From assembly GCA_040389185.1 (NCBI GenBank), contig JAZKAJ010000017.1, forward strand, positions 1 through 55,253: DNA of 55,253 nucleotides, read 5' to 3'. A program made the translations under genes and the position numbers. Below are positions 1 through 55,253 of the stretch, one piece after another. The first letter of the stretch is position 1. The number at the start of each line of letters is the position of its first letter. The notes below the pieces were generated by a model, which was not told the origin of the DNA, made no database searches, and saw only the letters and a list, made by a program, of their open reading frames with translations. The stretch comes from Patescibacteria group bacterium. GTDB taxonomy: Bacteria > Patescibacteriota > Minisyncoccia > Phycocordibacterales > CAIRYW01.

Positions 1-7
1 ATTGCTC

Positions 8-79
8 TGCACCCGGCAGGACTCGAACCTACAAAAACGGTTCCGAAGACCGTTGTGATATCCATTTCACCACGGGTGC
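8..79 (-). tRNA. tRNA-Arg(UCG), CCA not encoded
   Basis: Reverse strand folds as a cloverleaf: acceptor GCACCCG/CGGGTGC, D-stem GTGA/TCAC with A20, anticodon arm ACGGT-CTTCGGA-ACCGT, T-loop TTCGAGT, discriminator A. Confidence 0.95.
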
Positions 80-146
80 TTGTATAAACACCAATACACT
101 ATACCTTAAATTATGAAAAAGTAAAAATATAATGTAGAATTAAAGA

Positions 147-1631
147 ATGAAAAGCGACACTCTCATAATCCCAAAAGAGGTTTCACATGTAACAGAAACA
201 CTAGAAAACGCTGGTTTTGAAGCCTATTTGGTAGGAGGATGTGTTAGAGACATGCTCATAAACCGAAAGCCAAAAGACTGGGATGTGACTACCAATGCAA
301 CCCCGGAACAGATCGTTTCACTATTTCCAAACACTTTCTATGAGAACGACTACGGGACAGTAGGTGTTGTAAACGAAGAAGAGGGAATTGACCCGACACT
401 CAAGGTTGTAGAGATCACTCCGTACCGAATAGAAGGCAAGTATTCAAACAATAGACACCCAGATGAAGTAAAATGGAGCGACAACATCCTCGATGATCTT
501 GATAGAAGAGATTTTACTGTAAACGCTATAGCAATCCGGAGTAAAGACGGCAAGCATGCGATTGTAGATCCACACAACGGGCAACAAGATCTAAAGGACA
601 AACTCATAAAAACAGTAGGTAACCCTCACGAAAGATTTCAAGAAGATGGTCTCCGAATTCTCCGAGCTGTTCGAATCGCTACTGATTTAGATTTTATTAT
701 CGACCCTGCGACAGAAAAAGCGATAGTGGAGGAGGGACATTTGCTCAAAAACATTTCTGCAGAGCGAGTTCGAGACGAGTTTTCAAAGATTATATTGTCC
801 GATAGACCAGCGTTTGGGATACAACTCTGTGAAAAAACACAGATACTTCAATACTTTTTGCCAGAAATTCGAGATGGGATAGGGTGCGGACAGAACCAAG
901 CTCATGCATTTGATGTGTTTACACACCTTATGAAGACACTTGAACACTCTGCAAAGAAAAAATACACCTTCGAAGTACGACTTGCAGCTTTGTTTCACGA
1001 CATAGGGAAACCTGCGACAAAAAAACCTTCAACAAAGCGAGACGAGCCAACATTCTATGGACACGATGTAGTCGGAGCACGAATAACAGAGAAAATATTG
1101 AACAGACTTAAGTTTCCAAAGAAAACAATCGATATGGTTGTGAAACTCGTTCGTTGGCACATGTTCTTCTCTGATACGGAGACCATTACGCTTTCTGCGG
1201 TCCGTAGAATGATTCGAAATGTAGGTGAGGAAAATATATGGTACTTAATGGATGTGCGTACCTGTGACCGTATAGGGACAGGTAGACCTAAAGAAAGTCC
1301 ATATCGACTTCGTGTTTATCACTCAATGGTAGAAGAGGCAATGCGAAATCCAATTTCTGTTTCAACACTGAAGATTAATGGTGCTCGAGTTATTGAAATC
1401 ACCAAGATTCCTCCAGGACCCAAGATAGGGCAGATACTACTCATACTCCTTGAAGAAGCTCTAGATAATGCAGATATAAATACAGTTGAATATCTAGAGA
1501 AGAGAGCAGTGGAGCTTGCGGAGTTAGATGAAAAGGAATTGAAACTCTTTGGAGAGAAGGCAAAAGCCAAGAAAGAAGAGGTAGAGGGAAGTGAAATTGA
1601 AAAAATACGCAGTCGACACCACGTAAAATAA
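147..1631 (+). CDS. cca: CCA tRNA nucleotidyltransferase with HD domain
   Basis: Class II NTase motifs LVGGCVRD, DWDV, RRDFTVNA, EDGLRILRAVR; HD motif LFHDIGK. Confidence 0.9.
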   Translation: MKSDTLIIPKEVSHVTETLENAGFEAYLVGGCVRDMLINRKPKDWDVTTNATPEQIVSLFPNTFYENDYGTVGVVNEEEGIDPTLKVVEITPYRIEGKYSNNRHPDEVKWSDNILDDLDRRDFTVNAIAIRSKDGKHAIVDPHNGQQDLKDKLIKTVGNPHERFQEDGLRILRAVRIATDLDFIIDPATEKAIVEEGHLLKNISAERVRDEFSKIILSDRPAFGIQLCEKTQILQYFLPEIRDGIGCGQNQAHAFDVFTHLMKTLEHSAKKKYTFEVRLAALFHDIGKPATKKPSTKRDEPTFYGHDVVGARITEKILNRLKFPKKTIDMVVKLVRWHMFFSDTETITLSAVRRMIRNVGEENIWYLMDVRTCDRIGTGRPKESPYRLRVYHSMVEEAMRNPISVSTLKINGARVIEITKIPPGPKIGQILLILLEEALDNADINTVEYLEKRAVELAELDEKELKLFGEKAKAKKEEVEGSEIEKIRSRHHVK

Positions 1632-1662
1632 AAAATACCCTTACGCTGTAAGGGTATTTTTT
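1631..1662. terminator. Bidirectional intrinsic terminator
   Basis: AAAAATACCCTTAC-GCT-GTAAGGGTATTTTT directly after the cca stop. Confidence 0.85.
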
Positions 1663-1707
1663 ATTTTAATATGTAAAGATTTAAATATTTGGATATTTAA
1701 AAGAAAT

Positions 1708-2236
1708 GGAAAAGGCCGCATCTGCGGTCAAGGATCCTACAATTCTCGCGCCAAACATTAAAAATTCTGGCACTTTATAGTTCTTTTACCTGCAAAAACG
1801 GCCTTCTTGTATATCGATTCTTCTCTATATATGTTTAGAGACTGCAGTTTCTGGTTTCACGAGAAACATACGCATCGATACTAAGGAGTTATATAAATCA
1901 AAAGTCTGTGATTATGGACTTTAAGTAATTGTGAGACATCAAGTCTAAAGAATTTCCTTTTTATAATACTACGCAAAGCGTAGTTGAAAGAGATATAGTT
2001 GAGAAATCAATTTCTACTTATATCAATCCAATTCTTCATCCTTAATCTAACTTTGATCTACTTTGGCTCAAAGAACTTCCTCGCATTTCTAGAGATGTTT
2101 AAATTTTCAGCCGATTGATTTGTCCTATTCACAACTCAAATCGAATAAACCTTAAACCACTCTTTATTCCTTGATTCATAATATGCTGACTTCAAAAGTC
2201 CGAGACATTGAATCAATAGAATATATTTTTGCGACT
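1708..2236 (-). ncRNA. Candidate ~530-nt structured non-coding RNA, family unknown
   Basis: Minus-strand TTTACA-16-TATAAT promoter (2270..2243), many nested stems, no ORF >=60 aa, ends in hairpin GACCGCA-GA-TGCGGCC plus U-tract near 1710-1730. Confidence 0.4.
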
Positions 2237-2289
2237 AAGATAATTATATATTTATTAAAGGACATGTAAAGGACATACCTGTTGATAAC

Positions 2290-2331
2290 TTAAAATCTCC
2301 GTGTCCTTTATAAAGGACACGGAGATTTTAA
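2290..2331. repeat. 42-bp perfect loop-less palindrome
   Basis: TTAAAATCTCCGTGTCCTTTA|TAAAGGACACGGAGATTTTAA, just downstream of the xth stop. Confidence 0.95.
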
Positions 2332-2345
2332 TGCGTATTTTCAAG

Positions 2346-3143
2346 TTAAAAATCTAATTCGAGTGTGACAGGACAATGATCAGAGCCCATCACTTCATTT
2401 AAAATTTCTGCTTTTTTTATTTTCTTTTCTAGTTTTTTTGATGCGAAAAAATAATCTATTCTCCATCCAACATTTCGAGCTCTCGCTCCGCCCCATGCTG
2501 TCCACCATGTATAGTTGTTTCCTTCTTTATTGAACAATCTAAAAGTATCTACAAATCCTGCATCTACAACGTTATCCACACCCTCGCGTTCTTCAGTTGT
2601 GAACCCGTGCTCTCCTTCGTTTTCCTTCGGTCGAGCGAGGTCTATTGCAGTGTGTGCCACATTCAAATCCCCACAGAAAATAACGGGTTTCTTGGTTTCC
2701 AACGTTTTACAGTATTCAAGAAACGCCGGATCCCATTGTTTGTGACGAAGTTCGAGACGGCTTAGATCATCTTTTGAGTTTGGAGTATACACATTGACCA
2801 CAAAACATTCGTCGAATTCCACTGCAATAACACGCCCTTCTGCATTCGGGTCTCCATACGAATCAGTATTGAGAGCGTATTTATCACAAATATCCTTTGG
2901 AAATCCAAGAATAACCGAAAGGGGTTTGACCTTTGTAAATATTGCGACTCCGCTGTAGCCTTTTTTTGTAGCTGAATTCCAATATTCTTCATATTCAGGA
3001 AGGTCGATTTCTGCTTGCCCTTGTTGTGCCTTGGTTTCTTGAAGACAGACAACATCCGGCTTGTATTTATTTACAAATGGGAGAAAAAGCCCTTTGTTAT
3101 TAACTGCACGAATACCATTTACGTTCCAAGAAATGAGTTTCAT
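2346..3143 (-). CDS. xth: Exodeoxyribonuclease III (AP endonuclease)
   Basis: MKLISWNVNGIRA, CLQETK, GDLNVAH, WRIDYF, GSDHCP motifs. Confidence 0.95.
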   Translation of the reverse strand: MKLISWNVNGIRAVNNKGLFLPFVNKYKPDVVCLQETKAQQGQAEIDLPEYEEYWNSATKKGYSGVAIFTKVKPLSVILGFPKDICDKYALNTDSYGDPNAEGRVIAVEFDECFVVNVYTPNSKDDLSRLELRHKQWDPAFLEYCKTLETKKPVIFCGDLNVAHTAIDLARPKENEGEHGFTTEEREGVDNVVDAGFVDTFRLFNKEGNNYTWWTAWGGARARNVGWRIDYFFASKKLEKKIKKAEILNEVMGSDHCPVTLELDF

Positions 3144-3314
3144 ATCCTTAATTGTATAAAGTATTGAAATAAAGTAAAACCTTGTGACTATTTAAATATT
3201 CTACAATATAACTTTATCCACTTGTCAAAATCAGAAAGGGGAGTAGTATGTACAATTAGTTCCGCTCATCAAATAACCAACAACATAGGGCGGCAACCTC
3301 AACGAACCTGAATT

Positions 3315-3719
3315 ATGAAACGAAATCAGCATCTCCCAGCCGACATGAAAGTGAGAACCGAACCATTGCTCCACGTGGTTCCAAAGACCGCAAAAGGATT
3401 GGTCGATTATCAAATCCTCCTGGCATCAAGTGGCAAGAATCGTCGCAATCGCGAACACCTCTTCACCGACACAACCGGAGGAGTGCTCGCCTTGTGCAAC
3501 GACCCCGCCTACAACAAAATGGCAGAGAAGGAAAGCAAAGCTGACCCCAAGAAGGTCATCGGGGCGCCCGAAATTCTGTTGAAGCTTGAGCACCGCGGTG
3601 ATAATCGCTTCATGCTCACCATCGCCGAAAGCGAACTGCTTCCCCCGGGCGAGGTCAGCTCACAGCTGCACGAACTTGAAAAACAAGATGCGCAGCTGCC
3701 ACGAAAGGAGGCCGCCTAG
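3315..3719 (+). CDS. Orphan hypothetical protein, 134 aa
   Basis: Open frame visibly more GC-rich than its neighbours, followed by hairpin CATCCAGC...GCTGGGTG plus T-run; no recognisable family. Confidence 0.6.
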   Translation: MKRNQHLPADMKVRTEPLLHVVPKTAKGLVDYQILLASSGKNRRNREHLFTDTTGGVLALCNDPAYNKMAEKESKADPKKVIGAPEILLKLEHRGDNRFMLTIAESELLPPGEVSSQLHELEKQDAQLPRKEAA

Positions 3720-3812
3720 TTTTGTGCAAATCCGCATCCAGCAGACTTAACATCTCGCTGGGTGTTTTTTATTTCAAAAAAACCATTCGCACTCTTTAAA
3801 TGCAACGTTTTT

Positions 3813-4736
3813 TTAATTCCCGCCCTTTGAATGAAACTTTTTGTGTATATCTCGAAGCTGAGAATCAGTGACGTGGGTGTAAATTTGAGTTGTTGCAATG
3901 TTTGCATGCCCTAAAAGCATCTGGACGGAACGGAGATCAGCACCGTTTCGAAGTAGATCTGTTGCAAAACAGTGTCGTATCACGTGAGGAGTAACTTTCT
4001 TAGATACTCCAGCTTTGATTGCATAGTGCTTAATAATCCTTTGAATCGAACGACTAGTGAGCGAAGCATCTTCTTTTTTGGCTCGTTCAAGACCAACTTT
4101 CACGAAAAGAGCATTATCCATATCTTTTCGGAGACTCAAATAGGTCTTAAGTATCGCTTTGGCTTCATCTGAGATGAATACTACTCGCACTTTACCTCCT
4201 TTTCCTCGAATAGAGAGTTCGTCTTGACGAAGATCAATATCTCGATCGAGTGCACAAAGCTCTGAAACTCGAAGTCCAGTAGAAAACAGAAGTTCCAAAA
4301 TAGCCTTGCCACGGGCTCTTTTTTCAAGATTTTCCTCATTATTTGGTGCTTCAAATATTCTCTTTAGTTCATCGGCAGAAATAAGATCGAGAGATCTTTC
4401 ACCAGTCTTTGCAAGCTCAATATAATCTGCAGGAAGGGTAGTAATACCTCTTTTGGCTATGAATTTGAGAAATGCTCGGAGAGCAATGAGATAATAGTTC
4501 TGAGTCTTCTTTTTCAAGGTCTCATTTGTTCTTCTATTATTTCCTGTAACCTGACGATTGAGCCACAGACGATACTCTCTCATTATTTCTGGAGTAATGT
4601 CTTTTGGATCGGTCTTTTTGAAGAATTCCAAAAAGCGGGTGAGATAGTGATCGTAATTCTCAACAGTCTTGAGACTGCGACCCTTTTCGATTTCAATGTG
4701 TTCAAGAAATTGTCTTTTAAGAGTGAGGAGGTCCAT
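3813..4736 (-). CDS. XerC/XerD-family tyrosine recombinase
   Basis: Catalytic set STGLRVSEL, RGKGGK, PHVIRHCFAT, LGH, TQIYTH; start moved to MDLLTLK (4736) because a TATAAT lies 7 nt upstream and the extension overlaps the opposite ORF. Confidence 0.92.
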   Translation of the reverse strand: MDLLTLKRQFLEHIEIEKGRSLKTVENYDHYLTRFLEFFKKTDPKDITPEIMREYRLWLNRQVTGNNRRTNETLKKKTQNYYLIALRAFLKFIAKRGITTLPADYIELAKTGERSLDLISADELKRIFEAPNNEENLEKRARGKAILELLFSTGLRVSELCALDRDIDLRQDELSIRGKGGKVRVVFISDEAKAILKTYLSLRKDMDNALFVKVGLERAKKEDASLTSRSIQRIIKHYAIKAGVSKKVTPHVIRHCFATDLLRNGADLRSVQMLLGHANIATTQIYTHVTDSQLRDIHKKFHSKGGN

Positions 4737-4842
4737 GGAATAAATTATATCAAAGATTTTAAAATAATGTCGCACAATATTTTGCTTTGATAAAAAATAT
4801 AAGAGGTATATAATTTGAGTATTAAAATAATCTGAAACATGT

Positions 4843-6888
4843 ATGCTTAATTGGCCACCAGATGACGAAACAAAAAAACTACCGAAAGCTGAGGATGGTG
4901 GGTTTGAAAATCCTAAAGATGGTTTAGGAAATACCAAAGAAGAGCAAGAGGTAATCGCTCAAAAAGCTGAGATTGATAGAGAATACAGAGAAATTGCAGA
5001 TCCAAATCTACCGGCCGCATCAGGTAGCGATCCTTTTTTTGAAAGACCTGAAATCAAACCATTAAAGAAAGAAACTTTGAGTGAGAAAATTGATGCCGCA
5101 AAACAAAAGGTTGAGGATGCAGCCAGAAGACTAAAAGTGTTGGCCTGGTTATCAAAGAAAAAAATAGAAGAAAAGGTAGAAGGTAGAAACCTATTTAAAA
5201 CAATGGAAGTATACGATGACGCAGAAATTGCACTCAGAAAGAAAACAAGAGAAATTGCCGAAAAATTAAATACTGATAAGAGTAGATATCACGAAGAAGA
5301 TCAATATGATGAACCAATCAAATCTGAACCAGAAACAGATGAACCTGAAATTTCTCCAGAGACTGCAACTACTTCTAAACCAGAAAAAGGCCTATTAGCG
5401 AAAATGGGGGGCAAAATTTCAACTGCCAAAGAACTGACTGGATTGCTCGCATCTGAGGGTGGAAAACCTGAGAACTTGGAAATTGAAACCGCAGAAATAC
5501 CCGACAATTTTTCTATTGATAATGGTGAATTAAAATTAGATGAGGAGCCCTCTATACCCACTACTGCACCCCATCCGGATACAACCCATGTTCATTCTGC
5601 GGGACCAGAACATCACCCCCATGCAGATGATCACGGTCATGCGTACGAACACCATAGACACGAAGCACATCTCGGGCACGACACTCATCACCTAGAGCAT
5701 GAACTTGAAGAATTAAAAAAACAACTCAAAGAACATCTTGAGTCTTTAACTTCATTCTTTTCAGGACTTAGCAAGAAAGATAAAGCAACAATTCTAAAGA
5801 TATTTGAAAAATTGTCACCTCATGGTGAAGAATTGTCTCCAGAAGAACTGCTTGTTTTCCTTGATGAATTAGACAAAGAAATGACAAGGCCAGGGAAATT
5901 AAATCCCGATGATGGACATTTGTATCATCCAGAAGAACTACCTGTTTCTCTTGATGAATTAGATAAAAACATGACAAGATCAGGAAGGTTAAATCTGAAT
6001 GCTGAAGATAGTCTAAAACTTTCAGATCTTGCGTGGAAAATAAAGCAGACCGCTCATTTGTTAATTCAAAAATATATTACAGTAGAAGCAACTTTTGAAG
6101 ATGATCCAGAAAATCTAGCAAAAATTAATAATATTGATAATGAGAGAAAGGAATCGAAAGAAAAGACGAAGATAAGTCTAGATGAATTGAAAGCTCAACT
6201 AGAAGACCCGAGTATTCCAAATAAAGAAGTATTCAGTAATGCTGTACTTAAGAAAATGTACACACATATACTAAATGATGCTGAGCAAAATGAAGAAAGT
6301 GTGAAGAAAGAAATTGAGGAGTACAAAAGGATAGTAGAAGAGAAAAGACAAAAACTATTAGAAGAAGGCGGGGTCTTGAAAGCAGCCAAGGAAGCCGCCG
6401 AAAATGCAATAAGAGAAAACATTGATCCCGCAGAAATCATCAGAACTTCGAAAGAATACAAAGAAACCAAAAAGAAGTTTGAGCGATCGACACTTCTCTT
6501 TGGCGCAGTTGAAATGCAATTAAAGGAAAAAGAAGATGCGCTTGGAACTATTGAAGGCTTGGTCAAACAAATTAGAGATAAAAAAGATGATATCGCCGCT
6601 TCAAATGTCTTGGCTGATACAGAAAAAATGATGAAGGAAGTAACCGAAGCTTCAGATAAAATTGAAAATGCAATAAAGCCAAGAGCTTCAACAAAACATG
6701 AACATGGGCATGAGCACCCTAAACCAAAGTGGGGATATACAATAGCGGGAGCGACTTTTTTCTTAGGACTTTTTAATATCTTTGTGGGCAAACTCTATGA
6801 TTCTCTTCGAGAGACATCAGCAGGAGGTGGACACGGAGGAGGTCATGGAGGTGGGCACAGTAAGAAGAAATCGAAAGATTCTCACTAA
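4843..6888 (+). CDS. Acidic coiled-coil protein with His-rich segments and a C-terminal TM helix
   Basis: 681-aa ORF; His-rich block HVHSAGPEHHPHADDHGHAYEHHRHEAHLGHDTHHLEH, duplicated 30-aa unit PEEL..LDELDK.MTR.G.LN, hydrophobic segment near the C-terminus, GGGH repeats. Confidence 0.75.
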   Translation: MLNWPPDDETKKLPKAEDGGFENPKDGLGNTKEEQEVIAQKAEIDREYREIADPNLPAASGSDPFFERPEIKPLKKETLSEKIDAAKQKVEDAARRLKVLAWLSKKKIEEKVEGRNLFKTMEVYDDAEIALRKKTREIAEKLNTDKSRYHEEDQYDEPIKSEPETDEPEISPETATTSKPEKGLLAKMGGKISTAKELTGLLASEGGKPENLEIETAEIPDNFSIDNGELKLDEEPSIPTTAPHPDTTHVHSAGPEHHPHADDHGHAYEHHRHEAHLGHDTHHLEHELEELKKQLKEHLESLTSFFSGLSKKDKATILKIFEKLSPHGEELSPEELLVFLDELDKEMTRPGKLNPDDGHLYHPEELPVSLDELDKNMTRSGRLNLNAEDSLKLSDLAWKIKQTAHLLIQKYITVEATFEDDPENLAKINNIDNERKESKEKTKISLDELKAQLEDPSIPNKEVFSNAVLKKMYTHILNDAEQNEESVKKEIEEYKRIVEEKRQKLLEEGGVLKAAKEAAENAIRENIDPAEIIRTSKEYKETKKKFERSTLLFGAVEMQLKEKEDALGTIEGLVKQIRDKKDDIAASNVLADTEKMMKEVTEASDKIENAIKPRASTKHEHGHEHPKPKWGYTIAGATFFLGLFNIFVGKLYDSLRETSAGGGHGGGHGGGHSKKKSKDSH

Positions 6889-6925
6889 AAAACCTACTTC
6901 TGGTCTATAGATAAGAGTAAGATTT

Positions 6926-6952
6926 AGGCACCGCAGCTACGCTGCGGTGCCT
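6926..6952. terminator. GC-rich palindromic terminator (GCACCG family)
   Basis: AGGCACCGCAGC-TAC-GCTGCGGTGCCT followed by T-run. Confidence 0.85.
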
Positions 6953-7026
6953 TTTTCGTATATTTTCATTCAGTCCGAACCGCTTTCCCGCTTGCTTTCA
7001 GAGGCCTTTTATGGTAAGATACCACC

Positions 7027-7299
7027 ATGATAACAAAGACAAAGAAAACTAAAGTAATCAAAGAACTCCAAGTTCACGACAAAGACACTGGATCTCCAGA
7101 GGTACAGATTGGTATCTTGTCTAAGAGAATTGACGAACTTGCAGAACATCTTAAGACTCACAAGAAGGACAATCACTCACGAAAAGGACTTCTTCAGCTC
7201 GTAGCAGACAGACAATCTCATATGAAATACCTTATGAAGAAAGATGCTAAGAGATACGCCACAGTAGTCAAAAAACTAGAACTCAAAAAGAAGGCGTAG
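7027..7299 (+). CDS. rpsO: 30S ribosomal protein S15
   Basis: DTGSPEVQI, HKKDNHSRKGLL motifs, 90 aa. Confidence 0.97.
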   Translation: MITKTKKTKVIKELQVHDKDTGSPEVQIGILSKRIDELAEHLKTHKKDNHSRKGLLQLVADRQSHMKYLMKKDAKRYATVVKKLELKKKA

Positions 7300-7411
7300 G
7301 CCTTCTTTTTGTTTTAATGGGCTTGAGGTATACTTTTTATAAGGTTTTTATTTTAATAATCGGGAGTAGAGCAACCGTTTTACTACCTAACCAGCCCAAG
7401 GGCTTTTTTAT

Positions 7412-8011
7412 ATGACAGTAATTAAACACAAAGAACAGAGAGTAGGGGTTTTTATAGATACTCAGAATCTTTATCACACAGCCAAAAACCTATACCACGC
7501 AAGGGTTAATTTTGGTGCAGTGCTCAAAGACGCTGTTGCGGGGCGAAACCTCATTCGAGCTATCGCATATGTGATCACAACAGAAGCGGGGGATGAGCGA
7601 GCTTTTTTCGAAGCACTCACAAAGATGGGGATCGAATCAAAGACAAAGGATCTTCAGATCTTTGCAGGAGGGAGCAAGAAAGCTGACTGGGATGTGGGAC
7701 TTGCAGTAGATGCAATCAAAATCGCACCGAAGCTTGATGCAGTAATCATCGTATCTGGAGACGGGGACTTTATTCCACTTGTAGAATACCTACGGACAAA
7801 CATGGGTTGTCAGGTAGAAGCAGCATCATTCGGCAAATCAACTTCGAGCAAGCTCAAGGAAGCGGTAGATGATTTCATCGATCTTGATGACAATCCTCGA
7901 AAGTATCTCTTGGGACAAGCGGGAGGAGGGCAGAGAAACGCACGAGGACCAAAGGCGCAAGATAATAGTGATCTCGCAGAAATGCTGAAGGAAGCGGGGG
8001 AAGAATTGTAA
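7412..8011 (+). CDS. NYN domain (LabA/DUF88, PIN-like fold) protein
   Basis: VFIDTQNL, KADWDVGLAVD, VSGDGDFIPLV, FIDL motifs. Confidence 0.88.
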   Translation: MTVIKHKEQRVGVFIDTQNLYHTAKNLYHARVNFGAVLKDAVAGRNLIRAIAYVITTEAGDERAFFEALTKMGIESKTKDLQIFAGGSKKADWDVGLAVDAIKIAPKLDAVIIVSGDGDFIPLVEYLRTNMGCQVEAASFGKSTSSKLKEAVDDFIDLDDNPRKYLLGQAGGGQRNARGPKAQDNSDLAEMLKEAGEEL

Positions 8012-8049
8012 AACAGTTGATAGTTTATAGTCATTAGTTTATAGGAAAG

Positions 8050-8084
8050 AAATCAGCACCGAGGCTGCGCCTCGGTGCTGATTT
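8050..8084. terminator. GC-rich palindromic terminator (GCACCG family)
   Basis: AAATCAGCACCGAGGC-TGC-GCCTCGGTGCTGATTT between convergent genes. Confidence 0.85.
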
Positions 8085-8106
8085 GATATTAAAAAGACCC
8101 TATCCG

Positions 8107-8421
8107 TTAGGATGGGTCTGAAGCAGTGACAGTAAACTGAATTTCATCACGTGTGATTTTGCCAGCTTTTGCCAGATAAGCTCCAGCAATCGAAGCTAAA
8201 ATCGTAGCCATTTGGGTAGCTTGGGCGTGAAAATCCTTCATCGTGCCATCGAAAGGAAACTCAAAAGGATCCACAGGGCCCGTAAAGCTGAGTTCTTTGG
8301 TTCCCCTTCGGACATAAAAGCCGTAGCTCTTTGGCTTCTTTTTTGGTGTCCTGCAAGTCTGAAACCTAATTATGTCTCCCGGCATGAGACCTGTTACATG
8401 TGCAGTATGAATGTAGAACAT
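8107..8421 (-). CDS. Orphan hypothetical protein, 104 aa
   Basis: ORF with its own TTGACA-16-TATTAT promoter upstream on the minus strand; no family recognised. Confidence 0.6.
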   Translation of the reverse strand: MFYIHTAHVTGLMPGDIIRFQTCRTPKKKPKSYGFYVRRGTKELSFTGPVDPFEFPFDGTMKDFHAQATQMATILASIAGAYLAKAGKITRDEIQFTVTASDPS

Positions 8422-8589
8422 ATTTTTTCTCCCATCCTCATAATACCCACTTATTAAACTTTGTCAAAAATCGTTTTTTGTGCTTTAATGGTGATATATT
8501 AAAAATAGTAGTTTTCACATATAGACCTAAAGCTTTGTCGAAATTGCTTTATGCCTAACTTGTGAAAATTACTTGGGGTTGGAATTGCT

Positions 8590-8677
8590 TCCCCTCTTTG
8601 GACAAAGAGGGGACTGAGGGGTGTTTGAAATCATAAACTCAAACCCCTCCCAACCTCCCCTTTATCCAAAGGGGAGG
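8590..8677. repeat. Inverted pair of CCCC/GGGG-rich small repeat elements in the pnp leader
   Basis: 8637-8677 ACTCAAACCCCTCCCAACCTCCCCTTTATCCAAAGGGGAGG and a related inverted copy at 8590-8628; a third copy at 15996-16036. Confidence 0.75.
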
Positions 8678-8713
8678 AGAAATGCAAAACCAAACTCTTA
8701 ACAAGAGAATTTA

Positions 8714-10813
8714 ATGCAATCAAAAGAATATACATTGGATGTCGCGGGTTATCCTATGACAGCCACATTTACAGATCTTGCCGATCAGGCGCAAGGTTCT
8801 GTAATCCTCTCTTATAGAGACACAACATTACTCGCAACTGCATGTATGGGAAAGCACGACAAAGAAAGTGACTTCTTCCCACTCACTGTAGATCTTGAAG
8901 AAAGATTCTACGCAGCAGGAAAGATCCTCGGATCACAATTTATTCGACGAGAAGGTCGTCCATCAGACGAGGCAATTCTTGCTGGACGAGTAGTTGACCG
9001 AACTATCAGACCACTCTTTGATCATCACATCAGACGAGAGATTCAGGTTGTTGTCACAACACTCGCACTTGGAGAAGCGGAAGTAGATACGCTCGGAGTG
9101 ATCGCAGGATCTCTCGCACTTGCAACTTCAAACATTCCTTTCAATGGACCTGTATCTGCTACGCACATTGGATACATCGGTGGACAGATGGTAGTGAACC
9201 CTTCATTTGATGATGTGAAGAACAATCCATTCTATTTTGATGTGACTGTTTGTGGAAAAGATGGAAACGTTACAATGATCGAAACTGTTGCAAAGCAGAT
9301 CTCAAACGATGTCGCAGGACAAGCGCTCGACAAAGCAGTTGAGGTAATTGAACAGATCCAAGTTTGGCAAAAAAAGATCGTGTCAGAAATTGGCAAAATA
9401 AAAACAGTTCTCGAATTCAAAAAAGCACCAGAGGGAATGGAAGCACTTTTTGCAGAAAAAATTGAAAGCAAATTCTACGATGCAGTATTCACAGGCAATG
9501 CTGGCAAAGAATCAATGAGCGCACTTAACGAAGAATGGATGGTGGTATACAAAGAAAAATTCCCAGAGGAAAAAACATTCTACGCATACGAATATCTTGA
9601 TGAAAAAATAAACGATATCATTCACAAAGAAGCGATCGAAAAAGGAAAGCGACCAGACGGAAGAAGTGTTGACGAAGTGAGACCTCTTTTTGCAAAAGCA
9701 GGAGGGGTATCAAAAGTACTTCACGGATCTGGAATATTCTACCGAGGAGGAACTCACGTATTCTCTGCTGTAACACTCGGTGCACCTGGAGATGCTCAGA
9801 CAATCGAAACGATCAAAACAAGTGGTGAAAAAAGATTTATGCACCACTACAACTTCGCACCTTTCTCAGTAGGAGAGCCAGGACGAATGGGAGGTTTGAA
9901 CAGAAGAATGGTAGGGCACGGATACCTTGCAGAAAAATCTCTCGCACAAGTCATTCCTTCTAAAGATGTATTCCCATATACGATCCGACTCGTGTCAGAA
10001 TCAACGGCATCAAATGGTTCTACTTCTATGGGATCTGTGTGTGCATCATCTCTTGCGATGATGGATGCTGGTATTCCAATCGAAGCACCTGTAGCCGGTA
10101 TTGCATCAGGACTTATGATGGAAACACCAGAAAAATATGCGCTCATCACAGATATCCAAGGACCAGAAGACCATCACGGAGACATGGATTTCAAAGTAGC
10201 AGGAACACGAAAGGGAATCACAGGAATCCAGATGGATATTAAAGTAGGTGGTATTCCAGTGAAGATCCTCAAAGAAGCTTTGGTTAAAGCAGAAAAAGCT
10301 CGACTACAGATTCTTGATGTAATTGAAAAAGAAATTGCAGTGCCACGAAGTGATATCTCACCTCGAGCTCCAAAGATTCTCACAACAAAAGTAAAACCTG
10401 ACCAGATCGGACTTGTAATCGGAACAGGAGGAAAGACAATCAAAGAAATGATGGCGACATCAGGAGCACAAATTGATATTGAAGATGATGGAACAGTATT
10501 CATCACTGGTACAAATGGAAGTGCAGAAATTGCAAAGAAACTTGTTGAAGATCTTACAAAAGAATTCGTAAGAGGAGAAAAGTTTGAAGGAACAGTCACA
10601 AAGATTGCTGAGTTCGGTGCATTCGTAAAGATTGCAGGAAACACAGAAGGACTTGTGCATGTATCAGAAATGGCTCCATTTCGAGTAGACAAAGTAACCG
10701 ATTATTTGAAAGAAGGGCAGATGGTTCCAGTTATCGTCAAAGATGTTGATGAGAGAGGACGAATCGCACTTTCTATCAAGCAAGTGAATCCAGATTTCTT
10801 TAAGCAGAAATAG
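8714..10813 (+). CDS. pnp: Polyribonucleotide nucleotidyltransferase (PNPase)
   Basis: FFPLTVD, RRMVGHG, SNGSTSM, GDMDFKVAGT, KH (IGLVIGTGGKTI) and S1 (FGAFV..GLVHVSE) domains. Confidence 0.97.
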   Translation: MQSKEYTLDVAGYPMTATFTDLADQAQGSVILSYRDTTLLATACMGKHDKESDFFPLTVDLEERFYAAGKILGSQFIRREGRPSDEAILAGRVVDRTIRPLFDHHIRREIQVVVTTLALGEAEVDTLGVIAGSLALATSNIPFNGPVSATHIGYIGGQMVVNPSFDDVKNNPFYFDVTVCGKDGNVTMIETVAKQISNDVAGQALDKAVEVIEQIQVWQKKIVSEIGKIKTVLEFKKAPEGMEALFAEKIESKFYDAVFTGNAGKESMSALNEEWMVVYKEKFPEEKTFYAYEYLDEKINDIIHKEAIEKGKRPDGRSVDEVRPLFAKAGGVSKVLHGSGIFYRGGTHVFSAVTLGAPGDAQTIETIKTSGEKRFMHHYNFAPFSVGEPGRMGGLNRRMVGHGYLAEKSLAQVIPSKDVFPYTIRLVSESTASNGSTSMGSVCASSLAMMDAGIPIEAPVAGIASGLMMETPEKYALITDIQGPEDHHGDMDFKVAGTRKGITGIQMDIKVGGIPVKILKEALVKAEKARLQILDVIEKEIAVPRSDISPRAPKILTTKVKPDQIGLVIGTGGKTIKEMMATSGAQIDIEDDGTVFITGTNGSAEIAKKLVEDLTKEFVRGEKFEGTVTKIAEFGAFVKIAGNTEGLVHVSEMAPFRVDKVTDYLKEGQMVPVIVKDVDERGRIALSIKQVNPDFFKQK

Positions 10814-10851
10814 ATTAAGTATCCAAGCATCAAGGAACAAGTAATCAAGTG

Positions 10852-10882
10852 AATGCATCGCACCCTTCGGGTGCGATGCATT
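10852..10882. terminator. GC-rich palindromic terminator
   Basis: AATGCATCGCACCC-TTC-GGGTGCGATGCATT plus T-run after pnp. Confidence 0.85.
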
Positions 10883-10897
10883 TTTTCATATATTAAT

Positions 10898-10943
10898 TTA
10901 TTTTGTAACAAATTCTACGGCCGTAGAATTTGTTACAAAATAA
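10898..10943. repeat. 46-bp perfect loop-less palindrome
   Basis: TTATTTTGTAACAAATTCTACGG|CCGTAGAATTTGTTACAAAATAA. Confidence 0.95.
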
Positions 10944-11027
10944 TAAAAATAACCCACAGCATTTTCATGTTATGGGTAGAGTTGTACGCTAATCTCTAAA
11001 GCGGAGTATGGAACATGCTGCGTTGTA

Positions 11028-11825
11028 TCATTGATATGGATCTATCCTCCAATCTGGTAACTGTGCAGAAATTCTATCTGCCTCAAATTGCCAGTTACTC
11101 CATCTCTCTTTGATTTCAGGTTCAAGCTGTTCAAAAAGATGCCGAGATCTGCCTTCGTTATTCACGAGTGCAGAAAGGAAGTAAAGAACATCTCTTGGCT
11201 CTCCTTTTTTCAAAAGAACTTCGAGTTGTTGAGGAGTACCATGATCGGGAATAAACCACCTTGCAATATAATTCCCAAACCTTTCATGCATAAGAAGAAG
11301 GGAGAATATATAATCGATCTCATCCATATACTCAATCTTTGCAAGAAGACTAAGAAGTCCGGGAATGATAATCCAGGAACCTCCACAACAACCACTCCGG
11401 GCTGCACTCCCTGTATATTCCAGACGACGTCGAGTGGCATTTATAGGCGCATGACGATGCAATGCAACAACAACCTCCTTATAGGAACCGATATCATCGA
11501 GATTGTTTAGATAATGATAAATTGCAAACCTAATTTTGTGGTTATCTCCGTAGTCTGGACCAGTTTCGGTTCTTTGCACCACCAAAATCAAATCCTCGGG
11601 TTCGAATCGTCTGCAAGGTGAAATGTCTGGAAGACTTCTGCAAGTTTTCTTGAACCTGCTTTTCCTTCTAGCCTCCTTATAAAAGGATCGAATAGAGTCC
11701 GAAAGAGGGTCACAACTCTCCACCACAATGATGAGCAAGATCCCAATCAAGATAATCAATCCTCTTTCCCACCAAGCCAAACTTCCAATCCAATTTATCG
11801 CATTCACAACAGAATAAGGTCTCAC
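11028..11825 (-). CDS. Orphan membrane-anchored hypothetical protein, 265 aa
   Basis: Long ORF with N-terminal hydrophobic stretch (GLIILIGILLIIVV); GTG start uncertain. Confidence 0.6.
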   Translation of the reverse strand: MRPYSVVNAINWIGSLAWWERGLIILIGILLIIVVESCDPLSDSIRSFYKEARRKSRFKKTCRSLPDISPCRRFEPEDLILVVQRTETGPDYGDNHKIRFAIYHYLNNLDDIGSYKEVVVALHRHAPINATRRRLEYTGSAARSGCCGGSWIIIPGLLSLLAKIEYMDEIDYIFSLLLMHERFGNYIARWFIPDHGTPQQLEVLLKKGEPRDVLYFLSALVNNEGRSRHLFEQLEPEIKERWSNWQFEADRISAQLPDWRIDPYQ

Positions 11826-11946
11826 ACCTCTTGCCCGTAGGGTTTAGCCGGGATCGCATTTTGTAAAAGAACACTAACCAACAAACCAACGACACTCGTC
11901 ACAGGCTTGAAAAATTCCACTTGTTAAGCACAAATGGAAAAGCTTT

Positions 11947-12315
11947 CTATCCCCAGATCAAAACCCAATCTAGAACCGCCACCACGACCTTTAGGAATTT
12001 GTAGTGAAATTTAGACAAAATCCACCGGCAAATAATCCTTAGAAGGAGTAGGAGAATGATTACCGGAGTAATAATGACGACAGCCAGCATTAGAACACCG
12101 AGAATATTTTTAGTTGGATCGGAATCGGATACCACACAACACATGAGCCCTATTCCCATGAGATGCCATAGAGGTACACCCCATTTTTTCTCAATTGCGT
12201 TGATAGTTCTAGCTAAAATCACCACAATAAGAGTGCCAATTAAGGATATCTCCATAAAGATGAACCAAGATTGTATAGACATAAGTTTGAATGGTTGATT
12301 TGTATCAAGGAACAC
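11947..12315 (-). CDS. Orphan multi-TM membrane protein, 122 aa
   Basis: Three to four hydrophobic segments; AAAGGGG upstream of GTG; TTGACA promoter near 12373. Confidence 0.55.
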   Translation of the reverse strand: MFLDTNQPFKLMSIQSWFIFMEISLIGTLIVVILARTINAIEKKWGVPLWHLMGIGLMCCVVSDSDPTKNILGVLMLAVVIITPVIILLLLLRIICRWILSKFHYKFLKVVVAVLDWVLIWG

Positions 12316-12441
12316 CGCGCCCCTTTTCTGGGAACATTAAACCACTCATATATAATATGTAAATATATGTCAACAATATAAAAATTAAATATCATTTAAT
12401 ATCAACATATTTTAGTTAAATTAGTATTTTGTGGAATACCA

Positions 12442-12469
12442 TTGACACAATTAGGTCCATTGATATACT
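12442..12469 (+). promoter_or_regulatory. sigma70-type promoter, leaderless architecture
   Basis: TTGACA(12442)-16-TATACT(12464), 6 nt before the GTG start at 12476. Confidence 0.75.
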
Positions 12470-12475
12470 TAAAAC

Positions 12476-13258
12476 GTGTCTGAAAACAGTGGTAATTTCG
12501 AAAATGCACTTGTAAACCTAGGTCTCAATGCCAAGGAGGCTTCAGGATATGTAGCCCTTCTTGGATTAGGGCAGGCGACAGTGAGTGAAATAGCAAAGAA
12601 AGCGGGAATCAACAGAACAACTGTCTATGATATTTTGTCTTCGCTTGGGTCAAAGGGGCTTGTGAGTATTTCAGGTAAAGAACCTAAACAAGAATATCGA
12701 GCAGAAAATCCAGACAAACTCATTACATATTTGAAAAACGATCTCGAACTCAAAGCTCAAAATGTCAGATACGCAGAACTGATTCTCCCAGAGCTTAAAT
12801 CAATACACAAAATAGGAGAAAGACCACGAATAAAATTCTATGAGGGAGAGGACGGACTTCGAGAAGTATACGAAGATACCTTAACTTCGGAAGGAACAAT
12901 TTTGGCCTATGCTGCGGTAGATGATGTACATAAAGGGATAGTAAATTATTTTCCAAAGTATTACAAAAGACGAGCCGCTAAAAATATTCCCATTAGAGCA
13001 ATATTTCCTGATACCGCAATTGCACGGGAACGTTCGAATCTTGATAAAGAAGAGAAGCGAGAGAGTCTTTTAGTACCCTTCGAAAAATATAGTTTTACTC
13101 CAGAAATAAATATTTATAACAACAAAGTAATGATCGCGTCCTGGAGAGAGAAGCTTGGAATAATTATTGAAAGTGCCGAGATTGCTGATGCGATGAAAAA
13201 GATATTCGAACTCTCTTGGGATAGGGCAAAGGAGCTTGATAAAGAAATGAGACAATAG
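12476..13258 (+). CDS. TrmB-family transcriptional regulator
   Basis: LGLNAKEASGYVALL...IAKKAGINRTTVYDIL wHTH; C-terminal FYEGEDGLREVY and EINIYNNKVMI domain. Confidence 0.88.
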   Translation: MSENSGNFENALVNLGLNAKEASGYVALLGLGQATVSEIAKKAGINRTTVYDILSSLGSKGLVSISGKEPKQEYRAENPDKLITYLKNDLELKAQNVRYAELILPELKSIHKIGERPRIKFYEGEDGLREVYEDTLTSEGTILAYAAVDDVHKGIVNYFPKYYKRRAAKNIPIRAIFPDTAIARERSNLDKEEKRESLLVPFEKYSFTPEINIYNNKVMIASWREKLGIIIESAEIADAMKKIFELSWDRAKELDKEMRQ

Positions 13259-13299
13259 TTTTGATTTTTAATTTATGGTTTTTGATTTATACTTACAAT

Positions 13300-14364
13300 A
13301 TGCCAGACCCATTTGAAACAGGCGATGAACTAAAACAGCAATATATGAATAAGGCTCTTCATGCAAATGACGAGGCGACTTCGGGTGCCAAATTTAGCGA
13401 CCTATTCGACAAAAATTCTAATGTCTACAAAGACCCGAATGCAGAATTACCTCGAGAGAAAACTCCGATCCCTGAGAAACCTACAATTGATGCGGAAGGA
13501 TACCCAATAATCCAAAATGTTCATACATACAAAGAAGATCTCGAAGGAATTATCAACTCCGACAAACTATCTTTGAGTCGTATTGCGATGATGCAAGAGG
13601 GTGCAAACAGAAGAACGGAAGCTCCATCAAAGGCAGAGGCCGAAGAAAAAAAGAGCATGATTTTTTATATTATCAGCATCTCACTTGTTCTTATCGGTGT
13701 TGGAATTATTGGAGGAATATATATGCTCACATTAAGCAAAAAAGCCGCTGAAACACAACAAGCGGCAACAGTACCGAAAGAAAAATATATTATCTTCGCC
13801 GAACAAAACAAAGAGCTTGATATCACAAAAACATCGAAGACTGAAGTGGCACAAATCATTCGAGATACTGCTTCAAAATTTCAAGAAGAGGACAGTGTTA
13901 TGGAAATCATTCCAGTAACCACTGATGGGGATACGAAGATGCGGGCAGATATAAACGAACTCTTTTCGAGTGTATATCAGAGAGCGCCAGACGAACTTCT
14001 TCGAACACTTTATCCTAAATATTTCTTGGGATTGTATTCAAAGAAGGGAAAGACTGATCCGTTTCTTCTCATGTTCACCAACTCTTATGATATCTCATAT
14101 CCAGCCCTCTTAGATTGGGAAGGTTTCATGAAGGATGATCTTACTTGGATGTTCGATACAAGTGTGGCAATAGGAACGACGACTCCAGCGCTTTCATTTA
14201 AAGACAGAGTGGTAGCAAATACTGATGCAAGATCATTTGAGGATTCATCTGGAAGAGTAGCGTTCTTCTACACATTTATTGATCCAAACACAATTCTCTT
14301 TGCAAGAAATACTGATACGGTAAGAAAAGTGATGGATCGATTGAGGGAAGCGAAGTTTCAGTAG
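13300..14364 (+). CDS. Single-TM hypothetical protein
   Basis: Central TM (IFYIISISLVLIGVGIIGGIYML); start set at ATG 13300, 6 nt after TATACT. Confidence 0.75.
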   Translation: MPDPFETGDELKQQYMNKALHANDEATSGAKFSDLFDKNSNVYKDPNAELPREKTPIPEKPTIDAEGYPIIQNVHTYKEDLEGIINSDKLSLSRIAMMQEGANRRTEAPSKAEAEEKKSMIFYIISISLVLIGVGIIGGIYMLTLSKKAAETQQAATVPKEKYIIFAEQNKELDITKTSKTEVAQIIRDTASKFQEEDSVMEIIPVTTDGDTKMRADINELFSSVYQRAPDELLRTLYPKYFLGLYSKKGKTDPFLLMFTNSYDISYPALLDWEGFMKDDLTWMFDTSVAIGTTTPALSFKDRVVANTDARSFEDSSGRVAFFYTFIDPNTILFARNTDTVRKVMDRLREAKFQ

Positions 14365-14368
14365 GCTC

Positions 14369-14412
14369 ATGCGGAATTGACGCGGAAGTTATGCGGAACG
14401 AACGCGGAAAAT
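14369..14412 (+). repeat. Four tandem 11-bp units with core AYGCGGAA
   Basis: ATGCGGAATTG ACGCGGAAGTT ATGCGGAACGA ACGCGGAAAAT. Confidence 0.85.
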
Positions 14413-14463
14413 GATTTAATATAAAAAGCCCTCGCACATGGTAAGTGTGCGAGGATGTAGTGT

Positions 14464-15033
14464 TCATTTTCGTAATAACAGCCATCTAAGGCAAGGAATG
14501 AAAATGATAGTCATATATCCAAGCCAAGGAAGCATGACGATTAGCAACCAAAGCATAGTTTTTTGATGAGGATTCCTAACTCGATTTATTACTACTTCAC
14601 CACTCAACCATTTGATCGAATAGTCTGTGGCCGTTGTTATCCAAGCAAGATTGTTCGTCTGTAGTGTATCCATATATTTGATACCCAATTCACCCGAATA
14701 TATCACATGAATAATGACAAATTCTCTCCATTGGTTCTCTCGATTTATTATCCATCTAGCATTGACGAAATGTTGACCAGATTTTATTCTGCCACAAACC
14801 GATTTGAACTCTTCGAGATTATAAATTGGACGAATGTCAGGCCTAGAAGCTACTAGGGCATCAAACTCTTTATCCTCCAGAGCTTGTGTTCCTAGGGGAT
14901 TCCAAAACTTGATCGGATTCGGTTGCAATTGGAGATTTTCCAAATCACAAACTATATGCCATTTATTGTTAGACCACTGCAGAAGACATAGTCCAAGAGT
15001 GATGATGATCGACACTGTTAGAATTTTTTTCAT
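14464..15033 (-). CDS. Orphan membrane protein with N- and C-terminal hydrophobic helices
   Basis: 189-aa ORF, signal/TM at both ends; TTGACC-17-CACAAT promoter upstream; hairpin CCTCGCACAT..GTGTGCGAGG downstream. Confidence 0.6.
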   Translation of the reverse strand: MKKILTVSIIITLGLCLLQWSNNKWHIVCDLENLQLQPNPIKFWNPLGTQALEDKEFDALVASRPDIRPIYNLEEFKSVCGRIKSGQHFVNARWIINRENQWREFVIIHVIYSGELGIKYMDTLQTNNLAWITTATDYSIKWLSGEVVINRVRNPHQKTMLWLLIVMLPWLGYMTIIFIPCLRWLLLRK

Positions 15034-15238
15034 TTTATTGCCACATCTGTGGACTTGCTTTCAATTTTGGTTTGATTTCGAAGAGCTGTCGAGATGACGA
15101 GCTTTACTAACAATATTGTGCAACATAATGTATATTTGGTCAAAGATTATGCGACACATAATACCTTATTAAATAAAGCTATTTTGGAATATATGTACGA
15201 AGTGTTGACAAATTTTAGACAACGTATATGATTTTGGT

Positions 15239-15991
15239 ATGTTAGAAACAATTTTAAGTAAATTAAATCTAGGAGAGAAGGAAATCGCCATATTTAAGCT
15301 TCTGCTTGAATACGGAAAGCTTTCTGCTTCTTCACTTTGCCGACTATCAAGTATTCATAGAACAACTGTATATAGCGTATTGAAAGAGCTCGATAGTAAA
15401 GGATTAATATCAGAAGACACCACAAAAACGACCACGTACTTTTCGCCCGCTACACAAAATGAACTTGATAGAATATTAGAAAAGGAAACAAAGAAGCTTG
15501 AAGAAAAGAAAAATACAATGCAAGAGCTCCAAAACATTTTAAAACAAACTCCTAGTTCAAAATATCACACAGTTCCAAAAGTTAGGTTCGTTGAAGAAGA
15601 TGAAATAGAACAATATTTATTTGAGACGACAAAAAAATGGTACGAGAGTATGGGAAATGCCAATACAGTTTGGTATGGATTTCAGGATGCTTCGCTTGTA
15701 GGTAAATATGAGAAATGGATCGACTGGTCTTGGAAGATTGCGCCAGATGAAACAACACTCAAGCTCATCACAAACTACGATGAGATTGAGGAAAAAATGA
15801 AGAATAAAAAGTATGCCCATAGACGAAAATTGAAGAGACTTGAGAAAACGGAATTCACAGCGACACAGTGGGTGATTGGGGATTATGTAATATATCTTCA
15901 AACTTCTCTCAAACCTTATTCATTAGTAGAAATCCACGATGCTGTGCTCGCACATAATACAAGAGAGCTGTTTAAATTATTTTGGAAGTAG
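15239..15991 (+). CDS. TrmB-family transcriptional regulator
   Basis: LNLGEKEIAIFKLLL...HRTTVYSVLKEL wHTH; TTGACA(15205)-16-TATGAT(15227) promoter 6 nt before ATG. Confidence 0.85.
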   Translation: MLETILSKLNLGEKEIAIFKLLLEYGKLSASSLCRLSSIHRTTVYSVLKELDSKGLISEDTTKTTTYFSPATQNELDRILEKETKKLEEKKNTMQELQNILKQTPSSKYHTVPKVRFVEEDEIEQYLFETTKKWYESMGNANTVWYGFQDASLVGKYEKWIDWSWKIAPDETTLKLITNYDEIEEKMKNKKYAHRRKLKRLEKTEFTATQWVIGDYVIYLQTSLKPYSLVEIHDAVLAHNTRELFKLFWK

Positions 15992-15995
15992 TCGA

Positions 15996-16036
15996 ACTCA
16001 AACCCCTTCCAACCTCCCCTTCATCTCAAGGGGAGG
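15996..16036. repeat. Third copy of the CCCC/GGGG small repeat element
   Basis: ACTCAAACCCCTTCCAACCTCCCCTTCATCTCAAGGGGAGG, close match to 8637-8677. Confidence 0.8.
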
Positions 16037-16087
16037 GGAAATACAAAATACGTTTTGTATTTATGTTCAATGTGCTAAAATTATTCT

Positions 16088-16450
16088 ATGGATAAAAGCA
16101 AACTAAAATACTTTGAGATGAAATTGACTGCGGAGAAAAAACTTCTTGAGGACGAACTCAAGACTGTGGGGCGACGAAATCCGCACAACCCTAATGACTG
16201 GGAGCCGAAGTATACAAACACCAATACTGATAGCGCCGATCAGCTCGAAGTCGCAGAGGAGCTCGAAAACTATCAGAACAACATTGCGATCTTGAATAAC
16301 TTGGAATCAAAATATAACGAGGTATTGAAAGCGATAGAAAAGATCCATCAAAATAAATATGGAACTTGCGAAGTATGTAAAGAAACTATTGAGGAAGATC
16401 GACTTGAAGCAAACCCATCTGCAAGAACCTGTAAAAAACATATGAACTAA
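16088..16450 (+). CDS. TraR/DksA C4-type zinc-finger protein
   Basis: Coiled coil with DSAD tip, YGTCEVC...RLEANPSARTCKKH. Confidence 0.88.
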   Translation: MDKSKLKYFEMKLTAEKKLLEDELKTVGRRNPHNPNDWEPKYTNTNTDSADQLEVAEELENYQNNIAILNNLESKYNEVLKAIEKIHQNKYGTCEVCKETIEEDRLEANPSARTCKKHMN

Positions 16451-16490
16451 AAAAATAATCTCAAACAATATTGTTTGAGATTATTTTTTT
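16449..16490. repeat. 42-bp perfect loop-less palindrome, probable terminator
   Basis: AAAAAAATAATCTCAAACAAT|ATTGTTTGAGATTATTTTTTT. Confidence 0.9.
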
Positions 16491-16510
16491 CTGGTATAAT
16501 TTAAACATAC

Positions 16511-18055
16511 ATGAGCTTTTCTAAAATCTATAGTGGGCAGTCGGACATTATGGGAGCGAGCATTATTGATATCGAATCTGATATCTCTCGAGGACTTCAT
16601 GCATTTAATATTGTAGGACTTGGGGATAAAGCTGTGGATGAATCAAAAGATCGAGTGAATTCTGCTATCAAAAACACGGGATTTGATGCTCCAAAAAGCA
16701 AAAATGAAAAGATAATTATTTCTCTCGCTCCTGCTGATATCAAAAAGGAGGGTCCAGCCTTCGATCTCGGAATTGCTCTTTCATATCTGCTTTCGTCAGG
16801 AGAAATAATCTTCGATACAGAGAAGAAGCTTTTTCTTGGAGAGCTTTCACTTGATGGGACGCTTCGAAGTATTAATGGCGTACTTGGTATTGTAAAAGCC
16901 GCACAAGAAAATGGATTCGAAGAAATATATCTTCCAAAGAGTAATGCGAAAGAAGCATCCCTTATCCGCAATATAAAAATATTCGGTGTAGAAAATTTAG
17001 ATGAAATCATACAACACCTCGACGAATCAAAAACTGATCGACCAAAAAAGAAACTCGATGCTACTGAGGAAACTATAATAAAAAACGAAAGTGGTGAATC
17101 TGGTTTTGATTTTAAGGATATAAAAGGACAAGACAATGCCAAAAGAGCGCTTGAGATCGCAGCGGCTGGAGGACATAATATTTTGATGTGGGGTCCTCCT
17201 GGAACAGGAAAGACGATGCTTGCCAAAGCATTCGCAAGCATTCTTCCAGACCTAACCTATGAAGAAACACTCGAAGCAACAAGCATCCACTCAATAGCAG
17301 GGACTCTCAAAGAAAATATTGTAACAGTCCCGCCGTTTCGCGCACCGCACCACACATCGTCTCACGTTGCGGTTGTTGGAGGTGGGGCGCACATTCGTCC
17401 AGGCGAGATCACCTTGGCTCACAAAGGGGTATTGTTTCTCGATGAGCTTCCTGAATTTGATCGACGGGTGATTGAATCACTCCGTGAACCACTCGAAGAA
17501 AAAATCATTAAAGTATCGAGAGCGAAAGGTAACGCAACATTCCCAGCAGACTTCATCCTCGTTGCAGCAATGAACCCATGTCCTTGTGGGAATTATGGAA
17601 GTAAAAAAAGATGTATCTGTAATCCACTTACAATCAGTAAATACAATCGAAAAATATCAGGACCCATCATGGATCGAATTGATATTTGTATCGAGGTATC
17701 AGATATAGATCACAAGACACTTAACGATTCAAAAGTGAGCGAATCATCAGAAATAGTCAAAGCAAGAATCCTCGCTGCAAGACAAAGACAAAAAGAAAGA
17801 TTTGAAAAACTAAATACATCGTATACAAAAAATAGCGAAATCAAATCAAAACATATCAAGGAAATGACAGTAATAGAAGATGATGGTATTGAAGCACTTG
17901 TAGGATTTGCAGAGAAACTCGAACTGTCACCTCGTGCATATCATCGAGTAATGAGACTATCGAGAACCATCGCGGACCTTGCAGGATCGGAAACTACGAA
18001 TACAAATCATGTTTTAGAGGCACTACAGTTTAGGCAGAAGAGGGAGGTTATTTAA
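16511..18055 (+). CDS. comM: YifB/ComM Mg-chelatase-like AAA+ ATPase
   Basis: LAPADIKKEGPAFDL, GPPGTGKTMLA, PFRAPHH, LFLDELPEF, AAMNPCPCG, SGPIMDRID. Confidence 0.93.
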   Translation: MSFSKIYSGQSDIMGASIIDIESDISRGLHAFNIVGLGDKAVDESKDRVNSAIKNTGFDAPKSKNEKIIISLAPADIKKEGPAFDLGIALSYLLSSGEIIFDTEKKLFLGELSLDGTLRSINGVLGIVKAAQENGFEEIYLPKSNAKEASLIRNIKIFGVENLDEIIQHLDESKTDRPKKKLDATEETIIKNESGESGFDFKDIKGQDNAKRALEIAAAGGHNILMWGPPGTGKTMLAKAFASILPDLTYEETLEATSIHSIAGTLKENIVTVPPFRAPHHTSSHVAVVGGGAHIRPGEITLAHKGVLFLDELPEFDRRVIESLREPLEEKIIKVSRAKGNATFPADFILVAAMNPCPCGNYGSKKRCICNPLTISKYNRKISGPIMDRIDICIEVSDIDHKTLNDSKVSESSEIVKARILAARQRQKERFEKLNTSYTKNSEIKSKHIKEMTVIEDDGIEALVGFAEKLELSPRAYHRVMRLSRTIADLAGSETTNTNHVLEALQFRQKREVI

Positions 18056-18088
18056 GTAATCAAGTTTCAAGTATTCAAGTTAACAAAC

Positions 18089-18117
18089 AAATGCGGCGCC
18101 CTTTGGGCGCCGCATTT
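18089..18117. terminator. GC-rich bidirectional terminator
   Basis: AAATGCGGCGCCC-TTT-GGGCGCCGCATTT between convergent genes. Confidence 0.85.
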
Positions 18118-18150
18118 TACTTGATTACTTGTTCCTTGATACTTGGATAC

Positions 18151-19188
18151 TTAATTAAAAGGGTTCCAATTCCTTGTTCCCAAGATCTCAAAGTGTAGAT
18201 GAGGTCCTGTTGAGTTACCAGTGTTTCCAGACTTACCAATAGCATCGCCTTGTGACACCGTATTTCCAGCTGACACATCTACGACAGAGAGGTGAGCATA
18301 GATTGTCTGCATACCATTTGAGTGCTGAATAACGATATAGTTACCGTATCCTCCGTTATATCCACCGGTCTTCGCAACGATTACCTTGCCTCCCGCTGCT
18401 GCATATACCTGTGTTCCTACTGGAGTTCCAAGGTCAACGGCTGTTCTATATTTACCATGAAGTCCCTGAGTCTTAATGCCGCCTCGAAGTGGTCGTGTAA
18501 AGTATCCGCTTGCAGTCTTACCCACTGCAGGTTTTGTAACAGTTTTACCACCTGTTGATGTTGTAACTGACGCAGCAACTTCTCCATCTGGAATAATTAT
18601 CTCATCGCCCACAGAAACATTTGTGTCAGGCATATTATTGAAATCTTGGATCTCACTAACATCTCCATTGAATTTGGTTGCAATAGTCTTCAAAGTATCC
18701 CCTTTCTTTACAATATATTTAACCCCAGAAATAGGAAGAATAACAAGTTCTTGCCCAAGCTTGAGGTCTTTTGGGCTTTTGAGGTCGTTTGCCCACATAA
18801 TTGTGTTTGAAGTCACCCCAAACATCTGAGCAATCGATGCCAGAGAATCTCCACTTCGCACTACATACACACTTACTTTGTCACTATTAGACATCTTTTC
18901 CTCTACTTCAAGCGCCGTGCCTCCTGGTCCCGTTGGAGTTTCAAGTACACTATCGTCCACAATACTAAGATCAGTTGCCTGAGTCGGGTTTGGGTTGGTA
19001 TTCACCGCGGCTTCGAGAAGAGTCATGGTTTGTGAATTATCTTCTGATGGTGATGTTTCGATGTTTGCATTAGCACTTGGACTCACTACAGCACCACTGA
19101 TGAGTTTAGAGAAAAAAGAAAGAACACCAGCATTGGTGTTTTGTGGAGAGGCAAACAATATAACTGCAACAAAAAGGCCCACTGTCAT
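18151..19188 (-). CDS. LysM-domain M23 peptidase
   Basis: Two LysM repeats (YVVRSGDSLASIA, YIVKKGDTLKTIA) and M23 motifs (AVDLG, YAHL, STGPHLHFEI). Confidence 0.93.
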   Translation of the reverse strand: MTVGLFVAVILFASPQNTNAGVLSFFSKLISGAVVSPSANANIETSPSEDNSQTMTLLEAAVNTNPNPTQATDLSIVDDSVLETPTGPGGTALEVEEKMSNSDKVSVYVVRSGDSLASIAQMFGVTSNTIMWANDLKSPKDLKLGQELVILPISGVKYIVKKGDTLKTIATKFNGDVSEIQDFNNMPDTNVSVGDEIIIPDGEVAASVTTSTGGKTVTKPAVGKTASGYFTRPLRGGIKTQGLHGKYRTAVDLGTPVGTQVYAAAGGKVIVAKTGGYNGGYGNYIVIQHSNGMQTIYAHLSVVDVSAGNTVSQGDAIGKSGNTGNSTGPHLHFEILGTRNWNPFN

Positions 19189-19431
19189 GACAGAGGCTGT
19201 GGCTTTTTTAGCTAGGGAGCAAGAACGGATTATAAAGTCTTTGCGTGTATCAAGAGAGTAAATAAGTTTAAATTTAGTGGTAATTCTGGTATTTCAGAAA
19301 ATAATAGCTACATGAAGCCATTTGGGCGAATCGGGAGTATGTCACACATATAATAGTATCGAATGAGCTTTTTTAGTCAACGGGGAGGAAATATGCCTGT
19401 GGATAGCCGAATCCGTGATATATTTTAAAGC

Positions 19432-21399
19432 ATGGAAACACAAAATGAACCTTCATATCTTAAAACCCTAAATACCCCACAAAAACAAGCTGTTTTGACC
19501 ACTGAGGGACCGCTTTTGATCCTTGCGGGAGCTGGAGCGGGCAAAACAAAGACAATTACCCACCGAATCTTGCACATAATAAAACAGGGCAATAGACCTT
19601 CGTCAATACTCGCTATCACTTTTACCAACAAATCGGCAAGTGAAATGAGAGAACGAGTCAGACGGCTTCTCGAAGAGGACCGTGCCTTGAATCAGCCAGT
19701 TTCAATGGACGAAACTCCTTTCGTTTCAACCTTTCACTCGCTCGGAGTTCGAATGATCAAAGAAAATTCCGAGTTTTTTAATCTCCCAAGACACTTCGGG
19801 ATCTTTGATAAAGGTGATTCTAAATCCGCAATTAAAGCGGCACTAGAAAATCTCGGCATTGACCCAAAGACCAACGAGCCTGCCAAGTTTATGCACTTCA
19901 TCTCAAACCAAAAAGGGGGTGGGGTAACATTTGAGGAGTTCGACAACAAAAATCCAAAAGGGTATTTCGAGGAGACCGTTGCCAAGGTCTGGAAAGAATA
20001 TGAACACACATTAAAAACCGAGAAGGCTCTCGATTTTGACGATCTACTCTTGAAGACCCTGAAGCTTCTCCAAGATCCTGAGATCCTTGCAAGGTATCAG
20101 AATCGTTGGAAATACATTCACATTGACGAGTATCAAGATACCAACAAAGTTCAGTACGACATTGCAAAACTTCTTGCAGGTAAGCACCAAAATATCGCGG
20201 TAGTGGGAGATATCGATCAATCAATCTACAGTTGGAGAGGAGCCGACTTCAAAAATATTATGCGATTTGAGAATGACTACAAAGATGCAACAACAATCCT
20301 TCTTGAGCAAAATTACCGTTCAACAAAAACAATTCTTACTGTCGCAAACACAGTCATCGCCAAGAACGTAATGCGAAAAGACAAAAATCTCTTTACTGAG
20401 AACGAAGACGGCGATCAGATTTCACTCTATATCGCAGGAGACGAAAAAGATGAGGCAAACTTCATTGCGCGAACTGCAAAGATGCTCGTAAGCCAAGGAG
20501 TATCGCCATCTGAGATTGCGGTGCTCTATCGTGCCAACTTTCAATCACGAGTAATCGAAGAAGCCTGTATCAAAAAGGAATTAGCATACGAACTTATTGG
20601 TACAAAATTCTTTGAGCGAAAAGAAGTGCGAGAAGTGCTCGCATATATAAAAGGGGCTTTGAATCCTGATTCACTTTCTGATCTAAAACGAATCATCAAT
20701 GTACCTGCACGAGGAATCGGCAAGGTCACAATGCTCAAAATCTTTGAAGGAGGTGAACATGAGCTTACAGGAGCCGTAAAGATTAAAATCGAAAAATGGC
20801 GATCATTGCTCCAAGAAATAAAGCTCAAATCAGAAACAGTAAATCCAAGCGAAGTAGTAAAATTCGTCATCAAACATTCAGGACTCGAGAATATGTATAT
20901 GGATGACAAAATAGAAGGAGCAGAGAGACTTGAAAACATTCGTGAGCTCGTAACGATCGCAACAGGATACGATAACTATGAAATAGGAGAGGGAATAGAA
21001 AAGTTCTTGGAACACACTGCACTTTCGAGTGATCAAGATGAGGTAGACAAAAAAGTCGGAGTGAAGCTTATGACCATCCACGCATCAAAGGGATTGGAGT
21101 TTGATTACATATTTATCGGCGGGCTCGAACAAGGGCAATTCCCAAGCGAACGATCAAGCAAGGCAGCAAGTAAAGAAGATAGCGAAGAGGAGCGAAGACT
21201 ATTCTATGTCGCACTCACAAGAGCCAGAAAGAAAATCTATCTTGCATATACACAGATGCGAACGATCTATGGATCAAGACAAATCAATGTTCCATCAGAA
21301 TTTATTGCGGATATTGGGGAAGAATTCCTTCAATACGAAAATGGCGCACCAGATGATCATGTGGATTGGAGTAAGGGACTATTACAACTCGATTTTTAA
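19432..21399 (+). CDS. pcrA: UvrD/PcrA superfamily 1 DNA helicase
   Basis: AGAGAGKT, TFTNK, DEYQD, VGDIDQSIYSWRGA, TIHASKGLEF, EERRLFYVALTRA. Confidence 0.93.
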   Translation: METQNEPSYLKTLNTPQKQAVLTTEGPLLILAGAGAGKTKTITHRILHIIKQGNRPSSILAITFTNKSASEMRERVRRLLEEDRALNQPVSMDETPFVSTFHSLGVRMIKENSEFFNLPRHFGIFDKGDSKSAIKAALENLGIDPKTNEPAKFMHFISNQKGGGVTFEEFDNKNPKGYFEETVAKVWKEYEHTLKTEKALDFDDLLLKTLKLLQDPEILARYQNRWKYIHIDEYQDTNKVQYDIAKLLAGKHQNIAVVGDIDQSIYSWRGADFKNIMRFENDYKDATTILLEQNYRSTKTILTVANTVIAKNVMRKDKNLFTENEDGDQISLYIAGDEKDEANFIARTAKMLVSQGVSPSEIAVLYRANFQSRVIEEACIKKELAYELIGTKFFERKEVREVLAYIKGALNPDSLSDLKRIINVPARGIGKVTMLKIFEGGEHELTGAVKIKIEKWRSLLQEIKLKSETVNPSEVVKFVIKHSGLENMYMDDKIEGAERLENIRELVTIATGYDNYEIGEGIEKFLEHTALSSDQDEVDKKVGVKLMTIHASKGLEFDYIFIGGLEQGQFPSERSSKAASKEDSEEERRLFYVALTRARKKIYLAYTQMRTIYGSRQINVPSEFIADIGEEFLQYENGAPDDHVDWSKGLLQLDF

Positions 21400-21571
21400 T
21401 AGAACTCACGCACTCATATAATAATCAAAGTGAAAAGCAAATTATTATATTCGCCGAAGGTTTAGCAAATTTCGTTGTCTTTTCTCCGATGTGATTTTCC
21501 ATCGTATATCCAATACGACTACAAACTCCATCTCGAAAATACTTAGAAATTTGCTAAATGCGAGAGTTCTA
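21400..21571. repeat. Inverted-repeat-bounded intergenic element (MITE-like)
   Basis: TTTAGCAAATTTC (21461-73)/GAAATTTGCTAAA (21546-58) with 72-nt spacer; outer pair TAGAACTCACGCA (21400)/TGCGAGAGTTCTA (21559) with one mismatch. Confidence 0.7.
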
Positions 21572-21574
21572 TGG

Positions 21575-21613
21575 AATTAAATGCACCGTGGCTACGCCAC
21601 GGTGCATTTAATT
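21575..21613. terminator. GC-rich palindromic terminator (GCACCG family)
   Basis: AATTAAATGCACCGTGGC-TAC-GCCACGGTGCATTTAATT. Confidence 0.85.
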
Positions 21614-21624
21614 TTAAAACAAGT

Positions 21625-23091
21625 TTAAATATTTTCTGTAATTCCCGTCTCAAAATTATATTTTGTTTTCTTATTTAAGAACCCTGAAATCAAACAAACG
21701 CCAAGACCGATAAATACACTCAAAATGGATGACAAAACTATCAGATCAATATTTTCTTTTATGTTTGCATAAATTGAGAGAGGTAATCCAAATATAAGTG
21801 ATAGGACAACACCCAGAAATGCACCTTGTTTTGTTAACCTGTTCCAACACAAACTCAAAACCGTAGGGAAGAATGCGGCTGAAGCTAATGCTCCGTATAT
21901 AAGAAATACCCAAAGCAGTTTTGGCTGTAGGAGCGCAATTATCATTCCCACAATTGCCATAACAAACATAAACACCCTAGAAACACTGAGTATTTTTTTA
22001 TCAGATGCCTCAGCATTAAAATATTTTTTATAAATATCAATGCTCCCGAGAGAACTTATCGCGCAATACGCGGAATCAATGGTTGACGCTAGGGCTGCAA
22101 AAGCCATGAATAAAAACATAACAAGTGCCGCTTTTGGAAGAAAATAAGCTATAACTAAAGGACCTACCATTTGAGGATCCGCTACTGGGATAAGCGAACT
22201 AAATTTTGGGTTCGCAGCAATAAAACCAAGTAGAGACAATATAATTGGAACAACACCAAAGATCAGACCGCCAACAACAAATGTTTTAACAATATCTTTG
22301 TATTTTGAAGCATAAACCCTTTGAAAGAACATTTGGTCTCCGAGCGGACCTGAAATGAGTCCAAAAGTCATTGCGATACCAAAGGAATATGCAATCCAAG
22401 GATTAAAAATGTTTCCATATTCACCCGTGATTCCGGATAACCCACCTGTGATCGATGAAATTCCTCCCGCTTTTACGATTACCCAAGGAATTAGAACGAA
22501 GCAAAATAAAAGTATCATGCCCATCTGAACAATATCAGTAATGATTGAGGCTTCTAATCCACTTATTATTGCGTAGACAAGTACTGCAATAGTCATACAT
22601 GAAACAGCAATGTGAAAGTTTATGCCAGTCAGAATACTTAGAAGTATACCGCCTGCTAATGTGTTAATAATGATTGCTCCAAGCTGGTACCCAAAAAATA
22701 TTGCCAAAAATGATAAATGGGTTTTTTTATCGTTGTCATATCTCTTTAAGATAAATTCTGGAAGAGTATAGCCATTTGGGAAAAGACGGCGAAGCCTGAT
22801 AGCAAGCGGTGCAAAGACAAAGAAACATATTATATTTGGAGCAATGAACCAAAATGCGCCTGCAATACCTTTGGTATATGATTGTAGGGAAGCGATAAAT
22901 ACAGCTGGCGCCCAAATCCAACTCACTGCAATACTGAGTGATCCTCTCCACCAACTCACATCTCTTCGCGCGACCAAAAACGCTTCTTTTGAATTAAATT
23001 GATTTCTAGTAAGAAAAATAACAAGGACTACCATAGCAATGGTAAACACTAGTAAAGTAATAAATCCCTCTTTTTGCGAAAGTAGATTCAT
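21625..23091 (-). CDS. Sodium:solute symporter (SSS) family transporter
   Basis: About 13 TM helices; SIAVSWIWA, YTLPEFI..RY, DQMFFQRVYA, ALASTIDS motifs typical of SSS proteins. Confidence 0.85.
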   Translation of the reverse strand: MNLLSQKEGFITLLVFTIAMVVLVIFLTRNQFNSKEAFLVARRDVSWWRGSLSIAVSWIWAPAVFIASLQSYTKGIAGAFWFIAPNIICFFVFAPLAIRLRRLFPNGYTLPEFILKRYDNDKKTHLSFLAIFFGYQLGAIIINTLAGGILLSILTGINFHIAVSCMTIAVLVYAIISGLEASIITDIVQMGMILLFCFVLIPWVIVKAGGISSITGGLSGITGEYGNIFNPWIAYSFGIAMTFGLISGPLGDQMFFQRVYASKYKDIVKTFVVGGLIFGVVPIILSLLGFIAANPKFSSLIPVADPQMVGPLVIAYFLPKAALVMFLFMAFAALASTIDSAYCAISSLGSIDIYKKYFNAEASDKKILSVSRVFMFVMAIVGMIIALLQPKLLWVFLIYGALASAAFFPTVLSLCWNRLTKQGAFLGVVLSLIFGLPLSIYANIKENIDLIVLSSILSVFIGLGVCLISGFLNKKTKYNFETGITENI

Positions 23092-23201
23092 AAGATATTT
23101 TTATTAGATTTATCATACTTACTTATTATGAGTGGCAAATAGCACTCGCGAGTGGTAGTTATCACCTTTACAAAAATACCCTTGCGCTGTAATATCAAAA
23201 T

Positions 23202-23957
23202 ATGAAATACAGTGACGTATTCGAAAAACTAGGACTATCTAAAAATGAAGCCAAGATCTACGAGGTCTTGCTGACTTTTGGCGAACAGGGCGTTGGGGCA
23301 ATATCTGAAAAATCTGGCGTTCATAGGAGAAATGTATACGACTCACTCAATAGACTCATGGAGAAAGGACTTGCAACTGAGATCATAGAATCGAGCGAAA
23401 ACAGATACCAAGCATCCGAACCAAAGAAACTTTCTGAGGACCTGGCGGGCAAATTTGAGATGCTTGATAATGTAATGCCTGAACTCGATAAACTATATTT
23501 TTCCACACCAACAGAATATCGAGTCCATACCTACAAAGGGGCAGAAGGGTGGAAACAGTACATGAAGGATATTTTAAAAACGGGTGAAGATTTTTATTCT
23601 ATCGGCGCCGAAGGTGCATGGCTCGATGAGCGAGTAAAATCATTTTTCCCTGGATTCCTTGAGCAAATCAAAAAGAAAAAAATCAAAATGCATCATCTAT
23701 TTGACTTTGATGTTAAAGAAAGTAATCATCCTATTATAAAAATGGTTGGAGAGAATTTCAAATTTATCCCTAAAAAATATGCCGCCAATTCGGGAATTGA
23801 CGTCTTTGGTGATAGAGTAAACATCTTACATCACTTATACCTAGGACAAGTAGGAAATCCCGAAGAAATAATGTTTACCGTAATCGTCAATAAAAACCTC
23901 GCAGACTCATACCGAACTTGGTTTAAATTTATGTGGGATTCTTGTGATAAAAACTAA
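23202..23957 (+). CDS. TrmB-family transcriptional regulator
   Basis: LGLSKNEAKIYEVLL...HRRNVYDSLNRL wHTH; YKGAEGWKQY domain. Confidence 0.87.
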   Translation: MKYSDVFEKLGLSKNEAKIYEVLLTFGEQGVGAISEKSGVHRRNVYDSLNRLMEKGLATEIIESSENRYQASEPKKLSEDLAGKFEMLDNVMPELDKLYFSTPTEYRVHTYKGAEGWKQYMKDILKTGEDFYSIGAEGAWLDERVKSFFPGFLEQIKKKKIKMHHLFDFDVKESNHPIIKMVGENFKFIPKKYAANSGIDVFGDRVNILHHLYLGQVGNPEEIMFTVIVNKNLADSYRTWFKFMWDSCDKN

Positions 23958-23958
23958 T

Positions 23959-24735
23959 ATGATATATGCAAAAAAATCACTAGGACAAAATTTTCTAAAA
24001 TCAGGGAGCGCGCTCCGGGCCATTATTGTCGCAGGAGATATAAAGCCCGGAGATACAATACTTGAAATTGGTCCGGGAAAGGGGGCACTCACCGCAAAAA
24101 TTCTTGAAACTGGCGCAAAGGTGATCGCAGTAGAAAAAGACAGAGAACTTATCCCGTATCTTGAAGTAAAATTTGCAAAAGAAATAGAATCAAAACAATT
24201 AACATTAATCGAGGGAGACATTTTAGAATTAAGCGCAAAACAAATTCTTGGGAATATTACTTCATACAAGCTGATTGCCAATATTCCTTACTACATCACG
24301 GGGGAAATCATTCGAAAATATTTTGAGGAGAATATTCAGCCAGAAAAGATGGTGCTTCTTGTACAAAAAGAGGTGGCGCTTCGAATCGTTGCTCGAGATA
24401 ATAAAGCAAGCATTTTATCCATAGCCTGCAAAGCATATTCGACTCCTCGATATGTTCAAACGGTCAAACGAGATGCATTTAACCCGGCTCCAAATGTCGA
24501 TTCTGCTATTATTGCTTTTGAAAATATCAATAAAGAATTATTTAAAAAGAGAAATACAGACGAGTCACGATTCTTTGAGATAATGAAGCTCGGCTTTGCT
24601 CATAAGCGTAAAAAATTAGGAGGAAATCTAAAAGAAATCGCAAATACACTTAATCAAATCAAACTCGAAGAGATCAAAGACAAAAGACCAGAAAATCTCA
24701 TTGTTAGAGATTGGATAGACCTCATTCAGAAGTAA
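23959..24735 (+). CDS. rsmA: 16S rRNA m6,2A dimethyltransferase KsgA/RsmA
   Basis: KKSLGQNFL, LEIGPGKG, IANIPYYIT, LLVQKEVA, PAPNVDSA; ATG 23959 follows the TrmB stop by 1 nt. Confidence 0.95.
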   Translation: MIYAKKSLGQNFLKSGSALRAIIVAGDIKPGDTILEIGPGKGALTAKILETGAKVIAVEKDRELIPYLEVKFAKEIESKQLTLIEGDILELSAKQILGNITSYKLIANIPYYITGEIIRKYFEENIQPEKMVLLVQKEVALRIVARDNKASILSIACKAYSTPRYVQTVKRDAFNPAPNVDSAIIAFENINKELFKKRNTDESRFFEIMKLGFAHKRKKLGGNLKEIANTLNQIKLEEIKDKRPENLIVRDWIDLIQK

Positions 24736-24760
24736 GAATTGTTTGTGATATAATTCATAC

Positions 24761-26200
24761 ATGTTTTCAAAAAGAACTTTCGCTATTTTAGCTATTTCAC
24801 TTTTTACCATTTCACTCGGAGGATTTGCAAAAGCTGCAAGTATCATTCCCCAAGGTTTTTTGTTTCAGCAAAATATTAAAATGGGTGCTACGCTAGTGCC
24901 TGATGTAAGCTACCTCCAAAACTTCCTTAACCAAAATTCCATTACTCGAGTCGCAGATACCGGACCCGGTTCAGACGGAGAACTCACCAACTACTTTGGG
25001 CAAAAAACCCTTGATGCAGTAATGCGATTCCAAAATTTATATAGTTCAGAAATACTAATTCCTGCCGGCATCACAGTTCCAACTGGTTTTTTTGGTGAAA
25101 ATACAAGAAAAAAAATAAATGCTCTTTTAGCAACTCAAGGGGGTGGCGCACCACAACCTGTAGCTCAAAACACATCTATAACTACAGTTGAAGCTTCATC
25201 AACAGATCCTTCAACGATCGATACAAGTAATTATCCTCTCATTGCTGCCGTAGTACCAAATGGCACCAACAATCCAAATGATACAATCAGCATCTATGGA
25301 TATGGATTCACAAATGCGAACAATACAATAATGAGTAGTCTTGGAATAATTACAGGTCTCACTTCATCAAATAACACAATTACATTTAAATTGAGCGACT
25401 TCGTCTCATTTGATAGTTTAGACAATTCAATGAATCCTGGGGATGCTAATACAATTCTTATAAAAATAAGAAACTCGAATGGAATAAGTATTGAAACGGG
25501 CGCAATAATCTATCAAAAGAAAACTTCTTCGACAGATGTATTCGACTATACCGAAGATATTGTTTCAACCACAACAGTTGATGAGGATGGCGCAACAACA
25601 ACAGAGTCAGGCACATCAGTAAACTCATTAGGACTTGTGACGCAAGCGGCGACTTATGATGCAGGACTACAAGGCTCTATTCAAGCAATCAAACTTGTAT
25701 CCAGTGTTGATCCATTAGCAGCGCAGATGAGTAAAATTGATCCTATATATAGTATGTTTGGGGGAAGTTCCTCTGGTGGAGGTGCTCTTGGTGGTGCATT
25801 AGGAGGTGCAGCTGGGGGGGCGCTGGGAGGTGGGGGTGGTGGTGGAGGCGCAGGTGGCACGAGTGGAGGTGGTGGAATGTCAAATGTAAATAATGGCGGC
25901 GGAAACTTTAGCGGCAATATTACATACTGTACTTGTAGTGGTGGTGAATTGATTCAACAAGCAGATGTGCGAGGTGGTACTAGAAATATATTTTATAGAT
26001 ATGGAGCCTCAAGAAATAATGAAGATTACAATGTTTATACTAATGTAAATCAAAACTATATCGAAGGATTAACAAAAGAGACCGTCCAATGCCAAGTTTA
26101 TAATGGTGAGAGTTGTACTACAGAGGGAACAGCAGATTGGGTAATTGACTTTCCTCGTGGTATTGGTACAAGTTTGACTGGATCAGGTGTTGGGATGTAA
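24761..26200 (+). CDS. Secreted protein with peptidoglycan-binding (PGBD-like) domain, Gly-rich linker and Cys-containing C-terminal domain
   Basis: Signal peptide; DVSYLQNFLN...YFGQKTLDAVMRFQ; poly-Gly tract; CTC...C...C at the C-terminus. Confidence 0.7.
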   Translation: MFSKRTFAILAISLFTISLGGFAKAASIIPQGFLFQQNIKMGATLVPDVSYLQNFLNQNSITRVADTGPGSDGELTNYFGQKTLDAVMRFQNLYSSEILIPAGITVPTGFFGENTRKKINALLATQGGGAPQPVAQNTSITTVEASSTDPSTIDTSNYPLIAAVVPNGTNNPNDTISIYGYGFTNANNTIMSSLGIITGLTSSNNTITFKLSDFVSFDSLDNSMNPGDANTILIKIRNSNGISIETGAIIYQKKTSSTDVFDYTEDIVSTTTVDEDGATTTESGTSVNSLGLVTQAATYDAGLQGSIQAIKLVSSVDPLAAQMSKIDPIYSMFGGSSSGGGALGGALGGAAGGALGGGGGGGGAGGTSGGGGMSNVNNGGGNFSGNITYCTCSGGELIQQADVRGGTRNIFYRYGASRNNEDYNVYTNVNQNYIEGLTKETVQCQVYNGESCTTEGTADWVIDFPRGIGTSLTGSGVGM

Positions 26201-26235
26201 AAAATAGAAATTAAATCATTATCGATATATAATGT

Positions 26236-27207
26236 ATGGTAATGATAATCAAAAAACCTAGCAAAAAAATAATTGTTCTTATTGTATGTGCGCTTGTAAT
26301 TATCTCGCTTGCTGTATATAGCAAGATTCACACTAATTCAAAAACTATCACGGTCCAGTCGTCGACTGAACAAGAACAATACACCGATATTCAATACAGC
26401 AATGAAACTGACGCGGAGAAAAATATTTCCGCACTTGATACTGATGGTGACGGACTCCCTGATTGGCAAGAAATAATTACAAATACTGATCCACACAATA
26501 CTGATACAGATGGTGATGGAACACCTGATGGAAAGGAATTAGACCTTGGGCGTGATCCTACGATTGCTGGTCCAAACGATAAGCTCGATAATTCAAAGCT
26601 ATCAAAGACAAGCGATGAATCAACAACAACTCCGACAATCTCAGAACAAATTTCCAAAAATCTTTTTGCAAATGCGGTGTATCTTTCAAATAATGACAGC
26701 ATGACGAGCGACAATGTCGATACGCTAGTAGGCAATCTCGTGAATGGTGTTCAAAATAACTTTACGTTTAAAGAATACCTCGCAAATAATCTGCCAATCA
26801 CAGTACACGCAACAACTGACGATATAAGATTCTTTGCGTCAGTCTTTGCAACGCTTCAGATGCAGCTATTGAATAATCTTTCAACAAACAGTGACCCAGA
26901 AGCACTGGCAAAAATATATGGTGACCACGCACAAAGTCTCTATGAAACAAAGACCCCGAGCGATATCGCTGATACTGAACTTCAGGTAATAAACAATTTT
27001 AGCGAAGTGTCTTCTGCATTTGATGCATTTTCAAAACAGGAACAGGATCCTTTTAAATTGCCTCTGGCCGTCAAAGCATACCAGGATGCGGGTAGCACGC
27101 AGTCTGATCTTGTAATTAAAATTGGTGAATATCTAAACAAGAATGGTATAATAGATCTGCTTGATGATAATGCTCGCAACTATTGGACACTTGTGATCAC
27201 ACAATAA
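26236..27207 (+). CDS. Membrane-anchored protein with Ca-binding DxDGDG (thrombospondin type 3-like) repeats
   Basis: N-terminal TM; DTDGDGLPDWQE and DTDGDGTPDGKE; start may be ATG 26242. Confidence 0.75.
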   Translation: MVMIIKKPSKKIIVLIVCALVIISLAVYSKIHTNSKTITVQSSTEQEQYTDIQYSNETDAEKNISALDTDGDGLPDWQEIITNTDPHNTDTDGDGTPDGKELDLGRDPTIAGPNDKLDNSKLSKTSDESTTTPTISEQISKNLFANAVYLSNNDSMTSDNVDTLVGNLVNGVQNNFTFKEYLANNLPITVHATTDDIRFFASVFATLQMQLLNNLSTNSDPEALAKIYGDHAQSLYETKTPSDIADTELQVINNFSEVSSAFDAFSKQEQDPFKLPLAVKAYQDAGSTQSDLVIKIGEYLNKNGIIDLLDDNARNYWTLVITQ

Positions 27208-27208
27208 A

Positions 27209-28456
27209 ATGAAATTTTCTTACAAACAAAAAATATTTCTCTCTTGTTTTGTTTTTTTACTTTATTTTATTTTTCCTAAACCTGTAACATTTGCAGCTTG
27301 TGAGCCAGGTGTAGACTGTAGTGATGCTCGAACAGCACAATATGACGCCAATACCGCAGCTGCTAATAGTAATACAACATCTTCTTCCCAATCCTCGAGT
27401 GGCTCATCCTCTGGGAGTAGTAGTCTTTACAGCGCAATAGGGGGAACTGCAACCTGTTCAGCCGGTCAGATTCTCGGAAGAATCATCGGGAGCGCAGTAG
27501 GGCAAGCAATCGGTGGTATGACACGAAGTCTCACAAGTAGTGCTGTAAGCACAGTTAAAAATCTACTCAAAGTCCCAGTTAACGATAGTGAAGTACAAAA
27601 AGGCACGGATGCAGCAGCACAAAACTCAGCGGCACTTAGAAACAAAACAGTTGGGGGAGGTAACCCTGGTGGAGGAATTCTTGCTGGAATCGTCAATAGC
27701 ATCAACAGTGTTTCGTGGGACTCGGTCATGTTTTGTATGGTGAACCAAATGCTCACCTATATCACTCAATCAACTGTTCAGTGGATCAATAGTGGATTCA
27801 AGGGTAATCCCGTATTCGTTCAAAATATTGGCGCAATGTTTCAACAAATTGAAAACGGGGAGAAAACTCGGTTTATTGGGGAAATAAAAGCAGGATTTAA
27901 AAACGGTCAAAATAGCGGTATAAATGGTATCGCAAATGGTACATATCAGATCGCGCAACCATTCCGAAACGGTGTCTATAACACAATTGCAGGATACGAC
28001 ACCAATAATCCTTTTGCGAGCGTCCCACAAATGAGTCCACAGCTTCAGCAAAATTGGAGCGCATTCGCGAATGGTCAGACACTTGTTAAGGGTGGGGGAT
28101 CTGCTGGATTAATGCAGGCAGCATTAACTAACCCATGGAACACTAATCGTGCAGCACAAGTAGCAATTGATCAACAATTGGCACAAGCCCGGATGATCCA
28201 ACAAAGCCAGATTCAAAACGGATATCAATCATTCTATACATGTAAACCGGGCCAGACACAAGCAAACGGATATTGTCCACCTCAAAGCAGAATTGTGACA
28301 GCTCCAGCGCAGGGAATCATCAACGAGACAAACAACATATCAAATATGAAATATATGCGTATCTCATTTGCAAAAGACTTTGACTCTATAGTGAGCGCCC
28401 TCGTCAATCAGCTCGTAAAGGTTGCGGTCAATAAAGTATTTGAGGCGACCAAGTAA
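27209..28456 (+). CDS. Secreted/membrane hypothetical protein of the T4SS-like cluster
   Basis: Signal-like N-terminus, Ser-rich linker, 415 aa, 1-nt gap from the previous gene. Confidence 0.7.
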   Translation: MKFSYKQKIFLSCFVFLLYFIFPKPVTFAACEPGVDCSDARTAQYDANTAAANSNTTSSSQSSSGSSSGSSSLYSAIGGTATCSAGQILGRIIGSAVGQAIGGMTRSLTSSAVSTVKNLLKVPVNDSEVQKGTDAAAQNSAALRNKTVGGGNPGGGILAGIVNSINSVSWDSVMFCMVNQMLTYITQSTVQWINSGFKGNPVFVQNIGAMFQQIENGEKTRFIGEIKAGFKNGQNSGINGIANGTYQIAQPFRNGVYNTIAGYDTNNPFASVPQMSPQLQQNWSAFANGQTLVKGGGSAGLMQAALTNPWNTNRAAQVAIDQQLAQARMIQQSQIQNGYQSFYTCKPGQTQANGYCPPQSRIVTAPAQGIINETNNISNMKYMRISFAKDFDSIVSALVNQLVKVAVNKVFEATK

Positions 28457-28519
28457 TTAAAACAAAAAACTGTGGGAGGTACTCCTCACAGTTTTTTTTA
28501 TTTTGTATCACAATAGATC

Positions 28520-28566
28520 ATACCCGAGCAGCGAAATTTTGTAACAAAATTTCGCTGCTCGGGTAT
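28520..28566. repeat. 47-bp palindrome (22-bp arms, 3-nt loop)
   Basis: ATACCCGAGCAGCGAAATTTTG-TAA-CAAAATTTCGCTGCTCGGGTAT. Confidence 0.92.
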
Positions 28567-28682
28567 ATACAACGGACTAATATTAGGTGTATAATTATAT
28601 TGTATATTTCTCATACGAATGCCCCCTATTTTCTGCAAAAGATTTTGATATAAGAGAATAAGAATCTTCCATTTTCAAAAAA

Positions 28683-31600
28683 ATGTTTTTCAAAAAAATA
28701 ATTCAAAATAAAGTCAAACTATTATTGGTTCTTATTTTTATGTGTGCAATCACACACCTTGGAGTCAAATCTACTTTTGCTACAGATGTCACACTCGGCT
28801 CATATGCATACACCGTTCATAGTAATACTGAATTTATACGACTTAGTGATAATGTAGTTTCCCGTACTTTGACCTATTCTTCAACCATAAATGACCCAGT
28901 CGGTTTTACAGCTTCACCTGACGATAATCTAAAACCAAAAAATATTGTCGTTTCAGATGCAGATGGAAACAAAATGCAGATATATTTTAATTCGAAGGGA
29001 TTTATAAATTCGATTGTAGATAGTAAAAATGGGAAAACATACGAATCAAATGTTACTAGTGCCGCACTAGGTTCACTTGAATTACAAACCGCTCTGAACG
29101 ATTTGGGGAAAATTTCGGGATATAATGGAGATTTATTTAAAGATGTGTGGAAGCAGAAAAATATTTATTACAATAAAGACATAATAGCAAAGTTACAATC
29201 TGCACCAGCAGATCATGTTGCAAGATGTGATGTCAACTCAACATTTGGAACCAATGTGCGAGAAGCTGTTGTCAAAGGAGGCCTTTCATCTGCAGATGGT
29301 GATGCTATGCAATTAGCGTTAAAGGGACAGGCTCCTTGGACAAGAGATCTCGCAACAAAATTTAGCAGCATCATATATGCATATTTAGGTAGAGATGCTA
29401 GCAAGCCAAACGAAGATGCAAGCTGGTTTGATGTATTTGGGAATTTATCTAAACTAGATGATTTATTGCTTGAAAATATACAAATAAACTCCCTTGATGA
29501 AGCAAAACGAACAATAGAATGTGCCGATGTTGCAGCAATGACACAAGACGAAAGAACCACCGCGATTGGAGCATACCAGAAACTTAATGAGGGTGGTGGT
29601 ACTGCTTCACTATCGGGTACCCAATTAGGAGCTGTTAAGGCCTCGGGAGGAGGATTAACTGCAGGAGGAGGAGCGGGGAGTGCACCCGAAGTTGCAGGAG
29701 AAGTTTCAGGTGCAGTAAATAGTCCCGCCCAGGATGATTCTAACGAAAAACTAGACCAGTGTTTTAAACTTGAAGGTTATATACCAGGATTCACCTTAAA
29801 CCCAAGTGCCTGTTTTGCAGAATTCCTTTATTTTATCCTCAGTATCCTTGCATTCTTCTTGGGTGCGGTTGGCTTGTTTTTCAACACCGTATTTGATGTC
29901 ACACTCGTTAATATGAAGGCGAATGTTAACAGTATTGGAATCGTAAGCACCGGATGGGCAACGATCCGAGATTTTGCCAACATTCTCTTTATTTTTATGC
30001 TTCTTTATCTTGCGATCTCTACTATACTTCAACTTGATGATCATGGAGTCAAGAAAGGATTGAGTAGACTTATTGTTGGTGCAGTACTTATCAATTTCAG
30101 TCTCTTCTTTGTTAAAATTCCGATCGATATATCCAATCTTCTTGCAATAGAAATATATGACACAATGAAAGTCAATGGTACACAGAGCTCTGGGGCAGAT
30201 AGTAACGCTACGTTTGGACTTGGAGACACATTGATGGCAATGTTTTCTCCACAAAAGGTATTTGACAACAGTAGTCTTGATCCAAAAACAATCAATCAAG
30301 CAGCAGCCAACAAAAAAAATCCAGAAGAGATAGGCTGGAACCTTAAGAAAAATCCAGTTACCACCTTTGCTATGGGAATTGTTGTCATATTTACAGCATT
30401 ACTCATATTCCTTTCAGTATGTATTATATTCATCAAGAGATTTATCACTCTCATAATGCTTATGATATTCTCGCCCTTGGCATTTGCGGGTATGGCGGTT
30501 CCAAATCATGATATTGAACATCAGATAAGTAACAAATTCTGGGGATCGCTTCTTCGCGAATCATTCTATGCTCCTGTATTTATGTTTATGATGTATCTCA
30601 CGATCAAAACTGGAGAATCATTGAATACTTTGGCAGTAAGCTCAACTAGCCAAGGCTGGCTTGCTGATCTTACAACCGTTCCTGTTGCAAATGTTATTAG
30701 CTATTCAGTTGTTATAGGAATGATGATATTCTCGCTTACTGTTTCTGAAACAATGGGAGTCAAAGGCGCGAGTGCTGCTGTAGGTGCCTTTGAGGGGATG
30801 AGAGGATGGACAGCAGGATGGGTAGGCAAAAATACTGCAGGAACATTGGCATACAACCTTCTTGAAAAACATAATTTCGGTACCCAAACACTCAAGCAGA
30901 TGAGACAGGGTATGATAGGTGGCAAACTTGTATCAAATCCGGTGCTGCGAGGTATTACTCGAGGACTTGGTAATAGTATTACTTCAGGACTTGGAAAAGC
31001 TGGGGAGGGGCATCACCATGATATTGAAAGAGACATGGCATCAACCAAGGACACATTAAACGAACTTCGAGATGATCCAGAAAAACAGGCCGCCCTTATT
31101 GGGGAAATGATGAAAGGTGAGAAAAAGCTTGGAGGGCTAATACACCCATATGATCAAAAAGTTGCCAAGTATGTTGGTACTGAAATGAAAGACGATCAAG
31201 TTGCCGCGATGGTGCAATTTATGAAAGACGCAGGCAAAGACAAAGAGGCTGCGGCCCTCGTAGACTATCTCGGTAAAGATAGAAGAAGAAATGTGCAGGA
31301 ATTGATCGACAACAGTGCTACTCGATACCACAAAGTTAAATTGGGTGACTATGCAGATGGAATGAGGTTAGCTGACGAGTGGCAAAATAATCACGGAGTG
31401 ATTAAGGTTGACGATGGACATGGTGGAACCGACACTCTTAGTGGTGCCGAGGCTATCAAACACATGAGAGAAAATTATGATGCAATTGATGCGAATAATC
31501 CTAATACAGTAAGTAAAAGCCGAATCGAAAGCAAGCTTAATACACTATTTGAAAACTTTAGTGAGAAGCAAACAACAGGTATTTTGCAGGGATTGAGTTC

Positions 31601-32609
31601 TGAACAGCAGAAAACGCTCTCTGAACAGCCCGCATTTCAAGCATTGGCTCGTCAAAAATTGACCAACTTCCGAATGATCGAAACTGCAATGAAAAATGGA
31701 ATGGAAAAACCTCTCCAGGATGAATTGAGTAAGGTGGCTTATGAAGGATTGGCGAGAACACAATTGGCAGATAAACTTAGAATGCCAGGCGCGAAAAATA
31801 ATCATGTATTACAAGCTGAATGGAAGGCGATATCCAATGGAATTGATTTCGATGATTATGAATCAGGATTCCGAATGGTCACTAACGCGCAGGGACAACA
31901 AGTAAGACAAGCATTAAATACTAAAAATGACGATATGACATTTGCAAATGCAAAGCAAAACTTTACCCGATTTGCATCTTCGAATAAAGAGTACGAAAAT
32001 ACAGTCAAAGAAGCTGAAGTTCAACAGGAAATTACAAAGATAGCAAATAAATCAAAGCAGGCAGAGGATGCAATACAAACCAATCTAGTAAAAGCTACGC
32101 AAGCAGCACTAACGGCTCAAACACTTGCTCAGGGAGCAGCAACAGCTCAAACACTGGAAGCGGCAAAGAAAGCGTTTGAAGAAGCAAAAGCTGCAGCCAA
32201 GGAATTAAATGACAACGCACAATTAGCTCTCTTACAAGCACAAGAAACGCAAGCGGCGGCGGCGGCGGCAGTTGCTAATGGAATAACGACAGGCGCATCT
32301 CAAACAATTCGAACGGCGCAAGCACAAGTAGAAGCTCAACAATCACTCCGAGTACAAAGATTGCAAGCATTGTCACAGCCTGGACAAGCAACACACCAAG
32401 CAATTCAAGCGGCTCAAGCCGCTGAACAGAATGCAACTCAGGCCCTTCAATCAATACAATCTCGAATCAATCAAGCAACAGCAGCTCAACAGGCAGCAGC
32501 ACAAGCAACAGCAGCACAAGCAACAGCAGCTCAGCAAGCAGCGCAACAGGCAGCAGCTCAGGCCGCACGGCAGGCTAGAGCGGGTCAGACTCGGGAGATT
32601 CAACCTTAA
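28683..32609 (+). CDS. Large VirB6/TrbL-like polytopic membrane protein with Ala/Gln-rich C-terminal coiled coil
   Basis: Central TM bundle (GWATIRDFANILFIFMLLYLAISTIL, LINFSLFF, IFSPLAFAG) in a PrgI/VirB4 context; C-terminal (QATAA/QQAAA)n. Confidence 0.65.
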   Translation: MFFKKIIQNKVKLLLVLIFMCAITHLGVKSTFATDVTLGSYAYTVHSNTEFIRLSDNVVSRTLTYSSTINDPVGFTASPDDNLKPKNIVVSDADGNKMQIYFNSKGFINSIVDSKNGKTYESNVTSAALGSLELQTALNDLGKISGYNGDLFKDVWKQKNIYYNKDIIAKLQSAPADHVARCDVNSTFGTNVREAVVKGGLSSADGDAMQLALKGQAPWTRDLATKFSSIIYAYLGRDASKPNEDASWFDVFGNLSKLDDLLLENIQINSLDEAKRTIECADVAAMTQDERTTAIGAYQKLNEGGGTASLSGTQLGAVKASGGGLTAGGGAGSAPEVAGEVSGAVNSPAQDDSNEKLDQCFKLEGYIPGFTLNPSACFAEFLYFILSILAFFLGAVGLFFNTVFDVTLVNMKANVNSIGIVSTGWATIRDFANILFIFMLLYLAISTILQLDDHGVKKGLSRLIVGAVLINFSLFFVKIPIDISNLLAIEIYDTMKVNGTQSSGADSNATFGLGDTLMAMFSPQKVFDNSSLDPKTINQAAANKKNPEEIGWNLKKNPVTTFAMGIVVIFTALLIFLSVCIIFIKRFITLIMLMIFSPLAFAGMAVPNHDIEHQISNKFWGSLLRESFYAPVFMFMMYLTIKTGESLNTLAVSSTSQGWLADLTTVPVANVISYSVVIGMMIFSLTVSETMGVKGASAAVGAFEGMRGWTAGWVGKNTAGTLAYNLLEKHNFGTQTLKQMRQGMIGGKLVSNPVLRGITRGLGNSITSGLGKAGEGHHHDIERDMASTKDTLNELRDDPEKQAALIGEMMKGEKKLGGLIHPYDQKVAKYVGTEMKDDQVAAMVQFMKDAGKDKEAAALVDYLGKDRRRNVQELIDNSATRYHKVKLGDYADGMRLADEWQNNHGVIKVDDGHGGTDTLSGAEAIKHMRENYDAIDANNPNTVSKSRIESKLNTLFENFSEKQTTGILQGLSSEQQKTLSEQPAFQALARQKLTNFRMIETAMKNGMEKPLQDELSKVAYEGLARTQLADKLRMPGAKNNHVLQAEWKAISNGIDFDDYESGFRMVTNAQGQQVRQALNTKNDDMTFANAKQNFTRFASSNKEYENTVKEAEVQQEITKIANKSKQAEDAIQTNLVKATQAALTAQTLAQGAATAQTLEAAKKAFEEAKAAAKELNDNAQLALLQAQETQAAAAAAVANGITTGASQTIRTAQAQVEAQQSLRVQRLQALSQPGQATHQAIQAAQAAEQNATQALQSIQSRINQATAAQQAAAQATAAQATAAQQAAQQAAAQAARQARAGQTREIQP

Positions 32610-32615
32610 AATAAT

Positions 32616-33581
32616 ATGCAAAGATACACAAGCGACCAATACAGCAAAATATTTTGGAAACTCCCCACAGAGATACGGGATGTTATTTCTTCAGTCGAGA
32701 CAACCACTCATATCAATATCATAGGCAAAAAACACAATCTTCAAATAGATAAAATTGGTGATCTTGTCGATATTACATTAGACGTGATCATGGGGATAGT
32801 TGCGACAAAGGATTTTATCAAAGAGATACAAAATGATTTACATCTTTCCGCGCTCGAAGCATCAGTCCTTTCACGCGACATAGATGAAAATATATTCAAA
32901 CCGATTAAAGATCAAATGGTTCAACTATACGCGGGGAGAGCGCCGCACAAGCCATCGAGCTCACTTGTTCAATACTACGAAGAAGATGACGAACATCCAT
33001 CACTTGATAAACAAACCTTGCTTAAAGAGATAGAAGACCCTACACCCTCAGAAGTAAAAACAGAGACAGTGGTAACAATGGTTAAGAATACTAAAATCGA
33101 TACGCCAGTCATAGCAACAAATAAAGAGAAAGTAGAGCATACCAAACCTGAAACAGAAATTGTCGAGTATCATCAAGAAATAAGCCAAAAAGAAAACAAA
33201 GTAGTTGAAAAGCCAGCACTAGCATTCGATAAAAATTCTTATCTCATTCCAGAAAAACCTAAAGATGCAATAATACCAAACCCTATTGCTCCTCAGAAAT
33301 TCGAAACTATGCAAGCCAATAGACCTGATGCGACAAACATTCTCAATCAAATAGCATCACTCAAGCTCTCTCAAGCATTCGTAATGCCAAAAGGACCAGA
33401 AGGCATTGCGGAACTTGGAAAACTAGAGGCAGAACAGATGGGGAAATCGGCCGCCAAGATTCCTGAAGTAACGATACCAGTCACAAAAACATATACGGCT
33501 CCACCAATCGCACCAGCCCAAAACATTTCTCCAGAAGCAACACCTGCAGCAAAAATAGATCCATATAGAGAAAGAATATAA
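32616..33581 (+). CDS. Hypothetical protein with Pro/Lys/Glu-rich tail
   Basis: 321-aa ORF co-oriented in the cluster, ending DPYRERI. Confidence 0.75.
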   Translation: MQRYTSDQYSKIFWKLPTEIRDVISSVETTTHINIIGKKHNLQIDKIGDLVDITLDVIMGIVATKDFIKEIQNDLHLSALEASVLSRDIDENIFKPIKDQMVQLYAGRAPHKPSSSLVQYYEEDDEHPSLDKQTLLKEIEDPTPSEVKTETVVTMVKNTKIDTPVIATNKEKVEHTKPETEIVEYHQEISQKENKVVEKPALAFDKNSYLIPEKPKDAIIPNPIAPQKFETMQANRPDATNILNQIASLKLSQAFVMPKGPEGIAELGKLEAEQMGKSAAKIPEVTIPVTKTYTAPPIAPAQNISPEATPAAKIDPYRERI

Positions 33582-33618
33582 CAAAAAGCACCGCGCCTTA
33601 GGCGCGGTGCTTTTTGTT
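33580..33618. terminator. GC-rich palindromic terminator (GCACCG family)
   Basis: AACAAAAAGCACCGCGCC-TTA-GGCGCGGTGCTTTTTGTT. Confidence 0.85.
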
Positions 33619-33649
33619 CACTTACATTTATTAACAATTAATATTATAA

Positions 33650-34150
33650 TTGGATTACAATATGCAATACCAAGTTCCTCAATTCATCGAAATCGAAGAC
33701 AAGATATTTGGACCACTCACATTCAAACAGTTCGTATATGTTGCGGGTGGTGCTGGAATATGTTTTATCCTTTATCGATTTCTTCCAATGCCGTTCTCAC
33801 TCCTCGTTATTCTTCCTCTTGGAGGATTCGCAGGCGCACTCGCTTTTTATAAAGTAAACAACCGTCCATTTATTGATGCAGTTGAATCTGCAGTAAGATT
33901 CTACTTGGGCGATAAACTCTATCTCTGGCAAAAAAAGAACAAAGTATCGACACCGGAAGAGATCGCTCAAATACCAAAAGGAGGAATTTATGTTCCAAAA
34001 CTTTCACAATCAAGATTGAAGGAGCTCACGTGGAGCTTGGATATCAATGAAACGGTAGCAAACAATGCTACAATGAAACATGATGAGAGGCTGCAAACAT
34101 TTGAAGGATTGCCAACCGACATGTTCAAAGGACAAAATAATTTTAAATAA
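33650..34150 (+). CDS. PrgI-family (VirB3-like) membrane protein
   Basis: YQVPQFIEIEDKIFGPLTFKQF followed by two TM helices, upstream of VirB4. Confidence 0.82.
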   Translation: MDYNMQYQVPQFIEIEDKIFGPLTFKQFVYVAGGAGICFILYRFLPMPFSLLVILPLGGFAGALAFYKVNNRPFIDAVESAVRFYLGDKLYLWQKKNKVSTPEEIAQIPKGGIYVPKLSQSRLKELTWSLDINETVANNATMKHDERLQTFEGLPTDMFKGQNNFK

Positions 34151-34170
34151 TCTAATAGAATCCTTAAAAA

Positions 34171-34809
34171 ATGCCAACAACAGGTAAAAGCTCACAAGAT
34201 TTTATACCGATCAAGGAAATCCGTGATGGGGTGGTGGTGCTCAAAGACAACAGCATCCGTGGAGTTGTGATGACTTCATCTGTTAACTTTGCTCTTAAAA
34301 GTGCAGACGAGCAGAACGCTATCATCTATCAATTCCAAAACTTCTTAAACTCTATCAACTTCTCAATCCAAATATTCGCGCAATCGAGAAGACTTGATAT
34401 CAGGCCATATATTGCACTCCTCGAAACTGTCGAACGAGATCAGGAGAACGAACTTCTCAAGGTTCAAACCAAAGAATACATAGAATTTATAAAAACTTTT
34501 ACTACCAGTGTGAATATTATGACCAAAAGTTTTTTTATAGTTGTCTCTTACACACCTGCAATAATTCAGAATCAAAAAAGCTTTTTTTCTTTTTTTGGCA
34601 AAGGTAATAATGCCCAAACACAAAAAACAGAAAATTTTGAAGAGAACCGCACTCAGTTATTGCAAAGAATGGAAGTGGTGATGGCAGGGCTTACGAGATT
34701 AGGGGTTCGAGCGGTGCCACTTGGTACCGAGGAGCTTGTGGAGTTATATTACAAATTGTTCAACCCTGGAGATACAGAAAAACCAATCAACATAAGCCAG
34801 TTAAGCTAA
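34171..34809 (+). CDS. VirB4/TraC N-terminal-like accessory protein
   Basis: SSVNFALKSADEQNAI..FQNFLNS..IQIFAQSRRLDI; sits between PrgI and the ATPase. Confidence 0.6.
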   Translation: MPTTGKSSQDFIPIKEIRDGVVVLKDNSIRGVVMTSSVNFALKSADEQNAIIYQFQNFLNSINFSIQIFAQSRRLDIRPYIALLETVERDQENELLKVQTKEYIEFIKTFTTSVNIMTKSFFIVVSYTPAIIQNQKSFFSFFGKGNNAQTQKTENFEENRTQLLQRMEVVMAGLTRLGVRAVPLGTEELVELYYKLFNPGDTEKPINISQLS

Positions 34810-34830
34810 ATATAAGTTAATCAACCATAT

Positions 34831-36645
34831 ATGGGATTCATACAAAATTTATTAGGTAAAAAAGAAGAAAAACCACAAACAGTTACATCGATCTTGCCTC
34901 AAGAGATCTATGAGACTGGAGTTTTGGAACTTAAAGATGTCATTGCGCCATCAGCACTCAAGGTCTCTCCTCGAGAATTGAATCTTGGAGACAAGATTGC
35001 TCGAACATTCTTCGTTATTTCTTACCCACGATTTCTTACAGAGAGCTGGTTTGCCCCGATCATCAACCTTGATCGTATCTTCGATATTTCAATATTTATT
35101 CACCCACTTGATACTGCACAAGTTCTAAGACAGTTCCAAAAAAAAGTTGCTGAAGTACAAAGCCAGATCGCAATGCGAGAAGAAAAAGGACTTGTCCGTG
35201 ATCCAGTGTTAGATACTGCATACCAAGATCTCGAACAACTACGAGACCAGCTCCAGCAGGCACAAGAAAGAATATTCGAGGTTGGCCTCTACCTCACTTT
35301 ATATGCAACTACAATTGAGGAGTTGGACAAAGTAGAATCAGAAATCAAATCCATACTTGAAGCAAAGCTTGTGTATATAAAACCCGCACTCTTTCAGCAA
35401 GAGCAAGGATTCCGGAGCGTTCTTCCAATAGGCAATGATGAGCTTAATGTAAACTCAAAACTGAACTCTTCTCCACTTTCATCACTTTTCCCATTCATTT
35501 CTTTTGACCTTACGTCAGACAAGGGAATACTCTATGGAGTAAATAGACATAACTCTTCACTCATCCTTTTCGATAGATTTTCACTTGAAAACTACAACTC
35601 AGTAACATTCGCAAAGGCTGGTTCTGGAAAAAGTTATGCAACAAAACTCGAAATTCTTCGTTCACTTATGTTTGATACAGACGTGATTGTGATTGACCCT
35701 GAACGAGAATACGAATATCTCGCTGAAGCAACAGGAGGGCGATATTTTAATATTTCTCTTACTTCAGAACACCACATCAATCCATTTGATCTTCCAAAAC
35801 CTCGTGAGGATGAATCTCCAGCGGATGTGCTCCGATCAAACATCATTAACCTAGTGGGACTTTTTCGACTTATGCTCGGGGGTCTCACCTCAGAAGAAGA
35901 TGCGATTGTCGACAAAGCCATCACTGAAACCTATGCGCTCAAGGATATTACAGCAGACGCAGACTTTACCAATGCAGAACCGCCGCTTCTTTCAGACTTT
36001 CAGCTTGTGCTTGCAGGTATGACGGGAGGGGAGTCACTCGTACAAAGACTCGAAAAATACACCAAAGGCACATGGAGCGGATTCATTAACAAACCATCAA
36101 ACGTAGACATCAACAAAAAGTTTGTTACATTCTCGCTTCGAGATATGGAAGACGAACTTAAGCCTGTTGCGATGTATATTGTGATGCACTACATATGGAA
36201 TGCGATTCGAGAAAAGCTTAAGAAGAGACTTCTTGTGATCGATGAGGCATGGTGGATGATGAAGTCAGAAGATACAGCATCATTCCTTCTTTCGCTTGCA
36301 AAACGAGGGCGAAAATATTATTTAGGACTTGCAACAATTACTCAGGACGTTGAAGACTTTCTCAAATCTCCTTATGGGACACCGATTATTACCAACTCGT
36401 CAATCCAGATACTTCTCAAACAATCCCCATCATCTATAGATATGATCCAAAAGACATTCAATCTTACAGACGAAGAAAAATATCTATTACTCGAATCTGA
36501 TGTTGGGGAGGGAATCTTTTTTGCAGGACTTAAACATGTGGCTATAAAGATCATTTCTTCTTATACAGAAGATCAAATCATCACCTCTGATCCATCGCAG
36601 GTACTCGCAATCAAAGCTGCAAAACAAGGAAGAGAAGAGATTTAG
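34831..36645 (+). CDS. virB4: VirB4-family conjugative/T4SS ATPase
   Basis: Walker A AKAGSGKS, VIVIDPEREY, Walker B LLVIDEAW, KRGRKY..ITQD. Confidence 0.85.
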   Translation: MGFIQNLLGKKEEKPQTVTSILPQEIYETGVLELKDVIAPSALKVSPRELNLGDKIARTFFVISYPRFLTESWFAPIINLDRIFDISIFIHPLDTAQVLRQFQKKVAEVQSQIAMREEKGLVRDPVLDTAYQDLEQLRDQLQQAQERIFEVGLYLTLYATTIEELDKVESEIKSILEAKLVYIKPALFQQEQGFRSVLPIGNDELNVNSKLNSSPLSSLFPFISFDLTSDKGILYGVNRHNSSLILFDRFSLENYNSVTFAKAGSGKSYATKLEILRSLMFDTDVIVIDPEREYEYLAEATGGRYFNISLTSEHHINPFDLPKPREDESPADVLRSNIINLVGLFRLMLGGLTSEEDAIVDKAITETYALKDITADADFTNAEPPLLSDFQLVLAGMTGGESLVQRLEKYTKGTWSGFINKPSNVDINKKFVTFSLRDMEDELKPVAMYIVMHYIWNAIREKLKKRLLVIDEAWWMMKSEDTASFLLSLAKRGRKYYLGLATITQDVEDFLKSPYGTPIITNSSIQILLKQSPSSIDMIQKTFNLTDEEKYLLLESDVGEGIFFAGLKHVAIKIISSYTEDQIITSDPSQVLAIKAAKQGREEI

Positions 36646-36746
36646 GAGACTTGTAAGCTGGTGAGGTAGTAAGGTTGTCAGGAAATTTGAAGAAGTTTCA
36701 AATTTATTTAAAAATTTCAAATTCCTAATTTCCAATATCTAAATAA

Positions 36747-37343
36747 ATGCAAAACCAAAAAAGACTTTCGGGGAATACCCCAATACTTATGGTATTCTTG
36801 GCTTTTACGATAGATCTAGTTCAAATTGGACTCGATGCTATCGTGATTGGTGTCGTAGTGAATCGCCTTATAGATATTGCTGTCGGCTGGCTATTTTATC
36901 GTTGGTTTAAATCAAATGGTGTTGATTTCAAAAAAACGAGAGCATTAATATTTTTTGGATTAGCATTTTTAGAAATGTTGCCAGGAGTAGATGCATTCCC
37001 ATTATGGATTATTGATATAATCGCTGTAATTGTCAGTGTAAAAATAGAAGATGAATTAGGAATAAATACTGAAGCAGTTTTAAACAACCCTCGTGCTCAA
37101 AAACTTCTCAAAAGAGGTATAATAGGTGGAGTAACCGCGGTAGCAAAGAGAAGTGCAGCAGTAAGAGGGATACTCAACAAATCCGGATGGCCTCAAAATA
37201 ATGCAAATATAAATTCTGGAAAACAAAATAGCACTGAGAAAAGGAATATAGACAATACCCCGACACCAAACACTGTCAGGGACACCAAGATAAAAGAACA
37301 GCAAAATAGAAAATCAAATGCAAATAATAATGAGCAAAACTAA
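36747..37343 (+). CDS. Membrane protein of the T4SS-like cluster
   Basis: Several short hydrophobic segments and EMLPGVDAFP motif; polar C-tail. Confidence 0.7.
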   Translation: MQNQKRLSGNTPILMVFLAFTIDLVQIGLDAIVIGVVVNRLIDIAVGWLFYRWFKSNGVDFKKTRALIFFGLAFLEMLPGVDAFPLWIIDIIAVIVSVKIEDELGINTEAVLNNPRAQKLLKRGIIGGVTAVAKRSAAVRGILNKSGWPQNNANINSGKQNSTEKRNIDNTPTPNTVRDTKIKEQQNRKSNANNNEQN

Positions 37344-38346
37344 ATATCTCAAAACTTTTTTTATACTCTCTCTACTTTTCGTATTTCAAACTTTTGCATT
37401 TGCACAAGATACAATTCCGACCCAGATTCCAGACCTTGATGAACAAATTGATGTGACACTTGATCCGAGTTTTCCACAACCAGGTGAGCCTATTACCGTT
37501 ACCCTCGATGCATATGGAGTAGACCTCGATAATTCAAATATTTCTTGGACAGCAAATGGGACAACTATTCTTGAGGGAAAGGGACAAAAAGTATTGAAAA
37601 CAACAGCGGGCAAATCAGGCCAGATAACAACCATCAAAGCAGCGATCGATGCACCAAATAGTAAAGAAGTGATCAAAACAGTCACGATCAATCCACAAAG
37701 TGTTGATATTATTTGGGAAGCCGACACATACACTCCTCCATTTTATAAAGGAAAAGCGCTGTTTTCTGCAGAAGAGAAAGTTACATTTGTCGCAATGCCG
37801 AACCAAACAAGTGCAAAAAATACTATCTATAAATGGTCACAAGATGGGGAAGTACTTAAAGATCAGTCTGGATTTGGTAAAAACACTCTTCCATACGAAG
37901 GCGACATCCTCGCCGGGCAAGTGGATGTGAGTGTCGAAACAACAGATGGAACGCAAAATACCGCAAGCAATAATATTTCGATCGCTCCAACAAAGCCTGA
38001 AGTATATATGTATGAAAAAAACCCTCTCTATGGAACATTATTTAATAAAGAACTTTCAACTCTTTTTGATCTAGGAACAAATCAAGAGGGCACCCTTTCA
38101 ATCTATCCCTTCTTTTACGGGGTAACAAATAGAGGGGATAGCAAGCTTACGTACAACTGGAGTATCAATAACAACCCAATAGAAGTCCCTACAACTCAAA
38201 ACGATATGACTTTCCGAAACACAACCAATGTAGATGGTAAATCTGCTATTAATATCGACGTTATTAATACAGATAACTCGTTTGAAGATGTATCAAAAGG
38301 AACTCTTATTAATTTCAATAAACCAGGTAACCCGCTTTCGTTTTAA
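37330..38346 (+). CDS. Secreted beta-rich (Ig-like) protein
   Basis: Signal peptide ending AFA; repeated Y.W...G motifs (ISWTANG, YKWSQDG, YNWSINN). Confidence 0.7.
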   Translation: MSKTKYLKTFFILSLLFVFQTFAFAQDTIPTQIPDLDEQIDVTLDPSFPQPGEPITVTLDAYGVDLDNSNISWTANGTTILEGKGQKVLKTTAGKSGQITTIKAAIDAPNSKEVIKTVTINPQSVDIIWEADTYTPPFYKGKALFSAEEKVTFVAMPNQTSAKNTIYKWSQDGEVLKDQSGFGKNTLPYEGDILAGQVDVSVETTDGTQNTASNNISIAPTKPEVYMYEKNPLYGTLFNKELSTLFDLGTNQEGTLSIYPFFYGVTNRGDSKLTYNWSINNNPIEVPTTQNDMTFRNTTNVDGKSAINIDVINTDNSFEDVSKGTLINFNKPGNPLSF

Positions 38347-38384
38347 ATAAAGTTTTGTGTGGAGTGAGTTAGAAACTAACATAA

Positions 38385-39377
38385 ATGAAAAAAAAATATC
38401 TCATATCAATCATAATTCTCAATGCGATTTTTTTCGGGTTGTCGACATTTGGAGAGGCAAGTAGTTATGTCCCCCTCACCCCCATCCCAGGACTCACAAC
38501 GGGAATAAGTACAGGTATTCAGACAGGAGATAGTAATGGAACATCAAGTCTTGGATTTGCTGGGTATCTAAGGGCTCTCTACATTTGGGGAGTAGCGGCA
38601 GCTTCAGGACTTGCTGTGGTCATGATCATGTGGGGAGGAGTTGAGTATATGACAAGTGCTGGTGGTGGTGGAGTAGAGGAGGCAAAGAAGAGAATTTCTG
38701 CAGCGATTGCAGGACTTTTGCTTGCATTGGGATCATATGTCATTTTGTATACGATAAATAGAGATTTGTTGAATTTGCAGTTTACGATTGGGAAGGTGAG
38801 TGCGACGGTGGAAGGGAATGCGGCGGCGAAGTACGTTACTATTGACCATGATACAAACACTACATCAAGTGGAGGGGCATATCCTGGCACCCCAGGATCA
38901 CCATTTACAGGAGGATCGACAGGAGTTGGCGGTGGAACACTCAAAGCTCAAAGTTTCCCAAACCAATCATGGAATGACTACACAATGCAAATGGTACAAA
39001 AATATGGACTTGATCAAATGAATCCTTCCGATGCGGAAAAATATTTCCCCGATGGACAAGTGACCGCAGAAGGATGGGTTAGTTTGCTTGCAAGCATGGC
39101 GGTAACAGAAGCTGGCGCAAATTTCAACCCAAGCCCAAAACCATTTTATGAATCTGACGGCCAAGTTTCTCTTGGACTTTTTGGTCTATCAACAAATGAT
39201 AGTGTCGTACAAAAATTAGGATATACAACCCAGTCATCCTTGGAAAATCCTTACCACAGTATTGAGGCTGCGGTCATCACAATGAAAAATCAAATAAATA
39301 GCACAGGTAGTGTTCAAGGTGCCGCAGGTTCAAAACACTACTGGGGACCTCTGTACCGCGATGAAGTATTTCAATAG
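38385..39377 (+). CDS. VirB2/TrbC-like pilin fused to a lytic transglycosylase-like domain
   Basis: Pilin core (YIWGVAAASGLAVVMIMWGGVEYMTS..EEAKKRISAAIAGLLLALGSYVILYTIN); C-terminal SMAVTEAGANFNP, SLGLFGLS, NPYHSIEAA resemble the SLT fold. Confidence 0.65.
   Translation: MKKKYLISIIILNAIFFGLSTFGEASSYVPLTPIPGLTTGISTGIQTGDSNGTSSLGFAGYLRALYIWGVAAASGLAVVMIMWGGVEYMTSAGGGGVEEAKKRISAAIAGLLLALGSYVILYTINRDLLNLQFTIGKVSATVEGNAAAKYVTIDHDTNTTSSGGAYPGTPGSPFTGGSTGVGGGTLKAQSFPNQSWNDYTMQMVQKYGLDQMNPSDAEKYFPDGQVTAEGWVSLLASMAVTEAGANFNPSPKPFYESDGQVSLGLFGLSTNDSVVQKLGYTTQSSLENPYHSIEAAVITMKNQINSTGSVQGAAGSKHYWGPLYRDEVFQ
38472..38825 (+). repeat. 354-bp exact direct repeat, copy 1
   Basis: Identical by eye to 39491-39844 (offset 1019). 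Confidence 0.95.
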
Positions 39378-39400
39378 AAAAATATAGTATAATAAATGCA

Positions 39401-39970
39401 ATGAAAAAATCCTTCATTGCATTTTTATTTATTTTGATACTTATATTAAATACTCAGTCATCTTTTGGTGCTGATGAGGGAGGTTATCAACCCCTCACCC
39501 CCATCCCAGGACTCACAACGGGAATAAGTACAGGTATTCAGACAGGAGATAGTAATGGAACATCAAGTCTTGGATTTGCTGGGTATCTAAGGGCTCTCTA
39601 CATTTGGGGAGTAGCGGCAGCTTCAGGACTTGCTGTGGTCATGATCATGTGGGGAGGAGTTGAGTATATGACAAGTGCTGGTGGTGGTGGAGTAGAGGAG
39701 GCAAAGAAGAGAATTTCTGCAGCGATTGCAGGACTTTTGCTTGCATTGGGATCATATGTCATTTTGTATACGATAAATAGAGATTTGTTGAATTTGCAGT
39801 TTACGATTGGGAAGGTGAGTGCGACGGTGGAAGGGAATGCGGCGCCAAAAATAATTCCACTAACAAGTACCCAAACAAAAGACGATCAAATCAAACTAGC
39901 ACAACAGCAAATCAAACTATTACAGGAACAAGTACGAACAGCACAATCTGCTTCCACAACCACAAAATAG
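39401..39970 (+). CDS. VirB2/TrbC-like pilin with short Gln-rich C-terminal extension
   Basis: Same pilin core as 38385, with a different signal peptide and tail (QIKLAQQQIKLLQEQV). Confidence 0.7.
   Translation: MKKSFIAFLFILILILNTQSSFGADEGGYQPLTPIPGLTTGISTGIQTGDSNGTSSLGFAGYLRALYIWGVAAASGLAVVMIMWGGVEYMTSAGGGGVEEAKKRISAAIAGLLLALGSYVILYTINRDLLNLQFTIGKVSATVEGNAAPKIIPLTSTQTKDDQIKLAQQQIKLLQEQVRTAQSASTTTK
39491..39844 (+). repeat. 354-bp exact direct repeat, copy 2
   Basis: Identical by eye to 38472-38825. Confidence 0.95.
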
Positions 39971-40029
39971 CAAAAATAATCGCCAGATTAATTCTTTCTA
40001 ACTTTATCTTTTTGCGATACAATTAATAC

Positions 40030-41361
40030 ATGGGCAGAAAAACTATTCTTGGACTTATTTTTATAATTATTCTTGCAATTGCGGGAGTACTTTATTTTTA
40101 TTTTTTTCAAACTCCGACAAACACAACAACAAGCGCACCCGGTTTTTTTAAGAGCATTTTCCCATTTGGAAGCAATGCAACACCTTCGACAAATAATACT
40201 GATTCACCTCTTTTGATTGGCAATACTCAGACGGGTGATAATAATATTCAAAAGCAACTTCCTCGACTCCGACATTACACTACCGAACCAACAGCCGGAG
40301 ATATAATCACAGAAAAAGATAAAGATGTAATTCAAGATCGAGTTAAAACTACAATAAAAGAAACATCTATTCGATATATAGACAGAGCAACAGGACATAT
40401 ATACGATATCCCGACAAACGTAGAGGATCCGATAAAAATATCTAACACAACAGTTCCAAAAATATACGAAGCGACATTTACTCCGGGAGGCGATTCTCTT
40501 ATTACAAGATTTTTGGATGCTAGTGACAACATAATCACTTATGCAATCACTCTCAAAGACAAAAAACCAGTTGTTGCAACAACAAGTGTTAAAATTTCAA
40601 CAACTACTGCAACCGTTGCGCAAACAGCCGATACTTCGACCAGGTTTAAAGATGTAACAGGGACATACCTCGCTCGAAATATTCAAGAGATTGCAATGTC
40701 TCCAAGTGGTAAGAAAATATTAGATCTCACATATGGCACTGACAATGGAATTCTCGCTATCCTCGATAATGCTTATAAATCAAGAACCATACTAACAAGT
40801 CCGCTTCAGGAATGGCTTCTTTCGCTCCCAACAGAAACAAAAGCAGTGATCACAACAAAACCATCTGGAATAACATATGGGTATTCATACATCGTAAATA
40901 CGGACACGGGCGCAATGAGCAAACTTATCGGTAATATCCTGGGTCTCACTCTACTTCCAAGTTATGATCTTTCAACTTTTCTTGTGGGAGAAGCTTCAGC
41001 AACACTAAAATTATCTGTACTTAGTAATAAAGATTCATCTCTTAACGACCTCTCGGTGAAGACATTACCTGAAAAATGTGTCTGGGCGAATACAACAGTA
41101 GATACTGTTTATTGTGCAGTCCCAAAAGCTATTCCTGCTGCTGTATATCCAGATGATTGGTACAAAGGAAGATTATTCTTCAATGACTCTTTGTGGAAAA
41201 TAAATCTAAAAACTGGAGAAACGAATCTTATTTCAAATCTTTCGCAAGAAAGCGGACAGGCGATTGATGCTATCACACTTGAAGTATCACCGACAGATAA
41301 ATACCTCACATTTATAAATAAAAGAGATCTTACATTGTGGGGAATAGACCTCACGAAATAG
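40030..41361 (+). CDS. Membrane-anchored, probably beta-propeller protein
   Basis: N-terminal TM, beta-rich repeats (SPSGKKI, SPTDKYL, SLWKINL). Confidence 0.7.
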   Translation: MGRKTILGLIFIIILAIAGVLYFYFFQTPTNTTTSAPGFFKSIFPFGSNATPSTNNTDSPLLIGNTQTGDNNIQKQLPRLRHYTTEPTAGDIITEKDKDVIQDRVKTTIKETSIRYIDRATGHIYDIPTNVEDPIKISNTTVPKIYEATFTPGGDSLITRFLDASDNIITYAITLKDKKPVVATTSVKISTTTATVAQTADTSTRFKDVTGTYLARNIQEIAMSPSGKKILDLTYGTDNGILAILDNAYKSRTILTSPLQEWLLSLPTETKAVITTKPSGITYGYSYIVNTDTGAMSKLIGNILGLTLLPSYDLSTFLVGEASATLKLSVLSNKDSSLNDLSVKTLPEKCVWANTTVDTVYCAVPKAIPAAVYPDDWYKGRLFFNDSLWKINLKTGETNLISNLSQESGQAIDAITLEVSPTDKYLTFINKRDLTLWGIDLTK

Positions 41362-41372
41362 TGATTAAAGAA

Positions 41373-41402
41373 AATGCACCGCGCCTAAAGGCGCGGTGCA
41401 TT
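41373..41402. terminator. GC-rich palindromic terminator (GCACCG family)
   Basis: AATGCACCGCGCCTAAAGGCGCGGTGCATT, identical to 51475-51504. Confidence 0.88.
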
Positions 41403-41409
41403 GTCTTTT

Positions 41410-41877
41410 TTATATTTTGTCTTCTGGACTACTATCTTCAACAAATCTAATCACAAGCCTTCTCTCTCTTCCTTCTCCTATAGATTCAGTTTTTATATTT
41501 GGACGTCCTTCAAGATGAGAGTGGACAAGCATTCGCTCGTAAGAAGTCATTGGATCCATCTCAACATCGATCTTAAATGACCGTGCTCGCTCCGCAAGCA
41601 TAGTCGCCTTATTCTTTATATGTTCATCATTTTGAGCTCGTACACCATTAATGTCGACTGTTATACGAACCTCTTCGCCATGTTTCTTTGCTGCCATTCG
41701 CTTCACAAGATGAGAAAATGCTTCAAACTTCTCGTTTTCTCGGCCAATAAGAGAATATTCTTCAGGAGATTTGATATTCACCAAGAAACCACCGTTATGC
41801 TCCACAACCTCGATCGTTGCTTCGAGTACTCCGAGCATATCTATGAGAGATTTTGTGATTTCTTTAATTGATTCCAT
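41410..41877 (-). CDS. jag: Jag/KhpB-like KH-R3H RNA-binding protein
   Basis: LIGRENE (KH) and PMTSYERMLVH..S.GEGRERRLVI (R3H); next to yidC. Confidence 0.88.
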   Translation of the reverse strand: MESIKEITKSLIDMLGVLEATIEVVEHNGGFLVNIKSPEEYSLIGRENEKFEAFSHLVKRMAAKKHGEEVRITVDINGVRAQNDEHIKNKATMLAERARSFKIDVEMDPMTSYERMLVHSHLEGRPNIKTESIGEGRERRLVIRFVEDSSPEDKI

Positions 41878-42120
41878 CCCGTTTGAAATAGGAAGCGCTT
41901 ATCGCAGTCCTATATATTATTTAATAATTAATGAATTGTTAATCTCTATCTTATTTTGTGCTAAAACCAAGCGCTTCCGTAGTATATGTGAATTCAAGTT
42001 GTTTATCATTGTTTTTGCTTTATTTTAATATGTCACTTCGTTAAACTGAAGGATTTCGAACGGGGCCAATATATACTATATTAGTCAGGTTTTCCTTGAA
42101 GTCAAATCAAGTATTATTTA

Positions 42121-42834
42121 TTACTTATTCTTTTTATCTCTCATAATGAATACTTCCTGTCCGGCACTAAACAGGTTTCGTACAGACCAGTAGAGAGGGA
42201 GAGCACTCGGCAGACCCATACTGATAAGCCCTATAATGATCGGGAGAAAGTATTTCATCTGCATCTGCATAGAATGTGCAAACTCTTCTTGCATAGACCT
42301 CTTTTGACCTGTAGGAGCCTTTGTTACAGTTCGTTTCGACATAATATATGCCTGCACAAATTGTGTCGCTCCTGCAAGAATTGCAAGAACAATACTCTTG
42401 TGACTTAGATCAACGATCCCAAGAAAATTCATATTTACAAGAGGTGGATTTTGGACAAAAGAATATAAAAGCTCTGTGTGTATCACCGGAAGTCCATAGA
42501 AAAACATATAGTAGAGGGCAATAAGAACAGGGAATTGGATGAGGACTAGGAGAATCATTGAAAAAGGGTTAACTCCGTGCTTTTTGTATAATGCCATAGT
42601 CTGTCGAGCTTGTTCTGCGGGATCTTTAACTGTTTCTTTAATCTTTTTGATCTCTGGTTCTATTTCTTTGAGTCCAATCTGAGTCTTGATAGCCTTCTTT
42701 GAGACAGAAAAGAGGAGAGTACTTACCAAAAGGGTTACCAAAACAAGAGCGATTCCAGCATCATGAGAGGGAATAATATCTATAAACCAAACCAAAACAT
42801 TGTAAATAGGGGCGTAAAATAATGTATTAAACAT
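42121..42834 (-). CDS. yidC: YidC/Oxa1 membrane protein insertase (short form)
   Basis: LYKKHGVNPF, LIQFPVLIALY, PSALPLYW. Confidence 0.93.
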   Translation of the reverse strand: MFNTLFYAPIYNVLVWFIDIIPSHDAGIALVLVTLLVSTLLFSVSKKAIKTQIGLKEIEPEIKKIKETVKDPAEQARQTMALYKKHGVNPFSMILLVLIQFPVLIALYYMFFYGLPVIHTELLYSFVQNPPLVNMNFLGIVDLSHKSIVLAILAGATQFVQAYIMSKRTVTKAPTGQKRSMQEEFAHSMQMQMKYFLPIIIGLISMGLPSALPLYWSVRNLFSAGQEVFIMRDKKNK

Positions 42835-42892
42835 AGAAGTATTCTACACCAAAAGAGGGTCGAGGGCTACCGAAGAGGAAAATAATGTGAAT

Positions 42893-43207
42893 TTAGAACA
42901 CTTTCTTGAATTCTGCAACCACATCCTTAAAGTCAGCTTTTAGAATGGTTTTCTTTACAAACACCACAAAGTAGACTGGGGATAACCCTGTGGAAATCTC
43001 CCTTAGTGCCATTCTAGCCTTTCTTTTAGCCATATTTCTATCCACACTGAGCTTAAGTTCTTTTTTTGATATAACAAACGCACATTTAAAATGAGGTGTC
43101 GAAACAGGGAGTACACGAACAGAAAACAGGGGGGTATGGATGACCCTCCCGCTTTTTATAACATTTGAGACATCCGCTCGTGATAAACGATAGGATTTAG
43201 GAAACAT
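42893..43207 (-). CDS. rnpA: Ribonuclease P protein component
   Basis: MFPKSYRL, FVISKK, RNR-like SVDRNMAKR; lies between rpmH and yidC. Confidence 0.88.
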   Translation of the reverse strand: MFPKSYRLSRADVSNVIKSGRVIHTPLFSVRVLPVSTPHFKCAFVISKKELKLSVDRNMAKRKARMALREISTGLSPVYFVVFVKKTILKADFKDVVAEFKKVF

Positions 43208-43235
43208 AAGAGGGTTGATTTGAAATTTAATGTCT

Positions 43236-43346
43236 AGTAAAAACCGCAAAATCTCGTGCGAAAATCAGGAGTTTAGACGAGCCATATCATTTGATTATGG
43301 TAAGGATAAATTACTGGTTTACAGCCGAGATTTTGCGGTTTTGACT
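43236..43346. repeat. Inverted-repeat-bounded intergenic element (MITE-like)
   Basis: AAAACCGCAAAATCTCG (43240-56)/CGAGATTTTGCGGTTTT (43326-42), 69-nt spacer. Confidence 0.8.
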
Positions 43347-43400
43347 GACAAGCCAGATGAAAAGGACCAAAAAGGGCGCTTAAATTTCGAATCAGCCCTA

Positions 43401-43538
43401 CTAGACAGTAGTTAGTCTTTTTCGTCCTTTCTGCATTCTCTTTCTGAGAACTCTCTTACCGTAAGCAGTCTTGCTTCGAGATAGAAATCCGTGCTTCTTT
43501 GCTCTTTTTCTCTTTTTAGGTTGATATGTAACTGACAT
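43401..43538 (-). CDS. rpmH: 50S ribosomal protein L34 (below the ORF-track cutoff)
   Basis: Translates to [45 protein letters not shown]. Confidence 0.96.
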
Positions 43539-43603
43539 ATAGAGGTACTTTATCATTAAACCCTTTTTTTGACAAGATATTTAGGTTGTGATTATATAAC
43601 TTT

Positions 43604-44062
43604 ATGAAAAGTGTTCCTTTGGAGTTTGTCGAACTTTCAAAAGCGTTGCGTCTACTCCCAGGCATAAAACAAAGCCGAGTTTCTCCTAGACAGCTTTTCA
43701 AAGCTTATCTAAGAAAAATGACTTTCATCCTTCGTGATGCAAAGGGAATATATGCTTTCGGTGCTCTTTGGTCCACCGGAAGCAGAAAGTGGTTAGAAAT
43801 CGGCACGGTCTGGGTCCGTAAGGATCATGGAAAACAAGGAAAATCGAGCGAGATTATTACAACTCTTGATAAAAGAGCTAAAAAACTCAAAAGATCTACC
43901 TTCCTCTCTTGTTCAAGTGAAAACAAACAGATGAGAGGAACAATGGTTGGTATGGATTACAAGACCTGCAAAGATCCTCGCCGCTCCCCATTAAAAAAAG
44001 TCTGGGGAAAATCGAGAGATGCAACGAACAGATCGATCTTTTATTTCCAATATACTCCCTGA
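43604..44062 (+). CDS. GNAT-family acetyltransferase-like orphan
   Basis: LEIGTVWVRKDHGKQGKSSEII resembles GNAT motif A; own TTGACA promoter (43569) and hairpin terminator. Confidence 0.6.
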   Translation: MKSVPLEFVELSKALRLLPGIKQSRVSPRQLFKAYLRKMTFILRDAKGIYAFGALWSTGSRKWLEIGTVWVRKDHGKQGKSSEIITTLDKRAKKLKRSTFLSCSSENKQMRGTMVGMDYKTCKDPRRSPLKKVWGKSRDATNRSIFYFQYTP

Positions 44063-44206
44063 AAGGGGAGTTTTTTAATTCGATAATAAATTATAACTAG
44101 CAAATTCAATGCTGAATTTGCTTTTTCACTTATACACATCTTATCAACATACTTATCGCCACCGTGGAAGTAGAGCAAAACTTGTGAGGTTGTATAATAT
44201 TCTCAT

Positions 44207-45562
44207 ATGGACGACAAACAAATATTATGGAACAAAGTTCTTGCTGATATGGAGCTTACTTTATCAAAAGTAAACTTCGTCATGTGGTTTAAAGACACAT
44301 TTATTGTCAAAATTGAGGATGGAGTTGTATATATTGGTGTCCCAAGCGCTTTTATAAAAGAATGGTTTGCCAACAAGTACCACAAAATGATATTCAAATC
44401 TCTCCGAGATGCTTCAGAAACAGTCCGATCTCTTGAATACATGATTGTAAAGAGTGATAGTCGCAAGGAATTGGAGGATAGTGAACGAAAAAAGAAGAGT
44501 TTTACCGGAGCGGCTAGTCCAGAGCTTCCTCTCAACGATTTTTACATAAACAAAGACGATAATTTGAACCCTCGATACACATTCGACAACTTCGTCATCG
44601 GTCCTTTTAATGAACTTGCCCACGCTGCAGCGCAGGCGATCATCAAAAAACCCGTATCCTATAACCCTCTTTTCTTCTATGGAGATACTGGAAGAGGGAA
44701 GACGCATCTCATTCAAGCTATAGGTAATCACTTGAAGCAAAACGATCCTAATAAGAAGGTGTATTACATTACCTCTGATAAATTCTATCAAGAGTTTGCT
44801 TCTGCGATGCAGGAAGGCAAGATAAATAGCTTTAAGGATAAGTACAAAAAGTACGATGTGTTTATCATGGATGATATCCAATTCCTTTCAAAGAAAGAAA
44901 AGACGCAAGAAGAACTCTTTCACCTCTTTAACCACTTGAATGATAACAACAAGCAAATCATCTTTTCTTCTGACCAGCACCCGAATTACATCAATGGCCT
45001 TGAAGATCGATTAAAGTCTCGATTCGTTGCGGGAATGATCGTGGATATTCCAGAACCTGATTATGAATCTCGCTCAGCAATCATTAAGAACAAAATCAGA
45101 TCTCGCAACATTGACCTTGATCCTCAGATTATTGAATTCCTCACCACAAATACAGAAGGAAATATTCGAGAGCTCGAGGGACTCGTAAACAATATTACTT
45201 GCCAGATGGAGCTTAAAGGACGCCAACTCGAATTGTCCGAAATAAAACATCTCATAAAAGACACAGCAAAGCCAACAAAATCTGTCTCAGTTAAAGATGT
45301 TATAAAAGCTATCTCAAGTTTCTACGACATTGAAGAAGCATCTATAACGGACAAAACACGGAAAAAGGAAGTGGTGAAGCCTCGACAAATCGCGATGTAT
45401 ATTCTCCGAGAAGATTATGGTGTCTCTTATCCTTCTATAGGACAAAAGATGGGTGGACGAGACCATACAACAGTTATTCACTCGTGCGAAAAAGTAAAAA
45501 ACGATCTTAAAAATAGTAACCAGTTATTACAAGAAGTAAACCAGATTCGCGCAATGTTATAA
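44207..45562 (+). CDS. dnaA: Chromosomal replication initiator DnaA
   Basis: YNPLFFYGDTGRGKTHL, MDDIQF, RLKSRF, NIRELEG, RQIAMY, GGRDHTTVIH. Confidence 0.98.
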   Translation: MDDKQILWNKVLADMELTLSKVNFVMWFKDTFIVKIEDGVVYIGVPSAFIKEWFANKYHKMIFKSLRDASETVRSLEYMIVKSDSRKELEDSERKKKSFTGAASPELPLNDFYINKDDNLNPRYTFDNFVIGPFNELAHAAAQAIIKKPVSYNPLFFYGDTGRGKTHLIQAIGNHLKQNDPNKKVYYITSDKFYQEFASAMQEGKINSFKDKYKKYDVFIMDDIQFLSKKEKTQEELFHLFNHLNDNNKQIIFSSDQHPNYINGLEDRLKSRFVAGMIVDIPEPDYESRSAIIKNKIRSRNIDLDPQIIEFLTTNTEGNIRELEGLVNNITCQMELKGRQLELSEIKHLIKDTAKPTKSVSVKDVIKAISSFYDIEEASITDKTRKKEVVKPRQIAMYILREDYGVSYPSIGQKMGGRDHTTVIHSCEKVKNDLKNSNQLLQEVNQIRAML

Positions 45563-45825
45563 ATTCAAAATAATAAATAAAATTAATTAAAAAATATTTT
45601 GTTTATTAAAGTGTGGAGAAGGTGTGAATAAGTTGTGAGAAAGTATGTTGAAAAGATGTTAGAAAGAGAGAAAATATTTTGTTTTTATTTTTATAAAAAA
45701 AATATCAACAATAAACCTACAGGAAAAAATGGAACAAAACATTCATTAAAACCATTATCAATTAAGAAGATTTACTAGTTATCCACTTACCCACAGAGCA
45801 TTATTATTAATAAGACTTTTTATAT
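45563..45825. other. Probable oriC (dnaA-dnaN intergenic region)
   Basis: Very AT-rich tract followed by DnaA-box-like 9-mers: TGTGGAGAA 45612, TGTGAATAA 45623, TGTGAGAAA 45634, TTATCCACT 45779, TTACCCACA 45787; more boxes upstream of dnaA (TTATACACA 44130, TTATCAACA 44141). Confidence 0.75.
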
Positions 45826-46926
45826 ATGAAGATAGAAATAATAAAAGAAAAATTCCTTGAAGCAATAACCCAATCAGAACGAGTATCAGGTAAACACGTC
45901 TCACTTCCAATACTCTCTTATGTGATTATAGAGGCAAAGGGAAGCACTGTTGTGGTAAAAGCAACAAACCTTGATGTGGGTATAGAAGTCTCGGTACAGG
46001 CCAAAATTTTGGAGGAGGGGGCTGTTGCAGTGTCAGGATCACTCATGAAATCATTCCTTTCTAATTCACTTCAAAGTAAAACTATAACCATAGAAAATGT
46101 AGGTACAGTATGTACTGTAGTTTCAGGACAAAGTGAAGCATCCTTCAATACAATGTCTGTAGAAGATTTTCCGGTGATTCCTCATGTAACTGATGGAAAG
46201 AGTTTTCATATAGGGGCCAAGGAACTTATAACAGGACTTAAATCTGTTGTGTGGAGTTCCGCGGTGTCCACTATTAAGCCAGAACTATCGAGTGTATACA
46301 TATATGAAGATAGTGATGATCTTGTGTTTGTAGCAACAGACTCATTCCGGCTCGCAGAAAGAAGAATGAAAGTAAAGAAGGTGACTGGATTTGATCCGAT
46401 ACTTATTCCATTTAAAAATGCGTTAGAAATAGTTCGAACATTTGAAAATGTGGGCGGAGAATTAGAGATGGTCATCTCAAAGAACCAGCTCTCTATTACG
46501 ACAGGGGATATTCATCTCTCGTCTCGAGTAGTTGATGGTAATTTCCCAGACTACCGACAGATCATTCCAAAAGAATTCACAACCAAAGCGACAATTTTGA
46601 AATCGGATCTCATATCAGCTTTGAAACTCTCAAGTATTTTCTCAAACTCATTTAATCAACTTACCGTATCATTCAATCCAGGATCAAAGACTCTGGATCT
46701 CTCAACTAAGAATAATGATATTGGAGAAGGAAAACAATCTATAAAAGGTGTTGTAGAAGGTGATGAGCTCACCATGTCATTCAATCATCGCTACATTCTC
46801 GATTGCCTTTCGGTTATTGAGAGTGACTCTGTGGTGCTCAAGATTGCAGGACAGGGGAGACCAATGATCATTAATCCATCAAACAATACTCTCTTTACAT
46901 ATCTTGTGATGTCGATGAATAGATAA
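45826..46926 (+). CDS. dnaN: DNA polymerase III beta sliding clamp
   Basis: ATNLDVGI, VATDSFRLA, GNFPDYRQIIP, FNHRYILD, YLVMSM; follows dnaA. Confidence 0.96.
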   Translation: MKIEIIKEKFLEAITQSERVSGKHVSLPILSYVIIEAKGSTVVVKATNLDVGIEVSVQAKILEEGAVAVSGSLMKSFLSNSLQSKTITIENVGTVCTVVSGQSEASFNTMSVEDFPVIPHVTDGKSFHIGAKELITGLKSVVWSSAVSTIKPELSSVYIYEDSDDLVFVATDSFRLAERRMKVKKVTGFDPILIPFKNALEIVRTFENVGGELEMVISKNQLSITTGDIHLSSRVVDGNFPDYRQIIPKEFTTKATILKSDLISALKLSSIFSNSFNQLTVSFNPGSKTLDLSTKNNDIGEGKQSIKGVVEGDELTMSFNHRYILDCLSVIESDSVVLKIAGQGRPMIINPSNNTLFTYLVMSMNR

Positions 46927-46952
46927 CACCCTCTAAAGTTTTATCTATCGTT

Positions 46953-47075
46953 ATGCAATATGTCTATATTTTGCAAAGTAAAAAGGATTTGGATATATAC
47001 ATAGGTTGTACTAATAACATTAAAAGCCGTCTCATATTGCATAACAAGAAAAAAGTTGAGTCGACCCGGCACTAA
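46953..47075 (+). pseudogene. Truncated GIY-YIG nuclease fragment (40 aa)
   Basis: MQYVYILQSKKDLDIYIGCTNNIKSRLILHNKKKVESTRH* matches the N-terminal half of small GIY-YIG proteins; the stop lies inside a hairpin element (47065-47101). Confidence 0.8.
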
Positions 47076-47173
47076 ATTCGACTACAAATTTAGTGCTCGG
47101 GCAAGCAAAATAAGTTATAATAACCCCGTATTAAATATTCAACTTTTTTAATAGATAAAATTTTCTAGGGTAA

Positions 47174-47431
47174 ATGTATAATCTCTCATCACTCTCATCT
47201 CTTTTGGAAAAATTTCGCCACCTCAAGAATCCCCGAGAGGAGAGGGAGAGACTGGTCGGGCTTCTTACAGAGTGCGCAGGTTTTGAGATTCCTTTTGAAA
47301 CAGTGGATCTAAAGAACAATATTTTGTTTATAAATGTATCGGGATATTTGAAGACTGAGATCTTTATGAAAAAAGAATCGATACTCCAAAAACTCAAAGA
47401 CGGGGGATTTAAGATAGAGGATATAAGATAA
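47174..47431 (+). CDS. Small hypothetical protein, possibly DciA/DUF721-like
   Basis: 85 aa; LFINVSGYLKTEIFMKKESILQKL resembles the DciA KH-like core; located after dnaN. Confidence 0.45.
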   Translation: MYNLSSLSSLLEKFRHLKNPREERERLVGLLTECAGFEIPFETVDLKNNILFINVSGYLKTEIFMKKESILQKLKDGGFKIEDIR

Positions 47432-47460
47432 AAAGCCGCATCTAAGGATGCGGCTTTTTA
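47429..47460. terminator. Bidirectional terminator
   Basis: TAAAAAGCCGCATC-TAAG-GATGCGGCTTTTTA between convergent genes. Confidence 0.85.
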
Positions 47461-47463
47461 TTT

Positions 47464-49941
47464 CTATTCTTTAATGATTTCTAAACTCTTGGCTGTCTGA
47501 AGACCTGTTGTGTCGGTCACAATAAGATTTAGGCTATTGCTTCCTGTAGGTACTTTGTCACTCATTACAAAGTTAAATCCATAAGGAGGAAATTCTGATG
47601 AGCCTAAAAATACTCCTGCTAAAAAGTAATCTACCTTTTTAATTTTATTTACTGAATTAATCTTAATACTTACTTTTACCTTCTCGCCAGATTTGATTCT
47701 TTCTTTGCTTTCTGGTGAAATTATTTGTACATCGGGGGCAGATGGAGCAGGTCCTACAGTTACCGGAGTAGGCGAGATTCCTTGTCCAGTCAGCCAGTTT
47801 TGAACGCCATATTCCCAATGAGAAAATTGTGGGTCATTTGCGGGATTAGTTGGAGCAGGACCGAGTGGGTCATCTTTATTAACATAATAAAGTATTGAAT
47901 GAACTCCCTCGTCACCTTGCCAAACACCTCGGAGAACTGGTTTAAGGCTCGATAAATCCTTATCTTCAGGTTTTGGAAATTTTTCGTCAGGAAGTGTTGG
48001 TAATATTGCATTCATAAATTCGTGCCACATAGGTGCAACGATGTATCCTGCCACCTGCTTTGCGATCGGTGTGTTGTCATTGTTACCTGACCAGGCTCCT
48101 ACCGTGATTTGTGGAGTATATCCAATCACCCATGCGTCTCTATAGTTGTTAGTTGTTCCTGTCTTTGCGGCCACTTGCCTGTCAGGAAAGTAAAGACTTG
48201 ATGCAGCCCCGAATATTGGTGTTCGAGCAACGTTGTCAGAGAGTACATCGGAGATGAGGTGGGCTGTGTCCTCATCGATCACTTGCTCACTACTGTCTTT
48301 GTATTCTTCAAGAACCTTGCCACTTTGATCTTCTACTTTTAATATCCCAGTTGTTTGGTGTTTAATCCCATTATCAGAGAATACACTGTACGCACCCGTC
48401 ATATCAAGGAGGGTTACTTCACCTCCTCCAAGCACAAGAGAGAGACCAAATCGTGCACGGTCGGCAAGTGTTGTAATACCCATTTTTTCTGCAAGATCAA
48501 TTGCATTATTAACTCCCACAAGATACAGAAGCTTCACTGCAGGGATGTTAATCGATTGTGCGAGCGCGTTTCGAAGTGTGATAGGTCCTCGGTATTTTCC
48601 ATCATAGTTGCCAGGAGAATAACACGGGTCATCGCTTGTAGTGTTATCAGCCGCGCAAGTTGTCGAGAATTGCGTTTCTGCATCAAAGAGTACGGTTTCA
48701 GGGCGGTATCCCATTTCAAATGCTTTTGCATACACAATCGGTTTGAATGAAGAACCTGGCTGTCTTTTTGCGGTTGCGACATTGTAGTTACCATCTATGT
48801 CTTTGTCGAAATAATCTCGAGATCCCACCATTGTAAGTATTTGTCCTGTTCTTGAATCGATTGCAACGAGAGCGGCGTTAGTTGCGTGATAAAGTTTACC
48901 ATTCTCAATTGCTTTTCTTTTGACGATCTCCTCAGCTTTTTTCTGCATATCATAATCAAGTGTTGTAATTACTTTAAGACCACCCTCTGTGAGCATCTTG
49001 TCGCCGTATTGTTCTTGGAGATAATCTTTTATATACATCACAAAATGAGGAGCTTTGATACCACCTGTCTGCTCGCTCGCAAATGTCACCTTTTCATTCT
49101 TTGCAGATTCATATTGGTCTTCTGTTAAATAACCAACCTCTTTCATTTTTGAAAGTGTAAGATTCTTTCGTGCTTCCAAATCATCGAGATGATTTCCAAA
49201 CGGTGAGTAAGTAGTTGGAGATTTTGGAATTGATGCAAGATACGCACTTTCTGCAACATCTAGGTCACTCGCTTTCTTGTTGAAATACGCTTCTGAGGCT
49301 TCTTCAATACCATAAATAGTTCCACCATAAGGTGATTCATTGAGATAGAGATTGAGTATTTGATCTTTGGTCAAAGTCTTTTCAAGCTTGATCGCCAAGA
49401 ACCATTCCGTCACTTTTCTTTTAATCGTTTTTTCTCGAGTGAGAAGAGAGTTTTTGACCACCTGCTGAGTGATCGTTGATCCTCCTTGTGAAAATTCCAT
49501 CGTTGCAATGTTGGCAAAGATCGCACGAATGATCGCTGTGATCTTGATACCGCCGTGCTGGTAGAATTCCGGATCCTCAATTGCGAGGGTTGCATGTTTT
49601 ACGTTGTCTCCGATCTGATCAAAAGGCACGACAGTTCTTCGGATGTTGCTATTGAGGTCATAAAGGAGAATCTGGCCAGTTTTATCGTAGATTTTTGTCG
49701 ATTGCCCTAATATTCTTTGATCAAATGATGACAGATCAGGTATTTCGATTGAAGAGAACCAGAGAAGCGACCCACCGACAATAAGTAGAAGTAGTGCGAT
49801 TCCGATGAAGAGTACTTCTTTCCAGATATTTTTTCTTCCTTTCATTTTTCGAACCTTTCCAACCACTTTTTTAATGATATGAATAATATAATCCTCGACT
49901 TTACGAAGATATTTGTCTATTTTTTTTAGTATTTTTGGCAT
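47464..49941 (-). CDS. Class A penicillin-binding protein (PBP1A family) with C-terminal Ig-like domain
   Basis: Transglycosylase AIEDPEFY, GGSTITQQVVKN, RKVTE; transpeptidase GSSFKP, SINIPAV, KTGT. Confidence 0.95.
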   Translation of the reverse strand: MPKILKKIDKYLRKVEDYIIHIIKKVVGKVRKMKGRKNIWKEVLFIGIALLLLIVGGSLLWFSSIEIPDLSSFDQRILGQSTKIYDKTGQILLYDLNSNIRRTVVPFDQIGDNVKHATLAIEDPEFYQHGGIKITAIIRAIFANIATMEFSQGGSTITQQVVKNSLLTREKTIKRKVTEWFLAIKLEKTLTKDQILNLYLNESPYGGTIYGIEEASEAYFNKKASDLDVAESAYLASIPKSPTTYSPFGNHLDDLEARKNLTLSKMKEVGYLTEDQYESAKNEKVTFASEQTGGIKAPHFVMYIKDYLQEQYGDKMLTEGGLKVITTLDYDMQKKAEEIVKRKAIENGKLYHATNAALVAIDSRTGQILTMVGSRDYFDKDIDGNYNVATAKRQPGSSFKPIVYAKAFEMGYRPETVLFDAETQFSTTCAADNTTSDDPCYSPGNYDGKYRGPITLRNALAQSINIPAVKLLYLVGVNNAIDLAEKMGITTLADRARFGLSLVLGGGEVTLLDMTGAYSVFSDNGIKHQTTGILKVEDQSGKVLEEYKDSSEQVIDEDTAHLISDVLSDNVARTPIFGAASSLYFPDRQVAAKTGTTNNYRDAWVIGYTPQITVGAWSGNNDNTPIAKQVAGYIVAPMWHEFMNAILPTLPDEKFPKPEDKDLSSLKPVLRGVWQGDEGVHSILYYVNKDDPLGPAPTNPANDPQFSHWEYGVQNWLTGQGISPTPVTVGPAPSAPDVQIISPESKERIKSGEKVKVSIKINSVNKIKKVDYFLAGVFLGSSEFPPYGFNFVMSDKVPTGSNSLNLIVTDTTGLQTAKSLEIIKE

Positions 49942-50084
49942 AATGTTATTCGTTAATGTTGAGATAAATTCTCTTTTATTTTACCACAACTCGTGCGAGT
50001 TGGGTGTTTTTGTGATAAAGTAAGTGTAGAACCTATCTCAAAATTAAACTCATATTAAAGACAGCCAAAATGCTTGAATATCTA

Positions 50085-50185
50085 AAAAACCAAAATTTCG
50101 GTAAAAAATGCAGTTTCGTCAGTCAACATAACACAGTTATGTCTTCTTCCTCATCCTCCATTTTTTCCTCAAAATTTTGGTTTTT
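50085..50185. repeat. Inverted-repeat-bounded intergenic element (MITE-like)
   Basis: AAAAACCAAAATTT (50085-98)/AAATTTTGGTTTTT (50172-85), 73-nt spacer with further internal pairing. Confidence 0.7.
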
Positions 50186-50220
50186 ATATTATTCATTAAT
50201 TTTGAGATAACTTCTAAATT

Positions 50221-51444
50221 ATGGTTTTTGGACTAAAGAACAAAAAGCAGCAAATAAATGTGTCAGAAGCACACGTCGATGAGTTTTTGTCTCGAGGAGT
50301 AGAGGATGTTTTTGTTAAAGACGATCTTCGGAAGAAGCTTCTTTCGGGCAAAGTGCTTCGAATAAAGCTTGGTGTTGATCCAACATCACCTCATATTCAT
50401 ATTGGAAGAGCAATTCCTCTTCGAAAACTTAGAAAGCTTCAGGATATGGGACATCAAGTGGTTTTTCTTGTGGGTGACTTTACGGCACTTATCGGCGATG
50501 CGTCAGATAAGCTCTCGAAGCGACCAATGCTTACAGCAGAACAAGTAAAATTAAATCTCAAAACTTACAAAGAACAGGTGGGTAAGATTCTCGATCTAAA
50601 GAAAGCTGAATTTCACTATAATAGTAAATGGCTCTCAAAACTTAATTTCAAAGACGTATGTGAACTTGCTGAAACATTTACTCTCCAGCAAATGATCGAG
50701 CGAAGAAATTTCAAAGACAGAATCGAAAAAGGTGAGGAGATATCGCTTCGTGAGCTTATGTACCCATTAATGCAAGGATATGACTCTGTTGCGCTCAAGG
50801 CAGATATTGAGATCGGAGGGTTTGATCAGCTTTTTAATTTGAAAGCTGGACGAGTGATTCAAAAACATTTTGGACAACCAGAACAAAATATCATTACGTT
50901 CAAAATGCTTTCCGGTACTGATGGACGAAAGATGTCATCAAGCTGGGGTAATATTATTGCGATAAATGATGTCCCAAACGATATGTATGGAAAGGTAATG
51001 TCCATAAAAGATGAACTTCTCCTAGAATATTTTCTTATGACAACTGACAGGTCTTTAGAATTTATTGAAGATGCAAAAAACAAACTTTCATCTGGCGTAA
51101 ATCCAAAAGAACTCAAGATGGTATTGGCGCGTGATATTGTGAGTATGTTTCATGGAGAAAAAGCAGGTCAAAAAGCAGAAGAGAATTTTGTTTCAGTCTT
51201 TAGCAACAAGGAAACACCAAAAGATGTTCCTGAAATAAAGTGTGTAAGTGGAGAATTGTTGTCTGATACCTTGGTTAAAAATAAAGTATTATCATCCAAA
51301 TCTGATTTTGCCCGACTCGTAAAAGAAGGTGCCATCACAAACCTTGATACGAATGAAAAAGTTCTCGACATATATTTCAAAGTGGTCGCAGGTACTTACA
51401 AGATAGGGAAGCATAGATTCATTAAAATACAGGTGGTAAGCTAG
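50221..51444 (+). CDS. tyrS: Tyrosyl-tRNA synthetase
   Basis: GVDPTSPHIHIG (HIGH-like), YPLMQGYD, GGFDQLFN, KMSSS, C-terminal S4-like domain. Confidence 0.96.
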   Translation: MVFGLKNKKQQINVSEAHVDEFLSRGVEDVFVKDDLRKKLLSGKVLRIKLGVDPTSPHIHIGRAIPLRKLRKLQDMGHQVVFLVGDFTALIGDASDKLSKRPMLTAEQVKLNLKTYKEQVGKILDLKKAEFHYNSKWLSKLNFKDVCELAETFTLQQMIERRNFKDRIEKGEEISLRELMYPLMQGYDSVALKADIEIGGFDQLFNLKAGRVIQKHFGQPEQNIITFKMLSGTDGRKMSSSWGNIIAINDVPNDMYGKVMSIKDELLLEYFLMTTDRSLEFIEDAKNKLSSGVNPKELKMVLARDIVSMFHGEKAGQKAEENFVSVFSNKETPKDVPEIKCVSGELLSDTLVKNKVLSSKSDFARLVKEGAITNLDTNEKVLDIYFKVVAGTYKIGKHRFIKIQVVS

Positions 51445-51471
51445 TGAGCTGGTAAGGTTGTTTGGAAAATA

Positions 51472-51507
51472 CAAAATGCACCGCGCCTAAAGGCGCGGTG
51501 CATTTTG
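51472..51507. terminator. GC-rich palindromic terminator (GCACCG family)
   Basis: CAAAATGCACCGCGCCTAAAGGCGCGGTGCATTTTG. Confidence 0.88.
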
Positions 51508-51548
51508 CTTACAAGCTTATTACCTAACTAGCTAACGACCTTCCTTAA

Positions 51549-51737
51549 CTATTCCTCTTCCTCTGGATTCCAGAGCAGGCCATCCTCGTCATCTTCTTCC
51601 TCATCTTCGTCTACGTCAACATCGTCAGCATCCGCTTCATCTAAAAGTTCATCGTCTTCGAGTTCATCTTCATCCTCTTCTGGTTTGTCTTTAAAGGGAT
51701 CTCCCTTTAATTCGCCATCATCATCGTGGTCACTCAT
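51549..51737 (-). CDS. Extremely acidic 62-aa protein
   Basis: 37 of 62 residues are D/E; ATG start, lies downstream of ruvC. Confidence 0.65.
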   Translation of the reverse strand: MSDHDDDGELKGDPFKDKPEEDEDELEDDELLDEADADDVDVDEDEEEDDEDGLLWNPEEEE

Positions 51738-51943
51738 TGTGTGTTCAATTTATTTTTTAATTTGGTCCAAATAGTTTCCTTCAAATGGACTGCTATAGTT
51801 TTATCAAATATAAAAAAGAATGCAAGGGTGGGGAAAAGTATTAAAATACAGCTTTTAGCTACTAGCTGTCAGCTGTTAGGAAAATACAAAAATACCACGT
51901 CTTTAGACGCGGTATTTTAAGCTGAAAGCTAACAGCTTCTTCT

Positions 51944-52423
51944 CTAAAAGCTTTTCTCGATTGCAAAAAAAGTGAGTCCTATTGCAATAGCATCAAATTC
52001 GTCATCAATTTTTACTGTACTCGGGATTTTTATGAGGAGAGGAACCATTTTTATGATTGATTTTTTGTCAGCTCCACCATGACCTGCAACAGCTAGCTTG
52101 ATCTGTGGAGGAGAATACTCAAATATCTTGAGTCCATTTCGAGCACATTCAGAGAGAATTACCCCTCTCGCTTCGGCAACAAGCATTGCTGTTTTGTGGT
52201 TGGTTGCGAGAAAGAGTTTTTCAATTGCGAGGCATTCTGGGTGCCAGATATCAATGATCTTTTTTATTTCCTCAACAAGAATTACAAGTCTGTCGCTATG
52301 AGACAGTGATTTTGATGTTTTAATACATGTTGAAAAGAGGTGAGTTTCTTTACCACCTTTTTGTTTTTCAAGGATGGCAATACCAAGTCGTTCGTATCCT
52401 GGATCTATAGAAATGATGCGCAT
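51944..52423 (-). CDS. ruvC: Holliday junction resolvase RuvC
   Basis: IISIDPG, LAIE, EARG, YSP.QIK, DEFDAIAIG. Confidence 0.95.
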   Translation of the reverse strand: MRIISIDPGYERLGIAILEKQKGGKETHLFSTCIKTSKSLSHSDRLVILVEEIKKIIDIWHPECLAIEKLFLATNHKTAMLVAEARGVILSECARNGLKIFEYSPPQIKLAVAGHGGADKKSIIKMVPLLIKIPSTVKIDDEFDAIAIGLTFFAIEKSF

Positions 52424-52501
52424 AAAGACAGTATAAAGTGAAAAGCATGAAGTGGAAAGCGAGGTGTTGACATTTTATTTTGCAAGAGTATTTTTATATT
52501 T

Positions 52502-52723
52502 ATGAATGCTGAACTTTCCCCTCCTGTTGTGTCTGATCAATCCACCGATCCAGCCGCGTTCCTTCAATGGTTATCATTGTCACCGCTCGTCAACACTTCG
52601 GGTGCTTGCCCGATATGTATTGGTCGATGCGAATACGCCCAAACCGTCTGTCGTTTCTGTGACGGTGCGGGTACAATGTCCGCCTATATGGAAATTCTCT
52701 ATAAGACAGATTCCTCTCACTGA
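52502..52723 (+). CDS. Small orphan zinc-finger-like protein
   Basis: CPIC...CRFCDGAG (two CxxC); TTGACA upstream and GTCCAC-TTCG-GTGGAC terminator downstream. Confidence 0.55.
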   Translation: MNAELSPPVVSDQSTDPAAFLQWLSLSPLVNTSGACPICIGRCEYAQTVCRFCDGAGTMSAYMEILYKTDSSH

Positions 52724-52900
52724 AAATTCAGATAGAGGTTGTCCACTTCGGTGGACTTTTTTATTTCCAACAAGTGAAGAGCGTGTGGACAAGTACTCTT
52801 GCGCCACAAGTGCACTTCTTATCTTCTTACGAACGAAGTGAGTTAGAAGATAAAGTCGTACACAGCGCCCGAGTCGATGTTGGAAGACTATTTGTTTTAA

Positions 52901-53902
52901 TTACTTTTCGATAGGATATTCAATCTCTAAATGACCGTAAGCTTTTTCTGTTGCAACTCTTCCTCGAGTAGTTCTTTCCATGAGTCCAAGTTGAAGGAGA
53001 TACGGCTCATTAAATTCTTCGATGGTTGCTTCTTCTTCAGAAAGAGATGCTGCAATAGTATTGAGCCCCACTGGCCCCCCCTTAAACTTTTCTACAATAG
53101 TTTCAAGTATTTTTATATCTTGTTCAGTAAGACCTAGTGAATCAATACCAAGGAGAGCCAAAGCCTCATCAACAACAGTATCGGTCACTTCTGCTTTGTG
53201 TACCTGTGCGAAGTCTCGAACACGCTTTAGCAGATAGTTGGCAGTACGTGGGGTTGCACGACTTCGTTTTGCTATTTCTCTTTTGCCTTCATCTGTGATA
53301 TTTATTCCCAAAATTTTTGCAGATCTCTCGATAATTTTTTCGATTTCTTTTTCTGTATAGAATTCGAGCCTGTATACTCCTCCAGAGAATCGTGATCGAA
53401 GAGGGGATGAGATCATAGCGATACGTGTCGTTGCGGCGATGAGTGTGAATGGTGGAAGCTCAAGCTGGATTGTTCTCGCTGACGGTCCTTTGCCAATAAT
53501 AATATCAAGAACCCCTGATTCCATTGCTGGGTAGAGGACTTCCTCGATTGTTTTGTTCAGTCGATGTATCTCATCAATAAAAAGAATATCTCCTGGTGTG
53601 AGGTTGGTGAGGATCGAGGCGAGATCTCCCACTTTTTCAATAGCAGGCCCTGATGTTGATTTCATTTGTGAGCCTTGTTCTTTGGCGATGAGGTGAGCGA
53701 GTGTTGTTTTGCCAAGTCCTGGTGGACCATAAAAAAGAATGTGTTCTGGGATATGGTTTCTCTCTTTTGCAGCAGCGAGAAGGATGTTGAGATTTTTCTT
53801 TATTGGTTCTTGCCCAATATATTCATTCCACATCGCAGGACGAAGTGCCTGATCGAGCACCTTATCTTCCGCATTTGGTTTTATTTCTTTCACATCGCTC
53901 AT
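52901..53902 (-). CDS. ruvB: Holliday junction branch-migration helicase RuvB
   Basis: LRP..YIGQ, GPPGLGKTTLA, FIDEIHR, LRSRF, TPRTAN, GPVGL, EPYLLQ. Confidence 0.97.
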   Translation of the reverse strand: MSDVKEIKPNAEDKVLDQALRPAMWNEYIGQEPIKKNLNILLAAAKERNHIPEHILFYGPPGLGKTTLAHLIAKEQGSQMKSTSGPAIEKVGDLASILTNLTPGDILFIDEIHRLNKTIEEVLYPAMESGVLDIIIGKGPSARTIQLELPPFTLIAATTRIAMISSPLRSRFSGGVYRLEFYTEKEIEKIIERSAKILGINITDEGKREIAKRSRATPRTANYLLKRVRDFAQVHKAEVTDTVVDEALALLGIDSLGLTEQDIKILETIVEKFKGGPVGLNTIAASLSEEEATIEEFNEPYLLQLGLMERTTRGRVATEKAYGHLEIEYPIEK

Positions 53903-53998
53903 ATGCCTATAGTATATAGTAAGTGATACTCAGTATAAAGTTTAAACAATTTATACAGTTCACTAGACGAATATATATTTTTGTGTAGTATTTTATGC

Positions 53999-54072
53999 AT
54001 ACGGCTAGCTTAAAGGTAAAGCGCTCCCCTTATACGGGAGAGACTAGGTGGTTCAATTCCATTTGCCGTATA
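53999..54072 (+). tRNA. tRNA-Ile(UAU) with non-canonical 6-bp T-stem
   Basis: Acceptor ATACGGC/GCCGTAT, D-stem GCTT/AAGC, anticodon arm CTCCC-CTTATAC-GGGAG, T-arm AGGTGG-TTCAATT-CCATTT, discriminator A; no CCA. Confidence 0.85.
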
Positions 54073-54073
54073 T

Positions 54074-54487
54074 ATGAAAACACTTCTTTTAAGCTGTAAA
54101 AACTTTGGATCAAAGATCAAGAAACTCGCCACTAGACCCGGGACTGTTAAGCCTGAGGTAATGAAACAGAAAGAGTACGCTGCAGAGAAATCAATCGTTG
54201 TGCTCATAAACGTAGAGATTGGAGACAATATTAAAGATCTATCAGGAAAATTGGCAGATGAAATAAGGATCTTCTCCAAGGATACAAATATTAAAACTAT
54301 TGTTTTGTATCCTTTTGGGCATCTATCAAATAAACTAGCTTCGAGTGAAGATACGGTTGAGTTTTTGGATTTACTTGAAAAAGAATTGGCTGATTTTGAA
54401 ACAATCCGAGTGCATTTTGGTTCGCACAAATCTTTATTACTTGATATTCATGGACATAAAGGAAATGTGAGATTTAGAGAGTTTTAA
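54074..54487 (+). CDS. Free-standing archaeal-type threonyl-tRNA synthetase editing domain (DTD-like fold)
   Basis: VVLINVE.GD, IVLYPFGHLSNKLAS, RVHFGSHK and IHGH align by eye with archaeal ThrRS N-terminal motifs YP[FY]AHLS..LA, APFG.YK and KGH. Confidence 0.78.
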   Translation: MKTLLLSCKNFGSKIKKLATRPGTVKPEVMKQKEYAAEKSIVVLINVEIGDNIKDLSGKLADEIRIFSKDTNIKTIVLYPFGHLSNKLASSEDTVEFLDLLEKELADFETIRVHFGSHKSLLLDIHGHKGNVRFREF

Positions 54488-54554
54488 AATATTCCTACTT
54501 CACTATTGGTTAAAATAAACAAAATTTTCCTGAAGTCACAAACACCGGAGCGGA

Positions 54555-54651
54555 AGAAATCACTTTTTTTAAGAGGCTTCGGAGCTGGGTAAGCGAGACT
54601 TGAGCAAAAATTCACCAGAATTTTATGCGTACTCATAAAAAAGGGATTTCT
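54555..54651. repeat. Inverted-repeat-bounded intergenic element
   Basis: AGAAATCACTTTTTT (54555-69)/AAAAAAGGGATTTCT (54637-51), one mismatch, 67-nt spacer. Confidence 0.6.
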
Positions 54652-54661
54652 GTAGTAGTGC

Positions 54662-54690
54662 TTGACAAATAAGTGGGGGTATGCTAATAT
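54662..54690 (+). promoter_or_regulatory. Strong sigma70-type promoter
   Basis: TTGACA(54662)-17-TAATAT(54685) with extended TGn. Confidence 0.75.
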
Positions 54691-55090
54691 TATCTCACTG
54701 TTCGTTAAAGACCCCGAAAGATACGAATCTTCAATAATTAAGATTCTGCATCATCTATGCAGTTTCGACGCTATAAATCTCTAAGCAATGGGACAATTTA
54801 TTGTCTTTTGATATTGTTTAAAGGACGCTTTGGTTTGCCTAGTCTTCACTGAAGCCATCCTCAGAACACTATTTTACTTTTAATCTAGCATTAAAAGTAT
54901 TGCTCAGAGATTTATATAGTCGAATCTCTCTTGGAACAGAATTGAATCTATATTCAGTATACCCCTCTATGCTCGTTTGTAATCTTTACGAAAAAAGATT
55001 TTTAGGTTGTATTTTCGACCTCTTCGTTTGGTATTGTTAAAGTAATAATTATAAAATCCCTCAACTATATTTTTGAAAGAAAGGATAATA

Positions 55091-55192
55091 ATGTACTTAA
55101 TAGAAAACTCTAATAACGGATACCAAACGAAGGGAAAGAAAAAAATCGATTTAAAAATATGGATTTATGGTTTAGGAATATATACAAAATGA
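55091..55192 (+). CDS. Possible 33-aa peptide MYLIENSNNGYQTKGKKKIDLKIWIYGLGIYTK
   Basis: AAAGGA 6-7 nt upstream of ATG; stop overlaps the terminator. Could be a chance ORF. Confidence 0.3.
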   Translation: MYLIENSNNGYQTKGKKKIDLKIWIYGLGIYTK

Positions 55193-55218
55193 GCGACGCC
55201 GCAGGCGTCGCTCATTTT
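55186..55218. terminator. GC-rich intrinsic terminator
   Basis: AAAATGAGCGACGCC-GCA-GGCGTCGCTCATTTT. Confidence 0.85.
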
Positions 55219-55253
55219 CTTATTCATAAATCTTGAATCGTAAATCCTATGCC

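What the first reader, a model, noticed from the sequence alone, without database searches (positions are those of the whole stretch)
38385..39377. VirB2-like pilin fused to a lytic transglycosylase-like domain
Seen: after the hydrophobic pilin core and a Gly/Thr/Pro linker comes a ~140-aa domain with W..LLASMAVTE (candidate catalytic Glu), SLGLFGLS and NPYHSIEAA. Established: SLT-family enzymes have a single catalytic Glu followed by a GLMQ/GLFQ motif and a DP..NI motif; in classical T4SS this activity is a separate protein (VirB1). Inference: a wall-degrading enzyme displayed on the pilus, which would suit an epibiont breaching host peptidoglycan. The motif reads GLFG instead of GLFQ, so activity is uncertain.
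Basis: partly seen in the sequence, partly recalled or inferred. Interest (0 to 1): 0.65.

Follow-up and report, generated by a model that had tools for sequence, protein, structure and literature searches.

The report
Secretion pilin carrying a lysozyme head
In an ultrasmall Saccharibacteria-type bacterium, one gene of the type IV secretion cluster joins a pilus-subunit-like membrane hairpin to a lysozyme-fold enzyme related to DslA, the Bdellovibrio prey-exit lysozyme; this may be how the machine cuts through a cell wall.

Summary
ORF 38385-39377 (+, 330 aa) has four parts: a signal peptide, a two-helix VirB2-like pilin module (Pfam PF18895, borderline score), a 40-aa Gly/Thr/Ser/Pro linker and a 140-aa C-terminal domain.

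The domain belongs to a family of 106 representative clusters. The family profile matches Bdellovibrio DslA (PDB 6TA9) at E=4.8e-37. The AlphaFold model (pLDDT 93) superposes best on DslA (TM 0.74).

Its nearest characterised relative is a two-glutamate hydrolase specific for de-N-acetylated peptidoglycan, not a one-glutamate lytic transglycosylase. The query keeps E242, S262 and Y319-W320, and probably the second Glu (E256). It departs at three consensus positions: ES to EA, GLxQ to GLFG, and DPxxN to NPxxS. Activity is therefore uncertain.

The fusion is real. Eight of 10 relatives with this head carry it on the pilin in the same slot of a syntenic T4SS cluster.

Other pilins in that slot carry 3D, M15 or CHAP-like heads. 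Adjacent paralogues keep identical cores.

The best reading is a pilin-tethered, VirB1-like wall cutter. Pilus display against the host is possible but not shown. It is a new variant of known kinds, and I found it in no paper.

The parts
38385..39377 (+). Whole ORF, 330 aa: pilin module fused to a DslA-like lysozyme head
38385..38459 (+). Predicted Sec signal peptide (MKKK, then a hydrophobic run, then ..TFGEA; residues 1 to about 25)
   Evidence: Read from the sequence; hydrophobic segment starts at residue 4; the cleavage site is inferred
38460..38834 (+). VirB2-like pilin core (residues 26-150). It holds two long helices at about residues 58-90 and 96-124, joined by the loop TSAGGGGVEEAKKR
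   Evidence: PF18895 at 23.5-25.7 bits for the query; 29 of 32 aligned homologues hit PF18895 and 6 of 32 hit TrbC/VirB2 PF04956; AF2 model helices 35-67 and 73-101 in model numbering
38472..38825 (+). Copy 1 of an exact 354-nt repeat, which encodes 118 identical residues of the pilin core
38835..38954 (+). Low-complexity Gly/Thr/Ser/Pro linker (residues 151-190)
   Evidence: Read from the sequence; it lies between the two homology regions
38955..39374 (+). DslA-family (GH23-related) lysozyme-fold domain, residues 191-330
39108..39110 (+). GAA codon of E242, the invariant Glu of the ES motif (here E-A); equivalent to DslA E143
39150..39152 (+). Codon of E256, the probable equivalent of DslA's second catalytic Glu, E154. 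The alignment register is off by one and unresolved
39339..39344 (+). Codons of Y319-W320, the YW motif of DslA (Y228-W229)
39401..39970 (+). Adjacent plain pilin paralogue, 189 aa. Its core is identical to the fusion's, its signal peptide differs, and it ends in a short Q/K-rich tail
39491..39844 (+). Copy 2 of the exact 354-nt repeat
33650..36645 (+). T4SS core genes upstream: PrgI/VirB3-like (33650-34150), a conserved ORF (34171-34809) and a VirB4 ATPase of the CD1110 family (34831-36645)

Best explanation
The gene encodes one membrane-inserted protein of the chromosomal, monoderm-type T4SS of a Saccharibacteria-like epibiont.

Proposed steps:
1. A Sec signal peptide is removed.
2. The VirB2-like hairpin sits in the membrane with its short positively charged loop inside and both ends outside.
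3. The roughly 40-residue flexible linker holds a DslA-family lysozyme-fold head on the outer face.
4. The head cuts the MurNAc-GlcN(Ac) glycan bond of peptidoglycan next to the secretion machine. It thereby supplies the VirB1/PrgK-type wall-opening activity that the cluster and the genome otherwise lack.
5. The pilin core is identical, even in its DNA, to that of the neighbouring plain pilin. The fusion is therefore most likely built into the same pilin assembly as a minor, enzyme-bearing subunit.

What is shown: the architecture, the fold, the family, the T4SS synteny, and the recurrence of the architecture. What is inferred: the topology, catalysis, co-assembly, and which wall is cut. Cutting of its own wall is the minimal reading.
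For: Architecture and motifs.

Head identity:
- The family has 106 clusters, and 55-56 of them have the same pilin N-terminus.
- The family profile matches DslA 6TA9 at E=4.8e-37.
- The AF2 model has pLDDT 93.3 and its top Foldseek hits are the DslA entries at TMq 0.73-0.74.
- E242, S262, G264 and Y319-W320 are conserved.

Pilin module: 29 of 32 homologues hit PF18895 and 6 of 32 hit TrbC/VirB2.

Context:
- PrgI and VirB4 lie upstream.
- In 8 of 10 relatives that have the head, it sits on the pilin in the same slot of the same syntenic cluster.
- The own genome (95% complete) has only this one DslA-like domain, and a search with the Pfam SLT model (PF01464) finds nothing in it at E<=0.01.

Other hydrolase heads on the same pilin family:
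- 3D domain, 28.7 bits, above the cut-off.
- Peptidase_M15_4, 53 bits, above the cut-off.
- CHAP/NlpC-like, below the cut-off.

Concerted cores: paralogue pairs share identical runs of 32-186 aa in all 6 genomes that have two pilins in the slot, whereas cores from different genomes are 36-61% identical.

Literature:
- Most Patescibacteria with VirB2-like pilins lack a VirB1 (PMC12102498).
- The Southlakia T4SS cluster protein SEML1_0006 has a DslA-like (e6tabA1) domain (PMC10633639 Table S2).
Against: - The query departs from its own family at three conserved positions: S243 to A (101 of 104 have S), Q267 to G, and N292 to S. The register of the second Glu is ambiguous. The head could therefore be weak or inactive.
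- The query's own Pfam scores for both halves are below the curated cut-offs.
- Foldseek finds no significant solved-structure match for the pilin core. No T4SS pilus has been observed in Patescibacteria, so 'pilin' is a family name and not a demonstrated function.
- In four relatives the fusion is the only pilin in the cluster, which does not fit a minor-subunit role.
- There are no expression or biochemical data.
Confidence: 0.55

Rival explanations
1. Armed pilus aimed at the host. The fusion co-polymerises with the plain pilin into an extracellular T4SS filament. The filament presents the lysozyme head to the host bacterium's wall, so the enzyme breaches host peptidoglycan rather than the cell's own.
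For: - Identical cores with different tails are maintained in six genomes.
- Heads are swapped among close relatives. Only 2 of 8 genomes in the genus carry the DslA head, and others carry 3D, M15, CHAP-like or unknown heads. This pattern is expected for variable targets.
- The T4SS and its pilins are essential for epibiotic growth in Southlakia (PMC10633639).
- DslA itself acts on prey wall (PMC7511926).
Against: - No filament has been shown.
- In L023 the same head is fused to a non-pilin T4SS-cluster protein.
- In L015 a DslA-like head and a CHAP-like head (the latter below Pfam's cut-off) sit on two adjacent pilins. This mirrors the SLT+CHAP make-up of the donor-wall enzymes TraG and PrgK.
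- No immunity-like small gene follows the head here; only 24 nt separate it from the next pilin gene.
Confidence: 0.28
2. Catalytically dead head. The lysozyme-fold domain has lost activity and serves as a peptidoglycan- or glycan-binding (adhesive or docking) module on the pilin.
For: The motifs read EA for ES, GLFG for GLxQ and NPxxS for DPxxN. The DslA paper notes that inactive superfamily members keep the YW motif.
Against: - The general-acid Glu (E242) is retained. It is precisely the residue replaced in the known inactive lysozyme-like proteins.
- S262 and the YW motif are retained, and a Glu is conserved next to the E154 column in the query and in its closest relative P0002.
- The model is confidently folded.
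Confidence: 0.14
3. Assembly artefact. The 354-nt exact repeat caused a false join of a pilin gene to an unrelated lysozyme gene.
For: Logan's contigs break at both ends of the repeat, and the repeat is collapsed into one 354-nt contig.
Against: - The 725-nt contig that carries the head overlaps the repeat at both of its ends. The only path that uses all pieces is the one in the window.
- Eight relatives have the same fusion in the same slot. Four of them have no second pilin and hence no repeat.
- Fifty-five or 56 independent clusters have this architecture.
Confidence: 0.02

Closest known systems
DslA (Bd0314) of Bdellovibrio bacteriovorus, the deacetylation-specific lysozyme (PDB 6TA9/6TAB/6TAD/6TAF; PMC7511926)
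   Same: - It is the best sequence-profile match (E=4.8e-37 for the family profile) and the best structural match (TMq 0.74).
- Shared features are the ES-motif Glu, the Ser that holds the second Glu (S166 = S262), the G-L-x motif and the YW loop motif. Most family members also share the Y-x-E second Glu.
   Different: - Identity to the query is only about 19%.
- The query has EA instead of ES, GLFG instead of GLLQ, and a beta-hairpin about six residues shorter.
- DslA is a soluble periplasmic enzyme of a diderm predator. This head is the C-terminus of a membrane pilin module in a monoderm-type T4SS cluster.
- Substrate preference has not been tested here.
VirB2-like pilins (Pfam PF18895) of the Patescibacteria T4SS, e.g. 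SEML1_0014-0019 of Southlakia epibionticum (PMC10633639; PMC12102498)
   Same: The signal peptide plus two-helix hairpin is the same, and the Pfam family is the same. The gene lies in the virB4 cluster. Several pilin genes occur per genome, including a separate 7-gene array on contig C12.
   Different: - Described pilins are short (about 100-190 aa) and carry no enzyme.
- Described arrays are at most 54% identical. Here the two cluster pilins share a core that is 100% identical.
- The C-terminal enzyme head is not mentioned in these papers.
Peptidoglycan hydrolases of monoderm T4SSs: PrgK (pCF10), TraG (pIP501), CwlT (ICEBs1); also SEML1_0006 of Southlakia
   Same: These are membrane-tethered, extracytoplasmic wall-cutting enzymes encoded in the T4SS cluster. 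SEML1_0006 even contains a DslA-like (e6tabA1) domain. The roles of the others are summarised in PMC12102498.
   Different: Those enzymes are anchored by a simple N-terminal helix and carry several hydrolase domains in one chain. Here a single head is carried on a pilin-family module. Second enzyme types, where present in relatives, sit on a second pilin.
VirB1 / Slt70-type lytic transglycosylases (Pfam SLT PF01464, GH23 family 1)
   Same: They share the lysozyme superfamily fold, the ES-type catalytic Glu on the central helix, and the G-L-x-Q and D-P-x-x-N-I motifs at family level. Forty-five of 46 family members hit SLT at E<=0.1.
   Different: - The query scores below SLT's cut-off (15.4-18.8 bits against 21.3).
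- The family has a second conserved Glu and a YW motif in place of AYNxG, as in the hydrolase DslA.
- Formation of 1,6-anhydro-MurNAc is therefore not expected, although this was not tested.

Membership tests
PF18895 T4SS_pilin / VirB2-like pilin | Match to the Pfam model above its gathering score (26.6 bits) | tested here: inconclusive
   The query scores 23.5 bits as the whole protein and 25.7 as the core alone. The genome-frame search reports 26.3 bits, or '26.6 with its neighbours'. Twenty-nine of 32 aligned homologues match at E<=0.01, the best at 4.5e-11.
PF18895 T4SS_pilin / VirB2-like pilin | Signal peptide followed by a hairpin of two hydrophobic helices with a short charged loop | tested here: met
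   Hydrophobic segments start at residues 4, 62 and 103. The AF2 model has two long helices with pLDDT 85-90.
PF18895 T4SS_pilin / VirB2-like pilin | Encoded in a T4SS cluster near virB4 | tested here: met
   VirB4 (NF045971, 2e-114) and PrgI lie 1.7-4.7 kb upstream on the same strand. The synteny holds in 10 relatives.
PF18895 T4SS_pilin / VirB2-like pilin | Structural similarity to solved conjugative pilins (VirB2, TraA) | tested here: inconclusive
   Foldseek of the core model against the PDB gave no hit at E<=0.001. Helical hairpins discriminate poorly. A profile search against PDB sequences also found nothing.
PF18895 T4SS_pilin / VirB2-like pilin | Polymerises into an extracellular filament | not testable with these tools
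   This needs microscopy or biochemistry. The 2025 review speaks only of a 'potential to elaborate conjugative pili'.
DslA-like lysozymes (GH23-related) | Sequence homology to DslA | tested here: met
   The family profile A1, whose first row is the query, hits 6TA9 at E=4.8e-37 over positions 8-147. The query alone does not reach DslA by phmmer.
DslA-like lysozymes (GH23-related) | DslA-type lysozyme fold | tested here: met
   The model has pLDDT 93.3 and pTM 0.89. The top three Foldseek hits are DslA entries, at TMq 0.73-0.74 and probability 1.00.
DslA-like lysozymes (GH23-related) | General-acid Glu of the ES motif (DslA E143/S144) | tested here: met
   E242 is present and is invariant in 104 of 104 sequences. 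The following Ser is Ala in the query only (101 of 104 have S).
DslA-like lysozymes (GH23-related) | Second catalytic Glu on strand beta-1 (E154), held by S166 | tested here: inconclusive
   S262 aligns with S166. MAFFT puts Y255 in the E154 column with E256 next to it. The aromatic-x-E pattern (F254-Y-E256, and P0002's F-I-E) suggests that E256 is the equivalent. No model coordinates were available to settle the point.
DslA-like lysozymes (GH23-related) | YW loop motif (Y228-W229) linked to rejection of acetylated GlcNAc | tested here: met
   Y319-W320 are present, and 97 of 100 relatives have YW.
DslA-like lysozymes (GH23-related) | Hydrolysis of GlcNAc-deacetylated but not acetylated peptidoglycan | not testable with these tools
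   This needs an enzyme assay. The genome does encode two CE4 (PF01522) deacetylases, but that family is common.
SLT / VirB1 lytic transglycosylase (PF01464) | Match above Pfam's gathering score (21.3 bits) | tested here: not met
   The query scores 15.4 bits as the whole protein and 18.8 as the domain alone. The genome-wide SLT search finds nothing at E<=0.01.
SLT / VirB1 lytic transglycosylase (PF01464) | Motifs ES, GLMQ and AYNxG, with one catalytic acid only | tested here: not met
   The query has EA, GLFG and HYWGP. Most of the family has a second conserved Glu.

The most novel reading that the evidence does not exclude
The T4SS of these Saccharibacteria builds an enzymatically armed filament. 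Cargo pilins and plain pilins are kept identical in their cores by gene conversion, so that they co-polymerise. The filament then presents a lineage-specific, swappable kit of wall-degrading heads to the host bacterium's wall at the contact site. In this genome the head is a DslA-type lysozyme that may prefer de-N-acetylated, lysozyme-resistant peptidoglycan. In relatives the heads are 3D, M15 or CHAP-like. This would explain why the T4SS and its pilins are essential for epibiotic growth.
Probability: 0.25. Interest if true: 0.85.

Novelty: new variant of a known kind. Interest (0 to 1): 0.6.

Why it matters
The T4SS is the only secretion machine shown to be essential for the epibiotic life of a cultivated Patescibacterium, and what it does is unknown. 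The 2025 survey of 3,035 genomes noted that most genomes with VirB2-like pilins lack a VirB1 wall hydrolase, and it left open who cuts the wall.

A hydrolase built onto the pilin answers that question for this lineage. It also gives concrete proteins to test:
- a 145-residue head that can be assayed on acetylated and on deacetylated peptidoglycan;
- a plain/cargo pilin pair with identical cores, suited to co-assembly experiments.

The link to DslA extends a family known from a single predator to epibionts. The DslA authors had reported finding no homologues in the epibiotic predators they examined (B. exovorus and Micavibrio). Enzymes active on de-N-acetylated walls are also of practical interest against lysozyme-resistant Gram-positive bacteria.

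Tried and rejected
1. A phmmer search of the whole protein against the PDB gave CpcN/CpcJ phycobilisome linkers at E=8e-9. I rejected this. Each matched stretch is individually insignificant (i-E 2-14), and the total is inflated because the target repeats one domain. The same artefact gave WD40 hits for another tail.
2. The word-index homologue search on residues 186-330 found only the query itself. The exhaustive HMMER search was needed.
3. The genome-contig scan with the single protein returned one locus, in which only the pilin half matched. It was useful for naming the taxon. That MAG is titled Candidatus Saccharibacteria, and it is the same contig as G405, which is in the window's genus.
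4. PHROGs and NCBIfam gave nothing for the fusion.
5. An even sample of 400 genomes across the phylum gave no strong match outside the query's own order.
6. Foldseek and a PDB profile search on the pilin core gave no significant hit.
7. PDB sequence searches on the unknown tails of L001 and L019 and on ORF 24761-26200 were uninformative. My motif-based guesses for several tails (RlpA/DPBB-like, LAS-like) are therefore unverified. Pfam recognised only 2 of the 10 tails scanned.
8. An effector-immunity pair was considered. No small variable gene follows the head here or in the relatives examined.
9. An assembly artefact was considered and rejected.

Full report
**What is there**

It has four parts:
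- an N-terminal signal-peptide-like segment;
- a hydrophobic two-segment core;
- a Gly/Thr/Ser/Pro-rich linker (residues 151-190);
- a C-terminal domain of about 140 residues.

Taken alone, the query scores just under Pfam's cut-offs for both halves. T4SS_pilin PF18895 gives 23.5 bits against a cut-off of 26.6. SLT PF01464 gives 15.4 bits against 21.3.

The next ORF (39401-39970, 189 aa) is a second pilin. Residues 29-148 of the two proteins are identical, and they are encoded by an exact 354-nt direct repeat.

The genes upstream on the same strand are a PrgI/VirB3-like protein and a VirB4 ATPase of the CD1110 family at 2e-114. The setting is therefore a monoderm-type T4SS cluster. It lies between rsmA and jag/yidC.

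**The head**

The word-index search found only the query itself. An exhaustive HMMER search of residues 186-330 against 1.84 billion representative proteins found 106 relatives at E<=1e-3 and 51 at E<=1e-10.

In an alignment of 104 domains, E242, S262 and G264 are invariant. Also strongly conserved are S243, L265, S269, P289, N292, I299, I310 and Y319-W320.

A profile of 46 members matches one solved protein far above all others: PDB 6TA9/6TAB/6TAD/6TAF, at E=4.8e-37. The classical lytic transglycosylases MltE, MltC, Slt70 and EtgA score only E=0.004-0.6. Forty-five of the 46 members hit Pfam SLT at E<=0.1.

With that alignment, AlphaFold2 gives a confident model (pLDDT 93.3, pTM 0.89). Its three best Foldseek matches in the PDB are the same entries (TMq 0.73-0.74, probability 1.0). 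C-type lysozymes follow.

6TA9 is DslA (Bd0314) of Bdellovibrio bacteriovorus. It is a lysozyme that hydrolyses only GlcNAc-deacetylated peptidoglycan and helps the predator leave its prey. E143 of the ES motif is its general acid and E154 on strand beta-1 is its general base. S166 holds E154 in place. The Y228-W229 loop is proposed to exclude the acetyl group (PMC7511926).

Mapped onto the query, these residues are E242, S262 and Y319-W320. All are present. A Glu (E256) lies one column away from E154, in an aromatic-x-Glu pattern that the closest relative shares.

The query is atypical at three conserved positions:
- A243, where 101 of 104 sequences have Ser;
- G267, where 73 have Gln and 29 have Ser;
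- S292, where 94 have Asn.

The fold and family are therefore settled. Catalytic competence is plausible but uncertain.

**The pilin half**

An alignment of 32 N-terminal modules shows that 29 hit PF18895 (best 4.5e-11) and 6 also hit TrbC/VirB2 PF04956. The AlphaFold model has two long helices. Foldseek and a PDB profile search find no significant solved relative. This is expected for a helical hairpin, so those results are inconclusive.

The literature treats PF18895 proteins as the VirB2-like pilins of the Patescibacteria T4SS. They are essential in Southlakia epibionticum, and no pilus has yet been seen (PMC10633639, PMC12102498, PMC12857230).

**Is the fusion real?**

Logan's contigs from the best-holding run break at the repeat, as short-word assemblies do. 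However, a 725-nt contig that carries the head overlaps the repeat at both of its ends. Only the window's order of pieces uses every contig.

More decisively, 55-56 of the 106 head-bearing clusters carry the same pilin N-terminus.

Among 150 relatives from the same order, 10 genomes have a strong match to the head. I fetched all ten neighbourhoods.
- In eight, the head is on a pilin in the same slot of the same syntenic cluster. The gene order is VirB6-like, PrgI, VirB4, two conserved ORFs, pilin(s), a 450-aa ORF, then jag/yidC. Four of these eight have no second pilin and hence no repeat.
- In one (L023), the head is instead on the C-terminus of another cluster protein, the homologue of ORF 27209-28456.
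- In one (L024), it is fused to a YkuD domain on a short contig.

**Distribution**

The head is rare. It gave no strong match in 400 genomes sampled evenly across the phylum. It is found in 10 of 150 relatives and in 2 of 8 genomes of the window's own genus.

The pilin module, by contrast, is present in 138 of 151 genomes of the order, usually in long frames.

Among 38 pilin ORFs taken from the 30 best loci, 28 have tails of 90 residues or more. Nine tails are DslA-like. Among the other tails, Pfam recognises a 3D domain (28.7 bits, above the cut-off) and Peptidase_M15_4 (53 bits). It gives CHAP/NlpC below the cut-off. Some tails are coiled-coil, and several are unrecognised.

One NCBI record of a homologue is named only 'pilin'.

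The window's genus is labelled Candidatus Saccharibacteria. Locus L001 from a named MAG is the same contig as G405.

**Concerted cores**

In all six genomes that have two pilins in the slot, the paralogues share identical runs of 118, 114, 61, 81, 32 and 186 residues. Cores from different genomes are only 36-61% identical. Published pilin arrays reach at most 54% identity.

This points to recurrent gene conversion, or to selection for identical cores with different tails. I read it as a requirement that the two proteins fit into one assembly.

**How it most likely works**

Steps that are shown:
- the protein has a pilin module plus a lysozyme-fold head;
- it is part of the T4SS cluster;
- the architecture recurs.

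Steps that are inferred:
- From VirB2 topology and the positively charged inter-helix loop, I infer that the C-terminus, and so the head, is outside the membrane.
- The head is the only DslA-like domain in the 95%-complete genome, and a search with the Pfam SLT model finds nothing there. Pfam scans recognised no other glycosidase domain in the ten other cluster ORFs. I therefore infer that the head is the cluster's VirB1/PrgK-like wall cutter.
- It is tethered to the machine through the pilin module and probably co-assembles with the plain pilin.

Which wall it cuts is open. Three observations favour the conventional reading that it cuts its own wall:
- the L023 arrangement, with the head on a non-pilin cluster protein;
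- the DslA-like plus CHAP-like pair on two pilins in L015, which echoes the SLT+CHAP make-up of TraG and PrgK;
- the DslA-like domain in Southlakia's SEML1_0006.

Head swapping within a genus and the conserved-core design favour a host-directed, displayed enzyme. I put the tethered wall-cutter reading at 0.55, the armed-pilus reading at about 0.28, a dead binding head at 0.14 and an assembly artefact at 0.02.

**Comparison and novelty**

Both parts belong to known kinds: PF18895 pilins and DslA-like GH23-related lysozymes. I do not file the head as an SLT/VirB1 lytic transglycosylase. It fails that model's cut-off and motif set, and it resembles a two-Glu hydrolase.

The fusion itself, the identical-core plain/cargo pair and the family of hydrolase-tailed pilins are not mentioned in the three papers on the Patescibacteria T4SS that I read. 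Four full-text searches also did not find them.

Earlier notes of this scan report similar pilin-hydrolase fusions in other genomes, and two of them also name DslA. They agree with my result, but they are unchecked AI notes and not independent evidence.

Verdict: a new variant of a known kind, with interest 0.6.

Noticed in passing
window 38472-38825 and 39491-39844; loci L001, L015, L016, L018, L019: The cores of adjacent T4SS-cluster pilin paralogues evolve in concert. Identical runs of 32-186 aa occur within each of six genomes, against 36-61% identity between genomes. Published Patescibacteria pilin arrays are at most 54% identical.
   Followed up: partly
L045 (G417), L046 (G419), L057 (G415), L062 (G462), L015:10844-11800 (G409): The same pilin family carries other wall-hydrolase heads. 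Pfam finds a 3D domain (28.7 bits) and Peptidase_M15_4 (53 bits) above the cut-offs, and CHAP/NlpC below the cut-off. At least six further tails of 145-200 aa are unrecognised by Pfam. By motif they look RlpA/DPBB-like or LAS-like, but this is unverified.
   Followed up: partly
L023:13632-15602 (G539): Here the DslA-like head is on the C-terminus of the 656-aa homologue of window ORF 27209-28456, another T4SS-cluster protein. That genome's pilin (246 aa) has no head.
   Followed up: partly
L016:8979-10403 (G402, same genus): The fusion ORF (474 aa) contains two tandem copies of the pilin core before the DslA-like head, with an identical run of 89 aa between them. A third near-identical core lies in the next gene.
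   Followed up: no
L024:1997-3643 (G468): A 548-aa protein joins a DslA-like domain (residues 73-206) to a C-terminal YkuD L,D-transpeptidase domain (3e-15). It has no pilin module.
   Followed up: no
own genome G000, contig C12:6343-9060: A separate tandem array of seven PF18895 pilin genes (frames of 108-188 aa) lies away from the T4SS cluster.
   Followed up: no
own genome G000, contig C6:8453-8857 and 14688-15074: The genome has two CE4 polysaccharide deacetylase (PF01522) genes. They could in principle make the de-N-acetylated substrate that DslA-type enzymes prefer, but the family is common and nothing links them to the T4SS.
   Followed up: no
window 24761-26200: The first gene of the cluster (479 aa) has a PG_binding_1 match just under the cut-off (22.4 against 23 bits). 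The rest of the protein is unrecognised, and a PDB sequence search gave nothing.
   Followed up: partly

What the first reader, a model, noticed from the sequence alone, without database searches (positions are those of the whole stretch)
53999..54487. Non-canonical tRNA-Ile(UAU) joined to a free-standing archaeal-type ThrRS editing domain: candidate tRNA/trans-editing module
Seen: a 74-nt cloverleaf with anticodon UAU, a 7-bp acceptor and a 6-bp T-stem (AGGTGG/CCATTT, two G-U pairs). It has C38 and the E. coli tRNA-Ile determinants C4-G69, U12-A23, C29-G41, A37 and A73. One nucleotide after the discriminator an ATG opens a 137-aa ORF with archaeal ThrRS editing-domain motifs (YPFGHLS, FGSHK, GH). 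The segment after GH reads KGNV where the archaeal domain typically reads PLAE. Established: most bacteria read AUA with TilS-modified tRNA-Ile(CAU), and UAU anticodons are rare (Mycoplasma mobile is a known case). The archaeal editing domain has a DTD-like fold, clears Ser-tRNA-Thr, and occurs free-standing in some archaea. Inference: the pair is one transcript, and tRNA 3' processing would leave a near-leaderless mRNA for the editor. The protein may be a dedicated deacylase for this tRNA; UAU is one base from Thr UGU, and the altered pocket hints at a new substrate. A mistranslation or code-tuning module is an alternative. I do not know of a described system like this.
Basis: partly seen in the sequence, partly recalled or inferred. 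Interest (0 to 1): 0.82.

Follow-up and report, generated by a model that had tools for sequence, protein, structure and literature searches.

The report
tRNA-Ile(UAU) plus stand-alone editing-domain cassette
In a lineage of ultrasmall (Patescibacteria/CPR) bacteria, an oddly shaped isoleucine tRNA and a small stand-alone copy of the archaeal threonyl-tRNA-synthetase proofreading domain are inherited as one tightly joined unit, most likely because cutting out the tRNA creates the leaderless message from which the proofreading protein is made.

Summary
Window 53999-54072 is a tRNA with anticodon UAU, a 7-bp acceptor stem and a 6-bp T stem. One base later, a 137-aa ORF (54074-54487) is a high-confidence structural twin of the archaeal ThrRS N-terminal editing domain.

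The pairing is not chance. In about 18 distinct loci from other metagenomes, a tRNA(UAU) of the same unusual family lies 1-10 nt (usually 4) before the start codon of the orthologous ORF, while the flanking genes differ. These proteins form one clade. A -10 box sits 6-7 nt before tRNA base 1. The window's genes lack Shine-Dalgarno sites and look leaderless.

Best reading: one promoter drives tRNA plus mRNA, and tRNA 3' processing releases a near-leaderless editor mRNA.

The idea that the protein is a dedicated deacylase for this tRNA is unproven and partly contradicted:
- Most of the protein family (DPANN archaea, other CPR) has no linked tRNA.
- One lineage keeps an intact ORF behind a decayed tRNA.
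- Active-site residues do not differ between linked and unlinked members.
- AUA still reads as Ile.

This is a new variant of known kinds and is moderately to highly interesting.

The parts
53964..53991 (+). Promoter-like element: -35 TAGACG (53964-53969), 16-nt spacer, -10 TAGTAT (53986-53991). The -10 ends 7 nt before tRNA base A1, so the inferred transcription start is at or next to A1.
   Evidence: Read from the sequence. A -10-like hexamer ends 6-7 nt before A1 in 16 of 17 homologous loci. Other tRNAs in the same loci have -10 boxes at variable, mostly larger distances. The generic scan instead lists TTTATA-18-TATATT ending at 53979, so the exact start is inferred, not shown.
53999..54072 (+). 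Non-canonical tRNA-Ile(UAU). It has A1-U72, a 7-bp acceptor stem, a 6-bp T stem, anticodon loop CUUAUAC, discriminator A73 and no encoded CCA.
   Evidence: ARAGORN; Rfam 43.5 bits; MFE cloverleaf. Family alignment A4: 97.9% of cells paired, 14 of 22 pairs with compensatory changes, 0 of 500 shuffles as good. The family covariance model scores it 81.6 bits.
54073..54073 (+). Single-base spacer (T) between discriminator A73 and the start codon. It is 4 nt in 14 of the 18 loci (CCA+N, CAA+N, CCC+T and similar), 3 nt in L068 and 10 nt in L007.
54074..54487 (+). 137-aa free-standing archaeal-type ThrRS N-terminal editing domain (DTD-like fold). It has no Shine-Dalgarno site and no promoter of its own.
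   Evidence: ORF; Pfam PF08915 E=1.7e-19; PDB sequence hits; AF2 pLDDT 92.4; Foldseek TM 0.91-0.92 to 1y2q/3pd4/4rrf; 39 mostly 137-aa homologs. NCBIfam matches only the N-terminal 129 positions of the archaeal ThrRS and Ser-tRNA(Thr) hydrolase models.

Best explanation
This is a conserved two-gene expression cassette of a Patescibacteria (CPR) lineage.

Proposed mechanism:
1. A single sigma-70-type promoter starts transcription at or next to base A1 of an unusual tRNA-Ile(UAU) paralog, so the tRNA has no 5' leader (inferred).
2. The tRNA is followed after 1-10 nt (typically CCA-like plus one base) by the AUG of a 137-aa stand-alone editing domain of the archaeal ThrRS type (shown).
3. Genes in this genome lack Shine-Dalgarno sites and mostly appear to be translated from leaderless mRNAs (inferred from sequence).
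4. The editor's AUG therefore becomes usable only when the tRNA's 3' end is cut. RNase Z-type cleavage after A73, or exonucleolytic trimming where CCA is encoded, would do this. It releases the tRNA and an mRNA with a 1-4-nt 5' end (inferred).
5. The tRNA is completed by the CCA-adding enzyme encoded at window 147-1631.

The protein is a trans-acting aminoacyl-tRNA deacylase of the ThrRS-NTD type. It keeps the Pro-Phe-x-His and Lys elements of the catalytic pocket. It has His or Asp for Tyr120 and Val or Ala for Glu134, plus a family-specific C-terminal GN[VA]R[FY]RE[FY] motif. Its most likely substrate is a small hydroxy-aminoacyl-tRNA such as Ser-tRNAThr (inferred from family membership).

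Selection on the editor's expression is sufficient to explain the tight tRNA-ORF linkage. A further biochemical relationship between the protein and this tRNA is possible but not required by the data.
For: Identity of both parts.

Linkage:
- The same tRNA family lies directly 5' of the orthologous ORF in the window, L031, L037, L038, L030, L001, L029, L039, L002, L032, L041, L040, L042, L033/34, L007 and L068.
- It is also there in L089-92. These loci were not used to build the model and score 95 bits with a 4-nt spacer.
- Flanking genes differ between loci.
- The linked proteins form one clade.
- The covariance model finds this tRNA nowhere else in 0.47 Mb of fetched DNA.

Single transcript and leaderless logic:
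- A -10 box ends 6-7 nt before A1 in 16 of 17 loci.
- There is no -10 box or SD between the tRNA and the ATG.
- Only 1 of 32 window genes shows an SD-like motif, and -10-like hexamers peak at 6 nt before the ATG (11 genes against about 2 expected per position).
- Unlinked bacterial orthologs (L003, L004, L016-18) carry their own -10 box 6-10 nt before the ATG. The archaeal ones have a TATA-like peak at -28. The editor mRNA therefore looks leaderless everywhere, and in the linked clade the tRNA's 3' end occupies the promoter's place.
- L035/36 keep the promoter, a perfect 7-bp acceptor helix, the 4-nt spacer and an intact ORF, although the anticodon and T arms have decayed.

Enzyme: P80, F81, H83 and K119 are invariant. 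Their roles in PabNTD are described in PMC4491819.
Against: - There is no RNA evidence at all. Only DNA runs hold the locus, and groundwater metatranscriptomes gave nothing.
- The transcription start, the cleavage site and leaderless translation are all inferred from sequence geometry.
- Pure expression coupling does not explain why the anticodon loop CUUAUAC is kept in 14 of 16 members while all five anticodon-stem pairs covary.
- It also does not explain why the odd acceptor sequence AUGCGGG and the extra T-stem nucleotide are so conserved.
- The ThrRS of these genomes could not be examined, so the Ser-tRNAThr role is only a family-based guess.
- The pocket substitutions (Y120H/D, E134V/A) affect residues that are strictly conserved in archaeal NTDs.
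Confidence: 0.5

Rival explanations
1. Dedicated quality-control pair. The stand-alone editing domain specifically deacylates mis-acylated forms of the linked non-canonical tRNA(UAU), or otherwise acts on its aminoacyl end. The two are co-inherited because they work together.
For: - The pair is co-inherited across proteins diverged to about 42% identity, in changing neighbourhoods.
- The tRNA is a distinct paralog with an invariant A1-U72/U2-A71/C4-G69 acceptor, A73 and a conserved UAU loop, which suggests it is charged and recognised.
- There is a precedent: free-standing tRNA-Thr-ED genes coupled to tRNACys/SepCysS genes were proposed to edit Ser-tRNACys in trans (PMC5424206).
- DTD-fold paralogs such as ATD have repeatedly been recruited to new tRNA errors (PMC5802732, listed).
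- The pocket is altered at the Tyr120 and Glu134 equivalents.
Against: - Most of the family has no linked tRNA: about 40 loci from DPANN archaea and other CPR.
- Catalytic and pocket residues are the same in linked and unlinked members.
- The ORF is intact behind a decayed tRNA in L035/36, seen in two independent assemblies.
- L004 and L067, inside the clade, lack the tRNA.
- A 137-aa domain has no anticodon-binding module to give tRNA specificity.
Confidence: 0.2
2. tRNA-like leader or mimic. In many lineages the linked element is no longer a decoder. It is a tRNA-shaped 5' UTR that controls the editor's expression. It could act as an operator bound by the editor itself, by IleRS or by processing enzymes, in the manner of the tRNA-like operator of E. 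coli thrS. Alternatively it is a non-proteinogenic tRNA kept away from the ribosome.
For: - Eleven of 16 members lack G18G19, and 6 have UGC in place of T54-Psi55-C56. The same losses mark the non-proteinogenic tRNAGly of S. aureus (PMC4574755).
- Rfam's tRNA model and/or ARAGORN miss several members.
- L033 carries a second, canonical tRNA-Ile(UAU) 4 kb away, scoring 60 bits.
- Two members have U37 instead of A37.
Against: - The window's own copy has G18G19 and a canonical TTCAATT T loop, and passes Rfam.
- The UAU anticodon loop and all four stems are under purifying or compensatory selection. A mere operator or processing signal would not need that.
- The element sits in tRNA clusters in L089 and L040 like an ordinary tRNA gene.
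Confidence: 0.12
3. Mobile accessory cassette. The tRNA(UAU) plus editor travels horizontally among CPR lineages as cargo that boosts AUA decoding and adds a proofreading factor. Adjacency would then reflect joint transfer rather than joint function.
For: - The distribution is sporadic: 28 loci among 185,579 species genomes with the patterns used.
- Serine recombinases, a relaxase, a TrwB-like coupling protein or a transposase lie close by in L029, L032, L033 and L035.
- Saccharibacteria carry members of two different clades: L007 is linked, while L014 and L016-18 are not.
- The family is shared between DPANN archaea and CPR.
Against: - In the window and L031 the cassette sits among core genes (ruvC, ruvB, tyrS/trpS, PBP1, dnaA/dnaN) with no mobile gene adjacent.
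- There is no repeat of the tRNA's 3' end in the window.
- There are no hits in IMG/VR viral contigs.
- Mobility would not explain the fixed 4-nt spacing.
Confidence: 0.1
4. Chance adjacency in a compact genome, with no coupling of any kind.
For: About 3-4% of genes in a small genome lie just downstream of a tRNA (an estimate from general knowledge of such genomes, not from a tool result). Three unlinked-clade loci have other tRNAs nearby: L014 Lys(UUU), L079 tRNA(CAU) and L073 Gln.
Against: The same tRNA family occurs with the same spacing in about 18 distinct loci with different neighbours.
Confidence: 0.03

Closest known systems
N-terminal editing domain of archaeal ThrRS (Pfam PF08915; PabNTD, MjNTD, ApNTD), and the crenarchaeal free-standing ThrRS-ED / Ser-tRNA(Thr) hydrolase
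   Same: Same fold (TM 0.84-0.92) and same HMM family. The Pro-Phe-x-His motif and the Lys121 equivalent are conserved.
   Different: - It is only 137 aa. It is not fused to a synthetase body and lacks the anticodon-binding part of the 387-aa crenarchaeal hydrolase (NCBIfam models are matched over their first ~125-130 positions only).
- It is found in bacteria (CPR) as well as DPANN archaea.
- Tyr119/Tyr120 are replaced by Ser/His (or Asp), and Glu134 by Val/Ala.
- It has its own invariant C-terminal GN[VA]R[FY]RE[FY]. In the profile search, full-length ThrRS proteins match positions 1-129 only.
Free-standing tRNA-Thr-ED genes coupled with tRNACys and SepCysS genes in Euryarchaeota and MSBL1/Hadesarchaea (Mukai et al. 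2017, PMC5424206)
   Same: A small stand-alone PF08915 protein genetically associated with a non-Thr tRNA gene. It was proposed to be a trans-editing factor for that tRNA.
   Different: The partner tRNA here is Ile(UAU), not Cys, and there is no SepRS/SepCysS context. The hosts are bacteria. The junction is fixed at 1-10 nt and the tRNA itself is non-canonical.
tRNA-Ile(UAU) AUA-decoding system of Mycoplasma mobile and other tilS-less bacteria (PMC3575796)
   Same: A bacterial tRNA-Ile gene with a TAT anticodon. The genome is AUA-rich (21.9 per 1000 codons, 27% of Ile codons).
   Different: - The linked tRNA has an extra T-stem nucleotide, giving a 6-bp or bulged stem.
- Two thirds of its relatives have lost the G18G19/U55 elbow contacts.
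- At least one genome also has a canonical tRNA-Ile(UAU).
- The presence or absence of tilS could not be checked.
tRNA punctuation of mitochondrial transcripts, and bacterial tRNA-mRNA co-transcripts such as the E. coli thrU-tyrU-glyT-thrT-tufB operon (from general knowledge)
   Same: A tRNA and an mRNA are made as one transcript. Excision of the tRNA defines the mRNA's 5' end. In mitochondria the resulting mRNAs are leaderless.
   Different: Here this would be a single conserved tRNA-mRNA pair in a free-living-type bacterial chromosome, with the transcription start apparently at tRNA position 1. It has not been shown experimentally.
Non-proteinogenic tRNAGly of Staphylococcus (PMC4574755), and tRNAPyl/tRNASec as special-purpose tRNAs
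   Same: The G18G19 and U55 elbow nucleotides are lost in most family members. The window and L031 copies have a 13-bp acceptor/T-arm stack, as in tRNASec.
   Different: There is no evidence of a non-ribosomal use. The anticodon and AUA reading look ordinary.

Membership tests
Archaeal-type ThrRS editing domain (PF08915, DTD-like fold) | Sequence match to the family HMM above the curated threshold | tested here: met
   70.7 bits against a cut-off of 30.2, E=1.7e-19, covering profile positions 1-128 of 137
Archaeal-type ThrRS editing domain (PF08915, DTD-like fold) | Three-dimensional fold superposable on solved NTDs | tested here: met
   AF2 pLDDT 92.4. TM 0.91-0.92, rmsd 1.3-1.4 A to 1y2q/3pd4/4rrf. 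DTD and ATD reach only TM 0.6-0.69.
Archaeal-type ThrRS editing domain (PF08915, DTD-like fold) | Pocket residues Pro80, Phe81, His83 and Lys121 (PabNTD numbering) | tested here: met
   P80, F81, H83 and K119 are invariant in 34 sequences. Alignment to Pab and Mj; residue roles in PMC4491819.
Archaeal-type ThrRS editing domain (PF08915, DTD-like fold) | Strictly conserved Tyr120 and cross-subunit Glu134 | tested here: not met
   Tyr120 is replaced by His118 (Asp in the P0022 subclade). Glu134 is replaced by Val132/Ala. Both residues are dispensable for activity in PabNTD (PMC4491819).
Archaeal-type ThrRS editing domain (PF08915, DTD-like fold) | Part of a ThrRS, or of the crenarchaeal ThrRS-ED protein with an anticodon-binding domain | tested here: not met
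   It is a 137-aa stand-alone ORF. NCBIfam PRK03991 and PRK14938 are matched over their first ~125-130 positions only, far below their cut-offs. The best ~65 cluster representatives are fragments or stand-alone proteins of 63-215 aa, mostly 125-145 aa.
Archaeal-type ThrRS editing domain (PF08915, DTD-like fold) | Hydrolysis of Ser-tRNAThr but not Thr-tRNAThr | not testable with these tools
   Needs a deacylation assay
tRNA (Rfam RF00005), elongator tRNA-Ile | Cloverleaf detected by tRNA models | tested here: met
   ARAGORN; Rfam 43.5 bits. In relatives the same element is often missed.
tRNA (Rfam RF00005), elongator tRNA-Ile | Helices supported by compensatory changes | tested here: met
   14 of 22 pairs have changes on both sides, 97.9% of cells are paired, and 0 of 500 shuffles do as well
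tRNA (Rfam RF00005), elongator tRNA-Ile | Canonical 7/5 acceptor/T-stem geometry | tested here: not met
   The T stem is 6 bp in the window and L031, with covariation between them. The other 14 members have a bulged extra nucleotide.
tRNA (Rfam RF00005), elongator tRNA-Ile | Elbow nucleotides G18, G19, U55 and C56 | tested here: inconclusive
   They are present in the window copy. G18G19 is absent in 11 of 16 relatives, and U55 is replaced in 8 of 16.
tRNA (Rfam RF00005), elongator tRNA-Ile | Ile identity set (anticodon, A37, A73, C4-G69, U12-A23) and charging by IleRS | tested here: inconclusive
   The sequence elements are present and mostly invariant. Aminoacylation cannot be tested here.
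tRNA (Rfam RF00005), elongator tRNA-Ile | Sole AUA decoder in a tilS-less genome (M. mobile type) | not testable with these tools
   Only 55 kb of the genome is available and it holds no tilS or ileS. L033 has a second, canonical tRNA-Ile(UAU).
Leaderless mRNA generated by tRNA excision (tRNA punctuation) | No SD and no own promoter; AUG within a few nt of the tRNA's 3' end | tested here: met
   The spacer is 1-10 nt in all 18 loci.
Leaderless mRNA generated by tRNA excision (tRNA punctuation) | Mapped co-transcript and processed 5' end | tested here: inconclusive
   No RNA data hold the locus
Anti-phage defence or type III toxin-antitoxin (RNA gene plus protein gene) | Match to known defence proteins; repeated antitoxin RNA | tested here: not met
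   PADLOC gave no hit. The element is a single tRNA-like unit, not a repeat array.

The most novel reading that the evidence does not exclude
The odd tRNA(UAU) and the stand-alone editing domain would be a true functional pair. The tRNA's unusual geometry includes an extra T-stem nucleotide, an invariant AUGCGGG acceptor and a weakened elbow. This geometry would make the tRNA prone to a particular mis-acylation, or would direct it to a special use. The editor has a remodelled pocket (Tyr120 to His/Asp, Glu134 to Val, and a new C-terminal Asn/Arg motif). It would have been recruited to clear that error, or to handle that aminoacyl-tRNA. This would be a bacterial analogue of ATD or of the proposed Ser-tRNACys editor, guarding AUA decoding.
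Probability: 0.2. Interest if true: 0.85.

Novelty: new variant of a known kind. Interest (0 to 1): 0.62.

Why it matters
- It would add a bacterial branch to the story of DTD-fold proofreading factors. A minimal 137-aa ThrRS-type editing domain is shared by CPR bacteria and DPANN archaea.
- It may be a rare bacterial case in which excision of a tRNA creates a translatable leaderless mRNA, as in mitochondria.
- It defines a new family of non-canonical tRNA-Ile(UAU) genes that standard tRNA finders partly miss. It also shows that gene callers wrongly extend the downstream ORF into the tRNA.
- If the protein does act on the linked tRNA, the pair would be a compact, testable system for how new tRNA species and new proofreading activities co-evolve.

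Tried and rejected
- AUA recoding or 'code tuning': rejected. The 49 ATA codons in linked-clade editor genes align with I 39%, V 24% and L 10%.
- Phage or viral origin: no relative in IMG/VR.
- Integration-site remnant: no second copy of the tRNA's 3' end in the window.
- Defence system: PADLOC gave no hit.
- RNA evidence: only DNA runs hold the window locus. RNA runs from the study that yielded L007 hold nothing. No runs were found for L001.
The obvious test, whether the host ThrRS lacks its own editing domain, could therefore not be run.
- Literature: no paper was found that links CPR/Patescibacteria with ThrRS editing domains, tRNA-Ile(UAU) or tilS, or leaderless translation.
- Cell-wall or D-amino-acid genes near several loci suggested a DTD-like role. 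These were a racemase, Ddl, VanY-type M15 peptidase and MurB. I judged the association too weak to use.
- Rare TGA stops (3 of 45 ORFs): judged unremarkable.
Full report
**What is in the window.**
ARAGORN finds two tRNAs in the 55-kb window. One is tRNA-Ile with anticodon TAT at 53999-54072 on the + strand. Rfam's tRNA model scores it 43.5 bits. That is above the gathering score of 29 but well below the 63.4 bits of the window's tRNA-Arg. On its own the RNA folds into a cloverleaf with a 7-bp acceptor stem, a 4-bp D stem and a 6-bp T stem AGGUGG/CCAUUU. C4-G69, U12-A23, C29-G41, A37, C38 and A73 can be read from the sequence. There is no encoded CCA, and a CCA-adding enzyme is encoded at 147-1631.

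One base after A73, the ATG at 54074 opens a 137-aa ORF. It is the first possible start in its frame. The ORF evidence is as follows:
- It matches Pfam PF08915 (tRNA-Thr_ED) at E=1.7e-19.
- It matches the solved editing domains of P. abyssi, M. jannaschii and A. pernix ThrRS by sequence.
- An AlphaFold2 model (pLDDT 92.4, pTM 0.87) superposes on those structures at TM 0.84-0.92 and rmsd 1.3-2.1 A.
- DTD and ATD, the other members of the fold, reach only TM 0.6-0.69.

**Genomic setting.**
The closest homolog (98% identity) is annotated as coming from a 'Patescibacteria group bacterium'. The window is ordinary chromosome. It encodes dnaA, dnaN, yidC, jag, PBP1, a class-I Tyr/Trp synthetase, ruvC, ruvB, PNPase, uvrD and ksgA. 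It also carries the type IV secretion-like cluster that a published study describes for Patescibacteria (PMC12102498, listed). It holds no thrS, ileS or tilS.

**Is the pairing conserved?**
I collected loci that encode relatives of the ORF from several sources:
- species-representative genomes (28 loci);
- JGI metagenomes (52 loci);
- the contigs of individual homologs.

A tRNA(UAU) of one recognisable family lies immediately 5' of the ORF in the window, L031, L037, L038, L030, L001, L029, L039, L002, L032, L041, L040, L042, L033/34, L007 and L068. It typically reads AUGCGGG...CUUAUAC...CCCGCAUA. A covariance model built from those 16 sequences also finds it at 95 bits in the four L089-92 contigs of homolog P0022, which were not used to build the model.

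The spacer between the discriminator and the ATG is 4 nt in 14 of the 18 distinct loci. It reads CCA+N in three loci and otherwise CAA+N, CCC+T and similar. It is 1 nt in the window, 3 nt in L068 and 10 nt in L007.

The neighbouring genes differ from locus to locus:
- ruvB in the window and L031;
- fur/secA in L030;
- a TrwB-like coupling protein in L029;
- radC and a relaxase in L032;
- a serine recombinase in L033 and L035;
- tRNA-Glu, tRNA-Ser and a DPRP-family protein in L089.

In a neighbour-joining tree the linked proteins form one clade. Outside it, about 40 loci from DPANN archaea and other CPR lineages have no such tRNA. Three of these have a different tRNA nearby: Lys(UUU)+CCA 7 nt upstream in L014, an intron-containing tRNA(CAU) 2 nt upstream in L079, and Gln 46 nt upstream in L073. 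That is about what chance gives in small genomes. The model finds the linked tRNA family nowhere else in the 0.47 Mb searched.

**The tRNA is a distinct, non-canonical paralog.**
On the 16-member alignment the cloverleaf holds in 97.9% of cells. Fourteen of 22 pairs show compensatory changes, and no shuffle of 500 does as well. Several features are invariant: A1-U72, U2-A71, C4-G69, U12-A23 and A73. The anticodon loop is CUUAUAC in 12 of 16. It is CUUAUAU in two (38C to U) and CUUAUUC in two (U37).

The 5' strand of the T stem always carries one extra nucleotide. It is bulged in 14 members. In the window and L031 it is paired by an extra 3' nucleotide, giving 6 bp, and the two copies covary there.

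Eleven of 16 lack G18G19. Six have UGC where T54-Psi55-C56 should be, and the two losses go together. ARAGORN and/or Rfam miss the element in L002, L029, L033/34 and L039. The same elbow losses characterise the non-proteinogenic tRNAGly species of S. aureus (PMC4574755).

L033 also carries a second, fully canonical tRNA-Ile(UAU) 4 kb downstream, with G1-C72 and a 60-bit score. The linked copy is therefore not necessarily the cell's AUA decoder. The window's own copy keeps G18G19 and a canonical T loop.

In L035/36, seen in two independent assemblies, the element has lost the 3' half of the anticodon arm and its T stem. It keeps the promoter, a perfect 7-bp acceptor helix and the 4-nt spacer, and the ORF behind it is intact.

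**Expression logic.**
A -10-like hexamer (TAnnnT, at least 4 of 6 matches) ends exactly 6 or 7 nt before tRNA base A1 in 16 of 17 loci. In several loci a TTGCAA-type -35 lies 17 nt upstream of it. In the window the elements are TAGTAT at 53986-53991 and TAGACG at 53964-53969. Other tRNAs in the same loci have -10 boxes at variable, mostly larger distances. The transcript therefore probably starts at A1, which would also explain the A1-U72 pair. The generic promoter scan prefers a box ending at 53979, so this start site is an inference.

There is no -10 box and no Shine-Dalgarno sequence between the tRNA and the ATG. More tellingly, only 1 of 32 window genes shows an SD-like motif. The -10-like hexamers also pile up 6 nt before start codons, in 11 genes against a background of about 2 per position. 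This is the signature of leaderless mRNAs. Internal operon genes overlap or abut the preceding stop codon.

Unlinked bacterial orthologs of the editor (L003, L004, L016-18) carry their own -10 box 6-10 nt before the ATG. The archaeal ones have a TATA-like peak at -28. The editor mRNA thus looks leaderless everywhere. In the linked clade the place of the promoter is taken by the 3' end of the tRNA.

The simplest mechanism is that cleavage at the tRNA's 3' end produces the 5'-proximal AUG that this organism's ribosomes need. The cleavage would be RNase Z-type after A73 where CCA is not encoded. Such an arrangement is self-preserving. An insertion between the two genes, or loss of the tRNA's promoter, would silence the editor. 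That can explain the conserved junction, the retained acceptor helix in L035/36, and the replacement of the tRNA by an ordinary leaderless promoter in L004. No transcriptome data were available to test any of this.

**The protein.**
In PabNTD seven side chains lie within 6 A of the scissile bond: Pro80, Phe81, Ala82, His83, Tyr120 and Lys121, plus Glu134 from the other subunit. Tyr120 and Glu134 are dispensable for activity, and the Ser hydroxyl is fixed by the main chain at Lys121 (PMC4491819).

In the 34-sequence alignment P80, F81, H83 and K119 (equivalent to Lys121) are invariant. Tyr119/Tyr120 are Ser117 and His118, with Asp in the P0022 subclade. Glu134 aligns with Val132/Ala. The C terminus is an invariant GN[VA]R[FY]RE[FY] motif.

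A profile search of 1.8 billion cluster representatives finds 769 relatives. The best ~65 are fragments or stand-alone proteins of 63-215 aa, mostly 125-145 aa. Full-length ThrRS proteins appear only from E of about 1e-16, and they match profile positions 1-129, not the C-terminal motif. NCBIfam matches only the N-terminal part of the archaeal ThrRS model and of the crenarchaeal Ser-tRNA(Thr) hydrolase model, far below their cut-offs.

This is therefore a distinct stand-alone subfamily, shared by DPANN archaea and some CPR bacteria, with the catalytic frame of a Ser-tRNAThr deacylase and a modified pocket. Linked and unlinked members do not differ at these positions.

**Function of the pair.**
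Three points favour this:
- the long co-inheritance of the pair;
- the conserved anticodon loop and acceptor stem of an otherwise drifting tRNA;
- a published precedent, in which small tRNA-Thr-ED genes are coupled with tRNACys and SepCysS genes in Euryarchaeota and were proposed to edit Ser-tRNACys in trans (PMC5424206).

Four points count against it:
- the many unlinked family members;
- the identical pocket in linked and unlinked members;
- the intact ORF behind a decayed tRNA in L035/36;
- the loss of the tRNA in L004 and L067 inside the clade.

AUA is not reassigned. ATA codons in the linked-clade genes fall in I (39%), V (24%) and L (10%) columns. AUA is also common in the window, at 21.9 per 1000 codons.

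I could not check whether the host ThrRS lacks an editing domain. That would be the obvious reason to keep a trans-editor.

**Verdict.**
The finding is real, and the tRNA-ORF unit is conserved. I rate the explanations as follows:
- expression coupling through tRNA processing in a leaderless-translation organism: about 0.5;
- a dedicated tRNA/editor functional pair: about 0.2;
- the element acting as a tRNA-like leader or non-proteinogenic tRNA: about 0.12;
- a mobile cassette: about 0.1;
- chance adjacency: about 0.03.

Each part belongs to a known kind, namely the ThrRS-type editing domain, tRNA-Ile(UAU) and tRNA-mRNA co-transcripts. I did not find the combination described in the literature searches: a non-canonical tRNA paralog fixed a few bases before a minimal stand-alone editing domain in bacteria.

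Noticed in passing
window 54662-55220 (+), and L031 about 5590-6200: A strong promoter (TTGACA-17-TAATAT with an upstream TG) is followed by about 500 nt without an ORF. Between the window and L031 this stretch is more conserved than the adjacent protein gene. It has long near-identical blocks, variable hairpin-like segments, a 13-nt long-range complement (CTTCGTTTGGTAT / ATACCAAACGAAG) and, in the window, a terminator hairpin at 55186-55218. Rfam finds nothing even at E<=1. It is likely an undescribed structured RNA.
   Followed up: partly
whole window: Genes lack Shine-Dalgarno motifs (1 of 32). Many have a -10 box 6-8 nt before the ATG (a peak of 11 genes at 6 nt). This suggests that leaderless mRNAs are the default in this Patescibacteria genome. 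No paper linking Patescibacteria with leaderless translation was found.
   Followed up: partly
L033 9142-9216, 1769-1856 and 1956-2043: The same scaffold that carries a linked, degenerate tRNA(UAU) also has a canonical tRNA-Ile(UAU). It further has a divergent pair of tRNA-Ser genes, one called with the unusual anticodon ACT.
   Followed up: partly
L079 2901-2998 and 3001-3420: A tRNA(CAU) with an insertion in the anticodon loop that looks like an intron ends 2 nt before an editing-domain gene of the unlinked clade. That gene has an apparent frameshift in an A-run. Whether the tRNA is Met or Ile2 (an AUA decoder) was not resolved.
   Followed up: partly
L014 2917-2993: A canonical tRNA-Lys(UUU) with encoded CCA ends 7 nt before an editing-domain gene in a Saccharibacteria MAG. 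This tRNA-ORF junction is independent of the UAU family.
   Followed up: no
L009, L011, L056, L057, L059, L062, L080, L081 (25-50 nt upstream of the ORF): A conserved motif GTTAAGTGAAATTGCCTTTCGCCCTT precedes the editing-domain gene in a subclade whose MAGs are labelled Falkowbacteria, Gammaproteobacteria and others. It is followed by a TATA-like AAACTTAATAAA at about -28. Rfam finds nothing there. The promoter style suggests these contigs may be archaeal and mis-binned.
   Followed up: partly
L029 10575-16701 and L032 5545-9859: A conserved cluster lies convergent to the cassette. It comprises a VanY-type M15 peptidase, an amino-acid permease, a 254-aa fragment weakly matching the AlaRS catalytic domain, and a 440-aa protein of unknown function. 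L029 also has a stand-alone B3_4 (PheRS-beta editing-like) protein and a YqcI/YcgG protein.
   Followed up: no
proteins P0021, P0024, P0028, P0040: Gene callers extended the editing-domain ORF upstream into the tRNA, giving spurious N-termini such as 'VAQLVEH...' and 'MRCKPHPAY'. This is an annotation artefact that hides the tRNA.
   Followed up: yes
window 8-79 (-) and 3813-4937 (-): A tyrosine integrase gene lies about 4 kb from tRNA-Arg(TCG) at the window's left edge. This may be an integrated element. It is unrelated to the finding.
   Followed up: no
L043 1107-1234 and 1475-1574: Two long tRNA-like hits (128 and 100 nt), possibly intron-containing tRNAs that ARAGORN missed, flank a tRNA-Asp just downstream of an unlinked editing-domain gene.
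   Followed up: no

What the first reader, a model, noticed from the sequence alone, without database searches (positions are those of the whole stretch)
54662..55218. Candidate ~520-nt highly structured RNA behind a consensus promoter, downstream of the tRNA-Ile module
Seen: TTGACA-17-TGcTAATAT predicts a start near 54697, and a GC terminator ends the interval at 55218 with no ORF >=60 aa. A 25-nt long-range stem (54765-89 with 54899-923, two small mismatched spots) closes a multibranch domain containing GACAAT/ATTGTC, an AGGA/TCCT arm, CTTCA/TGAAG and a perfect 10-bp TACTTTTAAT/ATTAAAAGTA hairpin. More hairpins are GAATCTT/AAGATTC, CTGCAT/ATGCAG, TGAAT/ATTCA and AATCTTT/AAAGATT, plus a 13-bp stem 55022-34/55120-32. 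Established: some large bacterial ncRNAs (GOLLD, ROOL) often occur beside tRNA genes. Inference: an undescribed large ncRNA or a very long regulatory leader; I see no tmRNA, RNase P or T-box signature.
Basis: partly seen in the sequence, partly recalled or inferred. Interest (0 to 1): 0.68.

Follow-up and report, generated by a model that had tools for sequence, protein, structure and literature searches.

The report
New four-armed small RNA gene
The flagged stretch holds a real, strongly promoted gene for a tightly folded non-coding RNA: its roughly 165-base four-armed core is kept at the same chromosomal spot in a whole class of ultra-small (CPR/Parcubacteria) bacteria, matches no catalogued RNA family and has no known job, while the "520-base" size comes from add-ons found only in this genus.

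Summary
Folding z-score is -8.8.

The unit is composite, however. The conserved part is a 165-nt four-way junction (54762-54926, + strand). It was found once per genome in 134 of 401 genomes sampled from the class, including all 20 from the window's order. In every locus checked it lies between ruvB and a PilB-type ATPase gene.

- **Structure:** 93% of base-pair cells are kept, and 39 of 55 pairs show compensatory changes.
- **Promoter:** a consensus extended -10 promoter precedes it in 89 of 100 loci.
- **Expression:** short contigs covering just this RNA appear in several public RNA runs where the neighbouring genes do not.
- **Add-ons:** the 66-nt leader, a weak internal terminator and a second 3' hairpin domain are seen only in this genus. 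The tRNA-Ile neighbour was seen only in this genome.
- **Excluded identities:** no Rfam 15 family matches. RNase P RNA, tmRNA and 5S rRNA lie elsewhere in the genome. The SRP GTPase domain (Ffh/FtsY) was not found. It is not GOLLD- or ROOL-like.

Every position conserved at 95% or more sits in a helix. That argues for a protein-binding scaffold or decoy RNA, with 6S RNA as the closest analogue, rather than a riboswitch or ribozyme. Function is unproven.

The parts
54662..54690 (+). Sigma-70-type promoter with extended -10: TTGACA, 17 nt, TGcTAATAT. Predicted start near 54697.
   Evidence: The same TTGACA-N14-TGnTAnnnT promoter lies 5-124 nt before the RNA in 89 of 100 class-wide loci.
54697..54761 (+). 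5' leader seen only in this genus. It has two hairpins (GAATCTT/AAGATTC and CTGCAT/ATGCAG) and a 'GUUCGUU' motif at its start.
   Evidence: The hairpin next to P1 covaries within the genus (CTGCAT/ATGCAG, CTAT/ATAG, TCACACA/TGTGTGA). The leader is variable in length or absent elsewhere.
54762..54926 (+). Conserved four-way-junction RNA core. P1 is 54764-54789 with 54899-54924. P2 is 54790-54796 with 54801-54807. P3 is 54810-54834 with 54848-54873. P4 is 54875-54884 with 54890-54899.
   Evidence: Covariance-model scores: 157 bits on + against 57 bits on -. 93.1% of cells are paired and 39 of 55 pairs are compensatory. Fold. Class-wide distribution.
54927..54980 (+). 3' tail carrying the motif GUAUAC at 54957-54962. 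Relatives have GUAUACYC or GUACYCCUC.
   Evidence: The motif occurs in 27 of 100 downstream regions against 5 of 100 on the reverse complement. It is an order-level feature, not class-wide.
54981..55003 (+). Weak intrinsic-terminator-like hairpin, AAUCUUU-ACGAAA-AAAGAUU followed by U5. Probable main 3' end of the RNA.
   Evidence: A hairpin plus U-run sits at this position in genus members. A 419-nt contig of run X7 matches the window only as far as 55003 and ends 6 nt later. The scan did not call it, because the stem has no G-C pairs.
55004..55150 (+). Second structured domain seen only in this genus: a long hairpin based on 55020-55034 with 55120-55134. It is present only in read-through transcripts.
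   Evidence: z-score -4.04. Conserved, with compensatory changes, in five other sequences from the genus. Absent from G006 and G003 and from other genera. Strand is inferred from a U-G wobble in two relatives.
55186..55218 (.). Strong bidirectional intrinsic terminator, shared by read-through RNA transcripts (+) and pilB (-).
   Evidence: 15 pairs, 8 G-C, with T-runs on both strands.
55224..55253 (-). Probable last codons of the convergent PilB/GspE-type ATPase gene. The gene continues at the start of contig C11.
   Evidence: The ortholog of the relatives' downstream gene maps to C11:1-1410 (-) at 94% identity. The frame at the C17 end reads GIGFTIQDL-stop. The join across the contig gap is inferred.

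Best explanation
The interval is an independent, strongly transcribed non-coding RNA gene on the + strand. Its functional unit is the 165-nt four-way junction at 54762-54926. In it the 5' and 3' ends pair in a 26-bp closing helix, P1. P4 stacks directly on P1. P3 is a long arm carrying the most conserved base pairs, and P2 is a variable hairpin.

The RNA belongs to an undescribed family. The family is inherited vertically, one copy per genome, between ruvB and pilB across a class of Parcubacteria/Paceibacteria.

In this genus the gene has gained three add-ons: a 66-nt leader, a leaky AU-rich terminator at about 55003, and a read-through 3' hairpin domain that ends at the terminator shared with pilB. 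In this species a tRNA-Ile/editing-domain cassette has also been inserted between ruvB and the RNA's promoter.

Shown here: the gene, its strand, promoter, fold, distribution, and its presence in RNA libraries.

Inferred: it works in trans as a stable protein-binding RNA (a scaffold or decoy of a ribonucleoprotein), not by sensing a ligand, by catalysis, or as a leader. The most concrete candidate mechanism is 6S-like: a rod of two long helices around a central branched region that binds RNA polymerase holoenzyme.
For: **Gene and strand**
- A consensus extended -10 promoter is conserved on the + strand in 89 of 100 loci.
- Covariance-model scores are about 100 bits higher on + than on - at order level.
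- Near-invariant U-G/G-U pairs would be mismatches on the - strand.

**Fold**
- 93.1% of cells are paired, against 35-51% when partners are slid.
- 39 of 55 pairs have compensatory changes, and 0 of 500 shuffles reach the observed values.
- Mutual-information analysis recovers the same helices and no pseudoknot.

**Family**
- 134 of 401 class genomes and 20 of 20 sampled from the window's order have it.
- ruvB and pilB flank all eight distant loci tested and the 26 BLAST loci.

**Expression**
- Contigs of 155-216 nt cover 54737-54941 at 95-99% identity in RNA-labelled runs X25, X31, X35 and X33.
- The flanking 6 kb is essentially uncovered in X25, X31 and X35.
- Pieces of a relative's tmRNA and RNase P RNA occur in X25 and X31 at similar word depth.

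**Protein-binding rather than ligand or catalysis**
- All 16 positions conserved at 95% or more lie in helices (15 in model pairs, and A22 pairs with U152 in 88 of 100).
- No other unpaired position reaches 90%.
- The junction strands are short and variable.

**6S-like traits**
- Size 148-217 nt and ends paired in a long closing stem.
- A second long arm lies opposite, with a hairpin on the 3' side of the centre, as in the Patescibacteria 6S hits.
- No RF00013 6S was detected in this class, while 36 of 401 genomes elsewhere in the phylum have one.
Against: - No experiment or stranded raw read was available. The RNA evidence is assembled contigs without strand, and some 'RNA?' libraries may contain DNA.
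- No protein partner is identified.
- Against the 6S reading specifically: no Rfam 6S model gives even a weak hit in 21 members.
- The centre is a tight four-way junction whose two side hairpins covary, not an open bubble.
- The 6S loci of other Patescibacteria are not at the ruvB-pilB site.
- The absence of RF00013 hits from the roughly 25 same-class genomes in the phylum sample is statistically weak, since only 9% of the phylum sample scores.
- About two thirds of sampled class genomes gave no hit with the filtered search. The family may therefore be less universal than a housekeeping role suggests, or simply too divergent to detect.
Confidence: 0.5

Rival explanations
1. It is a base-pairing regulatory small RNA. 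A single-stranded seed pairs with mRNAs, for example at Shine-Dalgarno sequences. The seed could be the 3' tail motif GUAUACYC / GUACYCCUC or a hairpin loop. The four-way junction would serve only as a stability module.
For: A pyrimidine-rich, anti-SD-like tail motif lies between the core and the terminator in many order-level members. The gene has the promoter-to-terminator layout typical of trans-acting sRNAs.
Against: The tail motif is missing in most class-level members, where pilB abuts P1 and no tail exists. No unpaired position is conserved at 90% or more. The loops of P2, P3 and P4 are variable. The short invariant core and tail motifs tested showed no repeated matches elsewhere in the genome.
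Confidence: 0.12
2. It is a cis-acting element of its neighbours. Convergent transcription from the strong promoter interferes with or terminates pilB. Alternatively, the divergent promoter and structure control ruvB.
For: Synteny with ruvB (divergent) and pilB (convergent) is unbroken in all loci examined. In many genomes the RNA ends within a few nt of the pilB stop. Here the terminator is shared.
Against: Transcriptional interference needs no covarying 55-pair four-way junction. In this genome about 760 bp, including a tRNA and a gene, separate the promoter from ruvB, yet the RNA is unchanged. In this genus 290 nt and two terminators separate the core from pilB.
Confidence: 0.08
3. It is a riboswitch-like aptamer or a ribozyme, acting as an orphan in trans or on itself.
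For: Multi-helix junction RNAs of this size are often aptamers or ribozymes. A near-invariant tandem U-G/G-U in P3 could be a metal site.
Against: There is no downstream co-oriented gene. No junction or loop nucleotides are conserved. No Rfam riboswitch or ribozyme model matches.
Confidence: 0.05
4. One reading: one ~520-nt large structured RNA of the GOLLD/ROOL type, functionally tied to the adjacent tRNA gene.
For: The whole 54697-55218 interval folds with z = -8.8. A 591-nt contig in a 'metagenomic RNA-Seq' run spans 54660-55134.
Against: Only 165 nt are conserved beyond the genus. A terminator-like hairpin splits the unit at about 55003. The short RNA-run contigs stop at 54894-54970. No relative has a tRNA nearby. 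GOLLD and ROOL models do not match. The 591-nt contig may be DNA.
Confidence: 0.04
5. It is a DNA-level element: a miniature inverted-repeat transposable element or a protein-bound palindrome.
For: A 25-bp inverted repeat bounds a ~110-bp core. Several hits lie near contig ends.
Against: There is one copy per genome at one syntenic site. Compensatory changes occur in internal helices, and G-U pairs favour one strand. A dedicated promoter is present. There are no viral or mobile copies.
Confidence: 0.02

Closest known systems
6S RNA (SsrS; Rfam RF00013 and lineage-specific 6S families)
   Same: About 150-200 nt, with 5' and 3' ends paired in a long closing helix. A second long arm lies on the other side of a central irregular region, and a hairpin sits on the 3' side of that centre. 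It is a single-copy, syntenic gene with a strong sigma-70 promoter and is abundant in RNA libraries. Conservation is of shape rather than of unpaired sequence. No canonical 6S was detected in this class.
   Different: No covariance-model similarity at all. The centre is a tight four-way junction with covarying P2 and P4, not an open bubble. It is not syntenic with the 6S genes found in other Patescibacteria. RNA polymerase binding and product-RNA synthesis are untested.
Bacterial Y RNAs (YrlA) bound by Ro60/Rsr
   Same: The ends pair in a helix that is sequence-conserved within the order. A branched, tRNA-like four-way topology has one arm stacked on the closing helix with no linker. A protein-scaffold role is presumed.
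   Different: No Rfam Y RNA match. No T-arm-like GGUUCGA motif. Neighbours are ruvB and pilB, not rsr or rtcB. Presence of a Ro60 homologue was not tested.
SRP (4.5S) RNA
   Same: A small, abundant, hairpin-rich housekeeping RNA that standard searches fail to find in these genomes.
   Different: No domain IV motif or GNRA apex; the apex of P3 is the most variable part. The SRP54-type GTPase domain shared by Ffh and FtsY was not found in this genome or in 66 other Patescibacteria genomes searched. Loss of SRP subunits in many CPR bacteria is already published (PMC8080830).
GOLLD / ROOL large RNAs
   Same: Structured, function-unknown bacterial RNAs discovered by comparative genomics.
   Different: Those are 500-800 nt, often phage-borne or next to tRNAs. 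This family has a ~170-nt chromosomal core with fixed ruvB/pilB neighbours, no phage copies and no tRNA linkage.

Membership tests
6S RNA (RF00013 and related) | Match to a curated 6S covariance model | tested here: not met
   No 6S-family hit at E<=10 on the locus. RF00013 found nowhere in the genome at E<=10. No hit at E<=1 in 20 diverse members.
6S RNA (RF00013 and related) | About 180-nt RNA whose ends form a long closing stem opposite a long terminal stem | tested here: met
   Length 148-217 nt, median 173. P1 is 26 bp and P3 is 20-28 bp with internal loops.
6S RNA (RF00013 and related) | Large, mostly single-stranded central bubble that mimics an open promoter | tested here: not met
   Both strands of the centre are covarying hairpins (P2, P4). 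Junction linkers are short: no linker between P4 and P1, and only a few nt at the other junctions. P2 is lost in one member (L022), so a partly open 5' strand is possible in some.
6S RNA (RF00013 and related) | Binds sigma-70 RNA polymerase holoenzyme and templates product RNA | not testable with these tools
   Needs biochemistry.
SRP RNA (RF00169) | Model match and domain IV motif, with Ffh present as partner | tested here: not met
   RF00169 found in 0 of 31 relatives and not in this genome. The motif search found only a coding sequence. PF00448 absent. tblastn and DTAGR scan negative.
RNase P RNA / tmRNA / 5S rRNA | Being the genome's copy of that RNA | tested here: not met
   RNase P RNA is at C1:37505-37926. 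tmRNA is at C16:37399-37793. 5S is at about C16:51173-51237.
GOLLD / ROOL | Rfam model match, more than 500 nt conserved, frequent tRNA or phage context | tested here: not met
   No Rfam hit. Conservation is limited to 165 nt. No tRNA in 20 relatives' loci. No viral copies.
Riboswitch / ribozyme | Conserved unpaired nucleotides forming a pocket or active site; for riboswitches, a downstream regulated gene | tested here: not met
   All 16 positions conserved at 95% or more are helical. The next gene is convergent.
Y RNA | Rfam match and an adjacent or present Ro60 (TROVE) gene | tested here: inconclusive
   No Rfam Y RNA hit. The neighbours are ruvB and pilB. Presence of a TROVE protein elsewhere in the genome was not tested.
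MITE / mobile inverted-repeat element | Multiple dispersed copies and target-site variation | tested here: not met
   Single copy per genome at one syntenic site.

The most novel reading that the evidence does not exclude
The four-way-junction RNA is neither a 6S analogue nor any other known housekeeping RNA. It would be the RNA subunit or dedicated ligand of a so-far unknown ribonucleoprotein specific to Paceibacteria-type CPR bacteria. A protein would read the conserved P1/P4 stack and the AGGAC/UAUCCU-CUGG segment of P3. The RNP could be functionally tied to one of the ring ATPases (RuvB or the PilB-type ATPase) beside which the gene sits in every locus checked across the class.
Probability: 0.3. 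Interest if true: 0.85.

Novelty: categorically new. Interest (0 to 1): 0.62.

Why it matters
CPR/Patescibacteria are a large share of bacterial diversity. They have tiny genomes in which little is dispensable.

This RNA is single-copy and highly expressed. Its fold has been kept by compensatory changes across a whole class, and it is present in every sampled genome of this order. That makes it a candidate new housekeeping RNA class.

If it is a functional 6S analogue, it widens the structural definition of RNA polymerase decoys. If it is not, it points to an unknown ribonucleoprotein in organisms that have already lost the SRP.

Practically, the covariance model gives a ready annotation for a gene that current pipelines miss. 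It also shows that the "520-nt" appearance in this genome is a lineage-specific elaboration of the core gene.

Tried and rejected
- **Rfam 15:** searched at gathering and at permissive thresholds on the locus, on 20 relatives' loci and on 20 distant members. Only chance or terminator-type hits came back.
- **Standard housekeeping RNAs:**
  - RNase P RNA, tmRNA and 5S are located elsewhere.
  - SRP RNA is rejected: no model hit, no motif, and no Ffh/FtsY GTPase domain. The absence of SRP subunits in many CPR bacteria is already in the literature.
- **6S by synteny:** 6S genes of other Patescibacteria are not next to ruvB or pilB and share no sequence with this RNA.
- **Minus-strand RNA or ruvB leader:** rejected by covariance-model scores, G-U pairs and promoter conservation.
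- **Mobile element or phage origin:** rejected. The non-CPR 18-mer matches in Comamonas, Variovorax, Aquimarina and others are chance matches, and none is hit by the model.
- **Pseudoknots or tertiary pairs:** mutual information on 57 and on 100 sequences found only extensions of P3 and one non-canonical C-A/U-C covariation in its internal loop.
- **Pairing of the 5' 'CUGUUC' with 'GAACAG' after P1:** seen in this genus, but not consistently elsewhere.
- **RNA runs for the 3' domain:** none listed. This is uninformative, because that part is species-specific.
- **Literature searches** for a described Parcubacteria RNA of this kind found nothing.

Full report
**1. The observation**

The window is the whole of contig C17 of a 997-kb, 29-contig, 95%-complete genome. 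Matching records are named Parcubacteria, Paceibacterota or Candidatus Taylorbacteria MAGs.

- TTGACA-17-TAATAT preceded by TG lies at 54662-54690.
- A 15-bp, 8-G-C hairpin at 55186-55218 reads as a terminator on both strands.
- No ORF in the interval exceeds 46 aa.
- The minimum-free-energy fold of 54697-55218 contains all the named helices.

Folding z-scores against dinucleotide shuffles:

| Interval | z-score |
|---|---|
| 54697-55218, + strand | -8.84 |
| 54697-55218, - strand | -7.87 |
| Core 54762-54926 | -6.76 |
| 3' domain 55004-55150 | -4.04 |
| 54697-55008 | -4.72 |

**2. What is conserved**

BLAST against 60 relatives found the interval in 33 genomes. Only query positions about 100-265 (window 54761-54926) matched beyond the genus.

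Alignment of 26 sequences gives a four-way junction. Thirty-two of 54 predicted pairs show compensatory changes.

A covariance model (R1) and a second built from 57 sequences (R2) were used to collect more members. On the 57-sequence alignment:
- 93.1% of base-pair cells are standard pairs, against 35-51% when the 3' partners are slid by 1-3 columns.
- 39 of 55 pairs have changes on both sides.
- The covariation score is 0.44, against 0.06-0.11 for slid structures.
- 0 of 500 shuffles reach the observed values.

Mutual information on 57 and on 100 sequences recovers the same helices. It adds extensions of P3 and gives no convincing pseudoknot. At class level even the inner P1 pairs, invariant within the order, covary (for example A-U 59 / G-C 40 at one pair).

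In window coordinates:
- P1: 54764-54789 with 54899-54924
- P2: 54790-54796 with 54801-54807
- P3: 54810-54834 with 54848-54873
- P4: 54875-54884 with 54890-54899

**3. Strand, promoter and ends**

Order-level members score about 100 bits better on the + strand, for example 157 against 57 bits here. The margin is smaller for the most divergent class-level members. The near-invariant tandem U-G/G-U in P3, and many other G-U pairs, would be A-C mismatches on the other strand.

A TTGACA-N14-TGnTAnnnT promoter lies 5-124 nt upstream of P1 in 89 of 100 loci. Most of the rest have TTGACA with a plain -10. Where the distance is 5-10 nt, transcription must start essentially at P1.

Downstream, many class members have the stop codon of the convergent gene within a few nt of P1, and a U-run directly after P1. 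The minimal RNA is therefore P1 to P1, 148-217 nt with a median of 173.

**4. Context**

In all 26 BLAST loci and in all eight distant loci tested, the RNA lies between ruvB (divergent) and a ~460-aa GspE/PilB-type ATPase gene (convergent). The eight distant loci include two from another family of the class and one from another class.

In this genome the PilB gene continues at C11:1-1410, so the contig ends inside it.

None of 20 relatives' loci contains a tRNA. It sits between ruvB and the RNA's promoter.

**5. What is special to this genus**

- **Leader.** The 66-nt leader has two hairpins. The one next to P1 covaries among genus members.
- **Weak terminator.** After P1 comes a tail with GUAUAC at 54957-54962. 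An AU-only hairpin plus U5 follows at 54981-55003. A hairpin plus U-run sits at this position in genus members.
- **Second domain.** 55004-55150 is a further long hairpin. It is conserved, with compensatory changes, in G007, G002, G001, G004 and G005. For example, CTTCGTTTGG/CCAAACGAAG becomes CTTATTTTGG/CCAAAATAAG, and TCC/GGA becomes TTC/GAA. It is missing in G006, G003 and other genera.
- **Strong terminator.** The bidirectional terminator at 55186-55218 then serves read-through transcripts and pilB.

The "520-nt RNA" is thus leader, conserved core, tail, leaky terminator and a genus-specific 3' domain.

**6. Distribution**

| Search | Sample | Hits |
|---|---|---|
| R1 | Phylum-wide, 401 genomes | 9 |
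| R2 | Class, 401 genomes (283 genera) | 134 genomes, 97 genera |
| R2 | Same-order genomes within that class sample | 20 of 20 |

Each genome has one locus. The filters used for large samples lose weak matches, so these are lower bounds.

There are no copies in viral contigs. The 18-mer matches in non-CPR genomes are at the number expected by chance, and the model hits none of them.

**7. Expression**

The conserved core is held by many RNA-labelled public runs.
- X25 is a 13-Mb run. It has a 216-nt contig that starts at 54755 and runs about 29 nt past 54941.
- X31 has a 207-nt contig covering 54737-54931.
- X35 has a 155-nt contig covering 54774-54920 with one mismatch.
- X33 has a 172-nt contig covering 54737-54894.

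In X25, X31 and X35 the surrounding 6 kb, including ruvB, ruvC and the editing-domain gene, is essentially uncovered. Pieces of a relative's tmRNA and RNase P RNA occur in X25 and X31 at similar word depth, 2.8-7 against 5.2-5.3.

These are assembled contigs without strand information, and some libraries may contain DNA. They show presence and relative abundance, not exact ends. A 419-nt contig of unknown kind (X7) matches the window only as far as 55003, the weak terminator.

**8. What it is not**

- No Rfam 15 family matches at any threshold, on this locus or on 20 diverse members.
- RNase P RNA (C1:37505-37926), tmRNA (C16:37399-37793) and 5S rRNA (C16, about 51.2 kb) are elsewhere.
- SRP RNA is excluded.
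  - There is no RF00169 hit in this genome or in 30 relatives.
  - The apex of P3 is variable rather than a conserved GNRA motif.
  - The SRP54-type GTPase domain (Ffh/FtsY) is absent from this genome.
  - It was also not found in 66 other Patescibacteria genomes, while 14 of 14 controls are positive.
  - The absence of SRP subunits from many CPR bacteria is already published (PMC8080830).
- It is not a leader, because the next gene is convergent.
- It is not a mobile element, because it is single-copy and syntenic.
- It is not GOLLD- or ROOL-like.

**9. How it most likely works**

All 16 positions conserved at 95% or more across 100 sequences lie in helices. They are C-U/A-G and an A-U pair in inner P1, AGG/UCCU and GG/C in P3, and one U in the P4-proximal part of P1. 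No other unpaired position reaches 90%. Junction strands and all three hairpin loops vary, and P2 can be lost.

Riboswitches and ribozymes conserve unpaired pocket nucleotides. Base-pairing sRNAs conserve a single-stranded seed. This RNA conserves shape and a few base pairs, as protein-binding RNAs such as 6S, Y and SRP RNAs do. It also has protected, paired ends, a very strong promoter and high apparent abundance.

I therefore take it to be a stable trans-acting protein-binding RNA. The only concrete known mechanism that fits its size and two-arm architecture is 6S-like sequestration of RNA polymerase holoenzyme. That would also fill a gap: RF00013 finds 6S in 36 of 401 Patescibacteria genomes, but in none of this class.

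Against the 6S reading:
- There is no model similarity.
- The centre is a tight four-way junction rather than an open bubble.
- The 6S genes of other Patescibacteria lie elsewhere.

I put the general "protein-binding RNA" reading at about 0.5. Within it, the 6S-like mechanism is about 0.2 and an unknown partner about 0.3.

**10. Relation to earlier notes of this scan**

The same family has been reported repeatedly from other genomes. Those reports give the same synteny, strand, promoter, absence from Rfam and "closest known: 6S". They are AI notes, not independent evidence, but each of those claims was re-derived here from this window.

This window adds:
- the genus-specific leader, leaky terminator and 3' domain;
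- the cassette insertion that uncouples the RNA from ruvB without changing it;
- the public RNA-run evidence;
- the observation that every highly conserved position is helical.

**11. Verdict**

This is a real, undescribed, class-wide structured RNA gene of unknown function. The flagged 520-nt unit is a lineage-specific elaboration of a ~165-nt core.

Noticed in passing
window 54564-54641; also C7:5533-5593, C7:67565-67665, C7:42616-42659, C19:18688-18742, C11:77280-77311, C9:26667-26693, C21:23256-23284 of the same genome: A dispersed ~60-100-nt repeat lies just upstream of the RNA's promoter. Its consensus is ...AAGRCTTCGSAGSYGGGTAGCCGAGACYGAGCAAAAWTTCAnCAGAAWTTTATGCG, with an internal AAAATTC/GAATTTT palindrome. 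At least seven other copies are in the genome. Short pieces of it also occur in contigs of RNA runs X24, X25, X28 and X31. Its nature (MITE-like, REP-like or a regulatory site) is not resolved.
   Followed up: partly
whole genome G000 and 66 other Patescibacteria genomes: No SRP54-type GTPase domain (Ffh or FtsY) and no small SRP RNA was detected, while all control genomes are positive. A published paper already states that SRP subunits are absent from many CPR bacteria (PMC8080830), so this is not new. It does mean no SRP RNA should be expected here.
   Followed up: yes
G000 C1:37505-37926 (-) and C16:37399-37793 (+): The RNase P RNA matches the bacterial type A model over its full length, but at only 50 bits against a gathering score of 100. 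ARAGORN misses the tmRNA that Infernal finds at 109 bits. Standard annotation would miss or under-call both.
   Followed up: no
G000 C16:32599-32675 and C16:50514-50587: A second tRNA-Ile(UAU) gene exists on another contig. ARAGORN also reports a 'tRNA-???' with a two-base anticodon next to tRNA-Thr(CGU).
   Followed up: no
window 55224-55253 and G000 C11:1-1410: Contig C17 ends and contig C11 begins inside the same PilB/GspE-type ATPase gene. The two contigs are therefore neighbours. No exact end overlap was found. Several relatives' assemblies also break within or just after the RNA locus.
   Followed up: partly
Patescibacteria genomes G196, G107, G080, G108, G156, G241 and others (loci L172-L177): Canonical 6S RNA (RF00013) is detectable in 36 of 401 sampled Patescibacteria genomes. 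All are outside the class of this window, and none of the six loci fetched lies at the ruvB-pilB site.
   Followed up: partly
window 54957-54962 and the corresponding tails of relatives: Many members of the order carry a palindromic GUAUAC or GUAC, followed by a pyrimidine run (CYCCUC), in the single-stranded tail after P1. It occurs in 27 of 100 downstream regions against 5 of 100 on the reverse complement. It is absent where pilB abuts the RNA.
   Followed up: partly
public RNA runs X25-X29, X31, X34-X37 (coded organisms A-D): The core RNA of this genus appears in RNA libraries filed under single named organisms, including 14-Mb runs. This suggests that Parcubacteria of this genus live in those cultures or samples.
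   Followed up: no
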